A stretch of DNA of 37,277 nucleotides. It comes from a virus. Lineage: Duplodnaviria; Caudoviricetes. Shown here in pieces: positions 1 to 37,277 of the stretch. Each line of letters begins with the position of its first letter. The stretch's first letter is position 1. The notes beneath the pieces are model-generated. The model had not been told where the DNA came from and searched no databases. It saw only the letters and a list, made by a program, of their open reading frames with translations. The position numbers were made by a program, and so were the translations under genes. The stretch lies in IMG/VR virus record IMGVR_UViG_3300027896_000117, positions 1-37,277 of that record; one strand, 5' to 3'.

Positions 1-32
1 TAGTGTGATGACACTGAAACAAAGGAGCCATG

Positions 33-524
33 TCAACTAGAAAAAACGGTGATCTTAGAAAAACCTTCCTCTTCGGTTGGCAAGGTCAGAGACTGAACCA
101 TAGTCCCCAGTACATGCTGAGGAATAGTCTTGCCTGCCCGAGATTCGAGTCTACGGTTCCATTCAGCCGGTTCGGGAGTCGGAAACACCACTGCTTCAAA
201 CGTGTAGCCGTGTCCCTTAAAAAAGTCAATGAACTTCTTACGAGACTTTACAGACAGATTAGTACGATCAATGATCACACTTTCCCCGTTTTCTGCACAT
301 TCCGTAGCACCGTCCCACAGGACCTTTTCAGCGAACCCAACGAGTTCCTTGAATGCCTGATCATACGTGTAGCCATACATATGTGCTACTTCCTCAATGA
401 TCTTGTCGGTGGAAAGCACAACTTCGTGTCCACGCTTGAACACGTTTTCCACCCTGCGATGAGCAGTCCACGTGGATTTCCCAGAACCAGGAACCCCAAT
501 AAGAATAGTACAGGTCTTAGTCAT
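33..524 (-). CDS. P-loop polynucleotide kinase-like protein (AAA_33 / Pnk kinase domain only)
   Basis: Walker A GVPGSGKST, VLSTDKI, IIDRTNL..KSRKKF and RRLESR lid motifs typical of Pnk-type kinases; no phosphatase domain; close to an RNA ligase. Confidence 0.8.
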   Translation of the reverse strand: MTKTCTILIGVPGSGKSTWTAHRRVENVFKRGHEVVLSTDKIIEEVAHMYGYTYDQAFKELVGFAEKVLWDGATECAENGESVIIDRTNLSVKSRKKFIDFFKGHGYTFEAVVFPTPEPAEWNRRLESRAGKTIPQHVLGTMVQSLTLPTEEEGFSKITVFSS

Positions 525-684
525 CTTCTTTTTCCTTCAATAGATTGCGAGTTCGTTCCACAATACAGTTGCCTTTGTCTTCCAAAAAATGTGCCTGACA
601 ATAGCCATGATGATCATGATGACACGGTTCATCATGAATGTCAAGCCATTCTTGTAGCAGTTTGGTTAATTCGTTAGTCATCAT
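517..684 (-). CDS. Small Cys/His-rich hypothetical protein (55 aa, not in ORF track)
   Basis: Hand translation MMTNELTKLLQEWLDIHDEPCHHDHHGYCQAHFLEDKGNCIVERTRNLLKEKEDD; GAAGGG upstream; follows a sigma70-type promoter and overlaps the kinase start. Confidence 0.7.
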   Translation of the reverse strand: MMTNELTKLLQEWLDIHDEPCHHDHHGYCQAHFLEDKGNCIVERTRNLLKEKEDD

Positions 685-701
685 AACTACCCTTCATTGT
701 T

Positions 702-730
702 TTTATATACAAAAATAATTCATATGTCAA
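702..730 (-). promoter_or_regulatory. Sigma70-type promoter
   Basis: TTGACA (730-725), 17 nt, TATAAA (707-702). Confidence 0.7.
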
Positions 731-737
731 GAAGAGA

Positions 738-817
738 GATAAATAGTTGTGAGTCGCGGAAGCCCAATTCCCACTCACTCTAATGCTATGAAGGAGCAAT
801 CAGCATGACTACTTATT
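738..817 (+). promoter_or_regulatory. Conserved structured element, copy 1 (late promoter, two hairpins, antisense late-promoter box) upstream of HNH gene
   Basis: GATAAATA 738-745; stem GTGAGT 749-754 / ACTCAC 773-778 enclosing GGAA/TTCC; TCTAA; TGCT/AGCA hairpin over the GGAG SD; ATCAGCATG; homologous to 20754-20834. Confidence 0.75.
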
Positions 818-1503
818 CAAAAAACAGAACACCCAGCAAAATTTATCGTAAAATTTACGAAGATTACTATGGGCCAATCCCAATAGATGCTGATGGAAAA
901 TCCTATGAAATTCATCATATAGACGGCAATCATAAAAATAACGACCCATCTAATTTAATCGCAGTATCTGCACAAGAACATTATGATATTCATTATTCCC
1001 AAGGCGATTGGGGAGCTTGCTGGTTAATGGCAGAAAGACTGAAGTTGTCATCAAAAGAAATATCAGAATTGGCACGATTGGCGGCGAATAGAAGAGTAGA
1101 AAATGGAACTCACAACTTCCAAGATTCGGAGTTCCAGAGAGAAAAAGCACTGAGAATGGTCCGTGAAGGGACAAATGTTTTTGTTGGCGGCGAAATTCAA
1201 CGCCAACACAATAGACGCAGAGTAAATGATGGTTCACACCATTTACTCAAACGTCCCGATGGAACAAGTCACTCATCAGATAGAGTTAATGCAGGAACCC
1301 ATAATTTTCAAGACAGCAAGTCTCAGCAGGAAAGAGCATTGAAAAGGGTTAAAAATAAAACTCACAATTTTCAAAAAAGAGAAGGATATGAACATCCTTC
1401 AACGTCCGAAAAATGGTATTGCCATACTTGCAAAAAAGAAGGAAAGAATGCGGGAAGTAGAGGTAGATACCACAAAGGACATGAGGTTACTATAATTAAC
1501 TAG
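805..1503 (+). CDS. HNH homing endonuclease with repeated C-terminal motifs
   Basis: EIHHIDGNHKNNDPSNLIAVSAQEH HNH motif; about five RVxxGTHNF-like repeats; terminal CHTC knuckle; AAGGAG SD. Confidence 0.88.
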   Translation: MTTYSKNRTPSKIYRKIYEDYYGPIPIDADGKSYEIHHIDGNHKNNDPSNLIAVSAQEHYDIHYSQGDWGACWLMAERLKLSSKEISELARLAANRRVENGTHNFQDSEFQREKALRMVREGTNVFVGGEIQRQHNRRRVNDGSHHLLKRPDGTSHSSDRVNAGTHNFQDSKSQQERALKRVKNKTHNFQKREGYEHPSTSEKWYCHTCKKEGKNAGSRGRYHKGHEVTIIN

Positions 1504-2731
1504 CATTAAACTTTACGTTGTGGAACCATTTGTCTCGCAGTGCTTCATACTTAGTATTGCGAGACAAATTGTTAATAATAACACTATATATTGCATCTTT
1601 AACTTGCTCTTTAGTGCCTTCTTTATCCCACAAAGAGAACATAATAGGGCGCGCGAAGCTATCAAAGTTGGTTGCGTGATTAATTGCAAATTCTTTACGA
1701 TCACCGATATACTTATCAGATTTATAAAATTGAACATCAGACCAAATTTTATTAACCCTCTGATTGATTGCTTCGTTAAAGTCATTTTCAAACACAGTAA
1801 TTGCATCGCGATCCTCTACGGGTAGATGTGCCTTAACATCATCGATGGTGTTTTCCAATATCATTTGCACTACATTGCGATCTTGCAGGATAGCTTCCTT
1901 CGCCTTGTGAATCTGGAGATACCAATGGCACTTCAACTTCAACATATGACCATCATCAAAACGAACCACGAACCCTTCAAGGTCTTCCAGATCACGAACG
2001 TATTCAAGGAAAGCCTTCATATCGGTCTGCGGCTCGAATGCACGAACGACAGGAAGATATCCGCCATTAAGTGTAAATGCATTAACATTACCGACCATAG
2101 CATCATGTGTAAGATATCGGCCCGTGTCCATCTGGCGAATAGCAGTCAGAACAAGCTGATCTTCTTTATAATCAAGAACGATACGTTGCTTACGCGAACA
2201 CCATTCAAAGATAGGCGTTAGGCCAGCCAGAAGCATTTCAACTGCAAACTTTTCATAAAGAGGATTGTTCTTAACAAACTCCTCAACAGGCTTTGCCACA
2301 TCGGTAGCACCCATCTTCGTACCCCAGATCATCTGACCATTCACAATGAACGGTGCAATCATCGAACCATCCAGCTTCTCAAGGATAGCATGAGGGCGCG
2401 ACAGATCAATGACATGATCCTGAGTCTCTTCACGCTCATTCACATTGAAGAACTTGTGGAACGGGCGACGAAGGATTTCACCAGTCTTGGAGTCGAAGAT
2501 GATACCACGACATTCACGGCGAATCTTGGCATACACATCATTGATATCGCACGGACCATCGGGAGTTAGTCCGATATTCGGCACCACGACATTAGGAAAC
2601 GTATCAGCCATCATCACATTGTAGTTGATGACCGTGTATCCTTCCTTCGCAGCCACAACGAACTCGTCACGACCTTCAATGGCAGGCAGCACATCAGAGA
2701 TGTTGCGGATAAGGGGAAATTCATAGTTCAT
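1496..2731 (-). CDS. rnlA: T4 Rnl1-like RNA ligase
   Basis: RECRGIIF, RRPFHKFFN, motif I EKLDGS, TPIFEW, EGFVV, LKLK nucleotidyltransferase motifs. Confidence 0.92.
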   Translation of the reverse strand: MNYEFPLIRNISDVLPAIEGRDEFVVAAKEGYTVINYNVMMADTFPNVVVPNIGLTPDGPCDINDVYAKIRRECRGIIFDSKTGEILRRPFHKFFNVNEREETQDHVIDLSRPHAILEKLDGSMIAPFIVNGQMIWGTKMGATDVAKPVEEFVKNNPLYEKFAVEMLLAGLTPIFEWCSRKQRIVLDYKEDQLVLTAIRQMDTGRYLTHDAMVGNVNAFTLNGGYLPVVRAFEPQTDMKAFLEYVRDLEDLEGFVVRFDDGHMLKLKCHWYLQIHKAKEAILQDRNVVQMILENTIDDVKAHLPVEDRDAITVFENDFNEAINQRVNKIWSDVQFYKSDKYIGDRKEFAINHATNFDSFARPIMFSLWDKEGTKEQVKDAIYSVIINNLSRNTKYEALRDKWFHNVKFNAS

Positions 2732-2734
2732 TGT

Positions 2735-2938
2735 TTAAGCCTTCAATTTATTGAAAACAGAGTTTTGCAACTCCGAGATTTCGTCATAGGACAGATAGAA
2801 GTCAGTTGTCGGATCCCAGTATGCACCTTCGATGGGATCGTAATATGCGACCCGACCGTTGGGATAAAAGAACGGACCTTCGAGACCCTTGCGCGGCTGC
2901 CACTTGCGTTCTTGCTCAGTAAGAATCCTGTAAGCCAT
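2735..2938 (-). CDS. Hypothetical phage protein (start revised to MAYRIL)
   Basis: GGAG SD before ATG at 2938; YYDPIEGAYWDPTTDFY motif; TTGACA at 2998-2993 upstream. Confidence 0.75.
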   Translation of the reverse strand: MAYRILTEQERKWQPRKGLEGPFFYPNGRVAYYDPIEGAYWDPTTDFYLSYDEISELQNSVFNKLKA

Positions 2939-3013
2939 ATAACAAAGCTCCCTTGCTGTCGATATAACTGATATAAAGACAACAAGGGAGAATGTCAACC
3001 GGTTTTTCAAAAA

Positions 3014-3793
3014 TTACAGCACTAATTTAGAGTTAATCGGTGCCTCATAAAATTCCATTTTGTCTTTCATGCGCTTAATAAAGTGTGCATCAAATGTAAC
3101 TTCTGATTCGGTCAAATGTCGTTCCCAAAGTGCAATCAACGGATTACCCTTTTCAATCGGCACTAGAACTCGATTATCATTATCATCCTTGAACCAGTAC
3201 TCAAAGGAGTGACTAGTTCGCTTATTAGCGTTCAGCTTCCCGATATATGTCAGCTTCTTTTTGCCTTTAAACTTTTCTTCCCCGATAAGAGAAATGTAAT
3301 CTCCGCCAAAAATTTCGTTCAGGCCAAGATCATACTGATAAAAATAGGGAAGCCGGTAAGCTATCTTGATGAATGACTCTCTATAGGAATATGTACCCTT
3401 CCTAAGATCAAAATGATTGCTTGAAAGAAAGGCAATCAGCTTTTCACGAAACGTTGAGAGATTTCCGTCACGCAACTTAAACATCAACATTTTCTGTTCG
3501 TAGTATTTACGAATATTAGCTGCTAGTTCGCGGTCTTCGTCTTTGATTAGTCCTGACAATAGCTTATCGTCTTCACTAAGCCACAGAGTGTGAACCGGCT
3601 TACGCATCGTGTTTAGTTCGAAATTGTCCGGATCCTGATCATATTGGTCTCGAAGCCTCTTAATGACGCAACTGAGAACAAGAACGTCTTCGTTTATGTC
3701 AAAACTATTTTCGTCCCTACCAGGAAAGGTAGATACAAAAATATCCATCTCCGCAGTGGGTAAAATTTGATTTAATGTAGCAATTGTCATCAT
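3014..3793 (-). CDS. Hypothetical protein
   Basis: 259-aa ORF on the dominant coding strand, fits between neighbours. Confidence 0.75.
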   Translation of the reverse strand: MMTIATLNQILPTAEMDIFVSTFPGRDENSFDINEDVLVLSCVIKRLRDQYDQDPDNFELNTMRKPVHTLWLSEDDKLLSGLIKDEDRELAANIRKYYEQKMLMFKLRDGNLSTFREKLIAFLSSNHFDLRKGTYSYRESFIKIAYRLPYFYQYDLGLNEIFGGDYISLIGEEKFKGKKKLTYIGKLNANKRTSHSFEYWFKDDNDNRVLVPIEKGNPLIALWERHLTESEVTFDAHFIKRMKDKMEFYEAPINSKLVL

Positions 3794-3836
3794 GTGCTTA
3801 AACTATCGCAATTAGTGTTGAAATGCAAGGGTTTTG

Positions 3837-4295
3837 TTACCCAATCGAAATGTCTTCCATGCCGGCTGTTCTCAACCTAACAATGTGACCAAGCTGCCAC
3901 TGTTTGGTGTCAATGCCCTTCATGACGCCCAACCAACGATTTCGCAAAAATGCTACTTCGTTGATTAGGACTTCATAATCAATAACTTCATCTTCACCGT
4001 CTACGTACTTTTCGGCTGTGCGTTCGGTCAATGCTCTGTTATATGCTTCTAGATATTTTTTGTAATGCTTTCTGCGAATCTTACGCAGTTGAATGTTTAG
4101 GTAATTGAGTACCGCCTCAATCTCTTGTAGTTGATTGAAACGGTACTCAGTTATGCCTGGCAGATTAGAAATATTCTTCTCTACGTTCCCATAGACCTTT
4201 ACGTCACTCTTAGCTGACATCAACTCATTTTCATAATGAGCAATGAAGTCGGGGATAACGCTTAGGTCTTGAGTGATTCGGCTATACCAGGACAT
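3837..4295 (-). CDS. uvsY: UvsY-like recombination mediator
   Basis: Helical ~150 aa, AEKYVDGEDEV...WLGVMKGIDTKQWQL C-terminal pattern; near uvsX and SSB. Confidence 0.8.
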   Translation of the reverse strand: MSWYSRITQDLSVIPDFIAHYENELMSAKSDVKVYGNVEKNISNLPGITEYRFNQLQEIEAVLNYLNIQLRKIRRKHYKKYLEAYNRALTERTAEKYVDGEDEVIDYEVLINEVAFLRNRWLGVMKGIDTKQWQLGHIVRLRTAGMEDISIG

Positions 4296-4567
4296 TACCA
4301 GTCTTCTTCTTCGTCTTCGTTGTGGTAGTCGTCAAAAATGTCATCTACCGTTTCATGGTAGAGACCGTCTTCGGGAGATTCCATAAAGAACTCAAGTGCG
4401 TCCTTTATGTCTCTGTCTCCTCTAAACGTATGCTTGATTTCAGCAGGAGAATAGTCTTCTTCAATGAGATAGTTTACCAGTGTCTCTGCGGCTTCATCGG
4501 CTACATTACCTGCGTCAAGTGACGGCTTAAGCGTTTTCCAAATTTCATTTATAAGTGCTAAGCTCAT
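4295..4567 (-). CDS. Acidic hypothetical protein (start revised to MSLAL)
   Basis: GAGG SD before ATG at 4567; TAATG coupling to uvsY. Confidence 0.75.
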   Translation of the reverse strand: MSLALINEIWKTLKPSLDAGNVADEAAETLVNYLIEEDYSPAEIKHTFRGDRDIKDALEFFMESPEDGLYHETVDDIFDDYHNEDEEEDW

Positions 4568-4568
4568 A

Positions 4569-5153
4569 TTATTCCTCGATTTCTCCAAATAGCGGGTACC
4601 AAGTAAATTCCATTCCTTCAGTAAACATTTGCTCTCCAAACCCCAACTTGGTAGTTCTAAAAAGATAACAATGGTTCGATGAAGATATTGGTTCGTTTAC
4701 CTCAGTAACTTCTCCGGTTTCTTTGTTAAGGTCAAACACATGGAACATGTTAGTTTTTTGGATAGCATTAACAAGTGCCTGCCCATCATCAAAGATAGCG
4801 CCATCTGCTACTACATCCTTATCCACCAGTTCCTTTACTGAATACAGCAACCAGTACAAAGCATTACCTTTTCTTAGTTCGGCAGGAACATAAATTCCCT
4901 TTACGCCGAGATAATCTTTGTTACCGATATGCTCGTTACCCAAACGCAACATACCTAAGATAGTTCCATCAGACTTTACTAACATAAAAATGTCATTATA
5001 CTTATACAAAGCATAATTTTTTCTGACATCCGCTAGTTTAGTTGCTTGATTTAATAGTTTACCGTACTCGTGTTGAAATTCTGATGAGGTAGTGGAAGTT
5101 TCTGGAAACTTACCTGCTTGGAAAGCTTCCACTATCTGATCAATTTTAACCAT
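4569..5153 (-). CDS. Hypothetical protein, possible degenerate GNAT fold, with targeting-sequence-like N-terminus
   Basis: VKGIYVPAELRKGNALYWL resembles GNAT motif A; N-terminus MVKIDQIVEA. Confidence 0.55.
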   Translation of the reverse strand: MVKIDQIVEAFQAGKFPETSTTSSEFQHEYGKLLNQATKLADVRKNYALYKYNDIFMLVKSDGTILGMLRLGNEHIGNKDYLGVKGIYVPAELRKGNALYWLLYSVKELVDKDVVADGAIFDDGQALVNAIQKTNMFHVFDLNKETGEVTEVNEPISSSNHCYLFRTTKLGFGEQMFTEGMEFTWYPLFGEIEE

Positions 5154-6213
5154 CTGCGTTTTCGTCTTCTTCGACTAGGGCAACAGCTACCGGATGCTTA
5201 CCGAACTCTGCCATGATAGTGTCGAGACAACCGTCATCATTTGCATTCCAAGCCTTGCGGAACTTCTTAATGATGCTGCCATCAAGCTTGGTATAGACTA
5301 GAGAGTTGCCTTCCTTCTTGAGAAGACCCATTGCTTCGAACATGTCGAGAAGACCTGAATACGGACTCATACCAGTATCATACGGAATCTTGACCTGAAC
5401 AGACTCAAATGGCTTTGCATAACGAGTCTTCATGACCTTACATGCAGCACGAATACCTCGGACTTCGCTGACCTTGTTACCATCTTCGTCTTCCTTGAGC
5501 TTGAGCTTACGCATAGCTACGACGATAGATGAGGCATAAATGAAGCCCTGACCACCTGAAATCTTGTCATCGGGATCAAACATATCCTGTGAAGCATATG
5601 TGTGATTAGTTGCAACGAGTCCAACATTGTGACTACCGAACATATTGACGCAGTTACGAACGAGCGCGGTCAACGCCTTAGGCTTGCGACCCATGTCACC
5701 CTTAAGATCACCTGCATCAAACTGATTAACGTCAGTTGGAGTGAGCAACATACCTAGCGAGTCAATAATGAAAAGAACCTTCGGCTTGACATCATCTGTC
5801 ATCGCCTTGTAGCCCTTCATGAACTCACTGATAGTCTTAGCAACGTCATCGATCATTGCCATGTTCAACTTGAGGAGCTTGTCCTCGCTTGTATCAACGC
5901 CTAGAGCATGAAGCCATTTTTCATCAAGTGCGTTTTCACTGTCGATGAGAACTACGAAAATGCCTGCTTCCTGAGCGTGTTTTACTAAATTGCCCGAGCA
6001 AATATAAGACTTGCCGGCACCTGATTCACCTGCGAACACAGTAACCTTACCGAGCGGAACTCCCTTAGTGAAGTCACTGCTGATTCTATAGTTGAGTGCG
6101 TAATTGCCTGTGCTAATCCAATCTGTTGGGTCATTAAACCCGATACTAAGTCCGTCAATAGCCTTAGTAATATCCTTCCTAAATCGACTTACATCGAATG
6201 GTTTCGTTGTCAA
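5146..6213 (-). CDS. uvsX: UvsX / RecA-like recombinase
   Basis: Walker A GESGAGKS, IDSENA, Walker B FIIDSLG, TNHTY, ISGGQG, KTRYAKPF; TTG start. Confidence 0.95.
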   Translation of the reverse strand: MTTKPFDVSRFRKDITKAIDGLSIGFNDPTDWISTGNYALNYRISSDFTKGVPLGKVTVFAGESGAGKSYICSGNLVKHAQEAGIFVVLIDSENALDEKWLHALGVDTSEDKLLKLNMAMIDDVAKTISEFMKGYKAMTDDVKPKVLFIIDSLGMLLTPTDVNQFDAGDLKGDMGRKPKALTALVRNCVNMFGSHNVGLVATNHTYASQDMFDPDDKISGGQGFIYASSIVVAMRKLKLKEDEDGNKVSEVRGIRAACKVMKTRYAKPFESVQVKIPYDTGMSPYSGLLDMFEAMGLLKKEGNSLVYTKLDGSIIKKFRKAWNANDDGCLDTIMAEFGKHPVAVALVEEDENADG

Positions 6214-6225
6214 AATAATCTCCTG

Positions 6226-6456
6226 TTATCGTGCTATTTGTTTGATCTTATCATTATATGAAATTTTTTCAAGTAATTCGGGACTTTGTTCTGCCAACTG
6301 ATCAATTTCATAATCATTAGGAAAGTGGCGTAAGATTCCTCTTGCGCGGTCACGAATAATACTTGGGACTCTCGGAGTCTTGCCTGGATCACAAAGTTCT
6401 TCCAGAAGCTTCTTACCCTGCTTTAGTGATCTATATCTATCCTCTGATGTTGTCAT
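6226..6456 (-). CDS. Small conserved protein (BPSL0761-like)
   Basis: MTxxxxRYRS...TPRVP..IR..A...LRHFP pattern, recognised from memory. Confidence 0.6.
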   Translation of the reverse strand: MTTSEDRYRSLKQGKKLLEELCDPGKTPRVPSIIRDRARGILRHFPNDYEIDQLAEQSPELLEKISYNDKIKQIAR

Positions 6457-6469
6457 TGGATTTTTCCCT

Positions 6470-6499
6470 GAAAGAATGGGGAGGGCCGAAACCCTCCCC
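6470..6499 (-). terminator. Intrinsic terminator after SSB gene
   Basis: GGGGAGGG-TTTCGG-CCCTCCCC followed by ATTCTTTC (UUCG-type loop). Confidence 0.85.
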
Positions 6500-6507
6500 T
6501 AGCCTAA

Positions 6508-7524
6508 TTACTTAGACTGACGGGCACGAATCATTGCAAGAATGTCCTGTGCCTTATCGCTCGAAGTTGACTGCTGCGGAACAACAATCGGATCAGCGTC
6601 GAACGGCAGAGTATCATCTTCTGCCGGAGCCCGAGCATGTGCGCCATGAGTAGGAGCGACATTTACTGAAGGTGCAGCAGGAGAGCTGGTTCCAGCAGAC
6701 TCGTTCTGTGGGGCTGCTGCACCCTCAGGGGCTGCAAGACCATATGGACGATAGTATGCGCCCCACTTGTCATTGTCGTAAGGACGACCATCAACTGATG
6801 CTTCAAACATTTCCTTGATGATACGAAGTTCAGCTTCGCTTGGCTTCTTTGGCAAGAAGTCTGCAAGATTGAACAAACCATGAGCATCGATTGCAGCAAG
6901 CTCAGCTTCGGTAAGAGCAGATTCCTTACGAGCATAGTTCGAAGTCGAGTAATCAGCGTAACCACCCTTGCTAGTCTTACGAATAACAAAGTCCAAACCT
7001 GCCTTATAGTCAGTTGGAAGTTCGCTCATTTCAGGATCCATCAAGCCAGTCTTGATGATCGGAATGATCTGCGGGCTGATGACGAAACGACGAATCGGAT
7101 TAGCTGGGGTGACATCATCACCGAGTGGATTCTGGCGAACGAAGCCCTGAAAGAGATAAGTGCGCTTCTTCCAATACTTGTTAGCGAGGTCCTTAAGAGA
7201 TTCATCCTTGTACCAAGGGCGAACTTCTGCGAGAACTGGGCAATTGTCGCCATACATTTCTACGCACGGTACCTGAACAGTGATTTGCTTGACGTTAGAA
7301 TCGCCCTTAACACCATTGAAGGGCAGCTTGATCATTGCACGTTCAACCCAAAAGAATGAGTTGTTTGTGTCGCCGTCTGGGAGAAAACGAACGGTTGCCG
7401 AAGCACCTTCATCGATGTTCCAGAACGGATAAATTGCGTTGTCGGATTGATTGTTTGAGCCTTTGTTCTGGCCCTTGTTTTCTTGTGCCGCTAGACGGGC
7501 ACGGATTTCTGCTAAACTTGCCAT
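6508..7524 (-). CDS. gp32-like single-stranded DNA-binding protein
   Basis: ATVRFLP, CPVLAE, YWKKRTY, GLDFVIRKTSKGGYADYSTS, acidic/low-complexity tail; AAGGAG SD. Confidence 0.9.
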   Translation of the reverse strand: MASLAEIRARLAAQENKGQNKGSNNQSDNAIYPFWNIDEGASATVRFLPDGDTNNSFFWVERAMIKLPFNGVKGDSNVKQITVQVPCVEMYGDNCPVLAEVRPWYKDESLKDLANKYWKKRTYLFQGFVRQNPLGDDVTPANPIRRFVISPQIIPIIKTGLMDPEMSELPTDYKAGLDFVIRKTSKGGYADYSTSNYARKESALTEAELAAIDAHGLFNLADFLPKKPSEAELRIIKEMFEASVDGRPYDNDKWGAYYRPYGLAAPEGAAAPQNESAGTSSPAAPSVNVAPTHGAHARAPAEDDTLPFDADPIVVPQQSTSSDKAQDILAMIRARQSK

Positions 7525-7607
7525 TTTGTTTCTCCTTTTTAAATGTGCTAGATGTTGAGCTAAGTTTGTGTTTTATGTTTAGTTGTCGGAGCAACTAACA
7601 TGACGTA

Positions 7608-7646
7608 ACTATATTACAATAATCACTTCATGTCAATGTATTTATT
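7608..7646 (-). promoter_or_regulatory. Tandem late-type and sigma70-type promoters of SSB gene
   Basis: AATAAATA 7646-7639; TTGACA 7636-7631, 17 nt, TATAGT. Confidence 0.6.
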
Positions 7647-7681
7647 ACAAGATTGGGTACATAATATATTAGTTTTTTGCG

Positions 7682-9175
7682 TTATCGGCTGAAACGGGCA
7701 ATATCCAAAATTCTGTTAAGTTCATCGTTTTCTGCACTTTCCATGCAGCCGCCGACGAGCTTACCGATGTTATTGTTCTTGACTTTTTCTGTTGGACCCA
7801 ACTGACCTGCTTTTTTCTGTTCTGGACCCAAGTCTTCTTCAAGTTCATTACCGTGTTCAATGTCTTTGAGGTCAGGATCGCTGGAACGCAAAGAACTCTT
7901 TTCTTGTTCTTTGTAATCCTGCATTTCATCCTTTTTGTACGGCTGTGGAATGCTTTCTGGGATACCAACAGGGTTGTTTGATTTGAGGCTTTCGTCTTCC
8001 TCAACCTTGTCTTTCTTTAGTTTCTTCCAGGGCTTGCTGCCCTTCCAAGTAATATCCATTTCATCTTCGTCTTCTGCAAGACCGAATGCCTTTAGATTCT
8101 TTTCCTCAGTTGATTGATTGTGCTTCAACGTCATCGCGCCGGGTGCTTCTGCAACAGCCATTGTTTCGCTGATTAGATCATCTACCCAGTTAGAAAGTTC
8201 ATTGACTTCTTTTGCTTCTGAAACATTTTTATGCAAACGTGATAGGATTGGCATTACTGATTCAATGCGCGGGTCGAGGCTTGAACTCATGAACATTTCG
8301 CTGATATTGTCTGAACCTTCGTCTTCCATCAGAGTCGGAGTCCATGATTCGAAATACATGTTGTATCCGCGATGGCCAGTTAGTTTGTTAAGGTTTTCAC
8401 GCAAAGTGTTGTAATGATTGATACCTTCGTTCACTAGTGATTGTACTGATTCATTGAACTGCTTGTTTTTGGTTGCGCGAACAAAACCAGCCATCTTGTT
8501 ATATTCTTCGCAGATACCTTTGATGTGATTCCAACGATCATCATTAGGGACACCACCTTCAGCGATGTGGCGAGCATATACACGAGCGAGACCTGGACGA
8601 GTAGTAGGAGCTAAGAAACGCTCACCTTCTGCGTTTTCAAGATAAATCTTGGCAACGTTGCGATAACGCTGTTCACCTTCTTCAAGTGCGCGATTGTGTT
8701 GCAACACGATCTTGACATTTGGAACGGCATCGTTATAAGATGCTTTTTTACCCATTGGATGATAGCCTTCGCCTAATTGCTTCTTCATTTTATAGTGTTC
8801 CCTTTGACGCATATCGTCACCTAAACGGTCTTTGTTTGACAGTTCGAAATTCATTTGTCTGCGCTGTGCCCATTGCTTCAACAGCTTCAAAAATCCAACC
8901 CATGTATCATCGTAATCTAGACCAGGAGTTTCATTGTCCGGGCTGTTTTCCTGCTCGCTGTCGTAATATACGATTAGGTTCTGAGCATCATCAATGCTGA
9001 CCCAAGCTTTACCGTATTCCTTGCCATCCTTGATGAATGTAAACTCAATGACATCTGCATCCTGAGATGCTTGAACTCTTTGATTTTGTGCATTAAGTGG
9101 TGCAGGTTTATAGCCTCTAACTTTCAGAAGGTCATATAACTTTTTGTTGAAGGATTCGTTGTCAATGTTCGCCAT
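7682..9175 (-). CDS. Late protein, probable virion / prohead-core-associated
   Basis: Directly after TATAAATA; next to terminase; acidic C-terminal half with many hydrophobic-X-E sites. Confidence 0.6.
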   Translation of the reverse strand: MANIDNESFNKKLYDLLKVRGYKPAPLNAQNQRVQASQDADVIEFTFIKDGKEYGKAWVSIDDAQNLIVYYDSEQENSPDNETPGLDYDDTWVGFLKLLKQWAQRRQMNFELSNKDRLGDDMRQREHYKMKKQLGEGYHPMGKKASYNDAVPNVKIVLQHNRALEEGEQRYRNVAKIYLENAEGERFLAPTTRPGLARVYARHIAEGGVPNDDRWNHIKGICEEYNKMAGFVRATKNKQFNESVQSLVNEGINHYNTLRENLNKLTGHRGYNMYFESWTPTLMEDEGSDNISEMFMSSSLDPRIESVMPILSRLHKNVSEAKEVNELSNWVDDLISETMAVAEAPGAMTLKHNQSTEEKNLKAFGLAEDEDEMDITWKGSKPWKKLKKDKVEEDESLKSNNPVGIPESIPQPYKKDEMQDYKEQEKSSLRSSDPDLKDIEHGNELEEDLGPEQKKAGQLGPTEKVKNNNIGKLVGGCMESAENDELNRILDIARFSR

Positions 9176-9180
9176 GATAG

Positions 9181-9188
9181 TATTTATA
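9181..9188 (-). promoter_or_regulatory. T4-type late promoter
   Basis: Exact TATAAATA, 5 nt before ATG at 9175. Confidence 0.75.
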
Positions 9189-9193
9189 CAAAC

Positions 9194-10747
9194 TCAGCCG
9201 AGAATAGCAAAGAAGGGCAGCGGAGCAATCATATCTTCATAGTCACGAATCTGCGCTTCCAAATCACCGTGATAGTCTGCTAATTGTGTCATTATGCGAA
9301 TTACTAACAGTGATGCCATAACAAGATCGTCTGTTTCTCCGACTTTAGCAGCATAGCTTCCACCATGTGCAACAAATGCTTTCATCTCCGTGATCAATGG
9401 GCGACTGTGTATTGTCATTCTCTTTGATTCTACAAGAGTCTTGAACTTGGCACATGCAGCAAGCTTTGGTTTGTTACTGGTATTAAAACCCTTGCGTTTC
9501 TTGCCCGGCTCACTGATAAAGATACCTTGAATGTTTGATTCGCCGTACTCGTTAAGAGAAATCAATGCAGCTTCACCGATAGAATTGTTTTCGATGGAGT
9601 AATAAACATTGTTTGGCTCACCTGTGCATTCTACTATGTACTTGGTTATTTCAGCAAGAAGTTTGATTTGACTAGGAATATCTGTTTTGTTATGCTTCCA
9701 TTCACCGACTTGAGTAGTTGTAGTCGCTTCAAAAATTTGAATGGCTGCCGGATCGCCGCCGGTTCCCAACGAAGGATCAAGACCTACTGCATAGAGATTT
9801 CCCTTCTGTGGTCGTTGATACCAACGCACTTGTCCCATTCGTGATATAGGTTCTGTACCCTCTAATTCAAACAATCGGTTTGGATTAATGAGTGTTTCGT
9901 CTGCAATGATGAACTCGCAAAGAATTTCTCGGCGGAAACGATCTTCTCCAAGCTTGGCTCGCATTTCTGCTTCATATTCTGCACCACGTTCGGGATGCTC
10001 GCTCCAGTGTGATTGAAACGCTTTGAATCCGTTCACGCCTAGCTCGGTTGTATTCCCGAATTCGTCTTCGGTCTTGTTTGCCATTTTCCAAATCAAAGCA
10101 AACTGATCTTCGTCCGAGTTAGGAGTAGAAGTGATGATACACTTACCACCAGTTGACAGAGTAGGAGTAATAGAAGTCCAGAACTCTGTTGCGATTGAGG
10201 GGCGCACGAACGCAAATTCGTCCATGTATAGCAGCGAGATAGACATACCACGACCGGTATTTTCAGTCGTAGTAGCAGACACGATACGAGAACCATTTTC
10301 AAAATCTATGGATCCCTTATTGTACGTTGTTACGCCCGCTTTAATGTGATCAGGACAGTTTTCATATGCGTAACGAATACGCTGCATGATTTCTTGAGCG
10401 CCAGTGTACTTGTGTGCAGCAATCAAAACAGTTGAGTCTGGTATGAACATTGCATACCACAGAAGATAACCAGCAGCAGATGTTGATTTACCGGTCTGTC
10501 TGGGCATCAATGATATACTGGAACGATACTTGTGGTATGTTTCAATGAGTTTCTTTTGGAAGTCCCATGGGTGGTAATTCATTGCACCTTTTGTTGGGTG
10601 CTGAATCATGAAGAAGTTGGACATGAAATACAAGTATCCCGTAGCGGGGTCACAGCACTTAATGAAGTCATCGAGTTCTTTTTGTGTCTTAAAAACCGTC
10701 TTTTGATAAGGGGTTTTAATTAAGGTAGGTGTATTGTTGTTAGCCAT
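9194..10747 (-). CDS. terL: Terminase large subunit (T4 gp17-like)
   Basis: PRQTGKS Walker A, LLYMDEFAF Walker B, ITSTPN, nuclease GLDPSLG, IENNSIG, DDLVMA. Confidence 0.95.
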   Translation of the reverse strand: MANNNTPTLIKTPYQKTVFKTQKELDDFIKCCDPATGYLYFMSNFFMIQHPTKGAMNYHPWDFQKKLIETYHKYRSSISLMPRQTGKSTSAAGYLLWYAMFIPDSTVLIAAHKYTGAQEIMQRIRYAYENCPDHIKAGVTTYNKGSIDFENGSRIVSATTTENTGRGMSISLLYMDEFAFVRPSIATEFWTSITPTLSTGGKCIITSTPNSDEDQFALIWKMANKTEDEFGNTTELGVNGFKAFQSHWSEHPERGAEYEAEMRAKLGEDRFRREILCEFIIADETLINPNRLFELEGTEPISRMGQVRWYQRPQKGNLYAVGLDPSLGTGGDPAAIQIFEATTTTQVGEWKHNKTDIPSQIKLLAEITKYIVECTGEPNNVYYSIENNSIGEAALISLNEYGESNIQGIFISEPGKKRKGFNTSNKPKLAACAKFKTLVESKRMTIHSRPLITEMKAFVAHGGSYAAKVGETDDLVMASLLVIRIMTQLADYHGDLEAQIRDYEDMIAPLPFFAILG

Positions 10748-10769
10748 AATATTATTTAGCTTTAATATG

Positions 10770-11054
10770 CTACTTTTTTGAGAAAGGGTCTTCGCCTGTC
10801 AAATGTGGCTTGGCGAACATGCATTGGAACCATTCAGGATCACCCGGTCTTATGTTGTTTTCGCGCATATACTGTGCCTTTTTGGATTGTAATGCGGTAT
10901 CAATTTCTGCTGTAGTTTCACCAGTAATCTTTCCCCCACCACTAAGCCGTTTCAATTCATCAAGTGACATGTCTTTTTCAGGCAGTGGCTTAAGATTACG
11001 CATATTTTGGTGTGCGTTCATCAGTTTAGCTTGTTGAAATGGATCAAACATCAT
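10770..11054 (-). CDS. Hypothetical late protein (start revised to MMFDP)
   Basis: ATGA overlap with fibre gene stop; LDELKRLSG and NIRPGDPEWF motifs. Confidence 0.7.
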   Translation of the reverse strand: MMFDPFQQAKLMNAHQNMRNLKPLPEKDMSLDELKRLSGGGKITGETTAEIDTALQSKKAQYMRENNIRPGDPEWFQCMFAKPHLTGEDPFSKK

Positions 11055-14000
11055 ACGTAACTCGCCTGAACGTATGTATTCGCGGCGGTGCCATCTACAC
11101 AAGAGTAAGTAAGAATTACTGCTTGATTGGCACCATACAATGCGCCGGGACCATGACCAGTAATAGTCGTGGTGCCAGTGGTGCTATTATTAGCATCAGA
11201 TACGCCCATCGCAATGTTTCTACCATTGCCGCCCATTCTAACGATTAGCTTAACTGTTGATCCTGCGGTAAAGTTAGCAAGTGTAACCGTAGTATCACCA
11301 GTAGGAACATACCATAATACTATACTATCAGAATTAAAATTAATAGTTTGTGTAGTTCCACCAGTTACTGATCTTACACCACCATCATTGAATGCAATTC
11401 TCGGAGTAGTTATTACTCCATTCGCAGAGATATTTAGATTGCTGGTTGTTGTATTTCCGGTTACTGTTGCATTTCCAGTAACTGCAAGTGTGCCAACGTT
11501 AGCAATACCCACTGTAGTTAAATTACCCCCAGTGATGTTACTGGTTGCAACTATTAAACCAGAAGTTCCAAGATTTCCGACATTTGCATTTCCAGTAACC
11601 GCAAGTGAAGTTAAGTTACCTACCGATGTGATATTTGGCTGTGCATTGGTTGTAACTGTTCCTGCTGTCGTTGCAGAGGTGGCACTTGATGCTGTTCCCG
11701 CGCTTGAGGCATATGTTGCGTTAGCCACAATACCAATAACATTTGCTCCTGTTACTGAGTTTGCGACACTGGCGTAAGTGGAATTGAATGCATTCAGTGC
11801 ATTTGGAACATTCCCAGTAACATTTGCACCAGCAACCGTATTTGCGGTTGCTGCGAGAGTTGCAAATCCAGCACTTGTTGCGTAGGTTGCATTTGCTACC
11901 GTTCCTGTGACGTTGGCACCAGCAACCGTATTTGCGGTTGCTGCGAGAGTTGCAAATCCAGCACTTGTTGCGTAGGTTGCATTTGCTACCGTTCCTGTGA
12001 CGTTGGCACCATTAATTGCACTTAATCCTGCGCCAGCACCAGATAGATTTCCGGCAGAAAGATTGCCCGTTACCGCGAGAGTGGTAAGATTACCAACAGA
12101 TGTGATATTTGGTTGTGCACCTGTAGTTACGGTTCCTGCAGTTGTTGCAGCACCAGTAAGATTACCAGTGAATGTCGTTGCAGTTACGGCTGCCAGCCCA
12201 GCCAAAGCATTTGCAGTTGATCCCAAACTGATCGTAGTATTACCAATGATAATATTACTATTTGCAAGTTTAGCATTAGTGAGACTACCTGATGTTAGTG
12301 CAGTTGTAACATCCGAACTTTGCAGTGTGACTGTACCTGTGCGAGTGTTGAATGATTGCACTGGGGCTGCGGCGGCTGCTTGCGATGAGTTTACATAGCC
12401 ATTAGGGTTGGTTGCACCGTTGTATGGAGTATACCCCAATGCAGTTGTAACGTCTGAACTTTGTAATGTAACAGCGCCGGTTCTAGTATTGAAACTAGCG
12501 ACCACTGACCCTGATCCAGGAATACGATCCCATGCTGTGCCATTGTATATTACATAGTCACCTGCATAAAATGTTGTTGAGCCTTCACCGATATCTTGTG
12601 TGCCGCCTGCACTGACACTATATTGCCAACCTGCTATAACTCCAACTGGTAAGCCTGGCCCTAATGTAGGAGTATTTGTGCTAGCGTTCCATGCACCAAT
12701 ATATATCACGGCTCCAGCAGGTAACTGAGAAGTCGGAACTTTTCCTGAACTATTTAGTGAAGCAACGCCGTTTCCAACACCGATATAACTTAGTGGAATG
12801 GCGGCAGTATTTTGACTTGTTCCGTCATTAAATGTTACACCATTGCTACTGAATACCAATTGTTTAGATATAACGTTTGAACCAATTGGTGTTGTCCAAA
12901 CTTCAATGCGAGCACCTTGATTCGTTGCTGTTTGATTTTCACTGGCAACGATGTCAAAACGCGCAATGCCTGCGGCAGGAAAAACATTTGCAGAATTATA
13001 GGCACTGCCAGCAAAACGGGCCACAAGTTCATTGCTGTTTACTGGAGTTGGTGATGAACTCGTTCCGTCATATCTGCGACCAACAAACAACGAATAATTA
13101 TTTGCAGCATCATTATGTATCTTACTTGCTGTTCCGGGCTGGCCAGTGATGTGTAGCATTGATCCCGATGATGCTGGTGGGACATAATTTCCATCGGATG
13201 ACCCAATAATACTTACTGCTCCAGTATTTGAATCAAACGTGGGAGTTAGAATCTGGACTTCACCAATGCCATTGACTTGAAACGAAGGTTTAGGATTAGT
13301 TGTAGTATAAATATTAAATTCATTGGTATTAAAAATAATACCAGCATTAGTTCCGGTTGTTGCGATAGTAAGTGAATTGTTTGCTACAATATCATATATT
13401 TGATCACTACTTAGTAAAATATTACCAATTCTTAGTGACCCATTTACTGTCGCATTTCCAGAAATTCCTACCGTTCCTATAAGGCTACTTGTTCCGTTTG
13501 CTGTAAAGTTACCGATAGACTGAACAGTTCCACCCATAATAACATTACCGACAAGGTTACTTGTTCCGTTTGCTGTAAAGTTACCGATAGACTGAACAGT
13601 TCCACTCATAATAACATTACCGACAAGGTTACTTGTTCCGGTTGCTGTAAGGGTCCCGGTTACCTGAATATTATTTTGCAATAAAACGTTTCCGCTTAAG
13701 TTAGTGGTTCCGTTTGCAATAAAGTTACCGATAGACTGAACAGTTCCACCCATAATAACATTACCGACAAGGTTACTTGTTCCGTTTGCTGTAAGATTTC
13801 CTGATATACCAACCTCGCCGGACATCAGTACGATATTTGATAAACTTACTAATCCATTTGCATTAAGATTGCCAAGCACTGTAGCATTACCTGACATAGT
13901 TACATTACCTATGAGTATGCTTGTGCCATTCGCAGTTAATCCGCCAGCAATCTGTAAATTGCCTCCTATATTGGCGGGTCCAGCAAAATTACTGCCGGTG

Positions 14001-14569
14001 TTAGTTAGAACCAATACGTTTGAAATGCCGGTAGTACTAAATTGCACACTGCCATTTGGAGTAATAAACATACCGCTATTGCCGTTAGTGATCGCTCCTG
14101 TTGAAATGCCAGCAACATTACCAATATAAAGAATATTATTGAGTACATTCAATTCAGCACTATTGTTTACGTTTGCAATATCCTGAATAAAGATCGCGTT
14201 TGGTCCCAAATACATATTGCCCCATTTATTGGTAGGAGTACCTAAAGAAAAAGTACTCGGCGTTGATGGAACAAAATTGCCATTGGTAATTGTTGGGGGC
14301 GTATATAAGACATTATTAGTAAAGTCGTATGTTAACTGATAGCTTCCTGCAAAACTACCTGTACTATTATATTGAATTTGGGTATTGCTTCCCCCGATTG
14401 AGGCGTTACCGGCAATGCCTACCGGCTGTCCGCCTGGAGTGTTACCATCACTGTAGTAGAGTGCATTAGTATCTGGATTCCACCATAGACGATCCTGCTC
14501 ACCAACATAGTTGGCTGAGTTAGCGTTATTGTCTCTACTCGTAAATACTTTTTGAATAAAACCGCTCAA
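11051..14569 (-). CDS. Tail fibre / spike-like structural protein
   Basis: 1172 aa rich in G/N/T/A; GVASLNSSGKVPTSQLP, GAWNASTNTPTL, VASFNTRTGAVTL and AQPNITSVG repeats typical of phage fibres; GGAG SD, TTG start. Confidence 0.85.
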   Translation of the reverse strand: MSGFIQKVFTSRDNNANSANYVGEQDRLWWNPDTNALYYSDGNTPGGQPVGIAGNASIGGSNTQIQYNSTGSFAGSYQLTYDFTNNVLYTPPTITNGNFVPSTPSTFSLGTPTNKWGNMYLGPNAIFIQDIANVNNSAELNVLNNILYIGNVAGISTGAITNGNSGMFITPNGSVQFSTTGISNVLVLTNTGSNFAGPANIGGNLQIAGGLTANGTSILIGNVTMSGNATVLGNLNANGLVSLSNIVLMSGEVGISGNLTANGTSNLVGNVIMGGTVQSIGNFIANGTTNLSGNVLLQNNIQVTGTLTATGTSNLVGNVIMSGTVQSIGNFTANGTSNLVGNVIMGGTVQSIGNFTANGTSSLIGTVGISGNATVNGSLRIGNILLSSDQIYDIVANNSLTIATTGTNAGIIFNTNEFNIYTTTNPKPSFQVNGIGEVQILTPTFDSNTGAVSIIGSSDGNYVPPASSGSMLHITGQPGTASKIHNDAANNYSLFVGRRYDGTSSSPTPVNSNELVARFAGSAYNSANVFPAAGIARFDIVASENQTATNQGARIEVWTTPIGSNVISKQLVFSSNGVTFNDGTSQNTAAIPLSYIGVGNGVASLNSSGKVPTSQLPAGAVIYIGAWNASTNTPTLGPGLPVGVIAGWQYSVSAGGTQDIGEGSTTFYAGDYVIYNGTAWDRIPGSGSVVASFNTRTGAVTLQSSDVTTALGYTPYNGATNPNGYVNSSQAAAAAPVQSFNTRTGTVTLQSSDVTTALTSGSLTNAKLANSNIIIGNTTISLGSTANALAGLAAVTATTFTGNLTGAATTAGTVTTGAQPNITSVGNLTTLAVTGNLSAGNLSGAGAGLSAINGANVTGTVANATYATSAGFATLAATANTVAGANVTGTVANATYATSAGFATLAATANTVAGANVTGNVPNALNAFNSTYASVANSVTGANVIGIVANATYASSAGTASSATSATTAGTVTTNAQPNITSVGNLTSLAVTGNANVGNLGTSGLIVATSNITGGNLTTVGIANVGTLAVTGNATVTGNTTTSNLNISANGVITTPRIAFNDGGVRSVTGGTTQTINFNSDSIVLWYVPTGDTTVTLANFTAGSTVKLIVRMGGNGRNIAMGVSDANNSTTGTTTITGHGPGALYGANQAVILTYSCVDGTAANTYVQASYV
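11826..12010. repeat. Perfect 90-bp tandem duplication in fibre gene
   Basis: Two identical units encoding GANVTGTVANATYATSAGFATLAATANTVA. Confidence 0.9.
13486..13793. repeat. Near-perfect 72-bp repeats in fibre gene
   Basis: Three near-identical copies plus one diverged copy encoding GTSNLVGNVIM(G/S)GTVQSIGNF(T/I)AN. Confidence 0.85.
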
Positions 14570-14579
14570 GGTAATCTCC

Positions 14580-14927
14580 TTAAACGTCTAGAGGTTCGTC
14601 GTCACCCAATGCGTCTAGTACGACTGGATTGATACCTGCGTTACGTTTAATTGCAGCAAGTTCATTGTAGTGATGAACTTCATCTTCTGATTCTTCTTCG
14701 GTGTCATAGATATTATCGACGCCAGTTGCTTTTTTGAGAAGTTCAAGTTTCATCTGTAGCGGCGGAACAAATACATCATCTGGTGCATGAGCAAGACCAT
14801 TGTCATCGCCGCATCCGCAATCTTCACCGTCTTCAGATTCATAATCTGCGCCAGTTGCTGGGTGCATTCCGCCCTCTTTGGCATCAAGCATATCTGCTAA
14901 TCCGCGTAAAATTTCACTTGGTCTCAT
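14580..14927 (-). CDS. Acidic late protein, possible internal head protein
   Basis: CATAAATA at 14953-14946, GGAG SD; N-terminus MRPSEIL; FVPPLQMKLELLKKATG. Confidence 0.7.
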   Translation of the reverse strand: MRPSEILRGLADMLDAKEGGMHPATGADYESEDGEDCGCGDDNGLAHAPDDVFVPPLQMKLELLKKATGVDNIYDTEEESEDEVHHYNELAAIKRNAGINPVVLDALGDDEPLDV

Positions 14928-14961
14928 AGTAAACTCCGTATGTTGTATTTATGCTTTACAT

Positions 14962-14988
14962 AACAAATCACCCGCAAAATGCGGGTGA
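14962..14988 (-). terminator. Intrinsic terminator
   Basis: TCACCCGCA-TTT-TGCGGGTGA followed by TTTGTT. Confidence 0.75.
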
Positions 14989-15013
14989 CTGCTTAATCAA
15001 AATTTAAATTTAC

Positions 15014-15706
15014 TCACTTGATATCTAGTGGACGAGCCTTTGTTGCTACGACACAAAAATACTTTTCCGAAACTGTTCTTGGTTCTTCTTGACCTTCTTG
15101 AGGAATTCCAATATCAAATTCAAGATTGTTGAACTTATCAATATTGAACCCAGTACGAACAAGCAATGCTGCCAACTGATTGGCACCAAGAATGCTGTAG
15201 TGATTTGGATTGTATTCGTGACCGCGTTCGCAGTCCGGGGCAGGAACTTCGATGTAAATCTTAGAACCCTGCTTTAGTACACGGTTGTATTCCATCAAAG
15301 TGAAAATAGGATACGGAGAATGTTCTAGAGATTGACGGGCAAAAATGAAGTCCACTGATTCATCATAGTAACCTTCCTGCTGCGGAAGGAACGACATATC
15401 ATATGTCTTGGTCGTATGACCTTTTTCTTGACATGCGTTGATATCTTCAGGACTCAGGGTGATACCGACAAGATCAGTGTATCCAAGTTCCTTCATTGAA
15501 TCTAAGAAATATCCTACGCCACATCCCATATCAAGAATCTTAGCGTCTTTTGGAAGCTCCATTGGTTCAATGTAGGTTTCTACTACCTGCTCAGTGAGCT
15601 TCTTATGGAATTCACTTGGACCCTCATCATAGATGTGGGCAGTATAAAGCCATTCATTGTAAAAGCGAAGTTTAATAATATCCAGTGTTTGATTAATATC
15701 TATCAT
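15014..15706 (-). CDS. Class I SAM-dependent methyltransferase
   Basis: KILDMGCGVG motif I, SVDFIFARQSLEH, RVLKQGSKIYIEVP. Confidence 0.9.
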   Translation of the reverse strand: MIDINQTLDIIKLRFYNEWLYTAHIYDEGPSEFHKKLTEQVVETYIEPMELPKDAKILDMGCGVGYFLDSMKELGYTDLVGITLSPEDINACQEKGHTTKTYDMSFLPQQEGYYDESVDFIFARQSLEHSPYPIFTLMEYNRVLKQGSKIYIEVPAPDCERGHEYNPNHYSILGANQLAALLVRTGFNIDKFNNLEFDIGIPQEGQEEPRTVSEKYFCVVATKARPLDIK

Positions 15707-16323
15707 ATATTTTCTTTCTTAAATTTGCAGTTATCGAAATGCCATCTTTTCATAATGCCTTCTCCGCCTTCTGCACCGCAATGTGGACAGGATGCTTTTT
15801 TCTTTGGTTTTCGGTTAGCTAAGCTATTTTTTAACTTCCATTCATCTGATTGTGTTTTGCCAAAATTTGGATTTTTCTCACCAGTGCGGGCACGGTTGCT
15901 ATTACTAAGATCAGGTCTAGGAACGCCGCGCTTAGGTGCAATGCGTTTTTCTATATGCTCCGGAGACTGCGGACCCAAAGAATGCCTAGGTCCTCTCATT
16001 TTTTCAATAGATTTCGGCGTGTGTGGTATTCCGGTCCTAACCGGAGAACGGTCATTGTTATGTTGATTAAAACTATTTTCATCATGCTTAGCATTAGCAT
16101 CTTGCAATAACTTAGTTTCTAAATCTCTCATTTCCAATGGATTGCCTGTTGCAAGTATTTCACGTTTCCATTCTTTGGGATTTGCAATAATGAGAGGCTT
16201 AACTATTTTACTAGAACAGTAATATCCATCATCTGGATGGGAACCAACTCGGGTCCTAGAACCAATATACCATTTGCCAGTAGGTATATGAACCCACTTG
16301 TATACATAAGCCACCGTTTCCAT
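15703..16323 (-). CDS. GIY-YIG homing endonuclease (Seg-like, NUMOD3-type repeats)
   Basis: YVYKW...WYIGSR; HTPKSIEKM, QSPEHIEKR, GEKNPNFGKTQSDEWK; terminal CPHC...KRWHFDNCK. Confidence 0.88.
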   Translation of the reverse strand: METVAYVYKWVHIPTGKWYIGSRTRVGSHPDDGYYCSSKIVKPLIIANPKEWKREILATGNPLEMRDLETKLLQDANAKHDENSFNQHNNDRSPVRTGIPHTPKSIEKMRGPRHSLGPQSPEHIEKRIAPKRGVPRPDLSNSNRARTGEKNPNFGKTQSDEWKLKNSLANRKPKKKASCPHCGAEGGEGIMKRWHFDNCKFKKENI

Positions 16324-16353
16324 AAAGTTACTTATGCAGAGTATTTAAACAGA

Positions 16354-16719
16354 TTATTTTTTTCTGTAGTCACCGACTTTACGTGTAGGGCTTAGCTTGT
16401 TGGTATCTTCACGTTCTTTGCTTTTTGAAGATGCCCACTTGCGACCGCTTTTGTCTCCTACTTGCTTTGCTGCAAAGTCAAGCATTTTTTGCTCTGCATC
16501 AGTGTAAGCATGGAACATAGGATTCCCGGCCAAGAAATTTGTCTGCGGGGTTGGGAAATCAGGGGCGCCCGCTAGAGCAATACCCATTCTCCAATGCATA
16601 TAAGAGTTACCCGTGCTGATATTCTGATCGTCAAACGTGTTAACCGCACCCATTTCGTTACCGAATGATTCTGCGTCCAACTTATGACTGGATTCAGTGA
16701 TGAACTCGCTCGCTCTCAT
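16354..16719 (-). CDS. Probable internal head protein, paralog A
   Basis: MRASEFITES N-terminus; WRMGIALAGAPDFPTP shared with neighbour. Confidence 0.7.
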   Translation of the reverse strand: MRASEFITESSHKLDAESFGNEMGAVNTFDDQNISTGNSYMHWRMGIALAGAPDFPTPQTNFLAGNPMFHAYTDAEQKMLDFAAKQVGDKSGRKWASSKSKEREDTNKLSPTRKVGDYRKK

Positions 16720-17105
16720 TATTTTTTGTAGCTCTTTACTTTACGTACTGGACTGACTTTGTTGGTATTGTCCATTTCAGTACTGCGGTTGTCACTCAGT
16801 TTTCTTATTCTACCTGCACCAACTGCCTGAGCAGCTTTATTGATGATTTCTAGTTCTACGTCTGAGTAAGTTGACAATAGAGGATCACCTGCCATTGGTC
16901 CTACAGGCGGAGTTGGGTAATCAGGGGCACCTGCCATTGCTACACCAAATCTCCAAGCTAAGTATGGACTTCCACTAGTCTTGTTGATACTGATATCAGG
17001 CATAGAAATTGCACCCTTAATGGCATCCATTTGGCTATCACCAAAACTACCTGGTTCTGCTGGAGTATCGGACACCGATTCAGTTAAAAATTCCCATGCT
17101 CTCAT
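16719..17105 (-). CDS. Probable internal head protein, paralog B
   Basis: MRAWEFLTES N-terminus; WRFGVAMAGAPDYPTP; GATAAATA at 17138-17131. Confidence 0.7.
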   Translation of the reverse strand: MRAWEFLTESVSDTPAEPGSFGDSQMDAIKGAISMPDISINKTSGSPYLAWRFGVAMAGAPDYPTPPVGPMAGDPLLSTYSDVELEIINKAAQAVGAGRIRKLSDNRSTEMDNTNKVSPVRKVKSYKK

Positions 17106-17129
17106 AATAAAATTCTCTCTTTGTAATAG

Positions 17130-18008
17130 TTATTTATCGGAAGTATGCTTCATTCCGTCAGAACTAAACGGCGGATCACCCTTTGTATCTTGCCACAATG
17201 CTCTGTTACTTAGAATTTCTACCCAGCAGTTTCGCTGAGGCTTATTTAAGTTCCAAAAGTCAAATTCGATATGACTTGAAATTGGGCGACAATACAAAGT
17301 ACGTTCACTGGGTATAATCATTTCCTGAGCGGTAGTTCTCATTTTCTTACGTTCGGTGCTTGTACGCATTACATTAAGCTGAGGGTTTTCAACATAAACT
17401 TGGCACATACCATTAACCATCTCTTTTGGATTTTCTGCCTCTAATACAATACCCTCTGCCTGTAACATTCTAGCTTCACTACTGATTCTACTCAAGGTTT
17501 GGGATTCATCATCTGGTGTTCTTTGATAGCCGGCCCATGGCAACCAGACACCGTGATTAGTTCTAGCTACAGTTTGGTCGTGATCTATTTTCTTACAGAC
17601 GTAATGATATTTGTTGTCTCTTTTACAAGCTTCCAGCAAAAACAAATTGTCTCTATCGTAGATGATAGTGTTGCCAGTCAATTCATTTTCAATTGCTTTT
17701 TTTGCGGCGTATACTGCATTTTCTTGCAACAGAGCATCTGAAATCTTTATACCATCAGGGCTATGCTTTGATGATCTTTTCGTAATTTCTTTTTCATCAT
17801 CGTGTACCATTAAGCTGGCACTAAGGATAGCGACACCGTTGCTGTTGAATCCTTCTTTGTATCCTGTCACAGAATCACAAAACAATAGTCGCTCAAGACC
17901 GTCTTCGTCAGTGACTTCAAATCCAATCTCAGGGGTATAGTTTCTATCGCGGTTTTTTACCCCGACCCATCCCTTACCATTGAAGTATTTTGCAATAATT
18001 ACACACAC
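17130..18008 (-). CDS. N-terminal-nucleophile (Cys) hydrolase-like protein
   Basis: Cys at position 2 (MCVIIAK), KNRDR, EGFNSNGVAI, ARTNH and S..R pattern of Ntn hydrolases. Confidence 0.7.
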   Translation of the reverse strand: MCVIIAKYFNGKGWVGVKNRDRNYTPEIGFEVTDEDGLERLLFCDSVTGYKEGFNSNGVAILSASLMVHDDEKEITKRSSKHSPDGIKISDALLQENAVYAAKKAIENELTGNTIIYDRDNLFLLEACKRDNKYHYVCKKIDHDQTVARTNHGVWLPWAGYQRTPDDESQTLSRISSEARMLQAEGIVLEAENPKEMVNGMCQVYVENPQLNVMRTSTERKKMRTTAQEMIIPSERTLYCRPISSHIEFDFWNLNKPQRNCWVEILSNRALWQDTKGDPPFSSDGMKHTSDK

Positions 18009-18012
18009 CCTG

Positions 18013-18564
18013 TTAGCTTCCTGACTGGTTAGTTGTAATGTCTCTCGCGTTTTCAGTTTCTAGAACAGAATTGGTATAACCGTCTAGTACGATGTCCAAA
18101 CCAGGAGGATTTTGACCTACCCAAGAAACCTGCGATGATATGAAATGTTCTAGCAAAACATTACCTATTACAAGAGGAGTAGCTAATATTTGTACGTTTC
18201 CACCGCTGATATTCATGTCATATCTAGCAACTGCATTGCCGAAAAATGTAGTACCGTACCCAGTGAATGTCACCATAGTACCATCGTTGCTTAATTGTGC
18301 AGAAAGTTGAATGTCTTGTGCGTCGGCTGTTGCAGGGTTACTAGAGCGGACATTGAACTGTCCCTGCGTAAATGTATTGGCAGCAGTTTGAAATATTACT
18401 TGGTTCGCAGTGTTACCGGTTGTAGTGGTGTTGCTAGTGTTTACGAATGTTGCAAACAGATTTGAGAAGTTATTGTTGACTTTGCCGAATGCAACACGTA
18501 ACGGATCGCCCTGTTGGTCATTAGGAGCAGCACCAATATTGATAATTTGTTGAGTAGCAGACAT
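18013..18564 (-). CDS. Baseplate/tail structural protein (gp9/gp10-like N-terminus)
   Basis: QIINIGAAPNDQQGDPLRVAFGKVNNNF motif; GATAAATA at 18594-18587. Confidence 0.75.
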   Translation of the reverse strand: MSATQQIINIGAAPNDQQGDPLRVAFGKVNNNFSNLFATFVNTSNTTTTGNTANQVIFQTAANTFTQGQFNVRSSNPATADAQDIQLSAQLSNDGTMVTFTGYGTTFFGNAVARYDMNISGGNVQILATPLVIGNVLLEHFISSQVSWVGQNPPGLDIVLDGYTNSVLETENARDITTNQSGS

Positions 18565-18603
18565 TGATATCTTCCGTATTATAGACTATTTATCTATGGA
18601 AGA

Positions 18604-18876
18604 TTATTTGCCAGTCTTGTTGTACAGGTCCTGCTGAGTCTTGTACCAATCATTCCATGCATCTACTTTGGATGAGCAATCGTGGTACTTGACATAGTTG
18701 TTAGTAACAGTGGTCATCATATCGCTTAGTTTTGGATCATCTTTCTTTAGAGTATCCAACTGAGGACATGGTTGACGCAATACATCTGGTGCATCGGGAA
18801 ACTTTACAGTGACTGGTATAGCGGTAGTACACGCAGATGCTAACAGCAGTAAAGGAAGTGCTAATAGCTTTTTCAC
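18604..18876 (-). CDS. Outer-membrane spanin (Rz1-like lipoprotein)
   Basis: Lipobox LLASA-C, Pro-rich FPDAP...PCPQL, NY..YHDC....W. Confidence 0.8.
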   Translation of the reverse strand: MKKLLALPLLLLASACTTAIPVTVKFPDAPDVLRQPCPQLDTLKKDDPKLSDMMTTVTNNYVKYHDCSSKVDAWNDWYKTQQDLYNKTGK

Positions 18877-19316
18877 TTTTTGTCTCCTGTTATCAACGCA
18901 GCTTGGTTGTGAAGATTGACTGCTTCCGGCGGAACTTTGCAGTCTTTATCTAGTATAGGTGCGTCCTGCTGAATCGTAGTAACAATAGTCTGACCCTTGT
19001 CATGTATGACTTGGGTTTTAGTGAGAATTTTTGTTACAATCTGCGTATTTACCTGAGCAGATTTTACTTCTGATTGGGCTAGTTTTGCCTTAAGCAATGC
19101 TGCTTCGGCATCAATTTTCTTTTGTTGTGCTTGTTCACCTGAAAAGTAGATAGCTACGCCAAGTGCGATTGACCCTAGAATACTAACAGGCAACTTAAAT
19201 AGTTTTGCGGAACGAACGAAGCCCATTGCAAACGCAGCAATGTGAAGACCCACACCCACTACTATGAGCATGTGTATCAACCATTTCAGCATGAGTCCGA
19301 ATAGAAATGAAAACAT
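18873..19316 (-). CDS. Inner-membrane spanin (Rz-like)
   Basis: N-terminal TM helices, coiled coil, C-terminal CKVPPEAVNLHNQA; overlaps lipoprotein gene. Confidence 0.75.
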   Translation of the reverse strand: MFSFLFGLMLKWLIHMLIVVGVGLHIAAFAMGFVRSAKLFKLPVSILGSIALGVAIYFSGEQAQQKKIDAEAALLKAKLAQSEVKSAQVNTQIVTKILTKTQVIHDKGQTIVTTIQQDAPILDKDCKVPPEAVNLHNQAALITGDKK

Positions 19317-19345
19317 AGCACATGTATTTATGCTATGTTTTCTTT

Positions 19346-19636
19346 TTATTGATGGTGCTTCAAGTAATTCTCTGCTACTAGGATCATCCCCTTAGCTTGT
19401 TCAACATTTGCGGGGATAGGAATGTGAGTACCTTCTTTAATCCTCTTATCATCTTCTATAAGAGGAGCAATATCGTTGTCAAAAATTTGTGCCATACTAC
19501 GCCACAGAGCCTTACGCTCATTTTCAGTCATACCAGACATGATAGAGTACATGCGATCATCCTCACTAATTACCAGACCATAGTCATGGCGAAAAGTCAT
19601 GCACATACTATCAATGATTTCTTCACGGGTTTTCAT
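19346..19636 (-). CDS. Hypothetical protein (start MKTREE)
   Basis: ATGA overlap with upstream gene; MCMTFRHDYGL motif. Confidence 0.7.
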   Translation of the reverse strand: MKTREEIIDSMCMTFRHDYGLVISEDDRMYSIMSGMTENERKALWRSMAQIFDNDIAPLIEDDKRIKEGTHIPIPANVEQAKGMILVAENYLKHHQ

Positions 19637-19881
19637 TCGTATTTCAACTTCCAATAAGTGTAAAGTTCAGGGGTGAGATAACCTCGGATACTATAACAAG
19701 TTCCATAGAATCCCGAGTCCATTAAATGATGCCAACTCGGTTTAGGATTGGAATGCTTCATCATCCATTGACCAGCTTCTGATTGTTCCCATTCATACAA
19801 TGGTTGAGCAGCATAGATATCAGGATCTTCGACATCACCTACACTAAAAGTGTGTGCTGTTACTACTACTGTTTCTGTCAC
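19633..19881 (-). CDS. Hypothetical protein, distant member of the W/F-x-L-K/R-W/Y C-terminal family
   Basis: Likely GTG start overlapping thyA stop; GDVEDPDIYAAQPL; ends YWKLKYE. Confidence 0.65.
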   Translation of the reverse strand: MTETVVVTAHTFSVGDVEDPDIYAAQPLYEWEQSEAGQWMMKHSNPKPSWHHLMDSGFYGTCYSIRGYLTPELYTYWKLKYE

Positions 19882-20708
19882 ACTGCCATTTCCGCTTTGA
19901 TTGTACCATGACACTTGTAATTGTCTAGGTCAATTGTTTCCATTGTAAAACTATCAATGTCCTTAATGTTTGGGTTCAGCCACAGTGTAGGAAGAGGATA
20001 TGGTTCACGAGACAACTGTTCCTTAACCTGCTCAACATGATTGCTGTAGATATGCGTATCGCCAGTGCTGATGATCAACTCACCTACCTCTAAATCACAT
20101 ACATGAGCAATCATTTGGGTAAGAAGTGCATAGCTTGCAATGTTGAATGGTAGACCTAAGAATACGTCAACGCTACGCTGATACATGTGGCAGCTTAACT
20201 TACCCTTGCTCACATAAAACTGACTCATTACATGGCACGGAGGCAATGCCATTTGATCAAGTTCGTCTACGTTCCATGCACTAATGATATGTCTGCGGCC
20301 AGTTGGATCATTCTTTAATCCATCAATCAACTTTGCGACTTGATCGACTCCACCCCAGTCTCTCCACTGAACACCGTATACTCGGCCCAAATCCCCGGAG
20401 AACTTTGCTCTAGGTTGCCAATAAGCTGCCTCAGCATTTCCTGTCCAGATTGTATTACGGCCTGAGTCTGGCCTTCCGTATAAAATTTCAGCAAGTCTTC
20501 TCTCATCATTACTCCCTTCTAAAAACCAAAGTAGTTCGCTGACAACAGCTTTCCATGCTAACTTTTTAGTTGTAACAGCAGGGAAACCCTGTGTCAAGTC
20601 AAATCGTAGCTGACGACCAAACACGCTGATAGTGCCCACACCAGTACGATCATTGCGCTCTTCGCCGTTATTTAATATGTCTTTTAATAGTTCATGATAC
20701 TGTTTCAT
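19878..20708 (-). CDS. thyA: Thymidylate synthase
   Basis: DRTGVGT, ELLWFL, YGVQWR, ALPPCH, YQRSVDVFLGLPFN, GDTHIYSNH. Confidence 0.97.
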   Translation of the reverse strand: MKQYHELLKDILNNGEERNDRTGVGTISVFGRQLRFDLTQGFPAVTTKKLAWKAVVSELLWFLEGSNDERRLAEILYGRPDSGRNTIWTGNAEAAYWQPRAKFSGDLGRVYGVQWRDWGGVDQVAKLIDGLKNDPTGRRHIISAWNVDELDQMALPPCHVMSQFYVSKGKLSCHMYQRSVDVFLGLPFNIASYALLTQMIAHVCDLEVGELIISTGDTHIYSNHVEQVKEQLSREPYPLPTLWLNPNIKDIDSFTMETIDLDNYKCHGTIKAEMAV

Positions 20709-20753
20709 AGACTATTATATAGCACTTTCTGTAGTCATTTTCAAATAAAAAGG

Positions 20754-20834
20754 TATAAATAAAAGTGTAGTTCGCGGAGGTGAGATTCCCAACTACTCTA
20801 ACACTGTTCGGAGTATCAGCAATGAATATTTATT
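20754..20834 (+). promoter_or_regulatory. Conserved structured element, copy 2, upstream of GIY-YIG gene
   Basis: TATAAATA 20754-20761; GTAGTT 20767-72 / AACTAC 20791-96 stem; CGCGGA..TTCCC; TCTAA; GGAG; ATCAGCAATG; homologous to 738-817. Confidence 0.75.
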
Positions 20835-21529
20835 ACCTAATGGTCAAGACCCACAATATCACCGGTCTAAAATACCTGTGCCAAACTAAGAAAAAAGACC
20901 CATACAAATACTTAGGATCAGGTAAATATTGGAAATTACATTTAAAAGAACACGGCAATGATATTAGTACCGAAATTCTAAAAGAATGCTACACCAAAGA
21001 TAATCTAATAATCTGGGGAAAATACTACAGCGATCTTTGGAATGTAACTGAAAGCAATGCCTGGGCAAACTTGAAACCTGAGACCGGCGATGGCGGTCCG
21101 CTATTCGGGGCAGCAAACGGAATGTTTGGTAAATCTAGACCTAGGCATATCATGGAAAAAGCATGGGAAGCATCCTCTAAAGCAATCAAGGGGAAAACAC
21201 TTGAAGATAGGTATGGTGTTGAAACGGCTGCTAGAATGCGGGAAATCCGAAGAATAAACACAGCTAATGCAATGCAAAATGATCCGGAGTGGGTAACCCG
21301 ATTGCTGAAATGTGCCAATTCTCCGGAAGCCATAGAGAAACGCAGCGGTAAAAATCATACCAGATATGACCACACTATATATACTTGGCATCATACAAAA
21401 ACTGATACAACTGTTCTGATGACTAGAAGTGAGTTCAGCAAGGCACATGAATTACCCAGTTCAAATATTTCAAACCTTATTAACGGAAAACACAAGCACT
21501 GCAAAGGTTGGTCAATAATCAAGACTTAA
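20822..21529 (+). CDS. GIY-YIG-family homing endonuclease (start revised to MNIYY)
   Basis: IYYLMVK...KYLCQT, YLGSG, WANLKPETGDGG, NGMFGK and terminal HTH-like SNISNLING...KGW; lies antisense between dfr and thyA. Confidence 0.82.
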   Translation: MNIYYLMVKTHNITGLKYLCQTKKKDPYKYLGSGKYWKLHLKEHGNDISTEILKECYTKDNLIIWGKYYSDLWNVTESNAWANLKPETGDGGPLFGAANGMFGKSRPRHIMEKAWEASSKAIKGKTLEDRYGVETAARMREIRRINTANAMQNDPEWVTRLLKCANSPEAIEKRSGKNHTRYDHTIYTWHHTKTDTTVLMTRSEFSKAHELPSSNISNLINGKHKHCKGWSIIKT

Positions 21530-21980
21530 TCTTCCAAATTTCGTACACATGATCTGGAAAAACTTCACTATAAACTTTAGTAAAATATTGCTCTAATCGG
21601 GTTAAATCAATGAACGCATCGCAAGTATAATGGTCATATACCTTGGTAAGATGGACCTCATCAATATACTTCCAACACGCATCAATGAGCTTTGCACCAC
21701 CTATTAACCAATATCGATCATCGGTTGTTGAGAAATCGGTGTTAGACGTTATTACGTTAGGGCATCCTTCTACGTTTGATACTGTAGAAGTTACTACCAC
21801 ATTAATTCTATTTGGCAAACATTTCTGCGATAGGCTATCCCAAGTGTTTCTGCCCATGACTACGATTTTACCTGTCGTCAAGCGCCTGAATCTTGGCAAA
21901 TCACCCTGGATTTTACTCCAGGGCAATCTGTTTTCATAACCAATACCGCCGTTTGGGTCACATGCGAGTATAAGGTTCAT
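21519..21980 (-). CDS. dfr: Dihydrofolate reductase
   Basis: IGYENRLPW, GDLPRF, VVMGRNTWDS, LPNRINVVVT, LIGGA. Confidence 0.95.
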   Translation of the reverse strand: MNLILACDPNGGIGYENRLPWSKIQGDLPRFRRLTTGKIVVMGRNTWDSLSQKCLPNRINVVVTSTVSNVEGCPNVITSNTDFSTTDDRYWLIGGAKLIDACWKYIDEVHLTKVYDHYTCDAFIDLTRLEQYFTKVYSEVFPDHVYEIWKIKS

Positions 21981-22273
21981 AATCCACTTAGTAATTTATC
22001 TGTTTCAGGTTGCACTACCTCTGCAATACTTTCTACGTTGAGGATAAATTCAATCCCCGTTACCATATCATCTAGATCAATAAGCTTTCGACTTATAAAT
22101 TCTTCTATTTGATCTGGTTCAAGTCCTTGGCTTAGCAACCGATGAATGTTGATAGTATGCTGTCTACGACCTTCGAGCCTTAAAATTAGCTTTTTAATGA
22201 ACTCTACTGGAATTTTCTGCTTATCAACGTCCTCTAGCAGTCGCTCCCATTTCTGAATGAACTCAGGCGACAT
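21977..22273 (-). CDS. Hypothetical protein
   Basis: 98-aa ORF overlapping dfr start. Confidence 0.75.
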   Translation of the reverse strand: MSPEFIQKWERLLEDVDKQKIPVEFIKKLILRLEGRRQHTINIHRLLSQGLEPDQIEEFISRKLIDLDDMVTGIEFILNVESIAEVVQPETDKLLSGL

Positions 22274-22286
22274 ATTTATATGCGCC

Positions 22287-22967
22287 TTATGCTACTACAG
22301 GGGTTTTCTTCGGACGACCGCGTGATTTCTTAGCAGGTACCGCAACAGATGCAGTAGGAGCAGCAACTGGATCCATAGCAGCAGCTTCGTTAAGAAGGCG
22401 CTGTGCTTCTGCTAGTAGTCCCTGTGCTTCACGGCTCATGCGTTCTGCTTGTGAGCGTAGATTGTTTGCAAGAGTGGAATCACCTAGTGCTTCATTTGAA
22501 GAAGCAGCAACTGGCTTAGATGAAGCATCTCCGCGCATTCTACGTGCAACTTCTGCTGGATCCTGAATACCACGCTGGCTATCAAGTTCTGCCATTCTCT
22601 TAACTGCGTCTTCGCCCATCTTCATTTCATCAAGAATCTTGTTGAGTTCATTCAACTTGATCTTGACATTTGGTGCTGGGGTCATTACGATATTTTCCGT
22701 GTTGACCTTCTTGAGCATACCTTCACTGTGAAGGCGCTGCAGGATGAAATGTCCATCCTTAGTGTACGAACGATTTAATGCGTCGGCAAGGTTTTCGCTG
22801 TTCTGACCGATATCGCTTTCGATGCACTTTACAAGTGGATCGTGAATATTCTGTCCGAGAATCTCAGTGTAAACTACCAAGCACATATGAGGCTCACCGG
22901 GAACTTCACGAAATACTACCGCTACCTTACGGTCTCCGTGCTTCCCCACATGTCTCAAAAAACTCAT
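22287..22967 (-). CDS. Hypothetical protein with coiled coil and AT-hook-like tail (start MSFLRH)
   Basis: TAAGGAG SD before ATG at 22967; ends KKSRGRPKK. Confidence 0.8.
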   Translation of the reverse strand: MSFLRHVGKHGDRKVAVVFREVPGEPHMCLVVYTEILGQNIHDPLVKCIESDIGQNSENLADALNRSYTKDGHFILQRLHSEGMLKKVNTENIVMTPAPNVKIKLNELNKILDEMKMGEDAVKRMAELDSQRGIQDPAEVARRMRGDASSKPVAASSNEALGDSTLANNLRSQAERMSREAQGLLAEAQRLLNEAAAMDPVAAPTASVAVPAKKSRGRPKKTPVVA

Positions 22968-23025
22968 ATTGTGTCTCCTTATTATGACTCTTGTATTTAA
23001 TAAGGATTTTGACATCTGAATATTT

Positions 23026-23274
23026 TTAAGACCAAGTGACCAGAAACCATGTCAACTGTTGTTCATTTTCAAACAGAAGACGGTCGAACATATGAGGCTT
23101 TCCGCAGTTGTTTTCTTCACACCACTTCAACATACGGTGATAATCCGGATTATCATATTCTATTCCAGTCATAGTGAAACAACCCGGATAGTATGCATTT
23201 GCATATTGCAACTGCAAGGGTTCTCCCTCTACGCTTCTGAATACAACCTTTGGGGTTTTATAGTGTTCAGTCAT
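23026..23274 (-). CDS. Small protein of the F-x-L-x-W-S family
   Basis: WCEEN...LLFENEQQLTWFLVTWS; ATGA coupling. Confidence 0.75.
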   Translation of the reverse strand: MTEHYKTPKVVFRSVEGEPLQLQYANAYYPGCFTMTGIEYDNPDYHRMLKWCEENNCGKPHMFDRLLFENEQQLTWFLVTWS

Positions 23275-23594
23275 GACCACCTCAAAAGGAACCAAGATTC
23301 CAACTCAGGATTCAGAACGTAGTGCAATGTATAGCCATTGTAACTCTCATTCTCGTGATTCCACATGTGAAGAGGCTGCGACTCGATCCAGTCCGAAATA
23401 CTTCCTACTTTGACAGTATACACGTTCCAACCAGTTGGACCATGCTTTCCGATTTTTGCCCAGGGTAGAACTAAAGACTCTAGTATTTCTTCGTCAATGG
23501 CTTTTTGCAATTCTTGTGCCATAATAACCGCAAGTTTCTCTAATTCTTTCTGAGAAAGCCGCGAAAGCTCAACGTTAGCTCCAAGTGAGTTCAT
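23271..23594 (-). CDS. Small protein of the F-x-L-x-W-S family (start uncertain)
   Basis: Ends LESWFLLRWS. Confidence 0.65.
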   Translation of the reverse strand: MNSLGANVELSRLSQKELEKLAVIMAQELQKAIDEEILESLVLPWAKIGKHGPTGWNVYTVKVGSISDWIESQPLHMWNHENESYNGYTLHYVLNPELESWFLLRWS

Positions 23595-23808
23595 AGAACA
23601 ATGCCTCTTTAGGGTCTTCAAATGCTGGGAACCTTCTACCGAACATATCATTTGAAACAAAGCCATATCTTCCGATAAGCTTTTCTCTTATCCATTCATC
23701 GGATTCTGGGGTGACGGGAGTTTTGACCTTTACAAAATGTGAAGGGACGCAAATCACTTCACGTTCCAGAAACCATTGATATAGATTGAGGTCAGTTATT
23801 TTCTTCAT
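23575..23808 (-). CDS. Small protein of the F-x-L-x-W-S family
   Basis: WIREKLIGRY...FEDPKEALFYELTWS. Confidence 0.75.
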   Translation of the reverse strand: MKKITDLNLYQWFLEREVICVPSHFVKVKTPVTPESDEWIREKLIGRYGFVSNDMFGRRFPAFEDPKEALFYELTWS

Positions 23809-24070
23809 GGTCTTTAATCAATAAGTACAGCGTTTCTAGCTTCTCTAGAGCATCACGGAGAGTTGGATTAGTCTCTGCAAGTCGAATGATACGCATCATT
23901 CGCTGAGAGCGTATAGCGAGTTCCTGTTGCTTAAGCACTTCTGGATCTTCCCAATAAAGTTCACGAGTTAGAGAATCAAAAGATCGCTTGTAAATTGTTT
24001 TGCCCCCGTCAGGTGATTCGAAAATCACCCGACGAGAAGCATCTACTTGCATTATTTCATTCTTAGCCAT
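23792..24070 (-). CDS. Hypothetical phage protein
   Basis: IFESPDGGKTIYKR motif; TAATG coupling to upstream gene. Confidence 0.75.
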   Translation of the reverse strand: MAKNEIMQVDASRRVIFESPDGGKTIYKRSFDSLTRELYWEDPEVLKQQELAIRSQRMMRIIRLAETNPTLRDALEKLETLYLLIKDHEENN

Positions 24071-25371
24071 TACTTGCGGTGATCGTCATAGATCGCCCAA
24101 GCACCGAAAGGGGGATTCGGATCGGGGTCGCCGTGAATGATCCAAGTAGTATCACAGTAGTCAGCATCACCCCATGAACCGAAGGGATAACCGTCAGTGA
24201 AAACGATCAGACGTTCGGGTACGATTGCTTCTTCCTTGAGAAAGTTGAAGATGCAATCAAAGTCAGTACCACCACCACCGTGAATTTGATATTCATCAAC
24301 AGTGTCGAGGTTCTCAGAAGTGAACTCCTGCAAGTTGTACACCCGAGTATCGAAGCAAGCGACACGAATGCGGAACCCGTCAAACGCTTCCATCATACCA
24401 GCGACTTCGCTCAGGAACGCCTGACCCTGCTTCATCGAAATAGAACCCGACATGTCGATCATCACAACAACGTCGATTTCTTCACCAGGATTCATACCGG
24501 GCATGACAGCATCCATGTGCCAACCGCGACGAGAAGGACGCATCCAGCTATAGTCAGACTTGATAGCAGAGGTCAGATTAGTCTGGAGCAGTTCGCGCCA
24601 GGGCATGACAGGATCAGTGAGTTGCTTGATCATGCGTTCAACGCCCTTCGGAATCGAACCAGCTTCGGCAGTCGAAGCAGCGTTCAGAATAGCCTGCTTG
24701 ACTTCCTGACGAATCTGCTCCTTCTCAGCCTCAGACAGTTGAGGACGACCCTTGCCCTTACGACCTTCGCCATCCTTACCATCTTCGCCTTCACCTTCGC
24801 TATCACCATCACCGTCGATGTGATCGTCCAGCATCTTGTCCAGAAGGTCTTGAACATTGATGTACTGAACGTTCTTCATGAGGTCATCATAGATAGCCTC
24901 AGCAGCCCAGTTTTCATACTTGGCTTCATACAAGCAAGGAACAGTAGTGATGAACTCACCGACCTTGTGACGCTTCAAGTCAGCGTTAACAGCGTAGTCA
25001 TCAGCGATGTTCCAGATTTCAGGATCACGATTGTCACGACGACCAAGATGATCGTACACAACGTGCAGCACCTCGTGACCAACGAGGAATTCGACTTCCT
25101 TCGTCTTGAGCATGTTGATGAAACGCGAGTTGTAATAGAAACGCTGACCGTCAGTTGCAGCAGTAGTCAGCCATTCGTCAGCATTGACAAGCGTGAGACG
25201 AGTAGCAAGATTGCCGAAGAACGAATGGCGAAGCAGAAGACCGATACGAGCAGTGACCAGACGTTCACGAGCAATGTGATCGACCTTCGGATCAGTCGGA
25301 CCCACAAGATTTTCGAACTTCTTGCTGCGCGAACGCTTCGACTTCTTAGGGGCAGTAGTATTGGTAGTCAT
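24070..25371 (-). CDS. HEXXH metallopeptidase-like + vWA domain protein (DUF2201-like)
   Basis: TAATDG, HEVLH, WNIADDYAVN; MIDAS DMSGS, GGGGTDF, FTDGY. Confidence 0.88.
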   Translation of the reverse strand: MTTNTTAPKKSKRSRSKKFENLVGPTDPKVDHIARERLVTARIGLLLRHSFFGNLATRLTLVNADEWLTTAATDGQRFYYNSRFINMLKTKEVEFLVGHEVLHVVYDHLGRRDNRDPEIWNIADDYAVNADLKRHKVGEFITTVPCLYEAKYENWAAEAIYDDLMKNVQYINVQDLLDKMLDDHIDGDGDSEGEGEDGKDGEGRKGKGRPQLSEAEKEQIRQEVKQAILNAASTAEAGSIPKGVERMIKQLTDPVMPWRELLQTNLTSAIKSDYSWMRPSRRGWHMDAVMPGMNPGEEIDVVVMIDMSGSISMKQGQAFLSEVAGMMEAFDGFRIRVACFDTRVYNLQEFTSENLDTVDEYQIHGGGGTDFDCIFNFLKEEAIVPERLIVFTDGYPFGSWGDADYCDTTWIIHGDPDPNPPFGAWAIYDDHRK

Positions 25372-25400
25372 CGTAGATGCCTTTCTTTGTTTGTGTAGCG

Positions 25401-25429
25401 ATCTTAGCGCGGGTTTGCGCTAATGTCAA
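25401..25429 (-). promoter_or_regulatory. Sigma70-type promoter
   Basis: TTGACA, 17 nt, TAAGAT within GCTAAGATC. Confidence 0.7.
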
Positions 25430-25430
25430 C

Positions 25431-25538
25431 TCAAAAAATGATTTTTTCTAAGGCCCATAAAATAAACTTTCCCAGAGCAGCACCCAAAAGGCCTCCGGAA
25501 ATGATGAGGGCAACAGTGATTAGTAGCGTCAGTAGCAT
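25431..25538 (-). CDS. Putative 35-aa membrane peptide (not in ORF track)
   Basis: Hand translation MLLTLLITVALIISGGLLGAALGKFILWALEKIIF; fills the gap between AAA and vWA genes. Confidence 0.5.
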   Translation of the reverse strand: MLLTLLITVALIISGGLLGAALGKFILWALEKIIF

Positions 25539-25550
25539 AATTAATATCCC

Positions 25551-25584
25551 AAAGAAAATGGGGAGGGCTGTCTAGACCCTCCCC
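25551..25584 (-). terminator. Intrinsic terminator after AAA gene
   Basis: GGGGAGGG-TCTAGACAG-CCCTCCCC then ATTTTCTTT. Confidence 0.85.
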
Positions 25585-25602
25585 TTAGGAGCTGCAACTG
25601 CC

Positions 25603-26700
25603 TCAGTTGCCTGCTTCCACGATGTACTTGCCGTACTTCTTGTGGAACTCATCGAAGTTGCTCAACTGAGAAGGCTCAATCGGCAGCTTGTAAGTCTTGA
25701 GAGCGATCTTCGCACCCATCACGACCAACTCCGTTTCGAAGTTCTTCATGATGTACTCGAAGAAGTTGTCAGCCATTTCGTGGAACTTCTTGTTGTCAGC
25801 AGTCTTGTTCTGCAATGCGTCACGCAGTTCGTAGCACATCGAAATCGTCAGCGAGTACATCGCAGAGATTTCCTTGACCTGAAGGTCCTTGACCTTACCC
25901 GAGAGAATGTCAGCGGGGTTCGGCATGCGACCAGCAACCTTGCGGTGCGCCATGAACTTCGTAGCGAGACCATCACCGATCGAACCTGCAACGAGATTGA
26001 ACAGCGTGTCGTTGTCAACATCTTCATCGTTCAGCAGGTCGCTGACGAAGCACCACGAACGCGGAGTAGCGAAAGCACGAGACGAAGACTTAGCTTCGAA
26101 ATCGTAACCATCCTGCTTCGAGAACGAAAGATAACCAACAACGTCCTTGTGAATGCCCTTGTTAACAGCCCACTGCTGCCAAGCGTTGAAGTCGTAGCGC
26201 ATTTCGATGTGAACGAAACGATTAGCAAGCGGCATCGGCATACGATACGTAACGCCCTTGTCGCTGTCGCGGTTACCAGCAGCGACGATCACAACGTTGT
26301 CGGGCAGCTTGTACTTGCCGATACGACGATTGAGAATAAGCTGATAACCAGCAGCCTGAACAGCGGGCGGAGCCGAGTTCATTTCGTCAAGAAAGAGAAC
26401 GACGATCGGATAGTTCTTGCAGACTTCTTCGCTCGGCAGATCGACGGGTTCAGCCCAATCCATCTTGCTGATTTCCTTGTTGAAGAAGGGGATACCGCGA
26501 ACGTCAGTCGGTTCCATCTGCGCCATACGCATATCGTACATGTAACCACCGAGTTCGTCAGCGATTTCCTGAACGACTTCCGACTTGCCGATGCCCGGAG
26601 GGCCCCAGAGGAAGACGGGACGCTTTGCCTTGAACGCGGTGAGCAGTGCCTTACGGGCCTGAATCGAGGTAACAGTGAGAGTGTCAGATACTTGAGACAT
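25603..26700 (-). CDS. MoxR-type AAA+ ATPase
   Basis: GPPGIGKS, LFLDEMN, AAGNR, PLANRF, TPRSW; TAAGGAG SD; TTGACT-17-TATACG promoter at 26794-26766. Confidence 0.92.
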   Translation of the reverse strand: MSQVSDTLTVTSIQARKALLTAFKAKRPVFLWGPPGIGKSEVVQEIADELGGYMYDMRMAQMEPTDVRGIPFFNKEISKMDWAEPVDLPSEEVCKNYPIVVLFLDEMNSAPPAVQAAGYQLILNRRIGKYKLPDNVVIVAAGNRDSDKGVTYRMPMPLANRFVHIEMRYDFNAWQQWAVNKGIHKDVVGYLSFSKQDGYDFEAKSSSRAFATPRSWCFVSDLLNDEDVDNDTLFNLVAGSIGDGLATKFMAHRKVAGRMPNPADILSGKVKDLQVKEISAMYSLTISMCYELRDALQNKTADNKKFHEMADNFFEYIMKNFETELVVMGAKIALKTYKLPIEPSQLSNFDEFHKKYGKYIVEAGN

Positions 26701-26820
26701 TTGTAAGCTCCTTAAGATTAAAAGAATATAGAGAGAGTGTTTCGTTGTTGCTCTCTATGAACTGACGTATAACGTGTGTTTGAGTACGAGTCAACCAGTT
26801 TTTTGTTTTTTGGAGATTTT

Positions 26821-27099
26821 TTATGCCATCAATTGCTGAATGAGCATGAGTTGGTCAATGCGCTTGATTGCATCTACAATGACTTGCTTCTGACGCTCAG
26901 CAGCAATCCTGACACTATGATTACGGATGTTGCGAACACTGCGAGCAGCAACCTCCATCTTACTGAGGTCAGTAATCAATTTGTCAAGATTTTGAATGAG
27001 ACGGTACGTGTCGCTGTTATGCGGCAAACGCAGATAGCGGCGGCGAAGACTGTCGATGACAGTTCGGGCTTGTTCGGCTGTTTCAAATTCGTATGTCAT
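26821..27099 (-). CDS. Hypothetical helical protein (start MTYEF)
   Basis: TTGACA 27134-27129, 17 nt, TAGAAA, then 6 nt to ATG. Confidence 0.7.
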   Translation of the reverse strand: MTYEFETAEQARTVIDSLRRRYLRLPHNSDTYRLIQNLDKLITDLSKMEVAARSVRNIRNHSVRIAAERQKQVIVDAIKRIDQLMLIQQLMA

Positions 27100-27137
27100 G
27101 CCCAATTTCTATTCTATTTTTGGGTAACTGTCAACCG

Positions 27138-30100
27138 TTATTTTTTGTAAAAATGATGGATGTCTTCATCGTCATCGTATTTGACAACTAGGTTGCCTAG
27201 CGTAAAGTCATCCCCGTGTTCTTCAACTATTCTAGCAAATTCACTCACACTACCAAAGATGTCATCTACTACATCGTCTTCGGTGCAGTTCCCTAGATAT
27301 TCTAATGACGAAGATTCTTTCATCAGTCTAGGATCGTCTGGACTAAAGGATCCGCGATTGTGAATAGACTTTACTTGATTAGGATTGAATACGACCCAAA
27401 CTTCACCCGACTTAGCGTTGCTATCATTAGGAATTGATTCGTTGATGATAGCTCCGTCGAAGCCTAGCTTCTGTAGGTTCTCGACAAACTCTGCGCCTTC
27501 TGGCCCATCAAACAGTTCCCAGCGTTGATCTTCGTACATATGATTGTAGATTGAGTTTAGATCAATGTCATGAGCCTTAAACTCCTCTTTGGTTTCTTCG
27601 TCGCTCAACATTCTTGATAGTGCGTTGTCACGCAAATCAATTGGATATTGGATGGAAAGATGTACAGGAATAACTCTAGCGCCCGGCTTTAATTCTCCAG
27701 TGGCTGGACTCTCAACAAAGATTTCTGCAAACTTTGGGTCTACTGCAAAGAAGGAACCGTGACGCTCAACATCAAATGTCATGCCCAATACACTTGATGC
27801 ACCCCTCCCGTGAATGTTAAACTTGTCAAAGTCTTTGGTAGTGGCGTGATAGAATATTTGGGGCTTGCCGTTTATAACGCCCCATGACTTAGCTAGCCAA
27901 TTGCTTAAACGCTTTTCTCTGTGCTGCTCATCATAGCCCGGGAAGAGTTCTTGTTGTTCTTCTGCTAGGAATGATTGCCATTCTTTCATCAGGTTCTCAG
28001 CGATCTTACCGTTTGGGTTTGCCTGAGGAGGGATGCCCGCGCGTGAGACTTTGGACCCAAGCCTTTTTGCGTTGTCTTTAATGGAATCTGGCTTGACATC
28101 TACAGTGAGTGCGGTCTTGAAGCGAGGATCGTTCTTTTCTTTTGCTGATGGAATGTAACCTGAGGCTTCTAAAATCTGATAGTCATGATCTCCACTCAAT
28201 GCACGATCAACATAGTCATCAGAAACCTGTCTGATAAGGTCAACTTTAACCCCATGATGTTTAGCTAGAGATAGTATTTCTTTTTTCAATGCAGGATCTT
28301 TGTAAATTGCAGTTAGGCTCAATTGTTCAAAACCCTGCTCACTCCAATCTTGGTATAGAGGAATGACTCCTTTAAGTTTCTTCAAATCTTTATACAATGC
28401 CCTCTGTGCATCTAAAGATGTTCCCGGAACTTGAGAGTTTACACACACAAACTCAATCTCGTTATACCCTGAGGCTTCATTTACAGTCTCAATCTCATCA
28501 TCAGAGACGATCTGTGCAGGAATTGTTTTTTTCTTTAATAGTTTATATGCGTAGAAACGATGATGACCATCTAACACTTGATAGCCGTTCTTATACTTGC
28601 GAACTAAAATAGGAGGAATGTTTTCGCCTTTACTTAGCCCTTGTAGTATCTTCCTTACATTTGCCTTTGCTTTTTCTTGGTTCATCTTTGAGTCTGGTTC
28701 ATACGAAACAAGTTTATCCAAAGGAATGTTTGTTGTGGGTAGATTTTTCAAATTTGTGTCGTCTACCTCAGCACCGAAATAGTTAGGGTCTGTATAGAGT
28801 TTGACTGAGGCTTCTGATAGTGAGGATTGGGGACCGCGATACATCTTACCCGCCCCCATAGCGTAGTCTAAACTTCTACCCTTGTTTTCTTTGAATCCTA
28901 AACTTTTATAAAACCTCACTAACCTAGCTCGTGAAGTCGTTCCATGAGTTTTGTTTTCTAGACCAGGAGTCAGTATGATTCGTTTACCAGTGCTGTCTGC
29001 ATATTTTATAAGTTCTTGCATGGCTTTGGTTCCTAGACCTTTGCCCTGATTTTCTTTTCCCACGATCAGTGAATCCAGTACAAGATCATCACCTCTCGGA
29101 GTTACAATAAATTGCTTGAGATTAAACTGAGACTTGATCTTATCTGCTATGTCATCTTGTCCTGAGTCTTCTAGCATCAACTCGTTTGACACTGAAATTC
29201 TATCGGGACTGATCGCAGTTTTTGCGATTTTTTCATATCCGGCATTACTGTCAACTAGGGGCAATCCTGATACATCAATGGCTAGTAGTGTCAAGTCTTC
29301 ATCTTCATCAAACTCGTCACCTAACCAGTTTGAAACTGCATCTTCCACATCGTCTAATGTAGGAAACAAAAAGATACCATTCTCTTCGCCATGCAGTTTA
29401 GCTGATCGGTCTCCTATTTGTGGTCTCAATCCGTTCTTCATGATAGAACGAAGATTTTTGGTAGGAGTAACGTGATACATGATATCCTGTTCAGCGGACT
29501 CGTCAATATATGGAAGACGAATATTCTTGTAGCGTTCAGGATCGTATGGCTTGATTTCTGCTGGTTTCTTAGGCTTTGGACCTCTCCAACCACGTTCCCA
29601 TGCTGCTGCACCTTTTCGTGCTGCTAGGTTCACATCCTCGCCGCGATATTTTGCTGACCTGACAAAGTGATCAATCACTTGCTGTTTGGTAGTGTATGAT
29701 TCCAATAAGTCATCCTGACTCCAGTAAGCATCACTGTTGTATTTTCTGTATTTTTCAAAATTTATTTTTGCGTTATTGCTTCTTTTTAGGATTCTTACCT
29801 GCGACGGATCGGTAATGATATACGAGGTTGAGCCCGGATCTTCAATGTCGTTAGTATAACGCAAGGTGTCTATGGCATAAACCTTTAGGATATTCAACAA
29901 AATTTTATCCGCTGCGGGGCCGGATTCCTTTGGCACTGCATCGCGGTCTTCTTTACTAATAATGTTTCTTCTACAGAGAGATTTTGCGATATCCCATGCA
30001 GTATGCGTGTTCGTATCATCTATGTCAACTACGTTGCCCAGTCTCAGTCTAGCAGCTAGTGCATTAAAAACGTTATCTTTTTTTGGTTTACCGTATTCAT

Positions 30101-31217
30101 AATCTGTTGCCAATGCAAAAGCTCTAGCACCTGCTGCCTTTTTAGTGCCGAAATGACTTAGTGGATTAAATTCTGAAAATTTATGAGGAGTTACATGATG
30201 CACCACTTCGGACTCGTCATCATCTGCGCGGCCATACATGGATTCCTCAGCAAAGATGCCATGCTTGAAGCGTTCCCATTCATCTTTCATTGCAGCAGCA
30301 GCCATTTGCTTCTCATAAGCGGCTTTAGCCAGCTTAGATTTGAATGGATCAACCGGTTGATGACGACCGATTTCTTCTGGTTTGATATTGTATTGCTTCA
30401 TCATTTTTTCAATGATGCGCGTGATGCTTTCAATCTCGGATGGAGTTCTACCTGTAGTGTTTTGTAGCTTTTTGATTTTTAGCAGTGCATCATCGCGGGT
30501 GCCTGCCTCTTCGATGCTCAGTGCCTGACTATGCAGCTTGTCACTTAGATCATATAGCTTGTCTATTCCGCCCTGTGTTCTAATAGCCTTATAAGCAAGA
30601 TTCTCTGGGCTGAACTCTCCGCCCTTTGATAGGCCCGCTTGGCGGTAACGTTTGATTAGCTTAAGGACATCATCGACTCTTTTTAGGTCCTTAGTTTTCA
30701 TGGTTAGACCAACCAGGTCTGCCAGCTTCTCATATTTTGCTCTGGTTGCATTTTGGTCAAAGTTTGCTCTACGCTTGATGGGATGCTTGATCCAGCGGTC
30801 ATGTAAAATACTGTACTCACCCAGAGACACGACTGGTAAATTGGAATCTTGCACATATACTTCTACCGGAACACCATGAACGGTAATGTCGTGGGCATCG
30901 TTGTATAGAGTTTTCTTTGCTTTGAACAGTTCCTGATAAACTTCATTATCAGGAAGTTTGGACATGTCCACTACAATGTGAAGGTCAAGATCACTGTGAG
31001 GAGTGTATGAATATGCTGCGTTAGAGCCGGAGACAGTGACATTTTCTACGTTGACATCCTTAATACCGAGTTCTGAGATAAAATCTTCTGCTACATCTAG
31101 AAGATGATTTCTAACCTTTGGGTCCAGTTTATTGTCTACCCAAAGCTTCGGGTTAAGTTTGTCGTGAAACTTTACCGCGTCAGATAGTTTAAATGAATGA
31201 AGTTCTTTGATGTCCAT
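27138..31217 (-). CDS. Polyvalent multi-enzyme protein: pol-beta-type nucleotidyltransferase, DUF2786-like helices, three ADP-ribosyltransferase-like domains, GNAT, ParB/Srx-like
   Basis: SGSNAAY...SDLDLH; HHVT...SHFGT...SYIITDPSQV; MYHVTPTKNLRSIMKNGL; QGKGLGT...FYKSLGF; PPILV...LDGHHR; FYHAT...GSFFA...GFDGAI...VVFNPNQVKS; GATAAATA at 31229-31222. Confidence 0.85.
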   Translation of the reverse strand: MDIKELHSFKLSDAVKFHDKLNPKLWVDNKLDPKVRNHLLDVAEDFISELGIKDVNVENVTVSGSNAAYSYTPHSDLDLHIVVDMSKLPDNEVYQELFKAKKTLYNDAHDITVHGVPVEVYVQDSNLPVVSLGEYSILHDRWIKHPIKRRANFDQNATRAKYEKLADLVGLTMKTKDLKRVDDVLKLIKRYRQAGLSKGGEFSPENLAYKAIRTQGGIDKLYDLSDKLHSQALSIEEAGTRDDALLKIKKLQNTTGRTPSEIESITRIIEKMMKQYNIKPEEIGRHQPVDPFKSKLAKAAYEKQMAAAAMKDEWERFKHGIFAEESMYGRADDDESEVVHHVTPHKFSEFNPLSHFGTKKAAGARAFALATDYEYGKPKKDNVFNALAARLRLGNVVDIDDTNTHTAWDIAKSLCRRNIISKEDRDAVPKESGPAADKILLNILKVYAIDTLRYTNDIEDPGSTSYIITDPSQVRILKRSNNAKINFEKYRKYNSDAYWSQDDLLESYTTKQQVIDHFVRSAKYRGEDVNLAARKGAAAWERGWRGPKPKKPAEIKPYDPERYKNIRLPYIDESAEQDIMYHVTPTKNLRSIMKNGLRPQIGDRSAKLHGEENGIFLFPTLDDVEDAVSNWLGDEFDEDEDLTLLAIDVSGLPLVDSNAGYEKIAKTAISPDRISVSNELMLEDSGQDDIADKIKSQFNLKQFIVTPRGDDLVLDSLIVGKENQGKGLGTKAMQELIKYADSTGKRIILTPGLENKTHGTTSRARLVRFYKSLGFKENKGRSLDYAMGAGKMYRGPQSSLSEASVKLYTDPNYFGAEVDDTNLKNLPTTNIPLDKLVSYEPDSKMNQEKAKANVRKILQGLSKGENIPPILVRKYKNGYQVLDGHHRFYAYKLLKKKTIPAQIVSDDEIETVNEASGYNEIEFVCVNSQVPGTSLDAQRALYKDLKKLKGVIPLYQDWSEQGFEQLSLTAIYKDPALKKEILSLAKHHGVKVDLIRQVSDDYVDRALSGDHDYQILEASGYIPSAKEKNDPRFKTALTVDVKPDSIKDNAKRLGSKVSRAGIPPQANPNGKIAENLMKEWQSFLAEEQQELFPGYDEQHREKRLSNWLAKSWGVINGKPQIFYHATTKDFDKFNIHGRGASSVLGMTFDVERHGSFFAVDPKFAEIFVESPATGELKPGARVIPVHLSIQYPIDLRDNALSRMLSDEETKEEFKAHDIDLNSIYNHMYEDQRWELFDGPEGAEFVENLQKLGFDGAIINESIPNDSNAKSGEVWVVFNPNQVKSIHNRGSFSPDDPRLMKESSSLEYLGNCTEDDVVDDIFGSVSEFARIVEEHGDDFTLGNLVVKYDDDEDIHHFYKK

Positions 31218-31273
31218 TCTGTATTTATCAAGAGTAACTCTCTTATTGCCTGAAATTCTAGCTCTGTTTTCTA

Positions 31274-31723
31274 TTACTTGTTTTGCTGTCTATACCAATC
31301 AGATTGCTTGTAGGAATCATTCTTGGATTTTTGTTGCTGTTGCTGTGCTGTTGGCATATCAGTAAATGTCTGGTTTGCCATTGCGGTTGCTACTGATTTC
31401 TGACGTTTAATGTTTGCAGGTTGCCCAGTCCCCATTTCATCGTGCTTGAATACGCCATACAGTTTTATGAGTGTGGGGTCTTTTCCGCTTATAGTGTAGC
31501 ATAGGTTAAGATCGTGCATCAGATGTGCATGACGCAATTTGGGGACTGCTCTGTTAAAGTTCCCTTCTCCGCTAAAGGAAGCGTCTCGTGAACCATATGG
31601 TTGTGTTGGATTCTGGCTCTTTAGGATAAGGAATTCCTTGAACGTCTTATTAAGTTCAGGGTTCAATTTTGCTTTCTCAGTAAAGGTATCCTGAAATAGT
31701 TTACACCACTGAAACTTAACCAT
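31274..31723 (-). CDS. YafQ/RelE-superfamily mRNA interferase-like protein (start MVKFQW)
   Basis: D..F.G...LRHAHLMHDLNLCY...LIKLYGVFKHDEM resembles the YafQ core RECH..PD..LIY...L...GSH; TAATG coupling. Confidence 0.65.
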   Translation of the reverse strand: MVKFQWCKLFQDTFTEKAKLNPELNKTFKEFLILKSQNPTQPYGSRDASFSGEGNFNRAVPKLRHAHLMHDLNLCYTISGKDPTLIKLYGVFKHDEMGTGQPANIKRQKSVATAMANQTFTDMPTAQQQQQKSKNDSYKQSDWYRQQNK

Positions 31724-31905
31724 TACTTCGTCCAAGATTCCACAATACGCATCATTTCGTCTGCGTCTACAGGATCAGACCACTGCCCATTATGTGCCTT
31801 ACCAATCTTCACCAAATCTTCGGTAAGGAAGCCAGTATCATTGCTGGCATCAATAGCCTCAAAGAGAGCCTGTTCGCTGGGCTGAGTGACTTCGGTGATC
31901 TTCAT
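31723..31905 (-). CDS. Small acidic protein, candidate antitoxin or head-targeted partner (start MKITEV)
   Basis: 60 aa, directly upstream of and coupled to the YafQ-like gene; GATAAATA 5 nt before ATG. Confidence 0.6.
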   Translation of the reverse strand: MKITEVTQPSEQALFEAIDASNDTGFLTEDLVKIGKAHNGQWSDPVDADEMMRIVESWTK

Positions 31906-31964
31906 GATAATATTTATCCCTTCTAGTGACAGTTTCTTACTAGGGTATAAATTGATTGTCAACC

Positions 31965-32318
31965 GAAAAGATGCCGGATTCTGTTGATAGGCTCCGGCTG
32001 GCCCCGGTAAATCATGCCGCTGCTAGGGCAATATCCATAGTTGAGTTATCGTTTGCAGATAATTCTATTTAGTCTATAATGCGACTAACCAACCAGTCTA
32101 GGCTTTCCTATTCCGTGACAATCGATCCTAGTTCAGGCCCATCAACTACGTCGGGCTGGGTAGAGTAATGCCGGGCTAATGCCGGAAACCCATCGGACAG
32201 GCGCGCTTTCCTGTTCCCGCTTATAGTGCCGAATCGAGACCCGGCGTAGATGGTGGACCTGCCGGGTACCGCCCCCGGGTCTTGTCTACCTTTATTGTCT
32301 GCTTTCAACCAACTGATA
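31965..32318 (-). ncRNA. ssrA: Circularly permuted two-piece tmRNA (alphaproteobacterial type)
   Basis: Acceptor piece ends GACCCGGGGGCGGTACCCGGCAGGTCCACCA (CCA end at 32251); coding piece starts GGGCCTG at 32140 and pairs with CAGGTCC including G3-U70; tag ANDNSTMDIALAAA* at 32056-32012; terminal GCCGGA-GCCTATCAACAGAA-TCCGGC hairpin; outer ends approximate. Confidence 0.93.
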
Positions 32319-32321
32319 CTG

Positions 32322-32352
32322 TACTTATACATGATTCACGGAAACATGTCAA
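32322..32352 (-). promoter_or_regulatory. tmRNA promoter (overlapping sigma70-type and late-type)
   Basis: TTGACA 32352-32347, 17 nt, TATAAG; the same bases read TATAAGTA, a late-box variant. Confidence 0.65.
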
Positions 32353-32354
32353 GC

Positions 32355-32798
32355 TTAATATGTAATTCTTCTTGCTGAGAGTTTCTGATTAGAACAATCG
32401 TTGTTATTCGCTGACTTTTTACCATGACACAGCTTACAAAACGTAGTCACGTTTTCAGGAGTGTTATTGAAATGGTCACCGTCAGTATGTTCCAAATCCA
32501 AAGCATTTAACATGTTCAAGTCGGTCCAGGCCTTTTTCTGTACCGGACACTGCCAGCCCAATCTGCCGTCAATGTTTTCACAGTAGTTCTTCTTATGAAT
32601 CGTGATACCTGCCATTGCTGGACCGAAGTAACCAGTAATTCTTGCCTTATAACAGGTACCACATTCAGACTTGATAGACCAGTTTTTCCAGTCTCGAACC
32701 ATCACTGGTCTATTACAGCCTGGATTCACGCACTTAGGTAATTGATGGCCTTCAACGAAGAATCTTTCTTTCGCCACTAAGCCGGGATTAAGTTTCAT
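32355..32798 (-). CDS. Zn-binding HNH endonuclease-like protein
   Basis: CVNPGC, CGTC; LDLEHTDGDHFNNTPENVTTFCKLCH. Confidence 0.8.
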   Translation of the reverse strand: MKLNPGLVAKERFFVEGHQLPKCVNPGCNRPVMVRDWKNWSIKSECGTCYKARITGYFGPAMAGITIHKKNYCENIDGRLGWQCPVQKKAWTDLNMLNALDLEHTDGDHFNNTPENVTTFCKLCHGKKSANNNDCSNQKLSARRITY

Positions 32799-32882
32799 AT
32801 CTTAGCTTTCAAACAAATCCAACGCACAAACACGTTGAATGGATTATACTTTTCGTTAATTTCAATAAAACGATTGATCATT

Positions 32883-33014
32883 TTACTGCACCGCATGGGT
32901 TTTCTTGTGTTTAAGACTCTTCTTAGTGATCTTTAGATAGAGTTCCTTTTGCTTAGCAATATCCTTACGACTAATTGCTTCGTACATCTGTTGAATCAAA
33001 GTTTTCACTTTCAT
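32883..33014 (-). CDS. Small basic hypothetical protein (43 aa, not in ORF track)
   Basis: Hand translation MKVKTLIQQMYEAISRKDIAKQKELYLKITKKSLKHKKTHAVQ; GGGAG SD. Confidence 0.65.
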   Translation of the reverse strand: MKVKTLIQQMYEAISRKDIAKQKELYLKITKKSLKHKKTHAVQ

Positions 33015-33015
33015 G

Positions 33016-33486
33016 TCATTCTCCCTTCATTGAACTGGTTGACATCAAATACCAGCCCGGTTTGAACTCATTACTTATACTGAATCCTAAGTTTTCATAG
33101 AAGTCGGGAATCTCTGTGGATAGTACTACTTCTTGACCCTTAGCTCTGCTAAAGCGTATTGCTTCTCTAACCATATTTTTAGCGATGCCTTGTCCTCGAT
33201 GTGATTCGGGAACAGCGACCCATGATAATGAGTAAAATCCCTGTAGTGCCAGCATGTTTAATGCTGCAAATCCTACTAGGGTATCCTCTTCCTCTACTAT
33301 TATGTAATGTTTGGTTGCGTTTTGTAATGAGACTAGAAAGCTTAGTTCTTCTAGTTTGATTTTCTTGTGTTTAGGATCACTAACTAAGATAGGATCATCG
33401 ATTTGAAAGAACGGATAACATTGATATAGCAACTCTGTTACGTTTTCAATGTTATCCAGTTCTTCGACTATTCTAAGTCTGATCAT
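33016..33486 (-). CDS. GNAT acetyltransferase
   Basis: VAVPESHRGQGIAK motif A; FYENLGF. Confidence 0.9.
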   Translation of the reverse strand: MIRLRIVEELDNIENVTELLYQCYPFFQIDDPILVSDPKHKKIKLEELSFLVSLQNATKHYIIVEEEDTLVGFAALNMLALQGFYSLSWVAVPESHRGQGIAKNMVREAIRFSRAKGQEVVLSTEIPDFYENLGFSISNEFKPGWYLMSTSSMKGE

Positions 33487-33806
33487 CTACCGTAGCAGAC
33501 GGTCTGACGATAAACAAAATTATTATACTGGTCGTAAGTGTCTCGAACTTCGCAGGTTCCGCGATAAACATCGTAGTAACTTGCAACAACCACAGCGTGA
33601 TATACTGGTGCGGGTGGCGCAACAACTACTTCACGTGGGCGAGTTGAGTCCACAATCACAGCACCAACTATACCACCAATGATCAGTGGAGCTAAAATGC
33701 CCGGGCCTCTGTGATATCCACCATGCCAATGTTCAGAACGTGCATCTGCCATTGCCGGAGCAGTTAGTAGTGACAAACCTACTAGTGCTGATACAAGTTT
33801 CTTCAT
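33483..33806 (-). CDS. Exported/membrane Pro-rich protein (start MKKLV)
   Basis: Signal peptide ending APAMA, hydrophobic LIIGGIVGAVIV, VVVAPPAPVY, Cys pair; TAAGGAG SD; TATAAATA 33839-33832 and TTGACA 33856-33851. Confidence 0.75.
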   Translation of the reverse strand: MKKLVSALVGLSLLTAPAMADARSEHWHGGYHRGPGILAPLIIGGIVGAVIVDSTRPREVVVAPPAPVYHAVVVASYYDVYRGTCEVRDTYDQYNNFVYRQTVCYGR

Positions 33807-33898
33807 ATGTTTTCTCCTTACTTGCACAATATATTTATATTTCAGGCGTTTGTCAAGAAATAGTGTTTTATTTTGGGCAACTAGTTTGAAAGATTATT

Positions 33899-35095
33899 TC
33901 AATTGGAACGGTTTCGCGTGTCACCGTAGTGAACAATAGGGCCTAAATGCTGTTCAGCAGTAATTCGGCGCCAAGGATCAACTACAGTACAACGATCAGG
34001 GAAACGTAGATTATCTACATACTGTTCCCAATACCCGATCAAATACACATCCGTAACATCCTGTCTGAGGTCAATGTCACCGGTATGAATGTCATAATAA
34101 TGAACTGTGCCGCCATGATGCTCGACATAATGTCCAACTAGCATACTGGAACTACCATTCGTGTAGTGAACCCCTGGTTTGTAAGCCTTACCGACGATGG
34201 TAACGTTCTTTCCGTATTCAAGACACTTGAGAGCCATATTTTCTGCCTGAACTTCTCTTGCTCGCATGATTGCATCGAACAAGTCGTATCCAAGACCCAA
34301 ACGTTCAGCCATGTAGCGTAGAGCAATGTTGTCTCTAGGATGGCAAGCACCACCGTCACCCATACCAGCAGTCATGTAAGCTGGACCAGTGATACGATAA
34401 TTTGAACGTGCAAGGGCGCCGGTCACTACATCAACGTTCATGTTTCCATTCTTTTCAGCAACGTCCTGAATCATGTTGACAATGCCAACCTTTGCTGAAA
34501 TGAAAGTATTGTAGAAAATCTTGATGGCTTCTGCCTCGTCCCATGTACCAACTTCATAGCGAGGATCATTTTGCATGAATACCTTATAGAAGTCGATTAG
34601 CTCAGCAGCATCACCTGTAATAGAGCCATCTTCCGTACCAATGATCACCATTTCAGGATTAGCCATGTCCCACTTGATTGTACCCATCGCAATGAGATAC
34701 GGGTTGTAGATGAATCGTGCATTGGTGATGCATGGACGCAAATGACTACGAACAGTTCCCGGAAGCACTGTACTAATGAGTACAACCAACTGGTCTTGGT
34801 TTACCCACTTGTTAACTTCTGTAAGAATGTCCATGACAATAGTGTAGTCAAAGTCCTGATTAGGTAGATGACTCGTGGGAGTCTCGCCACCGTAAACAGG
34901 TGCATGTGGAGTTGGAGCTGCAATAAAGATAATATCTCTATCTGATACTGCATCTTGGATTGTATCTCGCATCGGAAACGCAGGAGTTCGTGGCTCAACA
35001 TCGTATCCTACAACGTCATAATATTGCGCCATAACTTCGGCACAGTCTTGTCCAAGCTTACCGACACCAATCATGGCTACCTTTTTGTTAGTCAT
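33899..35095 (-). CDS. UDP-glucose/GDP-mannose dehydrogenase family protein
   Basis: IGVGKLG, AAPTP, ISTVLPGT, EAIKIFYN, GDGGACHPRD, GKAYKP. Confidence 0.9.
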   Translation of the reverse strand: MTNKKVAMIGVGKLGQDCAEVMAQYYDVVGYDVEPRTPAFPMRDTIQDAVSDRDIIFIAAPTPHAPVYGGETPTSHLPNQDFDYTIVMDILTEVNKWVNQDQLVVLISTVLPGTVRSHLRPCITNARFIYNPYLIAMGTIKWDMANPEMVIIGTEDGSITGDAAELIDFYKVFMQNDPRYEVGTWDEAEAIKIFYNTFISAKVGIVNMIQDVAEKNGNMNVDVVTGALARSNYRITGPAYMTAGMGDGGACHPRDNIALRYMAERLGLGYDLFDAIMRAREVQAENMALKCLEYGKNVTIVGKAYKPGVHYTNGSSSMLVGHYVEHHGGTVHYYDIHTGDIDLRQDVTDVYLIGYWEQYVDNLRFPDRCTVVDPWRRITAEQHLGPIVHYGDTRNRSN

Positions 35096-35097
35096 TA

Positions 35098-35346
35098 TCA
35101 TTCCTCAATTTTTTCTGGTCTACTGACTTTATATGTTCTTACATTGGTAAGAATATCTTTTAACTTAATTTCAATGCTGTGGTCATCCGTATCCAATGTA
35201 ACCTGTGCGTCTGCATTGGGACCAAACACTCTAAGAAGATCATCCATAATAGCGTCACACAGTTCCTGTGACATTTCTTCAAATAGATATTTGGTGATGA
35301 TCGCATTTGCAGCGGCATCCATTTGTTCGTGCATGTCAAATGCCAT
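35098..35346 (-). CDS. Hypothetical protein
   Basis: 82-aa ORF, AAGGA SD, in operon. Confidence 0.7.
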   Translation of the reverse strand: MAFDMHEQMDAAANAIITKYLFEEMSQELCDAIMDDLLRVFGPNADAQVTLDTDDHSIEIKLKDILTNVRTYKVSRPEKIEE

Positions 35347-35347
35347 A

Positions 35348-35875
35348 TTATTTTCCTTGTTTCAACTTTTCAATCAGAAACTGTTTATATTCTGCTTCTT
35401 TCTTTGCATGTTCTTTTGCCATAACAGTCAAGTCTTTACGAAGCGTAGTTTTATACTTGCCTGAATCAGGTTCAGAATCTGATGCTTTGCTCGCTGGAAT
35501 CTTAACAACGCATGGCTTATTGATCTTCATAGCATGATTCCGAATACGCACTACCAGATGTTCTAGTTTGGTTGCCAACCAGTCATAGAAGCGAACACGA
35601 AGACAATCATTCTTGTCTATAATGTCATTAAACTTTCCAATCAGATTGCGATTGAAGGCAACATTCTTTGTCTGTTGAAGTTTTTCTCTTAGCTTTTCTA
35701 CACTGCGTTCAAGCTCCAACAGAGTCGAGGCTTCAAGGTGAACCTTTGCTTTGTCTTCTGCCGGTAAGTCAGCAACAAGTGTTCTCTGCTTTTCCAATCT
35801 AGCAGTGAGCATACCAAGTTCAGCCTCAAGCGCCGGAATTTCCTCCACGCTATAATGAGCGTATCTTAATGTCAT
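35348..35875 (-). CDS. Hypothetical coiled-coil protein
   Basis: GGAG SD, AATAAGTA box upstream. Confidence 0.75.
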   Translation of the reverse strand: MTLRYAHYSVEEIPALEAELGMLTARLEKQRTLVADLPAEDKAKVHLEASTLLELERSVEKLREKLQQTKNVAFNRNLIGKFNDIIDKNDCLRVRFYDWLATKLEHLVVRIRNHAMKINKPCVVKIPASKASDSEPDSGKYKTTLRKDLTVMAKEHAKKEAEYKQFLIEKLKQGK

Positions 35876-35973
35876 ATTATTTCTCCGAATCTTATGATTA
35901 CTTATTTCGGAATACGGGTCCTAGAAGTTTTTTTAACTTTCCCTGATCACATCAAAGATGTCACCCCAATCAA

Positions 35974-36189
35974 TCATACCCACCTCAACAAAAACATTGT
36001 AAATGCCTGTTCAGATTCGAAGGTAACAGTTATGTCTCTAACAGAATGAGTCAACACAGTATCAGGATAATATTCATTCCAAACACTTGCCCATGTAGTG
36101 AACCCTGATCTATTATCCCAAGCGTTGTCATATGCTTTCACATACCATTCAGGTTCTTCACCTTCACGGAAAGTTACTTGGTAAGTCAA
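35974..36189 (-). CDS. Small protein of the F-x-L-R-W family (TTG start)
   Basis: Ends VTFESEQAFTMFLLRWV. Confidence 0.7.
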   Translation of the reverse strand: MTYQVTFREGEEPEWYVKAYDNAWDNRSGFTTWASVWNEYYPDTVLTHSVRDITVTFESEQAFTMFLLRWV

Positions 36190-36395
36190 GACCACCTCAA
36201 TGCAAACATCACAGCGTCCTTCTCAAGCTCAAACATAAAATACCGGCTATTTCCATACCATCGGCCTTTTACATTCATTGCCATCCAACTACAGTCTGGA
36301 ATAAAATATCCTTTGACGGCGATTTTATAAATGCAATTGATATATCGTCGCTCAACAGTAGCTCTATCATTTTGATCCATAGGACTAAACGGCAT
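36186..36395 (-). CDS. Small protein of the F-x-L-R-W family
   Basis: Ends FELEKDAVMFALRWS. Confidence 0.7.
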   Translation of the reverse strand: MPFSPMDQNDRATVERRYINCIYKIAVKGYFIPDCSWMAMNVKGRWYGNSRYFMFELEKDAVMFALRWS

Positions 36396-36805
36396 TATGA
36401 CCACCTCAACGTGAACCACAGATAGTCAGATTCTTCCTTGAAGGCAAAGAACATGATATCGCCGCCGCCTATTCCATTAAATTCATAGTTACCATGTTGG
36501 TCCCAAAAGCCGCGATGCCAATCATTGCGCCACTTACCTTGACAATTTTGTTCGCACCATTCCATCATTTTTTCGCATAGGTCATGATATGGGTGAATGC
36601 CAGTAAACCCATAATTTCTAAGTCCTTGCGGGTCTAGTGGAAATAAATGAGAATATCCATGATAGTATGCGTGGGCCGAACGAGCCAAATAACTAACATC
36701 ACTATCGTACCTGCGCTCGTACTGACGCCAAGTCTTGCAACCATGGGCCTCTAGGAAGCGTTTCTCTTTATAACCCTTCCATCGTTCTTTAAGTTGCTGT
36801 ATCAT
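36395..36805 (-). CDS. Protein of the F-x-L-R-W family
   Basis: WCEQNCQGKW...FAFKEESDYLWFTLRWS. Confidence 0.8.
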   Translation of the reverse strand: MIQQLKERWKGYKEKRFLEAHGCKTWRQYERRYDSDVSYLARSAHAYYHGYSHLFPLDPQGLRNYGFTGIHPYHDLCEKMMEWCEQNCQGKWRNDWHRGFWDQHGNYEFNGIGGGDIMFFAFKEESDYLWFTLRWS

Positions 36806-37017
36806 GAATATTTCAACGCTACTACTAACATTTCTTGATCGGTCATACTATACGGAAAGTTGTGTTTATGAAAGAACCCAGAGTTTGCATCCGATCCCGG
36901 GCGGCAGGTCCATAACTCTGTATTTTTGTCCCACGTGTAATCTGCCCACCATGTGAAGTTGGGTTCTTCGTCATCTGGAATTCGTATGTGTGCTGTCTTT
37001 CCAAAGTAGACTGTCAT
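36802..37017 (-). CDS. Small protein, divergent family member
   Basis: Ends DQEMLVVALKYS; ATGA coupling at both ends. Confidence 0.7.
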   Translation of the reverse strand: MTVYFGKTAHIRIPDDEEPNFTWWADYTWDKNTELWTCRPGSDANSGFFHKHNFPYSMTDQEMLVVALKYS

Positions 37018-37196
37018 GCCCACCTCAGCAAATATAAAGTTTCCGCAGCTGGATCAGGAAATGATACATGATAAGAGTCTAACAAGAACCCATCATTGTG
37101 TATTTTATACTGATCCTTTTTTAATAAGGTAGTTAGCCATTCCCATTTAGCTACGTCAATCATATCCCTATGATCAGTAATATCATATTTTCTCAT
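37014..37196 (-). CDS. Small protein of the F-x-L-R-W family
   Basis: Ends SFPDPAAETLYLLRWA. Confidence 0.7.
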   Translation of the reverse strand: MRKYDITDHRDMIDVAKWEWLTTLLKKDQYKIHNDGFLLDSYHVSFPDPAAETLYLLRWA

Positions 37197-37277
37197 GACC
37201 ACCTCAATAGAAACCAAGCCATTTCTTTTTCGTCACGAAAGACAATGCGATAGAAATCCACAAACTGCCCGCAGTCA
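37193..37277 (-). CDS. 3' end of another F-x-L-R-W family gene (cut by window edge)
   Basis: Hand translation ...DCGQFVDFYRIVFRDEKEMAWFLLRWS*. Confidence 0.7.
   Translation of the reverse strand, partial: DCGQFVDFYRIVFRDEKEMAWFLLRWS

Follow-up and report, generated by a model that had tools for sequence, protein, structure and literature searches.

A portable leader cassette of phage homing-endonuclease genes that likely encodes a short antisense RNA

An ~80-bp cassette ahead of phage homing-endonuclease genes likely makes a ~65-nt cis-antisense RNA, which would pair with the leader of the nuclease mRNA and block its ribosome-binding site. The cassette is a family of sequences with covariation, a bias of pairing towards the antisense strand, a characteristic box spacing, a U-rich tail and a link to nucleases, and these traits suggest that such an RNA would be transcribed, would pair and would repress. 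Two copies lie in the window, that is, the whole stretch of DNA analysed: 37,277 nt of the Caudoviricetes record IMGVR_UViG_3300027896_000117, to which all coordinates refer. The window derives from a T4-like jumbo phage, and its terminase shares ~50% identity with the Phosso, PA5oct and Atu_ph07 terminases.

The two look-alike leaders had been described in an earlier note on this DNA, and their sequences and positions (738-817; 20754-20834) were re-read as quoted there. The note was right about the shared leader architecture, although it overlooked the late boxes on the opposite strand and the strand bias of the pairing. The features of the two copies and their genes are as follows.

738-745, plus strand: late-promoter box GATAAATA of copy 1, for the nuclease mRNA; predicted start 751
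740-748, minus strand: U-rich tail after P2, copy 1; predicted 3' end of the antisense strand, weak in this copy
740-804, minus strand: predicted ~65-nt antisense RNA of copy 1, start G804, as placed by box spacing
749-778, minus strand: hairpin P2, copy 1; 6 bp, bulged G755, 1 bp, bulged G757, 4 bp, 6-nt loop 762-767
780-803, minus strand: hairpin P1, copy 1; anti-Shine-Dalgarno within and adjoining the loop
793-796, plus strand: Shine-Dalgarno (SD) GGAG, copy 1
805-1503, plus strand: HNH homing-endonuclease gene, 232 aa, HNH_3 (Pfam, E 5e-11), against its neighbours' direction
810-815, minus strand: antisense late box of copy 1, variant TAAGTA, within codons 2-4
20754-20761, plus strand: late-promoter box TATAAATA of copy 2; predicted start G20767
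20756-20766, minus strand: U-rich tail after P2, copy 2, on the antisense strand
20756-20821, minus strand: predicted ~66-nt antisense RNA of copy 2
20767-20796, minus strand: hairpin P2, copy 2; bulged G20773 and G20775, loop 20780-20785
20798-20819, minus strand: hairpin P1, copy 2
20810-20813, plus strand: Shine-Dalgarno GGAG, copy 2
20822-21529, plus strand: SegE-like GIY-YIG homing-endonuclease gene, 235 aa, between thymidylate synthase (TS) and DHFR genes and opposite to both
20827-20832, minus strand: antisense late box TAAATA of copy 2, within codons 2-4

The pattern CGCGGA-N5-9-TTCCC-N4-7-CTCTAA matches the window at 755-783 and 20773-20801 only, and there were no matches in 100 dinucleotide shuffles of the window. 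The outer stem keeps 6/6 pairing despite its change of sequence (GTGAGT/ACTCAC, 749-778; GTAGTT/AACTAC, 20767-20796), as had been noted. A covariance model built from 88 copies, both window copies among them, found no third copy in the window, in agreement with the statement that the nucleases at 15703 and 32355 are without the element. The folding energy of each copy alone is weak (z -0.9 to -2.1); support comes from the family. Directly behind each cassette, sigma-70-like -35/-10 boxes that point away were seen by eye on the minus strand (~700-730 and ~20714-20743); both were unscored by consensus scans.

The two nucleases have no significant protein similarity (best E 0.066), as had been claimed, and both class assignments hold. 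ORF 805 is an HNH nuclease by its HNH_3 match, and ORF 20822 is of GIY-YIG type from SegE_GIY-YIG matches in 4/17 relatives (best E 0.001) and from the protein atlas. The ORF 20822 protein on its own had no match in Pfam, PHROG or PDB, and its family used as query found nothing in PDB. Elsewhere in the window, on the minus strand, are a permuted alphaproteobacterial-type tmRNA gene (31970-32356, 91 bits), the type of which hints at an alphaproteobacterial host and which abuts the HNH-like ORF 32355-32798; a 1,359-aa polyvalent protein with GNAT, ParB-like and ART-PolyVal domains (27138-31217); a MoxR-type AAA ATPase adjoining a vWA/metallopeptidase (DUF2201) gene (24070-26700); a UDP-glucose/GDP-mannose dehydrogenase (33899-35101); and a SAM methyltransferase (15014-15706).

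A complete relative of 360,683 bp (G001), in which copy 1 is nearly letter-identical, has 13 cassettes; in 12 the nuclease ORF that follows is intact, and in one it is broken. It encodes a gp55-like late sigma, and TAAATA stands ahead of 78/281 of its other genes vs 6.6 expected, making this the gene-leading motif of the group; the variant TAAGTA is ahead of 14/281 vs 3.2 expected. A similar late motif, ATAAATA, has been proposed for jumbo phage CBB, according to PMC5259590.

Further homologs exist: at least 2,000 matches are estimated in stored viral contigs and metagenomes. Four pattern scans gave at least 123, 125, 127 and 121 loci, with collection-wide estimates of about 330, 4,600, 2,200 and 2,200, respectively. 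A structure descriptor was passed in 63/125 loci of the second scan, and the hairpin is present in 111/120 unique matches of the third and 116/116 of the fourth. An ORF of at least 60 aa follows 214/225 unique elements, 192 of these ORFs falling into six clusters, and 7/225 elements head short, closed ORFs. With Pfam, which was applied to 90/145 cassette ORFs, 25 are HNH, 8 GIY-YIG/SegE, 16 have NUMOD3 or I-TevI DNA-binding motifs only, one is PD-(D/E)XK-like (MTES_1575, below cut-off), 4 are unrelated and 36 have no match, many of the latter starting with GIY-like motifs by eye. Tabulated in this way, the downstream genes include HNH, GIY-YIG and PD-(D/E)XK-like ones. Some cassettes (e.g. L123, L145, L185, L302, L349) have ORFs in singleton clusters, with N-termini that match no nuclease cluster; three such ORFs put through Pfam (L145 and L185 among them) gave at most one NUMOD3 match, and these ORFs may be DNA-binding-only relics. 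In two cassettes, L296 and G001:C1:90217-90298, the ORF stops after 4 or 30 codons with structure and sense box intact, the inner box being kept in the G001 copy only.

Among cultured phages, a covariance-model search of 15 genomes found one strong copy each in Variovorax phage V45v66 (62 bits), Rhizobium phage RHph_I1_18 (49; MN988519.1:80289-80372) and Pseudoalteromonas phage XG4 (46). All three head a GIY-YIG-like ORF inverted relative to its neighbours, and all three carriers encode a late sigma. The model found no copy in the five cultured jumbo phages with the nearest terminases (Phosso, PA5oct, Atu_ph07, GAP32, Vibrio 2.275.O) and none at a useful score in seven further cultured phages. 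In blastn of copy 2 against cultured phages there were three weak partial matches, among them SH-Ab 15599, which fails the model. A cellular origin of the element was rejected: 185,579 GTDB genomes gave 18 pattern matches; the model upheld 12 of these, every one on a MAG contig (<4 kb in 8 cases) that is probably a binned phage piece.

The earlier note did not recognise the element as a named family, and Rfam 15 agrees: neither copy reaches the gathering threshold of any family (E at best 1.7 and 6.4, to unrelated families). A literature search, with most subscription journals outside its coverage, found no description of the element, and its sequence words occurred in print in unrelated animal papers only, as judged from the listing. 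The cassette may be one of the unnamed structured RNAs predicted from IMG/VR by Fremin et al. 2023 (PMC10690425 supplements), since DNAVirus_8080, DNAVirus_8377 and DNAVirus_1290 are likewise 79-105 nt long and ahead of HNH and GIY-YIG genes; these have just 15-88 sequences each, and the comparison is by description.

The hairpins covary. In the antisense alignment, compensatory changes are found in 14/19 pairs, several with four or five pair types, and 97% of cells pair vs 81% when shuffled and 35-42% in slid controls, although relatedness inflates these covariation counts and the substitution counts that follow, so that they overstate independent events. The non-Watson-Crick positions of the P2 stem, read on the gene strand, are A·C in 53 cases vs G·T in 1 (201 distinct P2 hairpins), and separate counts gave 31:0, and 25:0 where 102/116 elements were new. 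A·C on the gene strand is G·U on the opposite strand; this bias tells strand, not RNA from DNA. The exception is the fourth inner-stem pair, beside the P2 loop, where G·T 11 vs A·C 3 favours the sense strand and counts against the antisense-RNA reading. In predicted folds, 210/217 elements have the P1 base paired on the antisense strand and 5/217 on the mRNA, and where the search pattern left this base free, compensatory variants were found (TCTAT/ACAG, TCTAG/CCAG, TTTAA/TCAAC). On this sequence evidence the conserved hairpins probably fit the strand opposite the gene. The earlier interpretation thus stands in seeing a portable structured element, and a small ncRNA was one of the forms it proposed, while its choice of the sense strand as the structured one is probably wrong.

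The structured region lies between facing late boxes. In the first scan, with neither box in the pattern, TAAATA was found upstream in 95/101 elements and TATTTA in the first codons in 93/101; in other sets TATTTA follows CAGC in 86/111, and in 84 of 114 with a further 10 having TACTTA. The inner box is 5 nt from CAGC in 115/142 elements and occurs in all three reading frames, and this fixed distance in all frames indicates that it is conserved as DNA. None of 281 other G001 genes has TATTTA in its first 20 nt. The inner box may have originated from the Ile-Tyr codons of the GIY motif. The T4 late box starts at -13, according to PMC2988020, placing +1 five bases past the box, and this spacing puts the two predicted starts at either end of the structured region. 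The predicted sense start is the first G of P2 (5-nt spacer) in 101/141 elements and 1-2 nt inside P2 in 35/141. At the level of sequence, the opposing box is placed so that the predicted RNA would cover the SD. Counting against the antisense-RNA reading, two of the three cultured carriers (V45v66 and XG4) have no antisense box at the usual place, and copy 1 has the variant TAAGTA; the third cultured carrier has a one-mismatch box at the usual place and a perfect box 7 nt on.

After P2, at least 5 U in 8 nt are found on the antisense strand in 216/225 elements, and the spacer composition is A290:T65 vs A73:T88 at other late promoters. The U-run is in part the complement of the sense box, yet several copies without a sense box retain it. 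A consensus terminator scan scored neither window copy, which counts against the antisense-RNA reading: the stem is bulged, and the tail starts after 2-3 non-U bases. A basal helix between TAAATA and TATTTA was tried and rejected, as flanking complementarity is at chance in 4/5 tests (82/134 vs 80.3); the exception is one inner position (31 vs 22.9, p 0.025 uncorrected).

The cassette is portable. One and the same P2 hairpin can precede genes of as many as five nuclease families, which supports the proposed portability with interchangeable nucleases. It also implies that there is no guide segment, and an RNA-guided (OMEGA-like) nuclease module found no support, the cargos moreover belonging to three folds. 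Among 11 locus pairs with the same upstream flank, the nuclease is of another family or missing in 5 (one locus trio accounts for three of these pairs), the family is shared but the leader differs in 2, and the ORF is the same in 4. Between the window and G001, three slots differ in the presence or kind of nuclease. One slot has a co-oriented, cassette-less nuclease in the window (15703-16323) and an inverted, cassette-bearing HNH at G001:C1:61594-62262; the TS-DHFR slot has cassette and GIY-YIG in the window vs an unrelated 333-aa ORF in G001. In G001, 8/13 genes with a cassette are inverted vs 1/7 without (Fisher p 0.07; the count omits three further endonuclease-like ORFs), and across the family 61/92 scored loci have an upstream neighbour that runs the other way (crude ORF calls).

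This orientation bias is what would be expected if the antisense fold acted in longer opposite-strand transcripts, as a terminator, or as a signal for processing or stability, where host-operon transcription reads through an inverted nuclease gene, with the inner late box restoring late transcription of the next phage gene and nuclease repression as a by-product. Both cultured copies without an antisense box are inverted in their operons, as this explanation would have it, and T4 homing genes contain embedded promoters for host genes, according to PMC2988022. However, 31/92 loci and 5/13 G001 copies are co-oriented, where such a promoter is useless to the host gene; a promoter ~65 nt ahead of a terminator-like tail gives a small RNA, not an mRNA; and sigma-70-like boxes were seen by eye directly behind the cassette in several loci. 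The read-through explanation is considered unlikely.

A short antisense RNA is also suggested by the P2 loop. It is 6 nt long in 185/225 elements, with a GC content of 56-60% vs 37% in the flanks, and both of its central bases are G/C in 156/201. The commonest loop pair, UUGGCG/CGCCAA, is found in 30/127 stem backgrounds, with the UUGGCG side on the mRNA in 14 and on the antisense strand in 18 backgrounds. In all, 10 inverted loop pairs were found vs 0.44 expected, and such free inversion of the loop sequence suits two complementary RNAs. YUNR was found in the 47 distinct loops 13 times on the sense and 11 times on the antisense strand, and on either strand in only 20 vs 12.1 by shuffling, which weighs somewhat against the antisense-RNA reading.

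In Rfam alignments, CGCCAA is found in CopA of R100 and UUGGCG in the ColIb-P9 repZ leader, that is, the commonest loop of the cassette. Like CopA of R1/R100 (RF00042; target CopT) and the Inc RNA of ColIb-P9 (RF01087; target repZ), the predicted antisense RNA has a small 5' hairpin and a bulged 3' hairpin with a U-rich tail, and as in the CopA and Inc targets the ribosome-binding region is 3' of the kissing hairpin. In having a GC-rich loop of 6 nt and bulges close to it in the stem, the cassette is CopA-like. According to PMC10798244, central loop bases initiate the CopA-CopT kiss, and PMC3753616 and PMC10724649 describe interior loops as required for fast binding in plasmid antisense systems. 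The differences are that CopA is 92 nt with ~8 bases between hairpins, whereas the cassette RNA would be ~65 nt with one base between; that the cassette has phage late boxes and a homing-nuclease target where CopA and Inc target a replication initiator; and that CopT has a U-turn on the target loop (PMC10798244), whereas loop orientation in the cassette is free, which counts against the antisense-RNA reading. The RF00042 model does not match either copy, though the same model detects the real CopA in R100.

It is decidedly unlikely that this likeness extends to a universal socket, in which an independently arisen CopA-like kissing-loop regulator would have had nucleases of three folds swapped at one site, and loop variants would act as incompatibility groups, with a resident antisense RNA silencing an incoming matching nuclease in co-infection. 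The loops of G001 gave no significant sign of diversifying selection (11 distinct loops among 12 parsed vs 9.6 expected, p 0.26), and a founder effect could also lie behind the common loop.

An antisense-strand RNA might also be made whose job is a specific fold that either cleaves itself or binds a protein, which could be the nuclease or some factor of phage or host. Where the pattern left the bulge-bearing triplet free, it is C-R-C in 59/61 parses, the other two being off-register, and a G, an A and a G-C at the helix junction are nearly invariant across diverged stems. The fixed 5' G, the inter-hairpin A and both bulged Gs count against the antisense-RNA reading, in that such fixed bases exceed the needs of a pure cis-antisense RNA (an argument as in PMC5737381). 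A specific fold is nonetheless quite improbable in the face of cargo proteins of three unrelated folds, loops that vary and invert, and the absence of an Rfam ribozyme or riboswitch match at both copies.

Very improbable is a sense-strand cis switch in the mRNA leader that hides the SD, of the T4 I-TevI kind that the earlier note had put forward. P2 also forms on the mRNA, the SD 4-mer has a mean of 0.51 unpaired in the predicted late mRNA and is mostly paired in copy 2, and the same GIY-YIG family uses sense hairpins in cyanophages. The stem changes, however, are G·U-tolerant on the antisense strand, yielding A·C on the mRNA, where the P1 base is also rarely formed. Since the late start is at the foot of the first hairpin, late transcription would leave the hairpin uncut and would not bypass the structure, unlike in I-TevI, and inverted genes get no early sense read-through that would need silencing. 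The cyanophage relatives (L437, L438 and L444, from S-SRM01, B3 and Sf-CH5) have a long sense hairpin with the late box inside, of I-TevI type, and no cassette; they carry the annotation 'translation initiation factor 2'.

Least probable of these is a single-stranded DNA hairpin of attC or REP type, with extrahelical G, through which a recombinase would move nuclease genes: G·T wobble favours the same strand in DNA (98/144) and one site with one P2 can have different nuclease families (L013/L071/L120; L289/L362), but P1 changes with the ORF in 5/7 pairs, with the break past the start codon in 2, the differing breakpoints are as ordinary recombination would give, and promoter spacing and U-tail indicate RNA.

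Under the preferred antisense-RNA reading, the phage late sigma would fire both facing boxes. The sense RNA would start at the foot of P2 and the antisense RNA at the G of GCUGA; the latter would fold into P1 and P2 and would have its 3' end at the U-rich tail, directly or after trimming. The two RNAs would kiss through their complementary 6-nt P2 loops, with the two bulges letting the stem open, and pairing would then extend through P1, the loop of which holds the anti-SD, and across the SD. As both promoters are late, nuclease synthesis would be damped rather than timed, and collisions between converging polymerases may add to the damping. Because the cassette would supply promoter, SD, start codon and brake together, the nuclease gene could sit either way round, and ORFs could be exchanged by recombination within the shared core. 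The cassette is most likely an autonomous expression unit that carries an antisense brake of its own.

Among known systems, RNA-OUT of IS10, described in PMC5006887 as a ~69-nt trans-acting RNA that overlaps 35 nt of one transposase mRNA, is similar in covering, from the opposite strand, the point where translation begins for an enzyme that the mobile element itself encodes, as is predicted for the cassette. It differs in that the cassette RNA would overlap the whole leader and serves many unrelated nucleases, and there is no sequence match. By analogy, the cassette would work like RNA-OUT, and its architecture is close to that of CopA, but it is a member of neither family; a trans-acting antisense RNA of the RNA-OUT kind could count copies. 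The T4 I-TevI, I-TevII, I-TevIII and segB genes and Aeh1 mobE have a late promoter and an SD-hiding mRNA hairpin, according to PMC2988022, and 'fractured gene' hairpins at homing-endonuclease genes are reported from GOS in PMC2677866. These T-even hairpin systems share with the cassette a late TATAAATA box and hairpins at homing-endonuclease gene starts; however, theirs is an mRNA hairpin, and in many cases the promoter lies within it, which lets late transcripts escape the fold, whereas in the cassette facing boxes flank the structure and the other strand is favoured. CfrI of the T4-like cyanophage S-PM2 is an experimentally seen antisense RNA opposite a homing-endonuclease gene, according to the review PMC2984593, but is ~225 nt long and tied to psbA; the likeness is by description.

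The cultured carriers and the 65-nt size of the RNA make the antisense idea directly testable. That the phage cassette and plasmid copy-control RNAs have a loop in common suggests that they converged on a single way of recognising RNA, and if the universal socket were true there would be RNA-based immunity to homing. The cassette would explain how one jumbo phage can hold 13 such genes in both orientations. The control of homing endonucleases, as described in PMC2988022, consists of promoter choice, autorepression and sense-strand hairpins, and an antisense cassette shared by unrelated nuclease folds would add a further layer of control.
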